Shown: piece after piece, positions 1-64,000 of the stretch
How positions within the stretch are numbered: the stretch's first letter is position 1
Layout: every line of letters begins with the position of its first letter
Assembly: GCA_965644295.1 (NCBI GenBank)
Contig: CBFFRP010000001.1
Coordinates: forward strand, 62,001 to 126,000
From: Paraphysomonas bandaiensis
Lineage: Eukaryota; Protista; Chrysophyceae
DNA length: 64,000 nt
Direction: 5' to 3'
The notes under the pieces: generated by a model
Databases searched by the model: none
Told to the model about the DNA's origin: nothing
What the model saw: the letters and a program-made list of their open reading frames with translations, nothing else
Translations under genes and position numbers: made by a program

Positions 1-3000
1 TTATATACACTAATCTGGTATGCACATATCTTATATACATCATACTAATCTTATATGCACATATCTTTTATGCACATATCTTATATACGCATATCTTATA
101 TGCACATATCTTATATACACATATCTTATATACATCACACTAATCTTATATGCACATATCTTATATACACATATCTTATATACATCACACTAATCTTATA
201 TGCACATATCTTATATACACATATCTTATATACATCACACATATCTTATATGCACATATCTTATATGCACATATCTTATATGCACATAGCTTATATACAC
301 ATATCTTATATACACATATCTTATATACATCACACTAATCTTATATACACATATCTTATATGCACATATCTTATATGCACATATCTTATATGCACATATC
401 TTATATAGACATATCTTATATACACATCTCTTAAATGCACATATCTTATATACACATATCTTATATACATCACACTAATCTTTTATGCACATATCTTATA
501 TACACATATCTTATATACACATATCTTATATACACTAATCTTATATGCACATATCTTATATACACATATCTTATATGCACATATCTTTTATGCACATATC
601 TTATATACACATGTCTTACGTACATCACACTAATCTTATATGCACATATCTTATATGCACATATCTTATATGCACATAGCTTATATACACATATCTTATA
701 TACACATATCTTATATACATCACACTAATCTTATATGCACATATCTTATATACACATATCTTATATGCACATATCTTATATACACATATCTTATATACAC
801 ATATCTTATATACACATATCTTATATGCACATATCTTATATACACATATCTTATATAGACATATCTTATATACACATATCTTATATGCACATATCTTATA
901 TGCACATATCTTATATGCACATATCTTATATACACATCTCTTAAATGCACATATCTTATATACACATATCTTATATACATCACACTAATCTTTTATGCAC
1001 ATATCTTATATACACATATCTTATATACACATATCTTATATACACTAATCTTATATGCACATATCTTATATACACATATCTTATATGCACATATCTTTTA
1101 TGCACATATCTTATATACACATGTCTTATGTACATCACACTAATCTTATATGCACATATCTTATATACACTAATCTTATATGCACATATCTTATATACAC
1201 ATATCTTATATACACATATCTTATATGCACATATCTTATATACATCACACTAATCTTATATGCACATATCTTTTATGCACATATCTTATATACACATATC
1301 TTATGTACATCACACTAATCTTATATGCACATATCTTATATGCACATATCTTATATACACATATCTTATATACATCACACTAATCTTATATGCACTTATC
1401 TTATATACACATATCTTATATGCATCACACTAATCTTATATGCACATATCTTATATACACATATCTTATATGCACATATCTTATATACACATATCTTATA
1501 TACACATATCTTATATGCACATATCTTATATACGCATATCTTAATATACACATATCTTATATACACATATCTTATATAGACATATCTTATATACACATAT
1601 CTTATATACACATATCTTATATGCACATATCTTATATACACATATCTTATATACACATATCTTATATGCACATATCTTATATGCACATATCTTATATAGA
1701 CATATCTTATATACACATATCCTATATGCACATATCTTATATACACATATCTTATATACATCACACTAATCTTATATACACATATCTTATATACACATAT
1801 CTTATATACGCATATCTTATATACATCACACTAATCTTATATGCACATATCTTATATGCACATATCTTATATACACATATCTTATATACACATATCTTAT
1901 ATGCACATATCTTATATGCACATATCTTATATAGACATATCTTATATACACATATCCTATATGCACATATCTTATATACACATATCTTATATACATCACA
2001 CTAATCTTATATACACATATCTTATATACACATATCTTATATACGCATATCTTATATACATCACACTAATCTTATATGCACATATCTTATATGCACATAT
2101 CTTATATGCACATATCTTATATGCACATATCTTATGTACACATATCTTATATACACATATCTTATATTCATCACACTAATCTTATATGCACATATCTTAT
2201 ATACATCACACTAATCTTATATGCACATATCTTATATGCACATGTCTTATATACACATATCTTATATACACATATCTTATATTCATCACACTAATCTTAT
2301 ATGCACATATCTTATATACTCATATCTTATATGCACATATCTTATATAGACATATCTTATATGCACATATCTTATATAGACATATCTTGTATACACATAT
2401 CCTATATGCACATATCTTATATACACATATCTTATATACATCACACTAATCTTATATACACATATCTTATATACACATATCTTATATACGCATATCTTAT
2501 ATACATCACACTAATCTTATATACACATATCTTATATACACATATCTTATATGCACATATCTTATATACACATATCTTATATACACATATCTTATATGCA
2601 CATATCTTATATGCACATATCTTATATAGACATATCTTATATACACATATCCTATATGCACATATCTTATATACACATATCTTATATACATCACACTAAT
2701 CTTATATACACATATCTTATATACACATATCTTATATACATCACACTAATCTTATATGCACATATCTTATATGCACATATCTTATATGCACATGTCTTAT
2801 ATACATCACACTAATCTTATATGCACATATCTTATATACACATATCTTATATTCATCACACTAATCTTATATGCACATATCTTATATACATCACACTAAT
2901 CTTATATGCACATATCTTATATGCACATGTCTTATATACACATATCTTATATACACATATCTTATATTCATCACACTAATCTTATATGCACATATCTTAT

Positions 3001-6000
3001 ATACACATATCTTATATGCACATATCTTATATAGACATATCTTATATAGACATATCTTATATACACATATCTTATATGCACATATCTTATATACACATAT
3101 CTTATATACACATATCTTATATGCACATATCTTATATACACATATCTTATATACACATATCTTATATACACATATCTTATATACACATATCTTATATGCA
3201 CATATCTTATATACACATATCTTATATACACATATCTTATATGCACATATCTTATATACACATATCTTATATGCACATATCTTTTATGCACATATCTTAT
3301 ATACACATATCTTATATACACATATCTTATATGCACATATCTTATATGCACATATCTTATATAGACATATCTTATATACACATATCCTATATGCACATAT
3401 CTTATATACACATATCTTATATACATCACACTAATCTTATATACACATATCTTATATACACATATCTTATATACGCATATCTTATATACATCACACTAAT
3501 CTTATATGCACATATCTTATATGCACATATCTTATATGCACATATCTTATATGCACATATCTTATGTACACATATCTTATATACACATATCTTATATTCA
3601 TCACACTAATCTTATATGCACATATCTTATATACATCACACTAATCTTATATGCACATATCTTATATGCACATGTCTTATATACACATATCTTATATACA
3701 CATATCTTATATTCATCACACTAATCTTATATGCACATATCTTATATACTCATATCTTATATGCACATATCTTATATAGACATATCTTATATGCACATAT
3801 CTTATATAGACATATCTTGTATACACATATCCTATATGCACATATCTTATATACACATATCTTATATACATCACACTAATCTTATATACACATATCTTAT
3901 ATACACATATCTTATATACGCATATCTTATATACATCACACTAATCTTATATACACATATCTTATATACACATATCTTATATGCACATATCTTATATACA
4001 CATATCTTATATACACATATCTTATATGCACATATCTTATATGCACATATCTTATATAGACATATCTTATATACACATATCCTATATGCACATATCTTAT
4101 ATACACATATCTTATATACATCACACTAATCTTATATACACATATCTTATATACACATATCTTATATACATCACACTAATCTTATATGCACATATCTTAT
4201 ATGCACATATCTTATATGCACATGTCTTATATACATCACACTAATCTTATATGCACATATCTTATATACACATATCTTATATTCATCACACTAATCTTAT
4301 ATGCACATATCTTATATACATCACACTAATCTTATATGCACATATCTTATATGCACATGTCTTATATACACATATCTTATATACACATATCTTATATTCA
4401 TCACACTAATCTTATATGCACATATCTTATATACACATATCTTATATGCACATATCTTATATAGACATATCTTATATAGACATATCTTATATACACATAT
4501 CTTATATGCACATATCTTATATACACATATCTTATATACACATATCTTATATGCACATATCTTATATACACATATCTTATATACACATATCTTATATACA
4601 CATATCTTATATACACATATCTTATATGCACATATCTTATATACACATATCTTATATACACATATCTTATATGCACATATCTTATATACACATATCTTAT
4701 ATACACATATCTTATATTCATCACACTAATCTTATATGCACATATCTTATATACACATATCTTATATGCACATATCTTATATAGACATATCTTATATGCA
4801 CATATCTTATATAGACATATCTTGTATACACATATCCTATATGCACATATCTTATATACGCATATCTTATATACATCACACTAATCTTATATGCACATAT
4901 CTTATATGCACATATCTTATATGCACATATCTTATATGCACATATCTTATGTACACATATCTTATATACACATATCTTATATTCATCACACTAATCTTAT
5001 ATGCACATATCTTATATACATCACACTAATCTTATATGCACATATCTTATATGCACATGTCTTATATACACATATCTTATATACACATATCTTATATTCA
5101 TCACACTAATCTTATATGCACATATCTTATATACTCATATCTTATATGCACATATCTTATATAGACATATCTTATATGCACATATCTTATATACACATAT
5201 CTTGTATACACATATCCTATATGCACATATCTTATATACACATATCTTATATACATCACACTAATCTTATATACACATATCTTATATACACATATCTTAT
5301 ATACGCATATCTTATATACATCACACTAATCTTATATACACATATCTTATATACACATATCTTATATGCACATATCTTATATACACATATCTTATATACA
5401 CATATCTTATATGCACATATCTTATATGCACATATCTTATATAGACATATCTTATATACACATATCCTATATGCACATATCTTATATACACATATCTTAT
5501 ATACATCACACTAATCTTATATACACATATCTTATATACACATATCTTATATACATCACACTAGTCTTATATGCACATATCTTATATGCACATATCTTAT
5601 ATGCACATGTCTTATATACATCACACTAATCTTATATGCACATATCTTATATACACATATCTTATATTCATCACACTAATCTTATATGCACATATCTTAT
5701 ATACATCACACTAATCTTATATGCACATATCTTATATGCACATGTCTTATATACACATATCTTATATACACATATCTTATATTCATCACACTAATCTTAT
5801 ATGCACATATCTTATATACACATATCTTATATGCACATATCTTATATAGACATATCTTATATAGACATATCTTATATACACATATCTTATATGCACATAT
5901 CTTATATACACATATCTTATATACACATATCTTATATGCACATATCTTATATACACATATCTTATATACACATATCTTATATACACATATCTTATATACA

Positions 6001-9000
6001 CATATCTTATATGCACATATCTTATATACACATATCTTATATACACATATCTTATATGCACATATCTTATATACACATATCTTATATACACATATCTTAT
6101 ATTCATCACACTAATCTTATATGCACATATCTTATATACACATATCTTATATGCACATATCTTATATAGACATATCTTATATGCACATATCTTATATAGA
6201 CATATCTTGTATACACATATCCTATATGCACATATCTTATATACACATATCTTATATACCTCACACTAATCTTATATACACATATCTTATATACACATAT
6301 CTTATATACGCATATCTTATATACATCACACTAATCTTATATACACATATCTTATATAGACATATCTTATATGCACATATCTTATATACACATATCTTAT
6401 ATACACATATCTTATATGCACATATCTTATATGCACATATCTTATATAGACATATCTTATATACACATATCCTATATGCACATATCTTATATACACATAT
6501 CTTATATACATCACACTAATCTTATATACACATATCTTATATACACATATCTTATATACATCACACTAATCTTATATGCACATATCTTATATGCACATAT
6601 CTTATATGCACATGTCTTATATACATCACACTAATCTTATATGCACATATCTTATATACACATATCTTATATACACATATCTTATATGCACATATCTTAT
6701 ATGCACATATCTTATATAGACATATCTTATATACACATATCCTATATGCACATATCTTATATACACATATCTTATATACATCACACTAATCTTATATACA
6801 CATATCTTATATACACATATCTTATATACATCACACTAATCTTATATGCACATATCTTATATGCACATATCTTATATGCACATGTCTTATATACATCACA
6901 CTAATCTTATATGCACATATCTTATATACACATATCTTATATTCATCACACTAATCTTATATGCACATATCTTATATACATCACACTAATCTTATATGCA
7001 CATATCTTATATGCACATGTCTTATATACACATATCTTATATACACATATCTTATATTCATCACACTAATCTTATATGCACATATCTTATATACACATAT
7101 CTTATATGCACATATCTTATATAGACATATCTTATATAGACATATCTTATATACACATATCTTATATGCACATATCTTATATACACATATCTTATATACA
7201 CATATCTTATATGCACATATCTTATATACACATATCTTATATACATCACACTAATCTTATATGCACATATCTTATATACACATATCTTATATACGCATAT
7301 CTTATATACATCACACTAATCTTATATGCACATATCTTATATGCACATATCTTATATGCACATATCTTATATGCACATGTCTTATATACACATATCTTAT
7401 GTACATCACACTAATCTTATATGCACATATCTTATATTCATCACACTAATCTTTTATGCACATATCTTATATACACATATCTTATATACACATATCTTAT
7501 ATACATCACACATCTCTTATATGCACATATCTTATATACATCACACTAATCTTATATGCACATGTCTTATATACACATATCTTATGTACATCACACTAAT
7601 CTTATATGCACAAATCTTATATACACATATCTTATATTCATCACACTAATCTTATATGCACATATCTTATGTACATCACACTAATCTTATATACACATAT
7701 CTTATATGCACATATCTTATATACACATATCTTATATGCACATATCTTATATACACATATCTTATATACACATATCTTATATGCACATATCTTATATGCA
7801 CATTTCTTATATACACATATCTTATATACACATATCTTATATGCACATATCTTATATGCACATATCTTATATACACATATCTTATATACACATATCTTAT
7901 ATGCACATATCTTATATACACATATCTTATATGCACATATCTTATATACACATATCTTATATACACATATCTTATATACACATATCTTATATACACATAT
8001 CTTATATACACATATCTTATATACACATATCTTATATGCACATATCTTATATGCACATATCTTATATACACATATCTTATATACACATATCTTATATACA
8101 TCACACATCTCTTATATGCACATATCTTATATACATCACACTAATCTTATATGCACATGTCTTATATACACATATCTTATGTACATCACACTAATCTTAT
8201 ATGCACAAATCTTATATACACATATCTTATATTCATCACACTAATCTTATATGCACATATCTTATGTACATCACACTAATCTTATATACACATATCTTAT
8301 ATGCACATATCTTATATACACATATCTTATATGCACATATCTTATATACACATATCTTATATACACATATCTTATATGCACATATCTTATATGCACATTT
8401 CTTATATACACATATCTTATATACACATATCTTATATACACATATCTTATATGCACATATCTTATATGCACATATCTTATATGCACATATCTTATATGCA
8501 CATATCTTATATGCACATGTCTTATATACATCACACTAATCTTATATGCACATATCTTATATACACATATCTTATATTCATCACACTAATCTTATATGCA
8601 CATATCTTATATACATCACACTAATCTTATATGCACATATCTTATATGCACATGTCTTATATACACATATCTTATATACACATATCTTATATTCATCACA
8701 CTAATCTTATATGCACATATCTTATATACACATATCTTATATGCACATATCTTATATAGACATATCTTATATAGACATATCTTATATACACATATCTTAT
8801 ATGCACATATCTTATATACACATATCTTATATACACATATCTTATATGCACATATCTTATATACACATATCTTATATACACATATCTTATATACACATAT
8901 CTTATATACACATATCTTATATGCACATATCTTATATACACATATCTTATATACACATATCTTATATGCACATATCTTATATACACATATCTTATATACA

Positions 9001-11185
9001 CATATCTTATATTCATCACACTAATCTTATATGCACATATCTTATATACACATATCTTATATGCACATATCTTATATAGACATATCTTATATGCACATAT
9101 CTTATATAGACATATCTTGTATACACATATCCTATATGCACATATCTTATATACACATATCTTATATACCTCACACTAATCTTATATACACATATCTTAT
9201 ATACACATATCTTATATACGCATATCTTATATACATCACACTAATCTTATATACACATATCTTATATAGACATATCTTATATGCACATATCTTATATACA
9301 CATATCTTATATACACATATCTTATATGCACATATCTTATATGCACATATCTTATATAGACATATCTTATATACACATATCCTATATGCACATATCTTAT
9401 ATACACATATCTTATATACATCACACTAATCTTATATACACATATCTTATATACACATATCTTATATACATCACACTAATCTTATATGCACATATCTTAT
9501 ATGCACATATCTTATATGCACATGTCTTATATACATCACACTAATCTTATATGCACATATCTTATATACACATATCTTATATACACATATCTTATATGCA
9601 CATATCTTATATGCACATATCTTATATAGACATATCTTATATACACATATCCTATATGCACATATCTTATATACACATATCTTATATACATCACACTAAT
9701 CTTATATACACATATCTTATATACACATATCTTATATACATCACACTAATCTTATATGCACATATCTTATATGCACATATCTTATATGCACATGTCTTAT
9801 ATACATCACACTAATCTTATATGCACATATCTTATATACACATATCTTATATTCATCACACTAATCTTATATGCACATATCTTATATACATCACACTAAT
9901 CTTATATGCACATATCTTATATGCACATGTCTTATATACACATATCTTATATACACATATCTTATATTCATCACACTAATCTTATATGCACATATCTTAT
10001 ATACACATATCTTATATGCACATATCTTATATAGACATATCTTATATAGACATATCTTATATACACATATCTTATATGCACATATCTTATATACACATAT
10101 CTTATATACACATATCTTATATGCACATATCTTATATACACATATCTTATATACATCACACTAATCTTATATGCACATATCTTATATACACATATCTTAT
10201 ATACGCATATCTTATATACATCACACTAATCTTATATGCACATATCTTATATGCACATATCTTATATGCACATATCTTATATGCACATGTCTTATATACA
10301 CATATCTTATGTACATCACACTAATCTTATATGCACATATCTTATATTCATCACACTAATCTTTTATGCACATATCTTATATACACATATCTTATATACA
10401 CATATCTTATATACATCACACATCTCTTATATGCACATATCTTATATACATCACACTAATCTTATATGCACATGTCTTATATACACATATCTTATGTACA
10501 TCACACTAATCTTATATGCACAAATCTTATATACACATATCTTATATTCATCACACTAATCTTATATGCACATATCTTATGTACATCACACTAATCTTAT
10601 ATACACATATCTTATATGCACATATCTTATATACACATATCTTATATGCACATATCTTATATACACATATCTTATATACACATATCTTATATGCACATAT
10701 CTTATATGCACATTTCTTATATACACATATCTTATATACACATATCTTATATGCACATATCTTATATGCACATATCTTATATACACATATCTTATATACA
10801 CATATCTTATATGCACATATCTTATATACACATATCTTATATGCACATATCTTATATACACATATCTTATATACACATATCTTATATACACATATCTTAT
10901 ATACACATATCTTATATACACATATCTTATATACACATATCTTATATGCACATATCTTATATGCACATATCTTATATACACATATCTTATATACACATAT
11001 CTTATATGCACATATCTTATATACACATATCTTATATGCACATATCTTATATACACATATCTTATATACACATATCTTATATGCACATATCTTATATGCA
11101 CATATCTTATATACACATATCTTATATACACATATCTTATATGCACATATCTTATATACACATATCTTATATACACATATCTTAT
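1..11185. repeat. Satellite array of 15-bp units CATATCTTATAT(A/G)CA with interspersed 20-bp variant units containing CATCACACTAAT; higher-order duplications; open at the left edge
   Basis: Directly visible tandem units. Identical or near-identical spurious ORF translations recur at offsets of +510, +1430, +1385, +270, +595 and +2910 bp, showing nested block duplications. Confidence 0.99.
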
Positions 11186-11595
11186 GTATATACAGCAGAC
11201 AAGTCTTATATTCATATATCTGATGCGTGTTATATGCTCTTATATAGATGCATGGTAGATATACATATATAGATACTTATGGATAGCTGGACATGTACCT
11301 GAGATACGTGTACATATAGATAGCTATTGATATAGATAAACATACATAGATATATACAGGTAGATAGAGACACGTATTGAGATGTACACACAGAGCTATT
11401 CAACTTCTACATAGAGATATACATGCAGAGGCATATCATATATATGTATACACACAGATATGCACACCTATATATACAGTTACTCCTGTAAGCATGTGAA
11501 TAGCGATGTTTTAGTGTGTATAGATATCGGTTCAGACAAATATATAACATGTCGATATGAATGATATTACATGCGTAATAGTTACTCGGCTGTAG

Positions 11596-12718
11596 GGACA
11601 CTTAGGCGCTGCAGTGGCGGGCTCAAATCCTGGCTTAGTGAACAAGCCGATAATGCGTGTTGAAGGGGCATGTGCATCTGGAGGTCTTGCTTTGGCCGCT
11701 GCTGTGGATGCAATTAAGGCTGGGAGTGATGTGGTACTTGCTGTGGGCGCTGAAGTGCAAACCACAGCATCTGCTCGACATGGTGCCGAGTATTTGGCCA
11801 GGGCTTCACATTTCAAACGTCAATCTTCAATAGATGACTTTGTCTTTCCTGCGATGTTTGCGAAGCGTATCAAGGGTTGTTTAGAGGCTGGTGTTGTCAC
11901 CCCACGTGACCTTGCGCTACTATCGGTCAAGGCATATGGCAACGCCGCAAAAAATCCATTGGCGCATATGCATCATGTGCCAATGTCACTAGAAAATGCT
12001 GAACTAGCATCTGATAAGAATCCTAATTTTCTCGGCAACCCAGAACTGAAGCCATTCTTGAAGACATCAGACTGCTCTCAAGTGTCAGATGGGGGTAGCG
12101 GTGTCATCTTGGCTAGTGAAGAAGGCCTTCGAAAGATAGGTAAACCGATTTCGGAGTGTATAGAGATAATTGGTCTGGGATGCGCTACTGGAAATCTTTA
12201 TGAAGATTCTGATCCCACTGAGATGCCTACAACGGCAGCAGCTGCAAAGGCTGCCTTCGCTGAGGCGGGCGTCTCTCCGGATGACATAGGGGTTGCTGAA
12301 GTACATGACTGCTTTACCATTGCTGAGATACTTATGATGGAAGCCATAGGATTCGCACCGAAGGTATTGTGGACAGCACGTAGTCCACGTTCGTCTTACA
12401 GATGTGTATTAGGGACAAGGAGTAGATCTCGTACGAAATGGGGATACGAGTATAGAGGGACGCATTCCGATTAACACGGTAGATACGAAGTATGAATGTT
12501 ATATTCTTGTCCTTATTACTATATAGGGGGGAGGGCTGATTGGCTTCGGTCATCCCGTGGGTGCTACTGGCGTGAAGCAGGTAGTCGAGGTGTATCGACA
12601 GATGAAGGGAATGTGCGGAGAGTATCAGGTGCCGCAGATTCCCACACTCGGCCTCACCGCTAATATGGGCGGAGATGATAAGACTGCAGTCATTGGCATA
12701 TACCGTAACATCGTTTAA
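11596..12718 (+). CDS. SCP2-type thiolase (acetyl-CoA C-acyltransferase), 5'-partial; exons 11596-12363, 12413-12478, 12527-12718
   Basis: Exon opens after the acceptor tgtag| as GHLGAAV. Catalytic motifs RVEGACASG, EVHDCF and GLIGFGHPVGATG are diagnostic of SCP2-thiolases. Stop TAA ends at 12718. The N-terminal part (~100 aa in homologues) is not in the window. Confidence 0.92.
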
Positions 12719-13333
12719 CTGAAAAATACCATTACGTAAAATTAAGAGATTAGTTATATACGAAATGAGGTTCTATTAATATTATGAATTCCATGTATTA
12801 GTGGACGTTTGGTGGCCTCGATATTCCTAGTTTAACTTAATACGACTCGCTTGCATTTTATATGAAGTCACGAAGTAATTAAACGAATATTTATTTGACT
12901 TTTTCTGTGTATTTTGAGGGGATATCTCTTGGTAGGAATTGTTCAAATGTAAATTCATACGACAAGTATCATCCCAATATACAGTGGCACGAATAGTCTC
13001 AGTTACTTGTCAAAGATCGATAACGAAGATAGTTTGCATGATAATCATGAAAGATATATGTTGAATCAAGCCAATGTGACTGATAGGACACTTCATTATA
13101 AAAATAGTACAATAGTTGCATTAATTTGAACCTCGTTCTCTTCCGATTCAGTTAGAATGTACAAGACTTAATGGCTGTATATCTTTATATGAACCTTCAA
13201 ATTGTGCCTGTAGTTTGACCTCAATTTAGTAGGGTACTTGATAAGTCGCTGATTTGAACGCGTGAACCTTTATCTTTGAATTCTTTAAATTAATTCATTT
13301 CATTATGCTGATATATATTATGCCGATCTTGAT

Positions 13334-13792
13334 CCCTCAACAAAGTCAGACTCGCACCTTTTAGTGGTGTTCTGGGGTATGAGTACCGGATAAATATCTA
13401 CGGTAAACTAACGTGAGCCGCATATGTAGTCAACAGATATTGTTCTGTCCAGTCATTGCCTAATGCTTCTGTGTTACAAGAGGGACACTAATATAGGTGT
13501 CACCTGGGAGGATGCTTTTGGGACCTGACGAATAAACAGGCTTCCGGGGTATTGGGCTGCCTGCTGAAGTCAAGCATCCGGGCTGTTCTCTTAAAAATCC
13601 TGAAGTCAGCAGACGTCAGGTATACCAACATTCTGCTTGTTCACTGCGATTGCTTGGAGCTTTTATTGATAGTGCGAAAGTGGTGCTTGTGGTGATATTG
13701 GATATCAGAGTTAAGCACTAGTTAGTTAAAATGCAATGATAAACTAGTTCTGACTCTTACATGCCTATTGCTAATAATAATACATTCACTAC
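13334..13792 (+). mobile_element. Unclassified dispersed element, near full-length copy A
   Basis: Starts CCCTCAACAAAGTCAGACTCGCACC and ends CCTATTGCTAATAATAATACATTCACTAC; aligns by eye with copies at 17791, 30777 and 60677. Confidence 0.85.
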
Positions 13793-14390
13793 TGTAATCG
13801 TTGTCATAGTATAATGTTCTGGGTCTTAGTTTCAAAATTATAGGTACAGGTATAAGTATATACAACAAAGAGGTAATGGGATAAATAACCAGACAGTTGG
13901 TTATTACGACTTTAAGAACTTTTAAGTTAGTATAATAGTAAATAATATTTCGAAGGACGAATGGAAACCTGGAAAACAAAGGAAAGTATGATATTTCTAA
14001 TTCCCTTTGTTGGTATCTTGTGTGTATACGGTGTACGGAGATCTTCTTTGATATTTCATTACAATTACGACAAACCGGCACTCCACTTGCACAGATACTA
14101 CCCCACTATTTCAACCCAACGACTAATTTTAATTTCATATTTCCATTTCTTATTAATATATCAAAAAACTAGCTAACCAAAGCGCATATATAATGGTAGA
14201 CTATTACGGTCGTTTTCAAGACACACATACAACTAAGTGGAACAGTGGTGTAGCTGCACAGTCACACAGCGGACAAGTATCTGCTAAGTGGAGTGACAAA
14301 GGGTTTCGTTCTAACATAATTCCGACATGGAGTTTTCAGACGCATTGATATACACATATTGTTAGATTCGGCTAGATCTTTCTAAAGCAC

Positions 14391-15946
14391 CTAGCGAACA
14401 AGTGCCCGCTCCTCGCTGTCCAAGTCATCGAATCCGAAAACCCCGGGGTGGCCCACAGATGTGAGCATCTTCCTTTTGTATCCATCGGGGTCTGCTCGAA
14501 CGCGAACTTTGCCAAGCTTGCTCGCCCGTCCCCAGGAGGTTCTTGCTCGCTCCATATAAAACACAGGATCCAATCCTACATACAAGCATATCAGTCACTC
14601 TAACCATGAAAAAGATGATTGCATACAACTAAAGGGCGAATTCGTACCACTGAGCGATCCACTTGCTGAGAAGTCGGTCGACGAGTCTCCTGGTAGCGTT
14701 TTCGCCAGCCTCGCCGACGATGCGGTTCCCAAAGTGCGCCGCCCACCAGAGGGTGTATAACCCTTGAAGGAAGGAGTCATTACTCGTTCATCGAAGTTTA
14801 CTGTACCGGACCGATTCATGAGCTTTGCCATGGGAAAGCTACGGCGGGTTTGAATCGCACGGGAGTTAGCTGACAAATCAGATGTAACTGTATTGTTGGA
14901 GCTGTTTCCTTTTCTCGACCCGGGTGTCCCGATGCTACGTAACTTCTGCGGTCGAGGGAGTGGACGCGAACTGTCCAAAGTACGGGACTGTGAAAATGAC
15001 CCTGATGACGACAGCAAACGCAACTGAGCAGGGAGAACAGGAACGCTCTTGGGGCGCTCCACGAAGTCGATGAGTTGGTCGTCCACCACACTAGTGTACG
15101 GTGTCATCGTCGGGTTATCCGATTCCTCTATTGTCACAGGGGAAGAAGGCACTATGTACAGAGAGGATTTGTTGGAAGTATCCTTCAGAAGGTTCGTCGA
15201 GCCTTTCCACATTATATCCGATAGAGCAGCCTGAATTTCTAGTGTTCTACGCGATATCCGCTGCTTCTCCAATTCCATCATCATCAACTAAGCACAAAAA
15301 TGTCTTAATTAACAAGTATTACTATGAGCAATCTACCCACCTTGCTGCTCAGCTCATCTTTTTCCTGATCCAATGCAGATTTCTTTGTCTCACTCGCTTT
15401 TAATTTTTTATCGAGGTTCTTAACCCGCATCTCAAGGATGTTTCCCTCTTGCACCATGCGTTTGTTTTCGCTGTCCATCATCACACATTCCTCTTCAAGC
15501 TGCTGGTGAAGTAGAATCATAGACTCACACTTCTGAACAATTTCATCACGTTCAATCTGATTTCTTGCCTGCACTTCCATTATAGAGGCCACCACCTCTT
15601 TACAGTCAGTGCGTATACATGGAGCAACTCCTTTCTCCGTCTCAGGCATCCCTTCTAATGCCAAAGCATCTGGATCAGGCACAGGTGCTGCTAAACTCTT
15701 ATGTTTTGATGTAACACGTGATTGACGTTCATTCACTCGTCCTGTAGCAGCTGTTTTTGCATCAGTTTTGTTAGTCGATGCGGCTAATTGGATAGCAAAC
15801 TCTCTGTTCTGAGGGGTCAGATGAGCTAAATGAGAGAAGGCGACTTTGCCGTGATCGGGTGTACCAAATGCATATGTCTTCTTAGGGGATGACGGACGAT
15901 CATCGAACTCTTCCTGTATATCACTGTATTCATCTTTTCTTTCCAT
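14391..15946 (-). CDS. Hypothetical coiled-coil/Ser-rich protein, 3 exons (15946-15341, 15287-~14630, 14575-14391)
   Basis: Three ORF-track segments join in frame through short GT-AG introns. Central E/K/Q-rich heptad region. No family recognised. Confidence 0.7.
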
Positions 15947-16236
15947 GGTGTTAATGTCTGAGTGTGGATGGATGCCTCTATACGCTCAACACAGCATTAG
16001 GATATCTTCAACGGACACGAATAGAGTGATAGGTAGTAGCTAAGTGAAGGTAATTGAAGGCATAGTGTGTTGTTGCTTTGAAGGGTTGGGTTAGAGTCTA
16101 TCTGAGAGGCTAGTAGAGCAGAGGATGGTGTGTATATATCCCTCTGTATAAACAGCAGGACGACTACATGTCTGTATATATGAGCTTATGTATGCGCCCT
16201 TCTGTAACGGATCCAGAGGTGAACGGGTTGCAGCAG

Positions 16237-16240
<4 letters not shown>

Positions 16241-16269
<29 letters not shown>

Positions 16270-16575
16270 TGTATGTATGTATGTATGTATGTATGTATGT
16301 ATGTATGTATGTATGTATGTATGTATGTATGTATGTATGTATGTATGTATGTATGTATGTATGTATGTATGTAGGTATGTATGTGTATGTATGTATGTAT
16401 GTATGTATGTAGGTATGTAGGTAGGTATGTATGTAGGTATGTATGTATGTATGTATGTATGTATGTATGTACGTATGTATGTATGTATGTATGTATGTAT
16501 GTATGTATGTATGTATGTATGTATGTATGTATGTATGTATGTATGTATGTATGTATGTATGTATGTATGTATGTG
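16241..16575. repeat. (ATGT)n microsatellite in a divergent intergenic region
   Basis: Directly visible, ~335 bp with a few variant units. Confidence 0.98.
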
Positions 16576-16825
16576 TACAAACGTATGTACATACATAAGC
16601 TACCGCTGTACGGAGTACGTACAGTAGTTTGCAAGCGTATACTATCACTGCTTGTAGTGCGGAGGATACAGCATGCATGTTATACTGCCTGTTAAAGCTG
16701 TGCTCGTATCTCTCTCTATTATTGTGAGCGGATTGCCCCCATACAAACCTACCTCCTAAACTAACCACAACTACTAGTAAACTATTAAACATTATGAGTG
16801 TATAGCTGATACTGTTATTATTAAT

Positions 16826-17091
16826 ATGTCCGCGAAAGTATTAAAATCAATTGAATCTGAAATCGAGAGGCGTGAAAGAGAGCTTGAAGCTGCTAAGAGT
16901 GCTGCACCAACAAGCGTAGGGGCTGACAGGTATATGCATCGTATGATATCTATTTATAACACTGTATATAACACTGTATTTACAGTATTGTAGATTATAT
17001 ATCTAAAGCTGAGGAGCCACTAACTGACGAGACGAATTCCTCACCATGGAAAGTGTCGAGCAATAAGTCCCCGTGTTGTATTATATTATAG
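16826..17091 (+). CDS. Heterotrimeric G-protein gamma subunit, 69 aa, 2 exons (16826-16929, 16986-17091)
   Basis: Spliced translation MSAKVLKSIESEIERRERELEAAKSAAPTSVGADSIVDYISKAEEPLTDETNSSPWKVSSNKSPCCIIL*. It has an N-terminal coiled coil, EPL (DPL-like) and SPW (NPW-like) motifs and a C-terminal CaaX box CIIL. The intron is 56 nt, GT-AG. Confidence 0.85.
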
Positions 17092-17790
17092 TCGAATGAA
17101 ACTAGTCGTTAATATGTTAACATATATGTATTCAGTCACTTCATGTAACCCTTGTGTCAAGATGAAGTTGGTATCGTAGCATGGTAATAATTATTTTGTT
17201 TAAGAGAGGAACATACTTCTAATTGTAATTATGTATCACTCAGCGCTTTTTTGAATGTGTAATATAAACTAAGAAAACTAGATATGCTGACAATTATACA
17301 CATCGAAGTATATGTTATCCAAAGATTGAGTATCAGAACTGCGGGTAGTAAGAGTCTACGGGAAAATGCAATAAGGGCAAGTGCTGTATTACATTGTTAC
17401 GCTCTTTCCCATATTATTGGGTGTTGTAAGATATATATCAAGAATTTTTAACGCTCAATGCGTAATTTACACCACCCAATACACCTTTGAATAAGCATTA
17501 GCTCATATTAGACACCACAGAACTATCATATTAGCACCGGGAAGTATAGACATTCAACTTTAATATTTGATTGGAAAATTAAACCACCTTATATTGACAA
17601 TCAATGTAAAGTTTAAAGTTCTGTATCTTTATATTACATAACTTTAGGGAAGGTCAAGCACTCTTCGTCTGATAAAGAAGACCTGGATGATGTCAATACA
17701 AGTAATCTACCCTCTATACTCCATACTAGGATATTGCAACTATACTTTAAGCTTTAAGTTATTTACTTGTGAGTTTAAATGCAATACTTA

Positions 17791-18296
17791 CCCTCAACAA
17801 AGTCGGACTCGCACCTTTTCGTGGTGTTCTGGGGTATAAGTACCGGAGAAATTTCTACAGAAAACTAACGTGAGCCGCAAACATAGTCTGCAGATATTCT
17901 TCTGCCCGCTCATAGCTGAATGCTTGTGTGGTACAAGGGACACCAATAAGTGCCACTTGTGTAGACGTCTTTGGGTCCTGACGAATAAACAGGCATCCGG
18001 GAATGGACCCACCTCAAGGGCATTCGGGACAGGGCCCACCTGAAGGGTAACCGGGGTATTGGGCTGCCTACTGAAGTCAAGCATCCGGGATGTTCACCTT
18101 AAGAACTCAGAGCGGAAGTGGTCGCACCTTGGTGCTTGCAGCGACGCACAAGCAGCTTCCGTAGCGTTAAATAGTAGGATAAAATAAGTGTGTACTGATT
18201 AGTTACAGGTAGAGGTCTAACTAGAAGATCTAGCATTTATAGCTACTGAGTTGGTGAAGGTTTTTAGCCTATTGCTAATAATAAGACTTTCAATAT
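17791..18296 (+). mobile_element. Unclassified dispersed element, near full-length copy B
   Basis: CCCTCAACAAAGTCGGACTCGCACC ... CCTATTGCTAATAATAAGACTTTCAATAT, with several internal hairpins. Confidence 0.88.
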
Positions 18297-18826
18297 GCGA
18301 TATTTACTGAAGCGTCACCTGCAGTTTCCATTTTCTCATTATCCTTCTGCGGAATTGATATCGTTGTCAACTATTAAGGTGGTTTTGACGACTAAATTTA
18401 ACACTTGCTACTCCCTTGTGTGGAAACGATTTAATTGTAACAATACTTGAGTTTTTTAAAATATAAACTGGTTCAGCTACCAGCAACCTACAAACATTAT
18501 ATATACTAAAAACTAGGGTATCAATATTATAACAATAAGTTTAAATTCAACCCAGGGATAAGGACTATTGACTATTGTACCTTGTCTAATTTTAATTATA
18601 GCTATATGCAATTTAATTAATGTTGAAAATAATTATTCATTCGGGTAGTTAGTGTGTTAAACGTCGGATAACTTTTTGTTACAAATATGTATCAGTACAA
18701 AGATGCAAAACACCTGTCACTACGTTATTTTACTTGTTCTAATGCTAAGAACTAGAACTAAACTACTCCGCACGCGTCACCCTCTGTCTATTTTCTCTTT
18801 ATACCGATTCCTCCAAAGAGGTGTTA

Positions 18827-19678
18827 TCATTTCAGCGGATCAGTAACTGACTGAAGCGTAGAAGAAAAGCGCGCGGCGGGAGGCGGAGGATAGGGTGTCG
18901 CTGTAAAAAAGTCAGAGTCTGCGCGGGCCCAGAGGAAGTCCACTTGTAGTAGATACTGATTATCTCGTGAACGTGCACCATACAGGTGCGGGTCGTATCT
19001 TAAGTCGATAATATCGTAGAGGCGAAAGCCCTGTGACTCTAGCAGTAGGTTGATGTCGGTGAAGGTGGCAGCGCCAGGATTATACTGATGTATGGATGCC
19101 TCAAGACACACTAGTTTCACCCCACGCAAAGTCTTTTCGGCACCTCGGAGGGCAATAAATTCTGCACCCTGGATGTCCATCTTCAGCATGTCCACATTGC
19201 GTACTCCTCTCCGCTCTAGAATATTATCTATGGTGTCCATCTCGCGCTGGATAGAAGTGATACTACGGCTAGCCATGTTGTCATAGCTCTTCTCGCGAAA
19301 CACACTCCCTCCAGTGTCATAGTGTTTATGCACATGAAATGTAATAAGCTTAGTCTCATCACCAACGATGTGAATCTCATATGGGGATCCCACAGCCTTA
19401 AGATATGGCTCTAACTTCGGATTGGCTTCAATCATAAAGTACTGTGCATGCGGAAATATATCTTTCATTAGTTTAGTCCAGTCCCCTCTATTGGCACCAA
19501 CGTCTACAATGGTTGTTATATTTCCTGAGCGCTCTGATGGAGTGTGACTAGATGATAAGTGCTGTGCTGCATATGCCAGTGTATGCATACGCTTCCTGTA
19601 GAACTGTGTAAACTTCTCGGCATTGATAGTAGCAACAGACAAAATAAATAGCAAATAATAGTAGAAATATGGATTCAT
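18827..19678 (-). CDS. FkbM-family (Methyltransf_21) SAM-dependent methyltransferase with N-terminal signal/anchor, intronless
   Basis: Motifs IVDVGANRG, MIEANP, LKMDIQGAE and LESQGF; hydrophobic N-terminus. Confidence 0.9.
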   Translation of the reverse strand: MNPYFYYYLLFILSVATINAEKFTQFYRKRMHTLAYAAQHLSSSHTPSERSGNITTIVDVGANRGDWTKLMKDIFPHAQYFMIEANPKLEPYLKAVGSPYEIHIVGDETKLITFHVHKHYDTGGSVFREKSYDNMASRSITSIQREMDTIDNILERRGVRNVDMLKMDIQGAEFIALRGAEKTLRGVKLVCLEASIHQYNPGAATFTDINLLLESQGFRLYDIIDLRYDPHLYGARSRDNQYLLQVDFLWARADSDFFTATPYPPPPAARFSSTLQSVTDPLK

Positions 19679-20172
19679 ATTCTATATCTCTTGTATGAAG
19701 TCAACTGCTATCATGCGATGGGTAACTAGCTACCTAAAATTATTGCACAAAATATGTGAACGGCTGTGTAGTTCAAGCTAGGCCGTCATGGTACGGAGTT
19801 TCTAGTGAGTGTGACTAGTATCAAGTGCGTCAAAAAAGTACAACTACAGCAGTATACTGTATGGCATACAGTAAAGTATGCTGTCTATGCCTACACAGCA
19901 GTATTCCTGTATTTTTATTGCAGAACTTCTACGCAGAGGAGATCTTGAGAAGAAATCCAGAAAAAAAAGAATCCTCTCATACAGAGCGAGTGTATGCCCA
20001 TACAGCAGCATACTCCCATTCTATCTGTATATGTACTGTACCTATACGTAGTAGATACTGCTGCAGGTGTTCCATGCACAGCATACACGCATATATAATC
20101 TGAGGCTCAGATCTCATATATATAAGTACATATCCCTTAAACTCCATCCATAATAATCAAACATAATCTACA

Positions 20173-21459
20173 ATGAGTGACGAAGTAATCCACGCTGATT
20201 CTATTAGAAATGATACGGATTCAAAGACTCTTACACGTCTTGTTATGACTCATTCACGGGATTCGGAGTTTGTTATACTCATGAACGCTATTCAGGTCAT
20301 AATAACCCAATTAGCTCAACCAATCACTCATATCTGACCCTATCAGACGGCCTGTAAGCTCATTTCAAGATCAGTGAGGAAAGCAGGTGAGTTAATGTCC
20401 TGTTAATGCGGCACACTCATGTATATGCAGGTATTGCTGGGCTGTACGGACATGCCGGAACAGAGAATTCGACTGGTGATGACCAGAAGAAGTTGGATGT
20501 CTTGTCAAATGAAATGATGGTTAATGCACTATACAACTCTCATGTGTGTTGTGTGCTGGTGTCTGAAGAGAATGACGATCCTATCATCGTACCAGAAGAA
20601 ATGCAAGGTCACCTCTGCGTCAATGTGCTCTCATGTATCTTAAGAGTAATATATCCACAGGAAAATTTTGCGTGGCATTTGATCCTTTAGATGGCTCCTC
20701 AAATATTGACTGCAACGTATCCACTGGTACCATTTTCTCTGTCTGGGAGAAGGTTGTTCTGGAGAAAATATGTCCTCTTATTTTAATATGCTCATTCACT
20801 CATTCAGGTATCCAGTGGTCCAGCGAGTGTGAACGATATTCTACGCCCTGGAAGAGAGGTGCGGCGTTTCCAACGTATTTAATGAATACAGTGCCCTCAT
20901 GTACTCTTGTTGTCAGATGATTTGTGCTGGATATTGCTGCTATGGAAGTGCGACAGAGATGGTCATCACTTACGGGTCTGGAGTCCAAAGGTTTACCTTG
21001 GACCCCTCTATCGGTGAATTCATTCTTACCTCACTGCACTTGGGTATTCCCGAGCAACCCAAGACCATTTATTCCATCAATGAAGGCAATTACACCACAT
21101 GGGATGAGTGTATGCAGCGGGCTATAGATGGGTTCAAGTTCAATCAGCCTAAGCCCTATACCGCACGATATGTCGGATCCATGGTTGCTGATGTGCACCG
21201 AACCATTTTATATGGTGGAATTTATCTCTACCCAGCGGACAAGAAAAAGGGTAACGGCAAACTCCGCATTCTATATGAGGGGTTTCCGATGGCGATGTTG
21301 GTTGAGAAGGCTGGCGGGGCCGCTTCCACGGGATTGTTCAGAGGAAGCATCACAGATATGCTCGATCTTGTTCCCACCGGCATTCACGACAAATGTCCTG
21401 TCGTAATTGGATGTACGCGAGATGTGCAGAGAGTTCTCAAGGAGTATGCGTCATCGTAA
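20173..21459 (+). CDS. FBP: Fructose-1,6-bisphosphatase class I (cytosolic type), 6 exons
   Basis: Motifs [47 protein letters not shown] and GKLRILYE. Start ATG at 20173 ([10 protein letters not shown]); no obvious targeting peptide. Confidence 0.96.
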
Positions 21460-21739
21460 TTGTCTGGGTGATAGAATGAGTGTTGGGTGTTGTTCCTGCT
21501 CGGACTTTTACTACACCCAGCATCGATCTAGAGTTTCTAAGGCATGCGCTTTAAGTAATTGACACAGACTTGCCTTTGACAAACCTATCCTGTATTTCTA
21601 ACCTACTATAGCTACTTGCATCAAGCGACTCGTATCAGTAGAATATGCGCACCAGAGTGTGCAGTTGAGTATAGAGTATAGTTATAAAAGATACAAAGAT
21701 ACAGCACATACAAAAACGTCGAATTGTGACAATTAATAC

Positions 21740-21875
21740 CAGGGTTGCATAACAACTTATTGCAATTTAATTGCAGCTGTTTTCTTAGCAATTAAATTGC
21801 AATTATTAGTAATAGCTCGCGCAATAACAATTGCAATTTAATTGCGAAGAATTGTCTAATTAAATTAGTTACTCA
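21740..21875 (+). mobile_element. Putative hAT-like DNA transposon left end with CAATT(T/A)AATTG subterminal palindromic repeats
   Basis: Begins CAGGGTTGCATAACAA, like CAGGCTTGCGTAACAA at 45216. No matching right TIR found. Confidence 0.5.
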
Positions 21876-22674
21876 TTGGTCCACAATACGAATATTCTTG
21901 ACGTCATATTAGAGGACGCTTATGATATATGCTATTTTTGCCATCAACCTTAGTAATAACGTAATAACACAAAATTTATAGATTTTCAATAGAATTCTAG
22001 TGATTATAGTAGTCTTCTAAACACTATATAAAATTAAAGGTTTCAATAAAATATGTTTATTTTAATGTGCAAATAGTCTAGTCAAATTGCAGTCTATTGC
22101 TTTGTAGCAATCTACGTGTACAAATAGATAGAGTGGAGTGCATCTGTTTACTGCTCGCTTAACATCACTCTTAATATAACTATATACTATATATATGGCC
22201 TTAATATTCAGAAAATATGCACAATGATTTACATGCAGACGCCATTGATGTAGTGCTCAACAAACAAACAAGATGGGCAGTAGTACCTACTAGTGACTTG
22301 TTTCATAGCCAATCTATTTAGCATATACCGTATACGCATACATCTCTATGAAGAGTATTAAAAACGTTGTCAATAAATGAAGATATGTGAGTGTGCTTCT
22401 CAGCAACATCATATACTACAACATGTATAGAGGCAATTATCATTCGTTCAAATTTGCTAGATTTGTCTTCTCAAAAGAAATCAGGATTATCTGATCTATT
22501 ATAGTCGCGATCTTATATTTATACTTAAGTTTTACCCTCCCACGGAAGATCTTAATCCTGATGTACCAGTGAAGGGCGAGAACAATAACGATGTTGTGTA
22601 GAAATAGTAATTAGGATTCATAGTCTGTTAACTAACTAGTAAAATTTAGGTAGCACCACACTATATCTATATAT

Positions 22675-22736
22675 GTAGTGAACGTATTATTAGCAATAAT
22701 AGGCGTTGAAGAGTCAATGCTGAACTCTGATATCCT
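22675..22736 (-). mobile_element. Dispersed element, terminal fragment (inverted)
   Basis: GTAGTGAACGTATTATTAGCAATAATAGG...AACTCTGATATCC is the reverse complement of the end of copy C. Confidence 0.7.
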
Positions 22737-22953
22737 CTCATAGCCTGTTAATAAATTTCATATAATACTGTCTATATGACTACCTATTATCCAAGTTTAT
22801 AATTCGAAAACCTTAAAACACAGCTTTAAATTAAACAAAATAGCTATACTCAGCATACTTAAATTAGATTTGTAATGTTTTCTAATGTCACTACAGAGAA
22901 ATAGAAGTTATGTGCTAAAGGAAGACATATATATATTTATTCTATTTTGATTA

Positions 22954-23140
22954 CGGAAGTGGTTGCACCTTGGTGCTTGCGGCGACACACAAGCAGCTTC
23001 TGTAGCGCTAAATAGTAGGATAATAGAATTTGTGCTGATTAGTTATGGGTAGAGGTCTAACTAGTAGATCTAGCATTCAACTAGCTACTAAGTAGGTGCA
23101 GGATTTTAACACCTATTGCTAATAATAAGACATTCAATAT
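22954..23140 (+). mobile_element. Dispersed element, truncated copy (right part, B-type end)
   Basis: Colinear with 18113-18296. Confidence 0.85.
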
Positions 23141-23321
23141 ATTCTATTTTGACGCTTCCTAAATACGTATTCAAGGTTGTTGAGAGGGTTGACTCACACG
23201 ATACTAACGTATAAAAACTATTTAAAATCTGTTCTGATCAGATTATCAACAGTAATTTTGAAATTTAAAAATACATTTACTTTATAATTTAAGCACTACT
23301 TCCTAGTAATAAAATATAGAT

Positions 23322-25039
23322 TTACTGTGTTTTGGTTTTGTCCTCGAGCTGCTTTTTCTTTGACGTCACAAGGGAACTCATCACACTCTTAATTTCATCC
23401 CTATGCTTGACAAAAACAACTCCTAGCAGGAAGACAAACAATACAACACCTACAGTTAAGTGCACTGCGATATCTTTCAACGTCATCTCTGACGACGCAA
23501 ATACTGTGGACGACATGTATACACAGCAAGACACTGCAAATGCAGACAGAATTTCAGCGATACTTGGCAGGCACTCTCTTACCGGGCTTATTGTGTTTGC
23601 ATCAGCAAAGTACTGCTCTATAAATACCACGTTGCATATAATCCTCACACTCATACTGAGAGTATTGGCAGAAATTATTCCAACAGTGCCATACTGGTTT
23701 ACAAGATAAGGTGCAGTAAGCACAAAGCAAACGGAACTGAGAAGAAGAGATCGATTTACTGGGCTCCAAATGCCACTCACAGCTACACCTTGCATAAAGG
23801 CCTCGGAAACACCATTTACTCCCATGGAAAATATATACCAGCAAAATGCTGATAGGGCAAGAATGGTTTCCTCCTGATACCACTTGCTCCCCAGCACTAC
23901 TTTGACAACTACTCGAGCATACGCCGGCCCAAAGAGAGGAAACACCGCACCTGTCAGAAGCATCAGGCGGAGAGCACCCCGAAGAAGAATGGATATCGCG
24001 GAATACGCAGTACCGTCATCGCCACGTTTCTGAGAGCTTGCCATCTGCGAAAAAGCGATACGACAAGTTTCTTCGACTGGTTGAAACAAAAGACGCGCAA
24101 CCAGGGATCCGTAGTTATGGATAACCGCGTACACCCCTTGATCATAATGGCTAGCTGTAAGAGACAGAGATATCTTATCTGCCTCTGTGAGGAGGTGCTT
24201 CAAAACGGATGAACCAGTCATATATACAGCATCTCCAAGAGCCTGAGGGCCGAACATTGATGTCAGTGATGTGCTAGACGACACTTTATGCCGAGGTAAG
24301 AAGCATTTTAGTGATGTCTGCGTCCCTGGCACCGACCACGTATGTGCCATCAAAGTAATGCAATGAGACGCACCGTACATGAGTTGAGCGAATCCGAATC
24401 CAGTCACACCCATATCCCACCGGACAACACACAGGTAGGTGAAAACACTGCGTGCTGATACTGCAATTGAGTCAGCACGAACTCTAGGAGTCAGATTGAA
24501 GGCGTTATTATAATAATTAAACCACGGTTCACCGACACACTCCAATAAAGCACCAGTGCAGTAGAGAAGAACGACTGTGCGGCTCATACCGCCCACAATA
24601 TTTGGGCAGTACATGTATATCACCACTGTGACGAGGAACACAACACAGAAAGGAACCCATGATAAATTTACCAGCTGCTGCCTCTTTTTCGCTGAATCAC
24701 TGCAGTTCACTCGTAACAGCGCCAATCGTATACCCTCTCTATCAAATGAGTGCCATTAGTACACATATGTGTATATAAAGTGTGTGCATATGTGTATATA
24801 TAACAGATATGAGTTCAGATATGAGTTCAGTCATACCGCGATAAGAAAAGAAGAGTAGAAAGAAGCAGCTCTAGCTGAACAGATGCGATGCCGAATACCT
24901 CAGGACTGCTCTGTCTGATGATGATCTGATTAACGACAAATGTAAACACTTTCTGGAATACATTCGACACTATGAGCCATCTCGTGTTGGTCAGAGTGGA
25001 TATGTGGATGTGTTTGTTGGTGTCTGTGGACTGTGTCAT
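23322..25039 (-). CDS. RFT1: RFT1 (Man5GlcNAc2-PP-dolichol translocation protein), 2 exons (25039-24837, 24738-23322)
   Basis: Splicing restores LFLSREGIRLA. Also KHLLTEADK, QGVYAVIHNYGSLVARLLFQPVEE and NGVSEAF; multi-pass hydrophobic protein. Confidence 0.94.
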
Positions 25040-25456
25040 GATATACTGATACTATACACGTATATATGTCTGTATGTGTTGATATGTACGTGTATTGTAT
25101 GCTAATAGACTGTATGTGTATGACAACAGTCCGATCCCGTGACCCCTGAAGTAGATGAGGAGAAACAAGTCACTTGGATGTGTGATAAACATGTATTGGT
25201 CACTTACCTGCTGAAGAATGCTGTGGTGGGTTGCAATATACTGTATGACTGGAATGGATTAACTGACTGATATGGAACAACAGTGTTGTGCACTGTAAAA
25301 ACCCCAACATCTAGATTATGTATGGAATTTCCCACCATGGAAGTTTCGAGACTATACTGTGCAGTGATGTACATACAGTACAATACAGTAGCAGTATAGA
25401 GTATAGGACAAAAAATCTGCAGGTTTTCATATAAAAAAGCTGATGTTTTTGCAATA

Positions 25457-25562
25457 TAGCTGTAATACAGTTGTACAGTTGTATAATCCACCGTATAGCT
25501 GTAATACAGTTGTACAGTTGTATAATCCACCGTATTGCTGTAATACAGTTGTACAGTTGTAT
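25457..25562. repeat. 39-bp tandem repeat (~2.7 copies) in the RFT1/VPS41 divergent region
   Basis: Unit GCTGTAATACAGTTGTACAGTTGTATAATCCACCGTATA. Confidence 0.9.
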
Positions 25563-25791
25563 GATATGCGTGGTGATATGGTGATGCCGTGTATCCTCAA
25601 CTCTGCCCATCTAGCCGAGGTGTTTTTTATAGAAATAGACATCGCTCCACTACGCACGATTATATACTGCTGTGTATATATGGCTACCTCTTATTGATTG
25701 CACCCATAGTGTAGGGTTTCATTGATTGTGGCGATGTCATTCCCCTTAACATTTTATGTGATGCAGCATATGTAGCCTACCGGTGCATCCA

Positions 25792-28700
25792 ATGAACGAA
25801 GTATTCAAGTATCAACGAATCAAAGTAAGCGAAGTGATGAAGTGAAGTGAAGTGTCGTTTTTGCAGTATGTGAATTATGTTATGAAAATTCGTGTTACAA
25901 GCAGTATACAGTAACATATATACGTACATATACATACATATGTATATATATACGTGTACATTGACGTATGTTTCAAGGGAAATCTATCAGAGCTTTATAA
26001 GTCAGAAACTATCACCGCATGTTGTTTAGAGGAGAATGCAATCATCATCGGCACAGAGACTGGCTATGTTCATGTATTGAGTCTGTCTGGTAAAGTAATT
26101 AAGAGATATCACGCGCATGAAGGGACAGTCACTGGATTAGCAGTCGACAACAATGGAATTACGATATTCAGGTAGATTGTAATGCTCTGAGAGCCCTCTG
26201 ATGATGTCTTCCAGTTGCTCTGAGTGCGGATCAGCTGTTATTAACACCATGGGGATTGATGGGGACGAGAAAGAGACTGCTTTGACTGTTACTCAGCCTT
26301 TAAAGGCGATATGTGCGGAGGACTCTGTATCTTCGAAGCGAGAAAGGTCATTTATAGTAGGTATGAGATGATATCTTGTGGTCTAAGTCTGTAGTGGGTG
26401 CTGATGGTACTGTAGGTGGAGCAGGAGGGCAGCTTATTCATCACCGTCACGCCTGGTTCTCGCAGAAGGATATCGAGCTTTTTAGGGGGTCAGGGACGCC
26501 TGTGTGTGCTTTGGCCTGGCGAGGAGATGTGGTGGCGTGGGCAGATTCTAGTCAGGTTCGAGTGATGGACGTGGCAACACAAGCCGCTATTTGTTACCTT
26601 AACAGGTATGTGACCCCACAATTCGTTATTATCAGCTGAAACACCTTGTAATAGCCCTCCCAATGTCGGACCCAGTAATCCCTTCCCTTGTCGGCTCTTT
26701 TGGGAGAGTGAATATGTGAGTGATTATGTATTCTATTATGTGTTTCATAAACCTACCGCTTCAGGATCTGCTCGTCGGTTGGGCGGACAGCTTGCGTCAC
26801 TTACAACTGGTGTACACCTCCTACAGTGGAGGCGAGGACGGACAAAGTCGTAGTGGACAGGCAGATATTCGAGCCAGACTTGTAGCTGACTGGCGATGCG
26901 ACACTATAGTGTGTGGAGTGTCCTCTTTCGATCAGGACCATGTAGCAGTTCTGGGATACACCCCTCCTGACGACAAGGACGACGGTGGAGCGGTGGGACC
27001 GGAATTAATGCTGATGCATCGCAGTGATGGTAGTGTAGTTTCCGCGGATGTGTTGCCTTTGGTTGGGTGGGACGAACTTTCCCCTGAGTCTTTGCACATG
27101 GTTTCAAACTACTCTTGTTATTCCCGCCGCTCTGACTATCTCAAATGGAGTCTGGCTGCATCTTCGAAGCGAGGGGGATACCGTGGTCTTCCACCTTTTA
27201 CATATATACTATCGACTCATGACGCGGTTGTTGCCCGAGTGCGAGATGTTAATGATCGCATCACTGCTGCTTTACAACAGGGTGATTTGAGAAAAGCAGT
27301 GGACCTCGCTCAAGGCGACAGGCACACGCTTCGTATATACCAGTACCACGACTTAGTTCGAGCGTATGTGAACTCTCTCTTTAACGAAGACAAGGCGGAA
27401 TTGGCTGCAGAAGAGTGTCATCGGTTGATAGGAGGGGATGCAGACGGCGCGGCGCTGTGGGAAAGCTGGATATTTGAGTTCGCAAACCGCAAGAGATTGA
27501 GTTGTATTGCACCGTACGTTCCAGTTGAGACCCCTCGTCTTTCGAATTCCGTATACAAAGTTATTCTGGAAAACTTTCTCCTAGTGAACCCTCAGGCTTT
27601 CCTCTCCGCAGTCAGGAAGTAAGTTGGCTTGTAAAAAAGCTACTGCTATATCTATTGCGTTCTTATGACTTTCTGGTGCGCTACTATTTGCAGATGGGGT
27701 ACTGTTCGCCCCCCGCTGTTCGATGCTGCCTCATTACTTGACCGGGTGGCTAGACAGGTCGAGACTCGTCGGAAGAGTGGAACAGATGCTGCTGACCCAT
27801 GGCTACTTGAAGCAAAAGCCCATCTTCAGACATTATTACATCAGGTATTACTGGAGTTCCTTTCCTTCCTAATTCTCTATGCTCATAATTTTATCTGATG
27901 AATAGTACGACAAAGCTCTGGAATGCTACCTTGAAATTGAGCCTAGTGAGGCTCAGCTCCGTGCACGCTTTGAAGACTCTGATGCTGACGGTGCCGACAT
28001 TGGCGATACTGGATTAGGACGAGACTTTCAATATGTTTTTGACCTTATAGAGAAACAAGACCTCTTCCATGTTATCCAAGACAGAGTTCTCAGACTTGTC
28101 CGTCTCTCTCCAAAGCTTGCAGAGAGTCTACTTGTGCGCAATGTGGAGAAAATACCGGTGTATTCAGTTGTGAAACAACTTAGAGAGGATACGGAGTTGT
28201 TGCATTGGTACTTGCATGCGCTCTCCAGACACGCACCGGACCTCTACAATACTCAGGAGTATGCTGAGTTTCATGTTATGCAGGTTTCGCTGTACGCGCA
28301 TTTCGCTCCCAAGCCAGATACCAAGCAGCACCATCAAGCCAAGGTGGGGGAGCAGCTGGAAGGGCGGCCATTGGTTCTCCGGCCGGACCAGCAGCAGACC
28401 TCTCGGGCTCAAGATAGTGACTTTTTGCAATTCCTTAAATTTAGTAACTTTGTTCCTCTGGAAGTGGTGAGTTGCTCCTGATTATTCGAAATACTATTGC
28501 TGACTATACCAGGCCTTGAGGGAATGCGAGAGGCAACAGCCGCCTCTATACCGCGAAATGATTTATATACTCGCGCAGATGGGTATGGTCAAGGAAGGAC
28601 TTGCGCTTCTGCTGCGTGAAACTGGGGATGTAAACTTAGCTGTGGAGTATGTTGAGGTAATGCCGCTTCAATGTTTGTATTCCCCCCGATGAAGCTTTTG

Positions 28701-29452
28701 TCGCAGCAAAATGATCCTGAGCTCTGGGAGGATGTTGTGAACCACGCGCTCAGTCACCACGATTTCCTGGTAATTTTAAATAAACACTGCCTTTATATCG
28801 CTCGGTATAATACTCATCTGTATCCTCGAAGGCCGAACTCATGGATCTAATTGGCATGTATCACAAGTTTAACCCGCTCACATTAGTAAAGAAGGTGGCT
28901 TTATATTTCATTTCTTCCTAATGTGCTGACTGTTCGCCTTCCCAGCTGCCTCCCTGTATGGAGATCCCACTTCTACGTCAGCGGCTACTTCGTCTCATTA
29001 AACATTGCGATTTTCAAGAATTTATGCGGGGTCAGTGCCGACTCATCCTGCAGGACGACACGGTCACACTACTCCGACAGCTTAATAGGAGCCAGCGCCG
29101 CGGCATGAAGGTACTTAACATTGGACTATATCTTACTGTTTAAGTTACCTCTATTCGCTGCGGTCAGGTTAACGCGGGTTCCACACGCTGTGCGGGCTGT
29201 GGAAGGCCAACATCAATGCCTCCTCCTCTGCAGGTACAGGTCGCTCAACAGGAAGCTGTGTTGCCGGGCTCCTCTGCAGCTTCCGGAAAGAATAGGAATT
29301 CCGTCCCTGTTTGGGGACTACCCCCTTCAAGAACTCAGAAGTCGTGTGCTGTATCACCCTCATCAAATGCGCCATCGTCAGTGGTTTACTTGTCTAACAA
29401 AATAGCTTACCATATGCTTTGCTTTGATAGAGTTTATGAGAGTGGTGCGTAG
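25792..29452 (+). CDS. VPS41: VPS41 (HOPS subunit), multi-exon: WD40, clathrin-repeat solenoid, degenerate RING
   Basis: First exon MNEVFKYQRIK, then GTETGYVHVL, WRGDVVAWA, LLVGWAD, RDVNDRI, IAPYVP, LHWYLHAL, PPLYREMIYILAQMG, DPELWEDVV and EIPLLRQRL. The start codon is inferred. Confidence 0.88.
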
Positions 29453-30776
29453 TTTTAGTTCAGGATAGCATATGGATTATATTCGCGTCATTGTTAATCG
29501 TAATGTATGTTGTATGATATACGAACATTCAATTGGCTTTCGTCCCGATTGTATTGAACTTTTATTTCTTTCCATTGTTTGTCATACGCAACATTAGACT
29601 ATAGTAAGTGTTTCTAGTCGCAAACTTCGACGCAACATAACATAAACAAACAAGTTTGGCAGCGCAAAATAACTGTCCGCATATATTCGAATCACACATT
29701 ACAGTGGACTTAAGTTTGTCGATTCATTAGTTATTAGTTAGACATATAGCATCCATCGCTCCACATTATCAACTTCCATAATACCGTTTCTTAAATTTGT
29801 GGTATCAAGAACAACTTCCTTGAGAAAGTTGTGCTTTAGAGATGCCTGCTTAAGTCAAGCATTAGGGTTGAGTTCACGTTTTAGGCTATTATTATTCCTA
29901 CTAACAATAAAATTGGTATATTACTCACCTTTCCAAAAAATGATAAATCACCTACCTATTATAAAATATATATTATATATATGTATAAATTAATCATATG
30001 TCTACCAAACCCCTGGTAAAGCCTTTTCACCAGGTTTCTTATTTACTGTAATATGATGTATGTGAGAGGTTAAAGGTAAAAAGAAAAAAGTCGCAACAAT
30101 AGTTGTTACTAAAATTATTGGTTGCATTACAAGCTGCCCCTGTTACTATAGTGTTTTTTAATATCATAATATATATTCTCATATATATAGAGCTTTCCTT
30201 CGCCTCTCTAGAGATTGCAAATGCTCCAACCAAATAGCCTGAGTTTGGATAAATTGCATACGTATAATATAACTAACTCCACTCCAACTGCATGCAATAA
30301 TACCGCTACTACACTGACAGTAGTATATTAGTACCTATGTTTGGAGACGACGCGGCATGATGATGCCTACTACTACACTTTAATAATCAGCACTCAATAA
30401 CGTCAAACTACGCTACACATCAAAACGAAACATATTACAGCAGCACAACAACAACCATACAGTAGGCTACATTATCATATACAAGCAGGATGTTGCTGGA
30501 TATATACTTACTAGTACTCCTCAGCGAAGTGGTCCCAAGTGAGTAACTGTGAGCAGTTCCTGCACCACAAAAATAGTATCACCAATGGTTAGCATTCCGG
30601 GGAAGGGACCGCTCGGTGGAACAATATAGATAATATTCACACTGAGGCTATGATTGTTCTCGTCATAATAATGTAGTCAAGCGTGCTCTTGACGATCCAC
30701 TGGATGAGCTGCTGTATTCATCAGAATATTTTGTTTTGACTTATAATTATGAAGCGTCGTGTTTGATTGTTTATAA

Positions 30777-31260
30777 CCTTCACAAAGCGACTTGCACCTC
30801 TTCGTGGTGTTCTGGGGGATAAATGCCGGGGATATTTCTCTGGGAAACTAACGTGAGTCGTATATATACTGTACAGTCAGCAGATAATTTTCTGCCCACT
30901 CATAGCCAAATGCTTGTGTGAAAAAGGCACAATTTAGTGTCACTTGTGTAGTCGTTGTTTTAAGGCCCTAAGAAACAGGCTTTCGGGAATTGGCCCTCCT
31001 CAAGGCCTGAAGGGCACCCGGGATATTGGGCTGCCCGCCGAAGTCAAGCATCCAGGCTATTCTCCTTAAGGACCCAAAAATCTAAAGTTAGCATATGTTA
31101 GGTATATCAACAGACATTCTGCTTATTTGCTGCGGTTGCTTTGAGTGATAGAGCGAAAGTTGTTGCACAAGCAGCTTTCGTAGCACTAAAGTGGGATATC
31201 AAAGTTAAGCATTGATTCTTCAACAACTCCTATTATTGCTAATAATAATACGTTCACTAC
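30777..31260 (+). mobile_element. Unclassified dispersed element, near full-length copy C (A-type)
   Basis: Shares with copy A the internal AAGT(C/T)AGCA...AGGTATA(C/T)CAACA block and the end TAC(G/A)TTCACTAC. Confidence 0.85.
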
Positions 31261-31692
31261 CAATAGTTTTTTAAAACGTTTTAATTTCTGATTGATTGAT
31301 GCGAAGAAGATTTGTATTTTTTGATAGGTAGATGGTGTATCAATAGGTAGGACAAAAGTGAAACCCGTTCACCTGAAGGGCTTTAAAGTCGGCATCTGTT
31401 TTCTTTGAGTAATAATTGATAGCTGAAGTGAATTCACCAAGCTGCTTGTGGCGTCGCACAAACCTTTCTTGCGGTCTTAAAGGAGAAAAACAGCTTAAAA
31501 GTGTGTAGTGAATAATGATTAAATTTAGCGTTTCTATTCTACTACTTTCTATTGCTATGTATTAATAGGACATTATATTATATAATTCGTGACAGTAATT
31601 TCCGATTATAACGTGCGAATTTATACTCCTTCCACCATGACACCCAAGGACTACACGTCCGTGGGTAGCTCCCGCACATACTCAAGTGTCAA

Positions 31693-31810
31693 GTGCAAAA
31701 GCGGTTGCACGTTGGTGCTTGCGGTGACGCACAAGCAGCTGTCGTAGTGTTGAATCGTAGAATATCAGAGTTAGTTAAATTGAAATGCTAAATTAGTCCT
31801 GACTCTAACC
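31693..31810 (+). mobile_element. Dispersed element, partial copy
   Basis: GGTTGCACGTTGGTGCTTGCGGTGACGCACAAGCAGC...ATATCAGAGTTA...CTGACTCT. Confidence 0.8.
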
Positions 31811-32039
31811 CATAAGTATATATATCTTGATACTTCGTAGTAAGAAATATCCTAAATACACGAAAACCAAGTACACCATGGATATTGTAATTGTAGAGCT
31901 GTAGTTGAAATAATGTTGACTAAGCGATATACCCATAGTGTGTTACAAGTGAAAGTAGTGTTAGTAACAAAAGAAAATTAGTTTCAGTAAGAGTTACACC
32001 AAAGCCTATCCTATGTACCAGCTTTATTTACATCTCGTT

Positions 32040-33567
32040 TTACTTATCTGACAGTGACGACTGCTCAGCACGTAGCGCAGCGTCCTCAGCGTGCAAGGCT
32101 TTAAATAGATCAGATATCAGCCCACGCATTGGGTCGTTGCTCACTTCCTCGGAAACACTATTTCCCTCTACATTGTCATCAACAATAGATAGGCCCTCAA
32201 GCACGTTTTCAATACGCTCTTCTCTAGCGGGAACCGGCAATAACATTGAATCAGAAGCATTGGAGTCAGACTCGTTAGAAGTCAAAGCTTTCTAAAACCA
32301 AGGAAAATATATTCTCAATAATGGACACTTTCATAACACATAACACAAATTACCTGAAAGCAGAGCACCATTGTCGGCCGAGTGAGTTCAGTATTCTTGC
32401 TCTCAGACCATACTCGACCACCTGACATAAACTTTCCTCAATTTATCTCTAGCGTAAGGAAGCAACACACACCCATATCTCTATATCCACATGACTGCAA
32501 CCACTCCTGCACGCTCTCAGTCCAAGAAGGAACTTCGAACACAATTTTTTCGCATCCTAACGACAGACTCACAGATTCTGCTCGAGAGAGTAGCATGTTT
32601 CGCAGTGACAGACTGTCCGCACTGCCAAAGAGTTCAATGACAGAGTGTGGGTCAGGGGAGCGTTCTATTCGAAGCCGTAAAGTCGCCACCATCAGCTCTT
32701 CAGGGCGAGGTGTCTCCAACAATATCCACCGCACGGATGGCTTGAGGAAATCTGATGATACCTGTAGAACAACGAATCTGTTACCTTTCCTCCATCACAT
32801 ATTCATACAATACAACAACTATAAGATAATACATAAAAGAGCAGTGGACATACACATATATAAGACCAGTGGACATACACATATATAAGACCAGTGGACA
32901 TACACATATATAAGACTAGTGGACATACACATATATAAGACCAGTGGACATACACATATATAAGACCAGTGGACATACACATATATAAGACCAGTGGACA
33001 TACACATATATAAGACCAGTGGACATACACATATATAAGACCAGTGGACATACACATATATAAGACCAGTGGACATACACATATATAAGACCAGTGGACA
33101 TACACATATATAAGACCAGTGGACATACACATATATAAGACCAGTGGACATACACATATATAAGACCAGTGGACATACACATATATAAGACCAGTGGACA
33201 TACACATATATAAGACCAGTGGACATACACATATATAAGACCAGTGGACATACACATATATAAGACCAGTGGACATACACATATATAAGACCGGTGATGG
33301 GTGTACCTCCTCTGCTGTGACTCTCCCTTTAGACACACGGAAAGAACACGGCCCTTAGTAACCATAGCAGTAAGCAAACAGCAAATGAGTAGCTATGATG
33401 TGACCTTCTTCTTCATGCGCATAAGAGCGATTGATCTGTTGGCCAGACACACGTGTTACATACATACATATATATAGAGAGAGAGCTGTACGTACCAGGA
33501 CGGATATGTCATCCACATCTTCTTCATCTGCAAAGCGAAAATCAACTTCTGGTAGAGTAAACTCCAT
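32040..33567 (-). CDS. Probable GNAT-fold acetyltransferase-like protein, multi-exon
   Basis: Spliced model reads MEFTLPEVDFRFADEEDVDDISVL/INRSY..., LLSRAESVSLSLGCEKIVFEVPSW...WLQSCGY, resembling the GNAT N-terminus and motifs A/B. One intron holds a minisatellite. Confidence 0.6.
32842..33292. repeat. 25-bp minisatellite (~18 copies), intronic
   Basis: Unit CAGTGGACATACACATATATAAGAC, near perfect, with one ACTAGT variant near 32915. Confidence 0.98.
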
Positions 33568-33624
33568 ATGTGAGTGTGAGACGATGTTGTGGAGGTCGAT
33601 TATGAGACATAATAACGACTCCAC

Positions 33625-33813
33625 ATACATACACACATACATACATACATACACACATACATACATACATACATACATACATACATACATACATACATAC
33701 ATACATACATACATACATACATACATACATACATACATACACACATACATACATACATACATACATACATACATACATACATACATACATACATACATAC
33801 ATACATACATACA

Positions 33814-33847
<34 letters not shown>

Positions 33848-34569
33848 CATACATACATACATACATACATACATACATACATACATACATACATACATAC
33901 ATACATACATACATACATACATACATACATACATACATACATACATACATACATACATACATACATACATACATACATACATACATACATACATACATAC
34001 ATACATACATACATACATACATACATACATACATACATACATACATACATACATACATACATACATACATACATACATACATACATACATACATACATAC
34101 ATACATACATACATACATACATACATACATACATACATACATACATACATACATACATACATACATACATACATACATACATACATACATACATACATAC
34201 ATACATACACACATACATACATACATACATACATACACACATACATACATACATACATACATACATACACACATACATACATACATACATACATACATAC
34301 ATACATACATACATACATACATACATACATACATACATACATACATACATACATACATACATACATACATACATACATACATACATACATACATACATAC
34401 ATACATACATACATACATACATACATACATACATACATACATACATACATACATACATACATACATACATACATACATACATACATACATACATACATAC
34501 ATACATACATACATACATACATACATACATACATACATACATACATACATACATACATACATACATACA
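33625..34569. repeat. (ATAC)n microsatellite, ~0.95 kb, between divergent start codons
   Basis: Directly visible. Confidence 0.99.
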
Positions 34570-34698
34570 ATCACAGTTTTTGCCGTATTAAGCTGTATAC
34601 CGGTGTAGTCAGCTAACGGTTGTTCGCTCTATACGGACGAGAGAGTGTGCATGTTGTCTCACTGCCTCCGTTGTCTTATAGATGTGCAGATCAACACT

Positions 34699-35679
34699 AT
34701 GGCTGAATTTCAAGATGTGAGTGATGTCACAGAGGAGTGCTCGAGCGATGTGTTGCATAACATAACAAGTGAGAGTTGCAGTGTGCGTCTAAAGGCTTTA
34801 AAAGCACTGCACGCACACTATCAGCGCAATCAGAGACCACCTCACTTATGCGTTGACGATATCATTAATGTGATGCACGTGTACTCAGACCTCCCTACTC
34901 TGAGTGTGTGTGTGAGTCTGTTGCTGTGTGTTGTTAGCGGAGATACTCATAACAAAGCCGATAACAGCAGCAGCAGTGCTACAGCACACAGCAGTAGTCT
35001 ACGTACGAGTTCGACTAGTGTAGATATTAGTAGTGATAACAATAGAAGTATAGATAGTGATAGTGATAGTGATAGTGATAGACACCGTGAACTATTTGAT
35101 AATGAGAACATCATGTCAACCCTTGTTGTCCTCCTCACTCAAGGATCTGATGAGGAGATGCTTCCAGCGCTTTGGCTGACAGAGTACATCCTTCAAGATG
35201 CCTCTCTCCGCACTGTACTATATGAAAATCAGGAGTATGCTGCTGGGTTATTAGAGGCACTGAAGTCTGGGGACCAAGAGTGTGCAACTGCTGCTGCTGC
35301 ATGTTTCTTACGCCTATCTGCCGAATCCATGCTAATTTGGCCGATATATAATGCTGGTGTTGTTCCCTTTCTTGTGCGAATGCTCTCCAGTGGGATTCAG
35401 AAAGGTAGAGTTTACGCCGCTGGAGTCCTTCGCAATCTATCCAATGATGATGCCCCTGATATCCCCGCCTATAACCACGGTATGTTAAAGGAGCCCATCT
35501 GTAATATAGGTGCCGTTGCGCCACTTGTGTCCCTCGTACGGGATAATGATACGAGCTTTGAAGGAAGACAGTGGGCGGCAGCGACATTGCGTAACTTGGC
35601 TAAGAATGATCGATGCCGAAGTATTATAAAAGGGCAAGGTGTCGAGCCGACTTTGATATACTGGTTCGGCCCTTGGTAG
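34699..35679 (+). CDS. Armadillo-repeat protein
   Basis: ARM-like repeats AGVVPFLVRMLSSG...AAGVLRNLS and GAVAPLVSLVRD...AAATLRNLA. First plausible ATG at 34699. Confidence 0.8.
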   Translation: MAEFQDVSDVTEECSSDVLHNITSESCSVRLKALKALHAHYQRNQRPPHLCVDDIINVMHVYSDLPTLSVCVSLLLCVVSGDTHNKADNSSSSATAHSSSLRTSSTSVDISSDNNRSIDSDSDSDSDRHRELFDNENIMSTLVVLLTQGSDEEMLPALWLTEYILQDASLRTVLYENQEYAAGLLEALKSGDQECATAAAACFLRLSAESMLIWPIYNAGVVPFLVRMLSSGIQKGRVYAAGVLRNLSNDDAPDIPAYNHGMLKEPICNIGAVAPLVSLVRDNDTSFEGRQWAAATLRNLAKNDRCRSIIKGQGVEPTLIYWFGPW

Positions 35680-35799
35680 TAACACTTGCATGATAGACAG
35701 AAACAAATTTTACTTCAGTACGTAATAATTTCAAATTATTTATTAGCTTATATATTTATTTTATATTTGATATATATTAAGGTCTTTAGCATCAGTCCT

Positions 35800-36532
35800 T
35801 TTATCCTTTACCAATTGCTCATTAAATCGCCAATATATTAAGATGCATTGATTTACGTATATAAATTGCGTGAATACAAAGTACAACAAGCTAATACAAT
35901 GATTATCACTGACTGTGGCTGCTATTTCATTCTTCGACAGATCAGTAACAACTTGACGCATAGTTTGCAATTCATTTATTACATCAACAACCTTTAAACT
36001 AGCAACCTCTTCTCTTCATCCTGTACTGACAGATGCAACAATACATTGACCAGAGAGTCTTCCTCTATACAAATACAAGCCAGTCTCCAGAGGTGATTTC
36101 ATTGTTAGTATGTTATTTGTATAGTAATGTGTCTGGTTATGATTGAGTTGATATAAGATACACAGTAAACACAGCATGTTTGGTATTGTTTATCATGTTT
36201 GGATGGTAGAGACTTAATTAACTGAACATGGTGTACGCACAATGCTTGAATTATAAATTTGTAGAATTATATTCAATATCATACCACTTATAATTCATTG
36301 ACATTATCTCGGATATATCACTAACTTATATATTATTCAGTTTTACAACTATGATTGCATTAGCTCTCATAGTACACTTAACCATTAGCCACTACTGTAT
36401 TCTTCGAGTATTACCTTAGAACTACAGCTTCTTATTGCTTAGAAGCAGCAAAACTCAACATTGTTGTTCTTGTTCACAGTGAGATTGACCACTGCTATAA
36501 TTAGTCTTCTGGTAACCCTCATTGCAAGCCTG
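35800..36532 (-). mobile_element. Possible degenerate hAT-like remnant
   Basis: The minus strand starts CAGGCTTGCAAT at 36532. The decayed frame IAATVSDN resembles the hAT catalytic (V)TDN motif. Weak. Confidence 0.3.
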
Positions 36533-36718
36533 AACCATTTACTTCCAAATGAAAAAAACTCTTCATATATTGATATGGATAATATAATTTTTAGAAATAT
36601 GTCATGTCACGATGTAAACATCTGTAACTCAATATATTGGTAGCAAAACTAACATAAACAAACGTACTTCTAAGTACCACGAATACCGCGAAACAAAAAT
36701 ATGACAGTGCAGTTCATA

Positions 36719-39700
36719 TTATGTCTTGCCTTCTTTTTTGTTCCGTAGAGCGATTATCTTTTCTTTCCTTGTCCTTCGACTAGGGGTTGTAGGGCCTCCA
36801 TCAGGAGCGGGGCAGGATGTCGATGACAATGACGATGTATCAGACCTAAGATCCTGTTCCACATGCCCAAAAGATTTGATTAGCGGAATTCCTCTAGATG
36901 ACCCCGACCTGCGGCGTTGAGGTACGACATGCTTCGTTGTATTTGCCTGTAACATGTTAGTCAACAGACAGCATATACTGCAACGTACATTGTGATCTTG
37001 CACACTTCCAGCAGCATTCTGGTCCAATGGGAGTTGCTGCATATCGATATCATTTCGCTGTTCACTGCGGGATGTCATCGTGATATCCGTGCTTTCACTT
37101 CCACGACGACAGCTTGAGATGGAAGAACTTAGAATGCCACTATATCTACGGTCGGAATTGGCTTGGCCTGTCGAACATATAGGTTCTGCTTCTGCCCGTG
37201 ATGCCAACAGTGCCGTAAGGGCGCGTTCTCTATCGCTCTGTTCTGTTGGAGATTCATAGGAGGGAGCTAATCGGTCACTGAGAGCAGATGAGGACCTGTG
37301 ATCATCGTCATCACTTCCCCGATTATCCAAAGTCATAAGTGCCTTCGCAATAGTGGACTGACTTAAGTGGGACCCTGGTACACTTCCTTTCATAGGAGTT
37401 GAAACTGACGAAGAACTGCCGGTGGTAATATCATTTCGGCGGGATATAATTTGTCGCTTGATATTATCTCGACGGGATTCTTGCTGAGTTAATGGAGGTG
37501 AACTGTTCCGAGTTTGGCCTCTATATGCAGGTACTACGCCTTTTGGAGGACTATATAGATGAGGCTGAAAGGAGCACCCCTTGTATTTCTCTTCCTCCAC
37601 CTTCTTTTTAACTGATGATTAAGAATTATAGTCAGCATGATAATAATATTGGCCACAAGACACTTACTTTGCTCTGCCCGTTGTCTCGCAGCGTCAGCCT
37701 CTTGAGACAATATATCTTCTATAGATTTCTCTACGCATTAAAATAAGATAAAATCAGAAGTTCACAACATATCCTAGGCACCTCCTGTCCTCCCCTTGCG
37801 CTTGGCAAGAGAAGACGAAGTATTGTCAATATGTGGCCGAAATGTTAGCTGGCTTGCTTCTGCATGTAACAGTTCTTGTACTACCTATTTCCACACAGGA
37901 TGTTACCACTATGGAAAGCTGAATCCACTCCTACCTCTAGTCGTGGTTTCGGTACGTGTATGTAAGCCTTCCCTACACCTTGACGGCATCGACGAACCGC
38001 ATCTTCCATCTGATGAATAGCATTACTTTTCACGTGTATCTAATGTGCGCTGGAATGCGTACCATGCCAACAAACTCAGTATAATCTATCATATAGCGAT
38101 CATCTCCAGCATCGACCCCAGCGCGCTGAATAACCGACACTGACGCTACGCGTTTTCCCGCTCGCCTCATTCCACGATTGCGAACTGTGAGTCATATCTC
38201 ATTACACATAAGTACATGCAAGAGGCATACCATTAACAATCAAGTCTCGGATGTCTTCCGCCATCATATCTGGGTCGATAGAACGCACGTCTAATTTCTT
38301 GTCTTCCCAATCCTGAATCTAGCTAACATGATGACAATTAATAGCTATTCAAAGACAAACCTTTTGAGATAAGGCAGTGAGCATTTCTGGTGACGATGGA
38401 TCATATGGCCTGCAATCCGTCTCAGGAATGGACTCTTTTAACTGCATCAAAGAGGTATCACATTACAAGAACAAACTAAACAAGTAAAATACACCTCTTG
38501 AACGGCCAGTAGTATTCTATATATTTCTTCCGTGCTCTGTCTGAGCGAATTATTCAAAATAGAGGCTGACTTCGGCAAAGCGGCGTGCTGTTTCTCCTTG
38601 ATCTCCCGCTCTTCTTTTGCCTGCAGTATAGAGATAAGAACAGATCGATCACTATTTGCCAAACACTTACAACATACTCAGACTGCAACTTCTGTATTCG
38701 CGACTTATGTTCCTTCCCTCTACGCATATCGTTATCATAACAGAATACATATATGCACCCATACTTTCTAAGTAGCTTGTCTGCAATATCTTCCTTATCG
38801 TCATCTTTGATCACAGCTTGAAACGAACTGGACTCAGGTAAGGGACCAACAGTTGGTTTGAAATATTTCTGTCAAATTGTATTAAACACGAAGTCAAAAA
38901 TCGCATTGAAGGAACCTTATTCGTGCTCGGATCATAGCTATAAGCCCGATCCCTAGAACAAAATATAAGACATCTAGGGTATAAACGATGTTAAGAACAG
39001 ACTCTGCTGCTTTCTTCTTTGATCTAAGCTCTATATACTCGTATGTCAAACGGTTAACAGTTTCCTCAACTTCACGACTGGACTTCTTCACTGGTCTGAC
39101 TTTTCTGCTTTCAGATTCGCCTGGAACCAAAACATTTAGCTAACTCAGGTACATCCTACCAATACATACTTTGATGCTTCGATGGTACTTCCTTCCCAGG
39201 TACCGCTTGCCTGCAGAGGGTCTCGCCAACAACTAATCTGCGCACACAGTGTTACTGAACAAAAAGTAAAAAAAAAAGCTAAACCTTTCTGTAACTGGAA
39301 GAGACAGGTAGGTGCTAAGTCCAGTCTCTGCAACAGAAATCTTGTTTCCAATATCTCCAAGAACTTCTGAACACCATCATTCATAGCAAATATCGACTTT
39401 TTATACAGACCTGTTTTCGAATTCCTGCTGTCATCTCTCCCACGACAGTGCTTTTTCAGTAATTCTTTAGAAGAATCGGGGATACGAGGCCTTATTTTAT
39501 GAGTGAGAGACAGCTAACGAAATTTTCTTGTACCTGAACGTCAATACTTCATCTTCATCTCCCCAAGCATTGCGAATTAGTTTAACCTTCTTTGCCTGCA
39601 TATACATATGAGCCATATCAAGTGCATGCAGCTTAACATTTTACCTGTAATTCTTTGTTGGCGTATAAGTATTCGTGTAGGGGTTCATTCCCACGCCGTC

Positions 39701-41524
39701 TACTAGAGCCAGAAAATTCGCTCGGACCTTACGGAGCATAATAAGACACCAGCAACGCCTATACGACAACGTACCGGCTACAAGCTCCGATACATTAGTT
39801 GGCTGAAATGAGCAAAGCCGCTGCTCAGATTCGAATCCACATTTCTCACATTTCAAGTGATATTCCACCTCAGTGGAAGTCATTTTACTTCCAGGTCGTA
39901 TCTCATTAAATGACCCGCACTGTAGACACGACCTACGCAACGTCTTAGTTCATTACTGATGGGCTGCTGCAGAGATTCCCCACCAATCCGAAACAGTCGA
40001 CTCTCTGTATTTCGCGTTTTCCCGTGCCAGCTTTTCTCGCTTTTGTTTCTGGGTCTTTGCATCCTCATAAAGTCGCTCAGCTACATCTGTAAAGAATTCA
40101 AAACTCACATTAGGACCAAATATGCACTGAATAGTATCTACCTTTTGACTTGTTACTCGAGAAACCGATATTTTGTACTACTGCTTTCGAGCCACGGGAA
40201 AGTTTGAACCTGCCTGCCTCCATCTCAGCCCGCTCCCGTGCCTCGGACTGAGCCCTCCGCAAATCCCGACGTTGCCCCTGCACTTTGGCATAATCGTGAA
40301 GTCGCGAGCCAACTCCGGCATTGCTATTTGTCCGGACTGATGCATTAGACATGGAGTGGCCCATGACCCTACTTTTGGAAAGCACAAGGCTGGATCGCTG
40401 CTTTACAGTACTGCAACAACGTCACTCAATCCATAAGGCAAAAAATACTACTCACGGAGGAATTGAGACGTTGTTCTGCTGCTTTTGATGTGAGAGTGAA
40501 TGGCTCTTTTTCCCAAGACCTTTCCACGCACGCTGCGGGAATAAATACGTGATAGTGATGAGGAAATCACCTGATAAAGGGTTTCACTAACCTTCACTCT
40601 AGCATAAAGAGCAGACCCTCGTTGGTCCTTTGCAGCAGCATCTCCCGCTTCCCTCTGCTCTGCCTCATCTATATATGCACTAATGTCTCCAGAAAGGCTG
40701 GCGTCTATATCCTCCCCATTTCCTCTACCCGGGCCTGAGGATATCGCACTTATATCCAATCCAGGAATCCCTTCACCAGAAACAGGATTAAGATCCGATA
40801 TATCTAGATTACCTCGCATCACTATTGAATCTTGTGACTGAAGCTGATGACGAGAAGAGCTCCCCGTGGGTGATAACGTTGTATCAGGATGACCCTCCTC
40901 GTTCACTGAATTTGTAACAGTGGAAACCGACTGTTCGTCTTCTACTCTCCTACCGTCATCATAACAATCTATATTCGCAGAACTTTCGTGCTGTGTCTGC
41001 TGATGATCTGGGCTAGTGAGAGGAAGATCCACTGGGTCGCTGGCTGTGGGTTCAACATCTGGGTAACGGGCAACATCCAAGGCTCCACCCTCCATACCGG
41101 TGTCTGAATACGAGTCGTCTACACCACCTACTAAGTCATGTGACTGCTAAATAGAGATAATTATACCTAAAGTAGGAGATTGCGGTCGTAGCTCCGAATT
41201 TGCCTCCTTAAATTTCTCGATTGTTGACTGTATATGGGAAGCAATAGTTGGGATGGCCGTCTCTTTCATTCCGTGTTTCGATACGAAGTCCTACATATCA
41301 TAAGCGTACAATACATGAGAGGATATATCCAGTACCTTAGCAAGCTTGAGGGAGTCATCGTTCCAGTGGACAGTGATGCTGTCTTGGTTTCCTTTACCGA
41401 AAGCGATCTCAATGACCATCATCTCATTGTCATCCCCCTCATAAGAGTCCTCATCATACGACCCTTCATAAGAGCCCTCATAGGAGCCTTCATAGCTAGA
41501 TATAGAGGAGCTACTGTGAGACAT
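36719..41524 (-). CDS. Large multi-exon low-complexity protein with repeated (T/S)FxPxI motifs and a CxxC...CxxC ribbon; function unknown
   Basis: Many minus-strand ORF pieces separated by ~50-nt GT-AG introns. Motifs CSFQPT, FKPTV, LTFRPHI, CSFQPHL and CLQCG...CEKCG. N-terminal IEIAFG...ITVHWND..LAK segment. It could be two genes. Confidence 0.65.
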
Positions 41525-42420
41525 GGATAGTGGTGTGGTAGAGAGAGAGGCGAATGTGTTATGAGGGTGTTACGTGTGGAGATAAGTGTATATAGTGCAC
41601 TGTATGGATGAGTGTGTGTGTATGTATATATGATCGACCTCGTATATGACTACACGATAATTATATATACAGACAGATGCAGGTATCAGTGAACAAGAAA
41701 CAGTATAGACTGTGGTATGATTTATAGCTCTTCACTTATCCTTAACATGATGCTACCATATAGAGGAGTGGGTGATCTATTTGTACTAACAGTCACTGTG
41801 TGTATATACAGTACGCACACAGCAGCAGTAAACACCGTTGCTGATACCTGACACTACTGTACATCCCGATATACTGCTGCTGTACAGCTGTACAATTGTA
41901 CACACTGTCATATAGAGACGGTGTACAGCCGTAGTACAAATTGGAGGAGGTATTTTTACAACAGTCATAAAAAAATAATATTGGATATACGTATACAGGT
42001 ATAGTATTATGTATACAGGAGTTTGTCAAGATCTAGATTTCGAAAAAGTGTTCCAGAAAAAGAGGGATCTTATAAGAAAACCCTGATTATTAGTTTAAAA
42101 ATGTGGTGGTATTTATATATTTTTATATTAAAAACGTCCTTTCGATGATGATATTTGTAGGGGGTTGGTGTGTGTAACAATCATGATACTTCATACCATA
42201 CACACACATACAGCAGCATGCATACATCATCACTCTCCTGTTGTACTGTATTTCTCTGCATACATATATATATATGTATATTTCTCCTACAAAATATTGA
42301 GCTCGCCGGGCGGTCTCTATATAAGCACATTGCCAATGAGCCTTCCACACATATAGTTTCCTTCAATAGTTATCCATATTAATAGGCAACTGTCGCCTAG
42401 TGAGATATATATAATTAATT

Positions 42421-44769
42421 ATGGATAATGCGGATGGGAAAGTAAACAGCAGTGAAACGCCTGATAAGAAGTATGATGCCAGTGAGACGAAGACAGACAA
42501 TAAGAGTGATAGTAAGCGTGTTGATGAGTTGAAATCAGAGGGAAAACAGGGACAGAATAGTTCAGATTCGAAGCGTATTGATGATGATATTAACTCTCTG
42601 TTTGAGAAAGGTGACACTCCGTGTGTTACATATATGTATATGTGTATAGAGGGATGTATACACGTACATGTATGTCACATATGTATATATACTTATATGG
42701 ATACTGTATAAGATTGATAGATACATATACTGTATATGTATGCTATGTATGGATTATATTATGATGCATATCTCGCAGGAGATGGATCCGAGAACGACAC
42801 GTTATCTAGAAACCACCCTCTTGCTGAATTTTTAAAGGAGAACAAAGGGATGTTAAAGGGATTATCACAAGAGGAATTTAAGGCCAAATATAGCGCCTAT
42901 ATGAAGGATTTGGAAGATAAAAGTAGTGCGCCTGCCAAACCAGAACACAGACGATCAGATTCTGCGGATATAAACAGGGGAATAGCGTCCGTGTTGGCCG
43001 AAGATGAATCTAAAGACTTCCTGGATAAGATCGTTCTGAAGTTTACAACAATGTCCGAGGCCAACTCCGAGGCGCCGTCCTTTACGGTGGGTACAAAGGG
43101 GGCGAAGATTGGGCGAGATCAGAGCAACGAAGTTTGTGTTCCTTCAGATACACGACTCGCCCACGAGGGCCACTCTTTCATTGAGCACTCTGACGGTAGC
43201 TTTTACCTACTTGATGGGGGTTACGACTTCTCGGCTAGCATCCGTATCAGTGTAGGTGTTAAGAAGAAGGAGTGGATTATGATGCCGAAGGCAAGATTTT
43301 CTGCGGGGAATTCAGTTTTCGAGAGCAATGGGCTCACTCCTGAAGGCAATCTTATGCTTGAAGTGATAGAGGGACCTCTAAAGGGTGAGCGTCGGGTTGT
43401 GACGAAAAAAGGGGCGAGTCTCGGTCGATCCTCTGACAACATCATTGCTATTCCAGACCGTGAACTCTCAAGGCGGCATTCTAGAGTAGAATGGGACGAG
43501 AAGTTGGGGGAGTACTGTGTGTGCGATATCGGTAGCACCAACGGTACGTACATGCAGTTGGTGGGCCCATACGCAGGTCGGTATAAGCTCTGTATTAATG
43601 ACCACATACTTGTCGGGCGCACTGGGTTTTCTATCAACAGGTTCGATTACGGTCTGTCTGAGGAAATTGGGCATCGGCAGACTATGGAAGACAGTTGTAC
43701 TATTGTCCAGCACATGGACTTGCCCGGACTCAACATTCAGAATCTTGCGCCACAATCATTCTTTGGAGTGTTCGATGGGCATGGAGGCTCCAATGCTTCG
43801 CTGTACCTCTCCCAAAACCTGCACACAAATGTCGGAGAAGCATTATTATCCCGTAGTGAGGAACTTCGATCGTTAATGACAGACATCGATGCTGGGGACA
43901 ATGACGACACTCACCCACTCAAGGAAAGACTGGACCGCATTGTAATTGATGCACTCGAAACTTCTTTTCTCAAGACGGACCACGAGTTCGTCACCACCTC
44001 GGAGCACGCGCAGAACGGATCCACAGCCACCACTGCTCTCGTTCTGGGCAAGCGACTCTATTGCGCTAATGTCGGTGACTCTCGATCGATGCTTTGCCGA
44101 CGTTTTGCCCCAAAACCAATGTCAGAGGACCACAAGCCAACACGGGAGGATGAGCAAAAGCGCATTAGAGATGCAGGTGGCTTCGTGATAAACAACAGGG
44201 TTATGGGCGAACTCGCGGTGTCACGTGCTTTTGGGGATGCTGAATTCAAGAAAGGAATTCAGGTTTGCGTCGATCATATTTTCGTGTGGTCTTACAATTC
44301 GCGCGTCTATGTTTTCGTAGAGTATCATTGACGAGGAGGGCGTAAAAATGTCAACCACAGGCAGCACAGGTAGTGGGGACGATGGTGAGGGAAAAGATAC
44401 CAAGAACTGGGACCAGCCACTCATCATTGCTAAACCCGATGTAGAGGTATGCAAGGTATTCATTGCTGTTTGTAGCGCTCACTTTGTTGCAGACCACTAC
44501 TCTTACAGACGACGACCAGTTCCTTCTGCTGGCATGTGATGGGTTATTCGACGTTTTTACGGAACAGGAGGTGGTTGACTTTGTAAAGCACAATATGGAA
44601 GAGCATGGTGATGCGCAGAAGTGCTGTGAGGTGGGTTCCTCGGGTATCTCATTTGTCAAATACCCTTACCACTCTTTCCTTGTAGAACATCACGGATGTG
44701 GCAATCAACAAGCGGAACTCTCGAGACAATGTATCAGTTATCCTAATCATCCTCAATAAGTGGTATTAG
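42421..44769 (+). CDS. FHA-FHA-PP2C protein phosphatase; exons ~42421-42610, 42779-44262, 44321-44446, 44493-44630, 44686-44769
   Basis: FHA motifs KIGRDQSN..H and LGRSSDN..LSRRH..DIGSTNGT. PP2C motifs RQTMED, FFGVFDGHGG, ANVGDSR, DHKP, LAVSRAFGD, LLACDGLFD and SRDNVS. Confidence 0.93.
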
Positions 44770-45106
44770 TGATAGATACAGACGGCGTATTCAAGATTTA
44801 ATATACTTGTGAGGTTTGCTGTCTCAGTATTGTGGTAGGATGGTATATTGAAATGTATTTGGGTTCTTCGTAGCAGTGTGACGCACGAATATTGTACTAT
44901 ACGTCAGGGTTATTTTTTCGAAGTAGTTCCACGTGTAGGTTCGTGTTTAACATGGTCGTGAAACCAAAAATAAGAATCTAGTAAAGCAGTATTATATTGA
45001 AGTGGATTTTTTCATACAATAGTCTGACGACATTTTTTTAACCCAAATTGGTAATGAAGAGGTATGAGAGCTCTAATGTAAATACCATGAATGAATAGTT
45101 GCATTA

Positions 45107-45215
45107 AATGTCTAATTATTAGCAATAGGCGATTTGAGAGTCAGAACTAATTTGAGAGTCTCTGATATCCTACTATTTAATGCAACGAAAAAGCCGCTTG
45201 TGCGTCACTGAAAGC
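45107..45215 (-). mobile_element. Dispersed element, partial inverted copy truncated at a hAT-like end
   Basis: ATTATTAGCAATAGG...GAGTCAGAACTA...TCTGATATCCTACTATTTAATGC...GCTTGTGCGTCAC. Confidence 0.8.
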
Positions 45216-46380
45216 CAGGCTTGCGTAACAATTAATAGGTTTCCAAATTATTGGCAATAATCGCCAATTAATTGGATTGGCAATAATCGCCAATTAATTG
45301 GATTGGCAATTAAATTAATTGGTTGTAAAAGAGATAATTTCAATTATTATGCGTAAATGTTGCCAATTAATTGCCATTTAATTGGCTGGCTAAATTATAT
45401 AGAGCATCTTACGATATCTAGCTACTGATCTTAGGTACACACCCATTATATGTTAGCATAGTAGTATGGATGTATGTGCACAGTCACGTTATCATTTTAT
45501 TAATCATAATTAGGGATAGTATACACTTTAACCTCAGCATGCAAGAGAAATATATCATGTTAAAGAATGTTGGCAAAGAACAAACTGAGCACCTCCATAA
45601 CGATCGTCTAGATACATAGCATATAATGTGACAGCATATTCAACTGCTTCGAAATATTCAAGTATAGTAGTGTAAATGTGTAATTGACGTTATAATGAGT
45701 GAGACACTAATAACCACCCTTTTACTCGTTAGTTTCTAACTATATAAGTAGAAAGCTGCAACAATGAAGTTGATCAATGAAGTCGTTGACAGTAGAAAGA
45801 ACTGCAGAAATATCTTCGAATATGAGGAGTTTACACAACCAGGACATAAATGAATCAACGAAAATTAACAAAATTTCATTGATATCTTGCAATTATTTAG
45901 AGTTCAATGTTACAGCTTTAGTTTATAGCTTTGATGAAGATGAAATGTTTCGGATATTCTAATGACTTAACAATTCGTCTTCCTAAATGTATTATAATTC
46001 AAGAACTTTTTGATATTATATAGCATGCTGTGTGTGTGGACAGTACAATCCATCTTTCAAATTCTTACATTTTACTGCGTAGTTTCTTAGTAATTACTAT
46101 CATGTTGTAGGCTCTGTCACTTTCTCCAATATTGCTGTTTTTAGTCCTTTTCTTTGACGCAGTTACTATATATATATTATATAACAACCAATAACACATC
46201 TAATATAACATACATGTACATTATAATATACTAACCTTTTAAGTGCCTCAAGTAACTTGCCACTAGCTTTTTTATACACATGCTGTCAATGGCATATATA
46301 TTTAATTGCAACATATTAAATAATTATTATTGTTCTTGAAAATATTATTATTATTTTTTATTTTTGCTTGCAATATATTG
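45216..46380 (+). mobile_element. Degenerate hAT-like DNA transposon; right boundary uncertain
   Basis: CAGGCTTGCGTAACAA terminus and repeated GCCAATTAATTGG palindromes. The decayed frame LTVERTAEI..SNMR at ~45790 resembles the hAT C-terminal dimerisation region. Confidence 0.45.
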
Positions 46381-46475
46381 TTGACTGGCTCTGCTGCTGT
46401 CCATATCAGAAGTTGACATTATTTGCTAAGGTTTACTATTCTCAATTGATAAGATGAAATTATAAACATTACATG

Positions 46476-48140
46476 TGATAAAGAATCTAAGTTGTATTCG
46501 ATGTGTTCAACACCATTCATTTACTACTATAGTGTACAAACCACACACTCAGTGATCGTATCCTGTATAGTCACCCACTTCTACTTCAGTTTCATACTAC
46601 ACAATAAAATAAATGTACTATTTACATATATATATCTTTGACCCTTGCATCTCACATAATACTGCACTCAATTGCAAGTATATAGAATCTTCAGATCTCA
46701 ACACTCCCCCTCAATTGAGTGTTGTACCATGATGCCTCCTAGCTATTGAATGCCTGCGACAAAAATTCTTGACAGTAAAATAGACTCATCTCTAAGTCTA
46801 AACCTCTGTCTAAAAACACTCAGTACCTACTTGCGTCTTCTTTTATCTCTTGGTCCCTCGCTAATCACTTCAGTGGAACTCTTGATTTTCTCTCCAAGAT
46901 TTCTCTTTTTCTCTGCCCCATGTATGATAAACCAACCAATGACTTTGTATAAATATCTGCTGCTTGTTGCGATGTATGCGCATGTAATCGTATTGAACTG
47001 ATTAGGATCCACATGCTTTCTCACCATGTGATACTTAATCTCAATGTGTTTCGACTTCTTGTGAAACACTAGGTTTTCGGCCAAATCCTGGGCACTCTGA
47101 CTGTCGATGAAGATGGTGTGGGTTTGATGAGCCTCAACTTAATCTCACCCGTCACCCCCCGAACCCATAGCACTTCTTGGAGACCCGATTAAATACACTG
47201 ATACTCAGACTGCATGCTTGACGTTGCCACTGTCGTCTGCAGTTTGGACTGCCAGACTATACAGGCCCTCCCGCTGCAAACCCAACGTACCCCGACGTGG
47301 ACTTCCTGGACAGCTGGTCTCCCGCCCAATCCGCTTCAGTAAACATATGGAAGTCGAACCGTCTACTCCCATATTGAATCTCTTTGTCAAGACACATCCA
47401 GTTGATGAATTACCATGTTCATCACGAAGGCTATATATATGGCGATTAACAGTCGCACTGTTACTCCCTCAACAACGGGAGAGAAACGGTTCGCCCAACC
47501 ACTCGACAGCGGTCCACAACCGATTGCTACAAGACGGACCTCTCCCTCCTTATCGTACTTCTTTTCATTGACGTACTTGGATGCAGTGAGACGACCCCGT
47601 CAGGTATACGAGTCACCTCCATGGTGTCTCGCTTCGCCAGACCCTCTCGCTCTACACGGCGAGCTCGTCTCCACTCCCTGTGCTCGGCACTCTCTTCAAG
47701 GACTCAAGATGTGTCTAAGGCACTGTCGACTCTTCCGTTGACATCCACACTGAGTCTGCCTCCTGTAAAAGGTCACTCACATCACCCTCCTCACTCAAAT
47801 GATGGATTTGTCCTAATACTGACACGTTCGTTACAGTCCTTGGAGTTCTTGCGCGTTTGCCGTTCGGATGATTCTCGGCAGGGGTCCGTTCCCCCGAAGG
47901 TGATGCTGAGTCAGCCTGGGGCTGCACCTGCCCACTTTCCGACTGCTGTGGCACCACTCCGCTGATACCGCCGTCACGGTTGTCAGTAACTCTGGCCCTA
48001 ACCACCCTCTGCGCAAGATCCTCTGTCATCATCTTGATATCAGCAATGTGAAATAGGAGTCCTATCCTCTACTTGAACTTGGCCACCAGTAACCAACGAC
48101 CGGTATCCCACAATAAGCCCCTTCCTTATCACCACTCTGT
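46476..48140 (-). mobile_element. Internally deleted, degenerate Ty1/copia LTR retrotransposon with 3' LTR (~46476-46703)
   Basis: RNase H fragment IFIDSQSAQDLAENLVFHKKSKHIEIKYH. The polypurine tract GAGGGGGGAG is immediately followed by TGTTG, and the putative LTR ends ...TTTATCA. Frameshifted post-integrase remnant GLIVGYRSLV...HIADI. No RT core seen. Confidence 0.85.
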
Positions 48141-48569
48141 TAGTCTTTATCTCTGCTAGTTTGGTGACGAACAATGATAATCTGATTCATGGTTGTGTTC
48201 ATTGTATGTCAGTGAAACTAACGCAGGAATAAACACCAACATCACACACACAAAATATACGAAGAATGGTTTGATTTTCAGCCTTCGATACATCCTGTGT
48301 TGAAACATAAATAATGACTGTCCATAGTATATGCTTTTACATCTCATACAAAGAGTATTTGTCTACAGATCATTGAAACAAGCATTCCAATGAAAGATAT
48401 AAATGAAATATCTATACTTCAAACTTTTTCTTATATTTTTATACTTGCCACCATAAACCATATAACCTAGAATTTCTTAGTCAGTATAAATAGGTACCAT
48501 AGATTTAAAAAATGTCGAATAAATAGATCGAATGGTACCGGGTTACTTCCGAGTACTCACTGACGTTGT

Positions 48570-51500
48570 CTACGCAGCTACATTCGTGACAAGTCGAATG
48601 AACTTTTTCCTTGGAATTGCTTTTAAGAGTGGTGCAAGCTGGTCAATATGCTCTGACTCGATATCTGCTAGATCCGCGCCGGAATAAACTCCCCAGTCTT
48701 CAAGCAATGCCGTCATCGCGGCACGATCGGAAACAAATTTATCGTCACTTAAGATTTCCCATGCTTCTGAGAAACTATTTTTCGAACTGCCTGCGTCGGC
48801 ACTGGGCACATTACCATTTAACAGAGAGGGGTCAGTTTCGCGTACGTCAGTTGGAATCGAGCGAAGAACTTCCACTGCTCGGCCAGCACATTCCGTCACA
48901 ACTCTTTGCGGTGGGATTTCCCATGATGAAAAGTATAAAAACTTTAGCATCGCAGATATTACGTCACAAAGACTCCGCTGCATAAAGTTTTCAGTGGATA
49001 TTGGAATATTACCATCGCAAAGCATTTTAGACGCTAGATCGAGCGTGGCGGCAGGACATAAATCAGGTAGACATGAGAGTATATCTGGGCCAGATATTCT
49101 TTCTATGGTTATTACTTCGTACCCATCTGAATTTTCAGTTTTCACCCTGTTGCCAAACATAAGGGGAAGAATAGCCTGTAACTTTGATTTATCCGAGTGG
49201 TAGCACTCAATGCCAATTATCCACTCCAACAACAAATTATCTACTTTCGCAGGATCATGGGAGAACATACGTTGTAGGCCATCACTCGACACAACTGGCA
49301 GCATGACGGTCGAGTTTATGAGGGCTTTGGCGAAATCCATATCAAACCTCCGTCCTGTTTTCAGCCTCTTTTTGTCCAAAAACACTTCTATTGCCCGGTT
49401 ATCATTACCAACACTATGATTAGTAAACATATCGAACAACACCGATACAAATGTATCGTCATGTAAACCCCATCGATAAGATACGAAAAAATCATATTCC
49501 GATCGGAGATCATATAGTTGCAACCATGGTTCATACAGGCGACGAACGTCTTCATCCGATAGCAACTTTCTTCCCCCAGGTTTGTTTAAAACAGAGCGAC
49601 TAGAAGCCACCTCACGCAATTGATTAAGTGGGATCAAAATACCAGCACTTGCCGTTTCGGAAGATAGAGTTGACACGTCACCTTCGTGGTTCGAAACCGT
49701 GTCACAGTCATAATATAGTGCAGAGAAACAGCGCAAAGACTTCATACATTCCTTCATCACAGCCCGTATTAACTCAATCATTCTATCATGTACTGCCAGA
49801 GGGTTTTTGCCTTCTGCATCTAATCGGATGCAATTCATGTCATCATAGGCAGTCAGACGAAAGCGCTGCCTTCCGAAAGACATAATGGCAACATTACGAT
49901 ACAAACCAACATTCCTGATATTAAACTGCGAATTATGAGAAGTTGCCTGACACCATACTACACTCTTGCCTATGATGCGTTCAAATAAGCCACTCGGAAG
50001 AAAGCCATACGTTTTTAGGTCGCCAGCTGTAATGGTGGTATAAGATTCAAAATCTGAAAATGAGGTGAATACAATGTAACAGCTAGTATACGATGACTGC
50101 GTCCACTGCATGAAATCTGCATCACTAAGATTCGCCAAAGGTAGTAACGCCGGAACCAGGTACTGTTTATTGGCTGACGGTGATTGATCGGAATTTGCTA
50201 CCTGGTCTATGCCTTCGTCGTTGTCAACATTTAGAGGAATTAGCAAACCAAACTTTATCATCAGCTTTAATAGAGTAGGGGATTCCTCAGAGAAGTCCCT
50301 CCAAAGAATAGGCAGCAATTTATCGCTCAACAAACCATTTTGGGACAGCATGAGCCATTCGTTGTAGTGTCGCCTATTGCACTCTTTGTGGACATCAAGG
50401 ACATGATGTGTAGGGTCATTGAGATCAGGTATATGTTTGCATATAATATGGGTCGCAGGAGTTACTAAGTATGACACCGCATCAAGAATGACAACTTCTC
50501 CTAACCCTGGCTCATCGTGCCACAAAACCATACCCATTTCATGCAGAAACAGAAGAAAGTAGCGAACATCATACCCCGTAATGCCACTTTCCGCTGCCAG
50601 CTGTGCAACAGTGTCGAGGGACAGACATGATTTCTTTTGGGCTTGTATAGCATCCAGCGTTTTTAGCCACTTCAATGGGACTAATTTGTGTGTGCAGAAA
50701 TCGTCGTCCATCGCCTTCTCCGCTACTGTGAGAAGTCTCTTTACTGTAGGATCATCGCGTCCTTGAGTATTGTCCACAGGAAAAAACCAGAATGTCGTTG
50801 TGCCCCTAGTCCCCTGTCCCTCTGTATTCTCGAGCACAGAGGGCCAAGCCTTGCATCGCGCGAATTCCTCAAACAGCATTGTGGATATCTTTTCGTGGTC
50901 TCCTGGATCCTTGATAATATCTTTACGAGTTCCTACAAGGGCAATAGGAGCAGTTGTACCCAAGTTAGAATCAAAGGTATGCACGATTATAGAGTTTATC
51001 CAGAATTTCAAATACGCCAGACACTGTAACTTGATATCTTCGGTGGATAAAAGCCACTCCATATTAAAGACTAACAGGTACACACCATTATGGGTCAAAA
51101 ATAGATGATGAATAACGTTGAATATGCTCTGACCGCCGTAATCAAAAACTGATATGATCAAGCTGGACTCCTCTGATGTAAAATCTGAGAGAAGTTTCAT
51201 AACTAGCTCCGCATTGAGTCCGTCATTCAGACCAGTCTCCACCACTCCAGCCCCAGCATTTCCGTCGTCCTTAGCTGGTTTCCCTTGCTCAACTGCGCGA
51301 ACAGCAACTGCTGATGGAGGTTCAACCAGCAAATCCGTATCCTGTTCCTCTTCAACAGTTTCACGCTCAAAATGTGCGGGCAACTGCTCTGTAGTGTTTG
51401 CATCTGTGGCACTCGCAAGTAACACCTCTGATTCCTTCTCAGCCTTTTTCTGTTGCTCTTCCATTCGACGCTGTGACGCCACTAGAGCAGCGATTGCAGC

Positions 51501-53201
51501 CTCTAGCTCTTTCTCCGGTTTTTGGTAAGCATCCCACGAACCTTGACCACCCCGACTGGCGTAACTGACATCGCACGTGAGTTGGTTAATCCCAATCGTA
51601 GATTCAGTTTGTTGAAAAGATTTCCCTACGATGCTGTTGGCGAGAGCAGTTTTCCCAGCCCGCCCTTCCCCCACAATCATGATTCTACTACGACCCCACT
51701 CTTTACTGCCTTGCTGAAGGGCTGCCTGAATAGGATCTACACCAGCTGCTGAACTGCTCAATCCATCGTCAACTACATTGACATGTATGAGAAATAAGAT
51801 CACATAGATGCACTAATACTCACACTTGATATCAAAGTTAAAGGTAGGATCTATTTCCTTCATAGCCTGACGTGCTGCCAGATGGAATGCGCCCTCGACA
51901 TTCACACCTCTCTTAGAAGAGACCTCTACGAAGGGACACGAAAGCTCTTCGGCAAGATCCTACGAATCATAAGGGCAACAGAGAGTGATTAAAGCTATTG
52001 TTTAATACCTTTCCTTCTTGTGTAGACACTGAACGGTCAGACAAGTCACTCTTAAGTCCAACCAGGACAGTTGCACAGTTGGATGCCGCATACCTATACA
52101 GCAGTTAGTACCTATCAATACAAACACATCGACTGACTTTTCTTTTTCTTCCTTCCATGTTGACTTTACATTATCAAATGAGGAACGATCAGTGACACTA
52201 TAAGTCATTATGATCGCATGGGCTCCTTTGTATACAGCTGAAGTTGTCGCTCTAAAGTTCTCAGCCCCTGCTGTGTCCCACTGACACAGGATGTTATACA
52301 GCTATCAGTATATTAACTTTCATATACTCACAATCTGAAGTTTGAAGTTTTTGTTGCTTAAAGACACTCTTTTCACTTTCTGTTGGACAGTAGGAGCAGC
52401 AGATACATGAGAATAGAGTAGGAGTTAGTGTGAGAGGTACGTACAAAGTCAACCCCAATAGTCGTGACCCAGTTATCATCGAAGGCATTATCATTGTATT
52501 TATTCAGTAGGCATGTTTTTCCAACACCAGAATCACCGATCAATATGATCTTCAGTAGTTTCTCCTCATTGCTGTATGATAATATTACAAGTATGCAGTA
52601 ATCCGCATGTGCTAACTATGATATGATACACAGTCAGTGGGGATATGTACGTATCTATCCATATACACATATGATGTATGTACGTGGCATCATATGAGAT
52701 CAACTGTATTATACTATACATAAATACCATATACATATCATAGTGTATACACGATACTATGGGTGGTGTATTACCCGTCATCTGCTACTGGCACCAACAA
52801 CGGCTGTGGAGCACGGGACCTACCAGACGTCTTTTTACTACACATACCATATACATATCAAAGGTATACACGATACTATGGGTGTGTTACCCGTCATCTG
52901 CTGTTGGTACCAACAACGGCTCTGGAGCACGGGACCTGCCAGACGTCTTTATACTACACACACACATACCATATACATATCATAGTGTATACACGATACT
53001 ATTGGTGTTACCCGTCATCTGCTACTGGCACCAACAACGGCTCTGGAGCACGAGACCTACCAGATGTCTTTATACTACACATATAACCATATCAAAGGTA
53101 TACACGATACTATGGGTGTGTTACCCGTCATCTGCTGTTGGCACCAACAACGGCTCTGGAGCACGGGACCTGCCAGACTTCTTCTTCTTCGCTTTCGACA
53201 T
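48570..53201 (-). CDS. Rab-like GTPase fused to Roc-COR, TIR and a C-terminal SAM-like domain; 7 exons, the last 51772-48570
   Basis: Exon 1 [10 protein letters not shown]. Rab motifs [30 protein letters not shown] and EVSSK. A 51-nt intron (51823-51773) joins in frame to Roc motifs [19 protein letters not shown] and VGTRKD, then COR ([18 protein letters not shown]) and TIR (FFVSYRW, VFLD, LLEW). Confidence 0.8.
52726..53180. repeat. ~118-bp tandem repeat x4 (ABAB) in intron 1 of the Rab-Roco gene
   Basis: Core TATACACGATACTAT...TTACCCGTCATCTGCT...CCAACAACGGCT(C/G)TGGAGCACG(G/A)GACCT(A/G)CCAGA occurs four times. Confidence 0.95.
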
Positions 53202-53744
53202 AGCTTACGAGCAACTATCTATACAATGAATTCGATTGACTGCGAACGACTGGCGTACTTCAGCGTGAGGTGTGTGTCAGGTGTGTGTATCATCTCGTGA
53301 TAGATACTCCTGCGCGCAGATGTGCAGCAGCTGCTCCTGCGTACGCACACATACATATTCATAATACGTTATACAGTCTAGACGTTATACAGCAAAGTCT
53401 GGAAGAAGTTGTATAAGATATACAGTGGTATACCATATATACGGCCTGTATATACAAGCATGCTGCTGTAGAGCACAGAGGTATGCAGCATACAAAGAGG
53501 CAGTGTACTATATGGAATACAGTGTACCGGTATACCGGTATTGCGGTACAGCAAAACTCTGTGTGTATCCAAGTACACTACGTACCCCTCTAACATACAC
53601 TCAGATGCATCGATCCACATACATACATGCATATATTGCTGCTGGCTGATCATAGACACGAACCCACTGTCACAATAGCAATATCTAACCTGTTGCTACA
53701 TAAACCACCCCTCATTTGCAATAATATCAAGAGATTTAACTGGA

Positions 53745-56077
53745 ATGGAGCCTCCAGAGTCTGTTGGAAGCATTCCTGCCTCAATGGGGCTTCAAAATCT
53801 CCAGGTTTTAATTTCATATAGTGTGCAATGGAATGATTTTCATGTGATAGAGTGAGCCTATGAGACTGACTGCAGAAGCAGAGAGATTGAATGATGAACT
53901 AGATACGTTAGTCATGGACAACTTTCGAGTATTTGTCGAGAACTTGACATGTTCAGGTGTATTGCGCGGCGAGGTACACACTTTTCATATGATATATTCC
54001 ATCTCATGAGATATGAAGGATAAAAAACTACGCGACTACTCCTCTGATCTTGGTGATGATCTTCAACAGCTTTTAGATCTCTGTGGATCATTTCGAGATC
54101 GTGTGAATCAGTATATTACAGGTTTTACTGGACTCTAAATTATGATAATCTATGACCTGATTTCGCAGCACATAAACGAAACAGAAAGACTCTCAAGCAC
54201 AATATGCAGCTCGTTGAGCTCTTAGAGATTCCTCAATTAGTTGATGCATGTTCTCGGAATGGGTTTCACGACGAAGCGCTCGAATTGGCATTGTTCGTTA
54301 ATGGGTTGGAGCGCAAACATATATTCGCAAGTGAAGTACGAGACCACAGCGATGGTACCCCTCGTCAAAGTGGAGGAAATAGCGTCGTGCAGAGCATCGT
54401 CAATGATGTTCATACAACACTTTCTGACCTTCGTAGACAACTACTTGTGCGTTTATCTGTTGAGTCGTCTTTGCCAAAGCTTCTCCAGGTTCTCTCCGCA
54501 CTTAGAAAGTTAGATGGAATTTTAGCTGACCGTCAGTTATCACTGGAACGCCAAAATGGTTTTTACACTCCATCTCTTACTGATCAGCAAGCAGAAGAAG
54601 TCCGAGCTGGCCTGATGCGCAGGATAGAGACTTCCCTGCAGATGAGTTTTCTGGAAGCCAGGGGTGTATGGGTAGAAAGTATGCTGCAAGGCGTTCAAGA
54701 CGAGGCTACCGGTACATATAGCACAGCTACTCATCAGTCAGATTCAACAACCCTAGGTCCATATGGACGCGGAATTGAGATCCTAGAAGTGTATAGGTCA
54801 TCGTGGTTTGCTGTGGTAACTCAGTTCAATGCTTTATTTGGTTCAGCTGATGGCGGGGAAGTCTCCCCGTCGTCACTACTGTCACGGTGGATAGAGTCCC
54901 AGCTAAATTCATTGGTGAAAGAGTTAGAAGTCATTCTAAAAGATATTGATGAGGTGCGCTCATTACGAAGTATTACTTTATGTTTTTCATGGATCATGCC
55001 AGGGTCAATCTGTTCGATCGCTATTAGAGCAGTCTTTCCTGTTCGCCTCTAGAATGTCAGAAGTAGGTTGTGACTTCCGGTCCCATATATTACCTGTATT
55101 CGAATCGGCTGTTGTATGTCGTGTTGAAGACATTTGGAGGAAAGGATTGGATATCTTCAAACAGATGGTGGTCACGGAGAAGTATGCCGTGGATGGGAAT
55201 GCGGACGAGCTGCCAAGAGAGCAGGTGTAGTTTATCGTGTATCTTGAAGTTTTGACATCGTATAGTTTGAAATATGTATGAGTCGATTAATGTATCGGAC
55301 TCTATCGCAACGCTATCCTGTATATGTTATAATCAGTCTACCTATTGTTGTACACAGGTAATACCGCTGTACCTGCGGCAGGACACAGAGGATTCCTCTG
55401 CTTCTGATAATGCCGGCGCCGACTCTGACTCGCACCCGCCACCCCAGGGCCTTATTGGCTTTCCTCCGTTGGCTTATCTGATGAATACTCATCTAGTAGG
55501 ACTTAACTTTTTGAGAGACTGTCCATTGGCCTCTGTAGAGGGGCGTGTGCGGGAGGCTCTGGATCTGCTATTGAGCGACACTTGTAAGTTCTTGGTGAGT
55601 GTGAGTGACGACATTCGACGTTCTGGGCGGAAGTATATATCTGCAGACTCTTCGTCAAGTGGTTTGTTGACTGCGGACTCGATGGATAGACTATATGCAG
55701 AGGCGATAACGAAAGACTTGATTCAGCATTCACTTTGGTGTTTTCAATCTGTTTATACCAATGTCACTCTTCCATCCAAGTCTGGAGCCACACCACCGTT
55801 AGATTCCAGTTTACTTAAAATTAGTGAACATTGCAGGAGAATATTCGAGAAAGCCGACTTAGTGAAAGCTTCACAAGCAATTCCAAGTAAGAAACCTGTG
55901 CTAGCTGTACCATCAACCAGCGATGTCGCTAAGACTGAGGAATTATCGTCAGAAAAAAATTCTGTAAAGCAAGAAAATGCGAACAAGTTAGTGTCAAAGG
56001 AAAGTGGCGAAGATAAAAATATGGAAAGCGAATCTCGCGAAAGTAGACACGATCTCACTGATTCGAATGTAATCTGA
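53745..56077 (+). CDS. COG8: Conserved oligomeric Golgi complex subunit 8 (Dor1 family), multi-exon
   Basis: QLVELLEIPQLVDACSRNGFHDEALEL, FAVVTQFNALF, SRMSEVGCDFR and LIGFPPLAYLMN...LNFLRDC. The start ATG is inferred. Confidence 0.92.
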
Positions 56078-57027
56078 GGGTAGTAGCGTAGTAGCACGTG
56101 ATTGTGAAGTTAATGTTTATATGCCATTTAAAGAAAACTCATTATTTTCTGTGTTTATTGTTATAAAGTGTTTTACGGGAATATAGTCTAAAGGAACATA
56201 AGCCTGCATTTTGTTAACTAAACTACACACGTTTTATTATATACTTATGCATCAGAACCTCTATTCAGGTACACAATGTCTGTAATGCAGTCTGGTGGAG
56301 ATATCTCGTCTCCAGGATGATAAATTATTTATTTCCCTAAAGAGCCCGCTACAATTAGTTTTCTTATAGTAAGGTTTAGACTAAGGCTATACTCTATAAA
56401 GTATGATGAATGAACCACATATTAAAGTGTTACAAAGGCCAGGTACTTAGAGGTTAAAAAAGATAAGGGAAAACAACCAATAGCAGTCAATTGTAGTTGG
56501 TAGACATACTGGACAGAGGATAAAGCAGTGTCACTCCTACGCAACAGATACCACTATTAATCTGATGCGGATAAGTATACATCAACACTGAGTTAGACAT
56601 GGGACTAGATGTGTAGGTGAAGAGAATAAGCAATGTGTGAGCTGGAGCAGTTGCAAGGGATATCTTGCAATAGTGGTCCAGTGTACAGTGTACAGAGTGC
56701 AATGAGAAGATATGCTGGATACACATAGACCCGCGCCTATACTGCTGCTCCTGCTGTGTAGAGTCAACTGACTACGTATGCTGTATTCGACAGTATTACT
56801 TGACGTAGTTCTAATGTATTTCCTGTACTCTGTAGATGATATGAAAAACCGTTTCAATGTGATGAGTGCCTATACGTATATGTGCATACATAACTCTGTA
56901 TACAGACACACGCACCCCTCTATGTCTGTGTATGTATATGCATGCGACAGCACAGAGGAGAGTGCTGATATTAACACTGCAAAACAAGTAGCTCATCTCA
57001 CCTCTATGCATCGTGTGCTAATATAAT

Positions 57028-59901
57028 ATGAACGAAGCAATGGTGCCTGATGTATTAACACATCGGCGTGAGAGAGCCTGGAACAGTCAAGTGACAGAGC
57101 CAGGCCCTCCTCCTCTTCGATGGCGCAGAGCTGAGTCACCTGATAACAACCTGAAGAATCTAGTTATTAAAGGAAAATTACCTGCCGTATCTGCACCTAA
57201 AACACTGCCTACACGAACCTCTATTGATGCAACATCTGCCACTCCCTCTGCTTTCAATTCCATTGCTGCTACATTTGGTTTTCAGCATCATCACGGCACC
57301 GATCGAAATGTCGAATTAAAAGTATTGAAACTCATATTGAAACGTGAGAATATGTTGAGTGTATTATCTGAAATATGCTTCCCGAAACACACCAATCAAG
57401 TAGAGCTACAGAATAAGAAGGGAACAGGAGTGTTGGATATGATGACTGAAATAAGGAAAGTGACTGTGGATCTCGTTGAGATGGTTTGCTATTGGCGTAC
57501 AACAATGGTAGGACAAGACCCAGAAGTACCACGACCATTTATATATGAAGATAGAAATTACTTGCTAAAAGTCATTACAGATTTAGATTTTCTAGGTGAC
57601 GTATCGTCATTGATAGATGGGCTAGGTATATCTCAAGACAAAATGCTGAAAAACCCTTTAATGCTCCCAGAGACACTTGACGTTGAAAAGCTATCTTCAA
57701 TGCCGGAGGAATGGGCCGAGAAAGACGCCAATGGTGATACAGAGAGTGAGTTATACCAAGAGCGCTTACGTCTCCGCAAAGTGGAACATATACTCCTACA
57801 GGAAATGGAATTTAATAAACGCGGTTCCCCATCAATTGCTTGGAATGAGAGCAGTATATTAACCTCAGTGAGTACAGATGGTGGATATTCTGAAGGACGG
57901 CACGTAGTAGAACGAGCTATGTCTGCCCAGCGCAAGATGGATATGCTGGATTGGTACAATCAGGCTAGGGCCCAGATGTTGAAGCTGGAGTTGGCTCAGA
58001 GCGAGAAACTAAACGCAGATATTGTTTCCACGCATCGCTTGGAGATTCCAGACCTCAGCAAAGAGCCACCCCGGGCTAAATATTCTTATTCGCCCCCACG
58101 GATGGTAGAGCCAATCACCCTGTATGAGCTCGCTTCAACTAACGTCGATGAACCGCTGGGTTATTCCCGGTCTCGATCACCGACGTCCCCGCCACAAACT
58201 AGTAAGGTACGTCGTGTGAAAGGCTTGCCGGAGCCCCAGACGGATTCTCGTACCGAGACCATGGTATCCCTTTTTCCAGAGCTAGAGATAACAAGCACTG
58301 ATTTGCATACGGTGTCTTCCCTGTCAACAGCGCCAAGAAGTCTTACACTTGCAGGGGCGGCGATATTAATAGTTCTCGCCGACGGGACAGAGGTATGATA
58401 GAGAGATTTGTGCACCAAATCGTGATGTCTTCATAGGTACCCGATGATATTACATGGGAAGCATTCAGAGGAGCTGCTATAAGAACCGTCATGGCTGAGG
58501 AAATGAATGCAGTGATGCCCTATACTATCCCGAACGTGAGTCCTTTTCCTTATTTACTACTCCTGTGATATTTGTATAGTACAAGGTGCGCGCTATGACT
58601 CCTTTCTTGACTGGATTGCGAGAGGTACATGAAGAAGACATTAAAAGCGACGCTTCCTTTTCTGACCAGTCATCATCTAAGAACCCTGGGACCAAAATTA
58701 TTAACTGGGTCATTGAGGTAGGAAATAAACCTTTTCTCCAAAGCATCGTTATAGGAGTGTGTAGGTGATGACTGCGGCTACCAACCCTCCAACAAATCTC
58801 AACCAATCCACATCCCAGTCAAGCTTTCGCTCTGTTATGTCTCGCCGAAGTGCTGCGACAGCTGCCAGGAAGAAACGTGCAGCTCAGGAGAAAAACGCTA
58901 TTCCTAGCGACTTAAAAGTGATTTACTCTACCGAATCCACTGAGCTCCTACCCGAAACGACTCTAAAAATTTATCTTCTTTTGCCTCGTAAGAAGCCCCC
59001 TACGACCCAATTGAAGCGTTATATCGTTAAAGTAGTCAACGAAGAAAATTTTCAAACTGCAGAGGCTCCTATAAATGCTAGGGAGATGGAGAGCTATAAG
59101 TATGACCTCCGCGAATCATTTCCTAATGTAGATATTAACGAAATATTTAAACCCGCCTCCAGCAACTGGTGGAAAACATATCTTACATCTATCGTTACGG
59201 TTAAGCAAGTCAACCCGAATGAGATATCTCTAAGGGTAAGCAAGCGCCTTATCAAAAATGTGGTGGGGGGTCTAGCAGCGGAGAGAAAACAATACTCTGA
59301 ATGTGACTCTGTCTCTGAAGTATCTCTGAAGGACCTTGTTGATTTGCCGCCTCAAAATGGGGGTTGGGATTTTCATACTCAATCCGAAGAGGAAAAATCA
59401 GGGAAGGGGTCTGCTGCTGATTCTGTCAAAAAGACAGTTGACCAGCCTGAGGCTCATATGTCTCCCCCTGAGGGTGTGGCTAGAAATGGTGACAAGTCCG
59501 AAGAAAATGATGTGACTCCACAAAGTGTTACTGATGCTAACCCAACGGATAAGTCCACATCAGACGAAAATGAAGAAAAGCGTGATGGTGTAAGCAATAA
59601 CAATGATGACAATAAAGTGGAGAGCAACAAAAGTGGTGATTATGATACGGACAACTATAATACGGATTATGGAGAGTCTGAGTTCGAGAATGAATCTGTA
59701 AGTAGTCCCCAGAAGGGGAAAACTGTGGACCTGTCGGCTACTCAGGGTAGTATAGCATATGGTGATGATGAATTTGATAATGAGGAACCGCCACCTCAAC
59801 CAGAAGTTGCCAAACCTTCTGCGAAAGTGGAATCTGAAGAAGATTATGCGGACGATGGTTATGAGGACGATGCATATGCAGATGACTTCGCTGATGAGTA
59901 A
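57028..59901 (+). CDS. Hypothetical protein with an acidic C-terminal tail, ~4 exons
   Basis: Long ORFs of 456 and 378 aa linked by short exons. Conserved-looking block PRPFIYEDRNYLLKV..DLDFL. Family not recognised. Confidence 0.75.
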
Positions 59902-60199
59902 GGCTTAATTTGACTATCCCTACACTGTGTACCTAATAATGCCTGTATGTTATTGTGTTTACTTTGTTTCGTAGCCAGTACGCGCTGCTGATATCATGCA
60001 AAACATCTTTGGGGAATGGTAATAACCTTTTATTGACATGCTATTCTATACAACTGATGTAGGCAGAAAATAAGATAATCTATATAGAGCAATAATGTAT
60101 CTGTTACAAAAGTAGCCCCTACATGCATAGACAGCTATATTGACTATTGACGACAACGAATTTTTATACTTGGCTGGTGTTGAAATCACCGAAATATGG

Positions 60200-60420
60200 T
60201 TACGTGCCTTTCCATGCTTATCGCCCTCTTTGAAATCTCCTTCAGTATAATATGTACACATGCCCTGTCCACTGTCCATGGAAATGGTCATATTGAATTC
60301 TCCTTCATACATACATACCACCATTACCCTTTCCATAGACTTGCTCTCTTTTCAATCTCCTTCGCATGTATATCCCCATCATCATTAGGTTCCTGTTCTT
60401 CCCATGACTCTTGTTATCTT
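60200..60420 (-). pseudogene. Degenerate MORN-repeat fragment
   Basis: YEGEF...GQGMCTYY.EGDFKEGDKHGK matches the MORN consensus, but the fragment is short and frameshifted upstream. Confidence 0.5.
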
Positions 60421-60676
60421 TGAACATACCAATCTCAATGCTACCACCTTCACATTCCGCTTCATACGTACCCTTCAGATATCACTATATTGTCTTAAAA
60501 TATATTTAAATGAAGCGTATGTGCTTAGAACAATCAAACATAGATTGTGTAAATTATTCATATTAGCTTTGATGGGCGTCCCTATTACGTAGAAGCCATC
60601 CTATTTTACTTTTAACGTTGTCCCATAAACTATATACATATATTTATAGTAGAAGTATTGCGCATATGGTGATGCG

Positions 60677-61110
60677 CCCTCAACAAAGTCGGACTCGTAC
60701 CTTTCTGTGGATTTCTGGAAGATAAGCACCTCAGAGATTTCTCTGGGAAACTAACGTGAGCCGCATAAACAGTCAGCAGATATTGTTCTGCCCACTCATA
60801 GCTTGTGTCACATTCATATAAGTTATAAGTGTCACTTGTGTTGACGTCTTTGAGCCTTTTTGACTAATAAACAGCCATCCAGGAATGGACCCACCTCAAG
60901 GGTATCGGGGGTATTGGACTGCCTGCTGAAGTCAAGCACCCGGGAATGAGCCCACCTCAAGGGCAGCCGGGTATTGGGCTGTCCACTGAAGTCAACCATC
61001 CGGGATAGTGCACCTTAAGGACAGAGAGCAAAAGTGGTTGCATCTTGGTGCTTGCGGTGACGCACAAGCAGCATTCGTAGAGCCTAATAGTAGGATATCA
61101 GAGTTTATTG
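60677..61110 (+). mobile_element. Unclassified dispersed element, copy E, with an internal ~60-bp duplication and truncated right end
   Basis: Starts CCCTCAACAAAGTCGGACTCGTACC. The module GGAATG..CCCACCTCAAGGG..GGGTATTGG.CTG....CTGAAGTCAA.CA.CC occurs twice. Confidence 0.85.
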
Positions 61111-61411
61111 AACTACAACCAACTCCTACGTGCGTACTTGAAGTTTGGTAAAGTCAATCGCTAGTAGTTATCCTGTATTCTATGTAGCAATGAAATACAG
61201 AATATACATGACTACAGTATAGGAGTAGCTATTACAAGTATACAAAGAAACTGAAAATATAGTAGCTGTTAAAGATATGATTTGTAGAACAGAATGTTGA
61301 TGTTGGTGAATGACGTGGTTCCTAACTCACAGGGCTACAACATCATAAACTTACTATATCTCCTATAATATCAATCAGTCAATATTGCACTAACTAAAAG
61401 CGTAAATTAAT

Positions 61412-64000
61412 ATGGCAGCGGATGGAAATTTCACGAATGTCGCCTCAGGCTCAAAGGTACCTCCCTTCGAGGAACTGAACTTCAAGAAATTCAAGAAGTT
61501 CTTCACCTCATTCCTCATGAGACACAATCGAGCTCATCTTGTCCTCTCAAAGGATAAACCAAGGCACATTCATGATCTAGACTCTACAGTCCCAGCGGGA
61601 GCTCATATGACTGATGCACAGAAGAAGCGACTACGCAAAGCGAAGAAACTCTGGAACACCCGGAACGAGACCGCGTACTCCTTCCTGATGGAAGTGTGCA
61701 ATGCTCACCCAAAAGCAGGCACAACAGCGGCTCTCTACGAAGGAAGTACAGCAAAAGGGTTACTACAGGCACTGGAAGAGAGATTTCTCAACGTTGAAAA
61801 GAATACAGTACAGGCAGAGGTCACAAAGTTCAATTCAATGAAGATTACCTCAAGTCAGTCAGGAGCAGAGTTCGTCGACAGCGTTGAAGCCCAGGCCAAG
61901 ATTCTCGAGAATCTAGGTCGTGAAGTCACGGAAGACGACAAGCTCACTCGACTAAAGGAAGGTCTCACAGACAAGAGATATTCCCAACTAGCACACAGCC
62001 TGTATACAGCAAACGATGTGACATACGCAAGAGCAAGCAGCCTAATCAAAGGGTATGAAAACACATCATTCGGCAAGCATGCGTTGCAAAATTCAGGGGA
62101 AGACAGTGTCAATCAAGCAGTGGATGACAGTAAATGGAAAGAGCACAAGAGAAAGGGCAGATGCAATAAGTGCAAGAAACTTGGCCACTTTGCTAGGGAG
62201 TGCAAGACTCCAGAGCATGTCATAAAGAGGATGAAGGGGACAAGATCACAGAGAAAAGATAGAGATCACAGAAACAGGGGTGATAACAAAACAAAGCTAC
62301 CTGTGTGTGAGATATGTGACATCCCAGGCCATCAGACTAAAGACTGCTTCCACTTGAAGACTGCTAAAGCTGCAGTGGTCAGTTCTAAACGGGGGCGAGA
62401 CTCTAGAAGGGAAACGGCACCCTACAAGAACAAGAAGAAACCGCGAGTGTCTGTACATGATTCAGAAGATGAAGCGGGATACGAATCGATGATATGTGTG
62501 GAAGAAGAGGTGAATCTAGCACAGAGCATGTCAGATGTTATTTATTTAGACAGCGGGTGCAACAAGATGATCCTTACCTCCAAAAACCACATGACCAACC
62601 TTCAGCGCGCTGATAGGCAGATGTCCACAGCGAACAAAGGTAAACTGTCAATACACAGTGTTGGCGATGTAGGAAGCTTTAAAAAGGTGTACTACGCACC
62701 TGAAGCAAGTAAGAACCTCGTAGATATGAAGAGCATCACAGATAGGGGTTGTGTTGTGACGTTCGATAATGATGAAGTCGTCATTCGAAATAAGACTACG
62801 AACAAGACACTCATTAGACAGAGAAGTGTTAATGGATTATATCCAGTTCGACTCGAAGACTTACTTCAGCTTGGAGAAGAATCCTCAGCAGCACTTGAGG
62901 AGCAGGGGTTTGATGACCAGCGAATTCTATGGCACAAAAGACTTGGCCATGTCAACTATGATAAACTGACTGAGTCCGACCGCCGAGGCCTAGTTGATGG
63001 AATAAATCTGGACAAGAAATATTTCAGAAAAAAACACAAAAAAACGATATGCAAATGTAATACCTGCATGCGATCGAAACTCACGAGAAAGAACTTCAGG
63101 ACTCCACGCCAGTTGATGAACTTAGACAACAACCCAAAGGAGAGAGGGGTGCTCAGTGCAGATACGATGGAAGTCCTAAACACGCCATCGATGGAAGGCT
63201 ACAAACATGTGTTACTATTCAAGCACAGTGATGCAAAACATGTATGGGCTTATGGGTTGAAAAACAAGACTGGGAGTGAAGTGTTAAAGTGTATGAAGGA
63301 CATGGTAGAGACCCAACTTGTCAAAGAAGGATTGCAACTACGACGATATCATGCAGATGGCGCAGGAGAACTAGTAGGGCAACATGTCAGGCAGTACTTA
63401 CGTGAAACCACCAGCACAAGGACTGTACAGGTTACTTGGACTCCACGTGACACACCCGAAATGAATTCGCTATCGGAACGCACTAATCGTACAGTGAAGG
63501 AGATGGCCCTTGCTATATTGCTCGATAGTGGCATGCCATCAGTATTTTGGTTCAAAGCAGTCTTGCATGCTGTATATCTGATCAACAGGTTACCTACGAA
63601 GACAACGAAAGGATACATCTCACCTTTTGAGTATATTACTGGAACCGCACCAGATGTGAGTGACTTGAAGATCTGGGGCTGCAAGGCATGGGCTATTGTG
63701 CCGAAGGAGCAGCGCCGCAAAGAGTGGAAAGAAAAGGGAAAACCTGGATACTATATGGGACAATGTCAACAACCTGTTGGACACCAAATATATATTCCAG
63801 ACCTGAATGCTATTATTGTTGCAGTCAATGCACAGTTTGATGAGTCAATTCCAGAGCGTTCACAGGAGTATTTCGACGAAATAGATAATCTACAAATCGA
63901 CACCTCAGAAACAGCAGAGAGTGTAAATGACTATCAGTACCTGGTGGGCCTCAGACATCTTGATGGACACCTGTGTTATGTTACCACCAGAGTGATAGAG
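61412..64000 (+). mobile_element. Ty1/copia gag-pol ORF, apparently uninterrupted, runs off the window (absent from the ORF track because it has no stop)
   Basis: Manual translation gives two CCHC knuckles (CNKCKKLGHFAREC, CEICDIPGHQTKDC), protease IYLDSGC, LWHKRLGH, and integrase D(LSAD)-D(HADGAGE)-E(PEMNSLSER). Integrase directly after protease is the copia order. Confidence 0.95.

What the first reader, a model, noticed from the sequence alone, without database searches (positions are those of the whole stretch)
48570..53201. Rab-like GTPase fused to Roc-COR-TIR-SAM-like domains: candidate protist immune receptor with an integrated Rab decoy
Seen: six short exons encode a complete Rab1/8-like G domain. 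It splices in frame (GTGAGT...TAG, 51 nt) onto a ~1070-codon exon with Roc, COR, a TIR domain retaining the Glu in LLEW, and a SAM-like tail (LLEDWGV...DL...LKAIPRKKF). The big exon has no ATG before the Roc P-loop strand, so it needs upstream exons. Established: Roco proteins usually carry LRR/ANK sensor repeats N-terminal to Roc; TIR domains with this Glu can be NADases activated by oligomerisation (SARM1, plant TNLs); bacterial effectors such as those of Legionella target Rab1. Inference: two GTPase domains in tandem, with the Rab in the sensor position, fits an integrated-decoy receptor that triggers TIR signalling when a Rab-targeting effector acts on it.
Basis: partly seen in the sequence, partly recalled or inferred. 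Interest (0 to 1): 0.85.

Follow-up and report, generated by a model that had tools for sequence, protein, structure and literature searches.

The report
Rab-like bait on Roco-TIR switch
A marine protist transcribes one gene that joins a catalytically crippled copy of the trafficking GTPase Rab1 to a Roc-COR GTPase switch and an enzyme-type TIR domain; its relatives carry other host-protein copies in the same place, so it looks like an untested bait-type immune or death sensor.

Summary
The central observation holds. Spliced RNA contigs from two studies, plus an independent 1314-aa database protein, join the Rab exons in frame to the large Roc-COR-TIR exon across the predicted 51-nt intron.

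Two details are wrong:
- Exon 1 runs to 53125, not 53170. It is followed by up to three 63-nt repeat exons.
- The C-terminal tail is a confident five-helix bundle, but it could not be shown to be SAM.

Domain evidence:
- The Rab part is closest to Rab1 but reads DTAGAE and GLKSD. The genome's own Rab1 keeps DTAGQE and GNKSD.
- The TIR folds like plant TNL and SARM1 TIRs. Its invariant Glu aligns with SARM1 E642.

Family evidence:
- Cores up to 73-75% identical carry Rab, actin, C2 or kinase modules. Slightly more distant cores carry Hsp70 or CDC48-N, and one in another clade carries kinesin.
- Rab-bearing cores are not one clade.
- The actin, Hsp70 and kinesin modules also lack catalytic residues.

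This strengthens a bait reading, but no ligand, NADase activity or infection link is shown.

The scan flagged the same family twice before on other DNA of this genome (a BBS5 fusion and a TIR-SAM Roco). I found no paper describing these fusions.

The parts
53125..53274 (-). Exon 1: 5' UTR (at least 73 nt) and start codon at 53201-53199. It encodes [26 protein letters not shown] and ends in codon phase 2.
   Evidence: RNA contig X1 record 3 covers 53274..53125 joined to 52953. Sequence read. The N-terminus of P0001 is identical.
52724..53183 (.). Tandem DNA array, period about 118-121 nt, 3.9 copies. Each unit is one 63-nt exon plus a short intron.
   Evidence: Tandem Repeats Finder. Exon and intron borders. 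The DNA contig of X17 lacks one unit (skips 111 nt).
53012..53074 (-). Repeat exon (63 nt, phase 2 to 2), encodes (G)[20 protein letters not shown].
   Evidence: Acceptor tgtag| and donor gacgg|gtaac. The joint 53012 to 52571 in X1 is ambiguous with 52775, because the last 30 nt of the units are alike.
52891..52953 (-). Repeat exon (63 nt), encodes (G)[20 protein letters not shown].
   Evidence: Joint 53125|52953 in X1 and X4 contigs. Matches P0001 residues 27-47.
52775..52837 (-). Repeat exon (63 nt), encodes (G)[20 protein letters not shown].
   Evidence: X1 record 2 and X4 record 8 lie on 52775..52838. Borders. P0001 has the variant [20 protein letters not shown].
52445..52571 (-). Rab exon A: P-loop GDSGVGKT and switch I through TTIGVDF.
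   Evidence: sequence. X1 contig piece 52445..52571. Pfam Ras on P0001 residues 75-235.
52332..52379 (-). Rab exon B: [16 protein letters not shown] (interswitch).
   Evidence: Joints 52280|52332 and 52379|52445 in X1. Borders.
52138..52280 (-). Rab exon C: switch II reads WDTAGAENF, so the catalytic Gln is replaced by Ala.
   Evidence: Alignment to Rab1 structures. The genome's own Rab1 has DTAGQERF.
52009..52093 (-). Rab exon D: G4 motif reads GLKSD in place of GNKxD.
   Evidence: Joints in X1, X4 and the polyA metatranscriptome X6. Alignment.
51824..51959 (-). Rab exon E: last helix. It ends ...FDIK plus one base, with no Cys prenylation tail.
   Evidence: X1 and X4 contig pieces 51824..51958.
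51773..51823 (-). 51-nt GT..AG intron between the Rab part and the Roco part. It contains the in-frame stop that would end a stand-alone Rab.
   Evidence: Joint 51772|51824 in X1 and X4 with 135 nt on the shorter side.
50760..51686 (-). Roc G domain: GEGRAGKT, a switch I Thr, an acidic insertion of about 140 aa, DYGGQ and TRKD.
   Evidence: Pfam Roc 43.9 bits against cut-off 27. Motif coordinates.
49580..50687 (-). COR region. The COR-A match covers the first 66-70 residues; the rest is conserved across the family.
   Evidence: Pfam COR-A 39.5 bits against cut-off 35.3. Family alignments cover 88-98% of the exon.
48840..49577 (-). Extended TIR domain (P0001 residues 980-1225). The catalytic-type Glu1097 lies at 49226-49224.
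   Evidence: Model pLDDT 89. Foldseek top hits are RPP1, RPS4, RUN1, SNC1 and SARM1 TIRs. The family profile matches the SARM1 TIR at E 2e-6 with Glu on E642. The Glu is invariant in 48 of 48.
48573..48806 (-). C-terminal five-helix tail (P0001 residues 1237-1314). Fold kinship unresolved.
   Evidence: Model pLDDT 86. No significant match. No SAM by Pfam or hhalign.
48447..48572 (-). Stop codon (48572-48570) and 3' UTR to the end of the RNA contigs.
   Evidence: ORF end. X1 and X4 contigs end at 48447.

Best explanation
Shown:
- One mRNA encodes a protein of about 1314-1335 aa. Its parts are basic/Pro-rich 21-aa repeats, a Rab1-derived G domain, Roc, COR, a TIR with the catalytic-type Glu, and a small helical tail.
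- The Rab part is a copy of a Rab1-type gene. It has lost the catalytic Gln, the guanine-specifying Asn and any lipid anchor.
- The Roc domain keeps all its nucleotide motifs.
- The Roc-COR-TIR exon is under strong purifying selection between strains.

Inferred:
- The protein is a three-part sensor. The Rab-like module is a bait that mimics the cell's Rab1. Something that binds or modifies Rab1 (a viral or bacterial factor) would engage it.
- That engagement would release or flip the Roc-COR switch, bringing the TIR domains together.
- The assembled TIRs would cleave NAD+ or make a nucleotide signal, leading to arrest or death of the infected cell.
- The helical tail may aid self-association, because it stands where true SAM domains stand in relatives.
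For: Transcript:
- Spliced contigs and P0001.

Rab module:
- Rab1 is the nearest solved relative.
- The module reads DTAGAE and GLKSD; the genome's own Rab1 reads DTAGQE and GNKSD. Introns are shared after GVDF, after KLQI and before the last exon.
- Two other Rab-Roco fusions also lack the Gln: WVASGH in L020 and DTPGDR/GTKCD in L022.

Roc and TIR:
- Roc motifs are intact.
- TIR fold and Glu.

Family:
- 179 hits, or 363 clusters at E<=1e-30.
- N-terminal modules include actin, Hsp70, kinesin, four C2 domains, CDC48-N, kinase, TPR and ANK. This genome also has a BBS5 fusion.
- Cores 73-75% identical carry different modules. Rab-bearing cores are not one clade (AU p 9e-7).

Catalytic residues in other modules (residue roles from my own knowledge):
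- Actin: Q137D, D157A, H161R.
- Hsp70: K71I, E175S.
- Kinesin: switch II DLAGSE reads NLAGAE.

Selection and context:
- 20 synonymous against 1 non-synonymous strain differences in the big exon.
- TIR genes with this Glu respond to virus infection in another microalga (PMC12489294).
Against: - No pathogen, ligand, NADase activity, oligomer or infection-linked expression is shown for this protein or any relative.
- The Rab1 residues that known bacterial effectors modify are not kept. By my count against Rab1b, Ser76 is Ala, Tyr77 is Val and Thr72 is Ala.
- One Rab-Roc-COR relative (P0167) has an intact Rab, and the kinase module of P0075 keeps HRD and DFG. So not all modules are dead.
- This genome has only three Roc-COR-TIR genes, unlike expanded receptor repertoires.
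- Many family members show no N-terminal module, although many of those are ORFs cut at introns.
- TIR_2 scores below Pfam's cut-off in this protein (20-22 bits against 28).
- The AU test group was named after seeing a first tree.
Confidence: 0.5

Rival explanations
1. The Rab-like module is a working targeting or regulatory domain. It would dock the protein on Rab1 partners (GEFs, tethers, effectors at the ER-Golgi interface). The Roc-COR-TIR part would then act as a housekeeping signalling enzyme tied to trafficking, not as a pathogen sensor.
For: RabF1 (IGVDF) and RabF2 (KLQIW), the P-loop and the switch I Thr are kept. Other modules (actin, kinesin, C2, BBS5) are also cytoskeleton or trafficking proteins. 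One relative has an intact Rab. Only three paralogues exist in this genome. The gene is expressed in ordinary cultures and in marine polyA metatranscriptomes.
Against: There is no prenylation motif, so it cannot sit on membranes as Rabs do. The catalytic Gln and the NKxD Asn are lost here, and the Gln is lost in two further fusions. Whole actin or Hsp70 copies with dead active sites are odd targeting devices. Closely related cores swap unrelated modules.
Confidence: 0.22
2. The Rab-like domain is an internal partner of Roc. Two G domains in tandem would regulate each other by dimerising, as in GTPases activated by dimerisation. No outside ligand would be needed, and the N-terminal variety in the family would reflect different built-in regulators.
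For: Two G domains lie about 30 residues apart. Roco proteins are known to cycle through G-domain and COR dimers (my own knowledge; reviewed in the paper cited as Wauters 2019 in PMC7159879).
Against: The place is taken by non-GTPase modules in close relatives: actin, C2 and kinase within the nearest clade, Hsp70 slightly further out. The Rab-like nucleotide motifs are degenerate in different ways in three fusions, which argues against a conserved catalytic partnership. No interface was tested.
Confidence: 0.12
3. The TIR is a scaffold rather than an enzyme, as in animal TLR adaptors. The protein would assemble a signalling platform without cleaving NAD+.
For: Pfam TIR_2 is below its cut-off. 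The domain is about 245 residues long with large inserts relative to known TIRs.
Against: The Glu is invariant in 48 of 48 and aligns with the catalytic Glu of SARM1. The best fold matches are enzymatic TIRs.
Confidence: 0.1
4. Two separate genes: a small Rab that ends at the in-intron stop (…FDIKCEY*) and a Roco gene with its own start. The fusion would be an assembly artefact.
For: The unspliced reading does give a stop 3 codons into the intron. Contigs cannot exclude a minor intron-retaining form.
Against: Contigs from two studies and an independent database protein carry the spliced join with all other introns removed. The big exon has no ATG before the P-loop strand. A Rab ending in CEY lacks any prenylation motif. 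Relatives P0068 and P0071 have the last Rab exon and Roc in one uninterrupted ORF.
Confidence: 0.01

Closest known systems
Plant NLRs with integrated domains (NLR-IDs such as RRS1-WRKY, RGA5-HMA, Pik-1-HMA) and TNL resistosomes
   Same: Both have three-part logic: a variable integrated copy of a host protein, a nucleotide switch and a TIR effector with the catalytic Glu. The integrated domain differs between close paralogues. The best fold matches of this TIR are TNL TIRs.
   Different: The switch here is a Roc-COR GTPase, not an NB-ARC ATPase. The TIR is C-terminal and the integrated module N-terminal. There are no LRRs. No effector, genetics or resistosome is known. The lineage is a marine protist.
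SARM1 (ARM-SAM-SAM-TIR NADase)
   Same: The TIR has its Glu aligned to E642. A small helical domain lies next to the TIR. Relatives carry true SAM there. An autoinhibited enzyme released by a sensor domain is the proposed logic in both.
   Different: In this family the SAM or tail lies after the TIR, not before it. This protein's tail is not demonstrably SAM. It has a Roc-COR switch instead of an NAD/NMN-sensing ARM domain.
Roco proteins: LRRK2, DAPK1, C. tepidum Roco, Ectocarpus LRR-ROCO, Chondrus TPR-ROCO-TIR (PMC11378527)
   Same: It has the Roc-COR tandem above Pfam cut-offs. ROCO genes are already proposed as algal immune receptors. A ROCO-TIR combination is on record for a red alga. Repeat exons in symmetric phase recall the exon-shuffled LRR exons of brown-algal ROCOs.
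   Different: The N-terminal sensor here is a whole copy of a host protein (Rab1-like; actin, Hsp70 or kinesin in relatives), not LRR, ANK or TPR repeats. There is no kinase. The paper reports at most four ROCOs per diatom or oomycete and does not describe these fusions.
Bacterial AP-GTPase (Roc-COR) conflict systems (PMC8195603, PMC7159879)
   Same: A Roc-COR GTPase acts as the central switch between a fast-evolving N-terminal sensor and a variable C-terminal effector position. TIR is common among the effector domains of these conflict systems.
   Different: The bacterial sensors are LRRs. This protein is eukaryotic, its gene has introns, and it carries eukaryotic host-protein copies.
Rab1/Ypt1 small GTPases
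   Same: About 45-55% identity over the whole G domain (by eye from the alignments). RabF1 and RabF2 motifs are kept. Three intron positions are shared with the genome's own Rab1.
   Different: The catalytic Gln is Ala, the NKxD Asn is Leu, the switch II residues of RabF3 and RabF4 are changed, and there is no hypervariable tail or Cys motif. It is an internal domain of a protein of about 1300 aa.

Membership tests
Roco proteins | Roc G domain directly followed by a COR domain | tested here: met
   Pfam Roc 43.9 bits (cut-off 27) and COR-A 39.5 bits (cut-off 35.3) on the big exon. G1 GEGRAGKT, G3 DYGGQ and G4 TRKD are present.
Roco proteins | COR-B / dimerisation part of COR | not tested
   No Pfam COR-B hit was listed for P0001. 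The region is conserved in the family but was not modelled.
Rab GTPases | Ras-superfamily fold with Rab family motifs (RabF1-F5) | tested here: inconclusive
   Pfam Ras E 1e-60, full length. Rab1 is the best solved relative. IGVDF and KLQIW are kept. RabF3-F5 are altered (NFRATT, VYKGA, MTYSVT). The motif definitions come from my own knowledge.
Rab GTPases | Catalytic Gln in DTAGQE and guanine-specific NKxD | tested here: not met
   DTAGAE and GLKSD. The genome's own Rab1 has DTAGQE and GNKSD.
Rab GTPases | C-terminal Cys prenylation motif | tested here: not met
   The domain continues into Roc by splicing. Even the unspliced reading ends in CEY, which is not a CC, CXC or CAAX motif.
Enzymatic TIR domains (SARM1 / plant TNL / Thoeris type) | TIR fold | tested here: met
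   Model pLDDT 89. Foldseek probability 1.00 to RPP1, RPS4, RUN1, SNC1 and SARM1 TIRs, E 1e-4 to 2e-2, TM by target 0.6-0.72. Pfam TIR_2 is below its cut-off in this protein but hits 40 of 48 relatives at E<=0.01.
Enzymatic TIR domains (SARM1 / plant TNL / Thoeris type) | Catalytic Glu in the alpha-C region | tested here: met
   E1097 (LLEW) is invariant in 48 of 48. In the profile alignment it falls on the Glu of SARM1 'WVHKEIV', which is E642 by my knowledge.
Enzymatic TIR domains (SARM1 / plant TNL / Thoeris type) | NAD+ cleavage or nucleotide-signal synthesis on oligomerisation | not testable with these tools
   Needs biochemistry.
SAM domain | Sequence or fold match to SAM | tested here: inconclusive
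   No Pfam SAM hit. hhalign against the true SAM tails of relatives gave probability 2%. Foldseek PDB best E 0.8, with SAM entries only at TM 0.3-0.45. VIA-align wide search Z<=6.7 with no SAM in the top 50. Atlas shape search TM<=0.5. Language-model hits to SAM clusters scored 0.76-0.80, below the level that means anything.
Integrated-decoy receptors (NLR-ID concept) | Integrated domain is a copy of a host protein | tested here: met
   The module is Rab1-like and shares three intron positions with the resident Rab1 gene.
Integrated-decoy receptors (NLR-ID concept) | Integrated domain varies among close relatives on a conserved switch-effector chassis | tested here: met
   One starred clade, with cores up to 73-75% identical, holds Rab, kinase, C2 and actin modules. 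CDC48-N and Hsp70 lie in the next clades out.
Integrated-decoy receptors (NLR-ID concept) | The host original is a pathogen target, and binding or modification of the decoy activates the receptor | not testable with these tools
   No pathogen or effector is known for this organism.
Integrated-decoy receptors (NLR-ID concept) | NB-ARC/NACHT (STAND) central ATPase | tested here: not met
   The central module is Roc-COR. NB-ARC appears only at E 0.11 on the P-loop. The protein may work like an NLR-ID but is not an NLR.

The most novel reading that the evidence does not exclude
Marine protists possess a family-wide bait system built on a GTPase chassis. Roc-COR-TIR proteins would carry catalytically dead copies of the cell's own NTPases and trafficking proteins (Rab1, actin, Hsp70, kinesin, BBS5). 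These copies would act as integrated decoys for viral or bacterial factors. This would be an independent invention of the plant NLR-ID strategy, with this Rab fusion as one of at least two separate Rab acquisitions.
Probability: 0.4. Interest if true: 0.85.

Novelty: new variant of a known kind. Interest (0 to 1): 0.68.

Why it matters
Almost nothing is known about how unicellular marine eukaryotes sense intracellular parasites. A 2025 study states that TIR-based antiviral systems had not been described in microalgae (PMC12489294).

If these Roc-COR-TIR proteins are bait receptors, three things follow:
- The integrated-decoy principle would have arisen outside plants, on a different switch.
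- The modules would serve as a ready list of host proteins that protist pathogens attack: Rab1, actin, Hsp70, kinesin.
- There would be a tractable link between Roco GTPases and TIR enzymology.

The claim is directly testable with a NADase assay and with module-swap experiments.

Tried and rejected
- **SAM identity of the tail.** I tried Pfam, hhalign against the true SAM tails of relatives, Foldseek PDB, VIA-align wide, Atlas shape and Atlas features. None was significant, so I dropped 'SAM-like' as a finding.
RNA contigs use 53125, so I rejected it.
- **Separate-genes reading.** Rejected.
- **Single origin of the Rab fusions.** Rejected by the tree and the AU test. The caveat is that the group was named after a first tree.
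- **Third paralogue (contig C239).** ORF inspection did not resolve its N-terminal module.
- **Literature.** Five full-text searches found ROCO candidate receptors in brown algae, one mention of TPR-ROCO-TIR, and bacterial AP-GTPase systems. Nothing described Rab-, actin- or Hsp70-Roco-TIR fusions. The library is incomplete, so absence is not proof.
- **Complex prediction.** I did not run complex prediction, because no specific binding claim is made.
- **Joined exons.** Exons were handled by reference. The full-length product was studied through the database protein P0001, which the homology search returned.


Full report
**The gene and its transcript**

The ORF listing gives a 1077-codon open frame on the minus strand, 51803-48570. 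Reading the minus strand upstream of it shows five short exons that spell a small GTPase.

Public runs hold this stretch. When four of them were laid on 48400-53400:
- X17 gave an unspliced contig, so it is genomic DNA.
- X1 (3896 nt) and X4 (3637 nt), from different studies, gave minus-strand contigs with all introns removed. The pieces are 48447-51772 | 51824-51958 | 52008-52091 | 52136-52280 | 52332-52379 | 52445-52571.
- Every skipped piece ends CT..AC on the plus strand, which is GT..AG on the gene's strand.
- The polyA metatranscriptome X6 also carries the 51958|52008 join.

After GT-AG adjustment the exons are 52571-52445, 52379-52332, 52280-52138, 52093-52009, 51959-51824 and 51772-48570.

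The last Rab exon ends with one base (T). The big exon supplies TT, giving ...FDIK-F-DDG.

The tool labels X1 'probably DNA', but a contig lacking every intron of a gene whose DNA copies keep them is a transcript. X1, X4 and X17 share the same differences from the window, so they are one lineage and not independent organisms.

**Independent full-length product**

The homology search with the big exon (by reference) returned P0001. It is 1314 aa, lies on a 4161-nt JGI contig, and is reported as 100% identical over the exon. Its sequence runs from MSKAKKKK through the Rab part into Roc-COR-TIR.

I used P0001 as the reference for the whole protein.

- Contig X1 record 3 covers 53274-53125 and joins 53125 to 52953. 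Exon 1 (ATG at 53201) therefore ends at the donor gacgg|gtaac at 53125, not at 53170.
- The region 52724-53183 is a tandem array of about 118-121-nt units.
- Each unit holds a 63-nt exon in phase 2-2: 53074-53012, 52953-52891 and 52837-52775. Each exon encodes a 21-aa repeat, (G)[20 protein letters not shown].
- The window has four units counting exon 1. P0001 has three. The X17 DNA contig lacks about one unit (skips 111 nt). The number of repeats therefore varies between strains.
- The function of the repeat is unknown.

**Domains**

*Pfam on P0001.*
- Ras: residues 75-235, E 1e-60, covering the whole profile.
- COR-A: residues 613-678.
- TIR_2: residues 1009-1122, E 8e-4, below its cut-off.
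- On the exon alone, Roc scores 43.9 bits and COR-A 39.5 bits. Both are above their cut-offs.

*The Rab part.*
- It is nearest to Rab1 structures (E 1e-52 to 1e-47), then Sec4/Ypt1 and Rab8.
- Its switch II reads WDTAGAENF, so the catalytic Gln is Ala.
- Its G4 motif reads GLKSD, so the Asn is Leu.
- It has no Cys tail.
- By my count against Rab1b, the positions modified by known effectors or by LRRK2 (Thr72, Ser76, Tyr77) are Ala, Ala and Val.

*The Roc domain.* It keeps [13 protein letters not shown] and TRKD.

*The C-terminal 335 residues.*
- They were modelled with 48 relatives at mean pLDDT 89.
- Foldseek ranks plant TNL TIRs (RPP1, RPS4, RUN1, SNC1, L6) and SARM1 at the top.
- The family profile finds the SARM1 TIR at E 2e-6. 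It places the invariant Glu (E1097, window 49226-49224) on the Glu of SARM1's WVHKEIV, the catalytic E642.

*The last 78 residues.*
- They form a confident five-helix bundle, pLDDT 86.
- They gave no SAM match by Pfam, by hhalign against true SAM tails of relatives (probability 2%), or by fold searches.
- In other family members a genuine SAM stands at the same place. The tail may do a similar job, but that is a guess.

**Origin of the Rab module**

In the same genome, canonical Rab1 genes (L018, L019) read DTAGQERF and GNKSD. They have introns after GVDF, after KLQI and before the last exon. These are the same three places as in the fused module. The module is therefore a genomic copy of a Rab1-type gene, not a retrocopy.

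Two other Roc-COR-TIR proteins, P0068 and P0071, begin with the last Rab exon in the same ORF as Roc. Their contigs hold the upstream Rab exons:
- One reads WVASGH and keeps NKSD.
- The other reads DTPGDR and GTKCD.

Three fusions have therefore each lost the catalytic Gln, each in a different way. A distant Rab-Roc-COR protein, P0167, keeps an intact Rab.

**The family**

The big exon finds 179 proteins. The TIR-tail profile finds 363 clusters at E<=1e-30 among 1.84 billion representatives. Named hits come from a chrysophyte; most are unnamed marine or metagenome contigs.

Modules found N-terminal to Roc:
- actin (E 6e-112)
- Hsp70 (E 2e-184)
- kinesin
- four C2 domains
- CDC48-N
- a CaMK-like kinase
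- TPR, ANK, SAM and WW

Two members add an ADP-ribosyltransferase domain after the TIR.

This genome has three Roc-COR-TIR genes and one TIR-only ORF. One of the three is the BBS5 fusion with a SAM tail that the scan reported before.

A tree of 104 cores puts Rab, kinase, C2 and actin carriers into one starred clade, with cores up to 75% identical. CDC48-N and Hsp70 carriers lie in the next clades out. The window's protein sits in a different major clade from the other two Rab carriers. Holding the three together costs 425 log-likelihood units (AU p 9e-7). The group was chosen after seeing the first tree. Modules have therefore been exchanged repeatedly, and Rab was taken up at least twice or moved between cores.

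**Dead active sites recur in other modules**

Residue roles here are from my own knowledge.
- The actin module of P0057 resembles conventional actin closely (phmmer E 6e-160; roughly three quarters identical by eye) but has Q137D, D157A and H161R.
- The Hsp70 module of P0072 is close to Hsc70 (E 2e-159) but has K71I and E175S.
- The kinesin module reads NLAGAE for DLAGSE and CTRGH for SSRSH.
- The kinase module keeps HRD and DFG.

The pattern is a well-kept surface with a broken nucleotide-hydrolysis site. It fits mimics better than working enzymes, but it is not universal.

**Selection**

Between the window and the strain of X1/X17, the big exon has 20 synonymous changes and 1 non-synonymous change. 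The non-synonymous one lies in the acidic Roc insertion. The last Rab exon has 2 changes, both non-synonymous, which is too few to interpret. The gene is clearly functional.

**Reading**

The evidence supports a sensor-switch-effector protein with three parts:
- a variable N-terminal host-protein copy
- an intact Roc-COR GTPase
- an enzyme-type TIR, with a small helical or SAM domain behind it

The bait reading is the best fit, at about 0.5. It rests on architecture and comparison only.

The main rival is a trafficking-linked signalling enzyme in which the module serves for docking, at about 0.2.

The literature knows the following:
- ROCO genes as candidate algal receptors, and one TPR-ROCO-TIR (PMC11378527)
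- Roc-COR switches in bacterial conflict systems (PMC8195603, PMC7159879)
- virus-responsive TIR genes in a haptophyte (PMC12489294)

I found no description of these host-protein fusions.

The scan itself flagged the same family twice on other DNA of this genome.

Noticed in passing
window 1-10500: AT-rich satellite (GC 0.24, GC skew about -0.73) made of short units resembling ATATCTTATATRCAC. It ends near 10-12 kb.
   Followed up: no
window 52724-53183: The tandem array is an exon-intron cassette: a 63-nt exon encoding a 21-aa basic/Pro-rich repeat. Copy number differs between strains. The window has 4 units; P0001 has 3 and the X17 DNA contig appears to lack about one unit. The function of the repeat is unknown.
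   Followed up: partly
P0057, P0072, P0018 (family members, not in the window): The actin, Hsp70 and kinesin modules fused to Roc-COR-TIR cores lack key hydrolysis residues. Actin has Q137D, D157A and H161R. Hsp70 has K71I and E175S. Kinesin has a degenerate switch II. The rest of the actin and Hsp70 modules stays close to the canonical proteins; the kinesin module is highly divergent. The CaMK-like module of P0075 keeps HRD and DFG.
   Followed up: partly
P0088, P0095: Two family members carry an NAD:arginine ADP-ribosyltransferase (ART) domain after the TIR, a second NAD-using effector.
   Followed up: no
L008 = G000:C277:165861-169532: A 319-aa ORF matches only the TIR part of the family profile (E 4.5e-16). 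It is a possible stand-alone TIR gene in the same genome.
   Followed up: no
L003/L004/L023 = G000:C239:157500-166287: This is the third Roc-COR-TIR paralogue of the genome. ORF inspection did not identify its upstream exons or N-terminal module.
   Followed up: partly
window 54204-55052 (+) and 42736-44331 (+): Neighbouring genes: a Dor1/COG8-like Golgi complex subunit lies upstream on the opposite strand, in divergent orientation to this gene (E 2.5e-22). An FHA-PP2C phosphatase lies downstream (E 5e-44). No link to the finding is evident.
   Followed up: no
window 48573-51959: Strain differences: 20 synonymous against 1 non-synonymous in the Roc-COR-TIR exon, and 2 of 2 non-synonymous in the last Rab exon (E to K, D to E).
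   Followed up: partly
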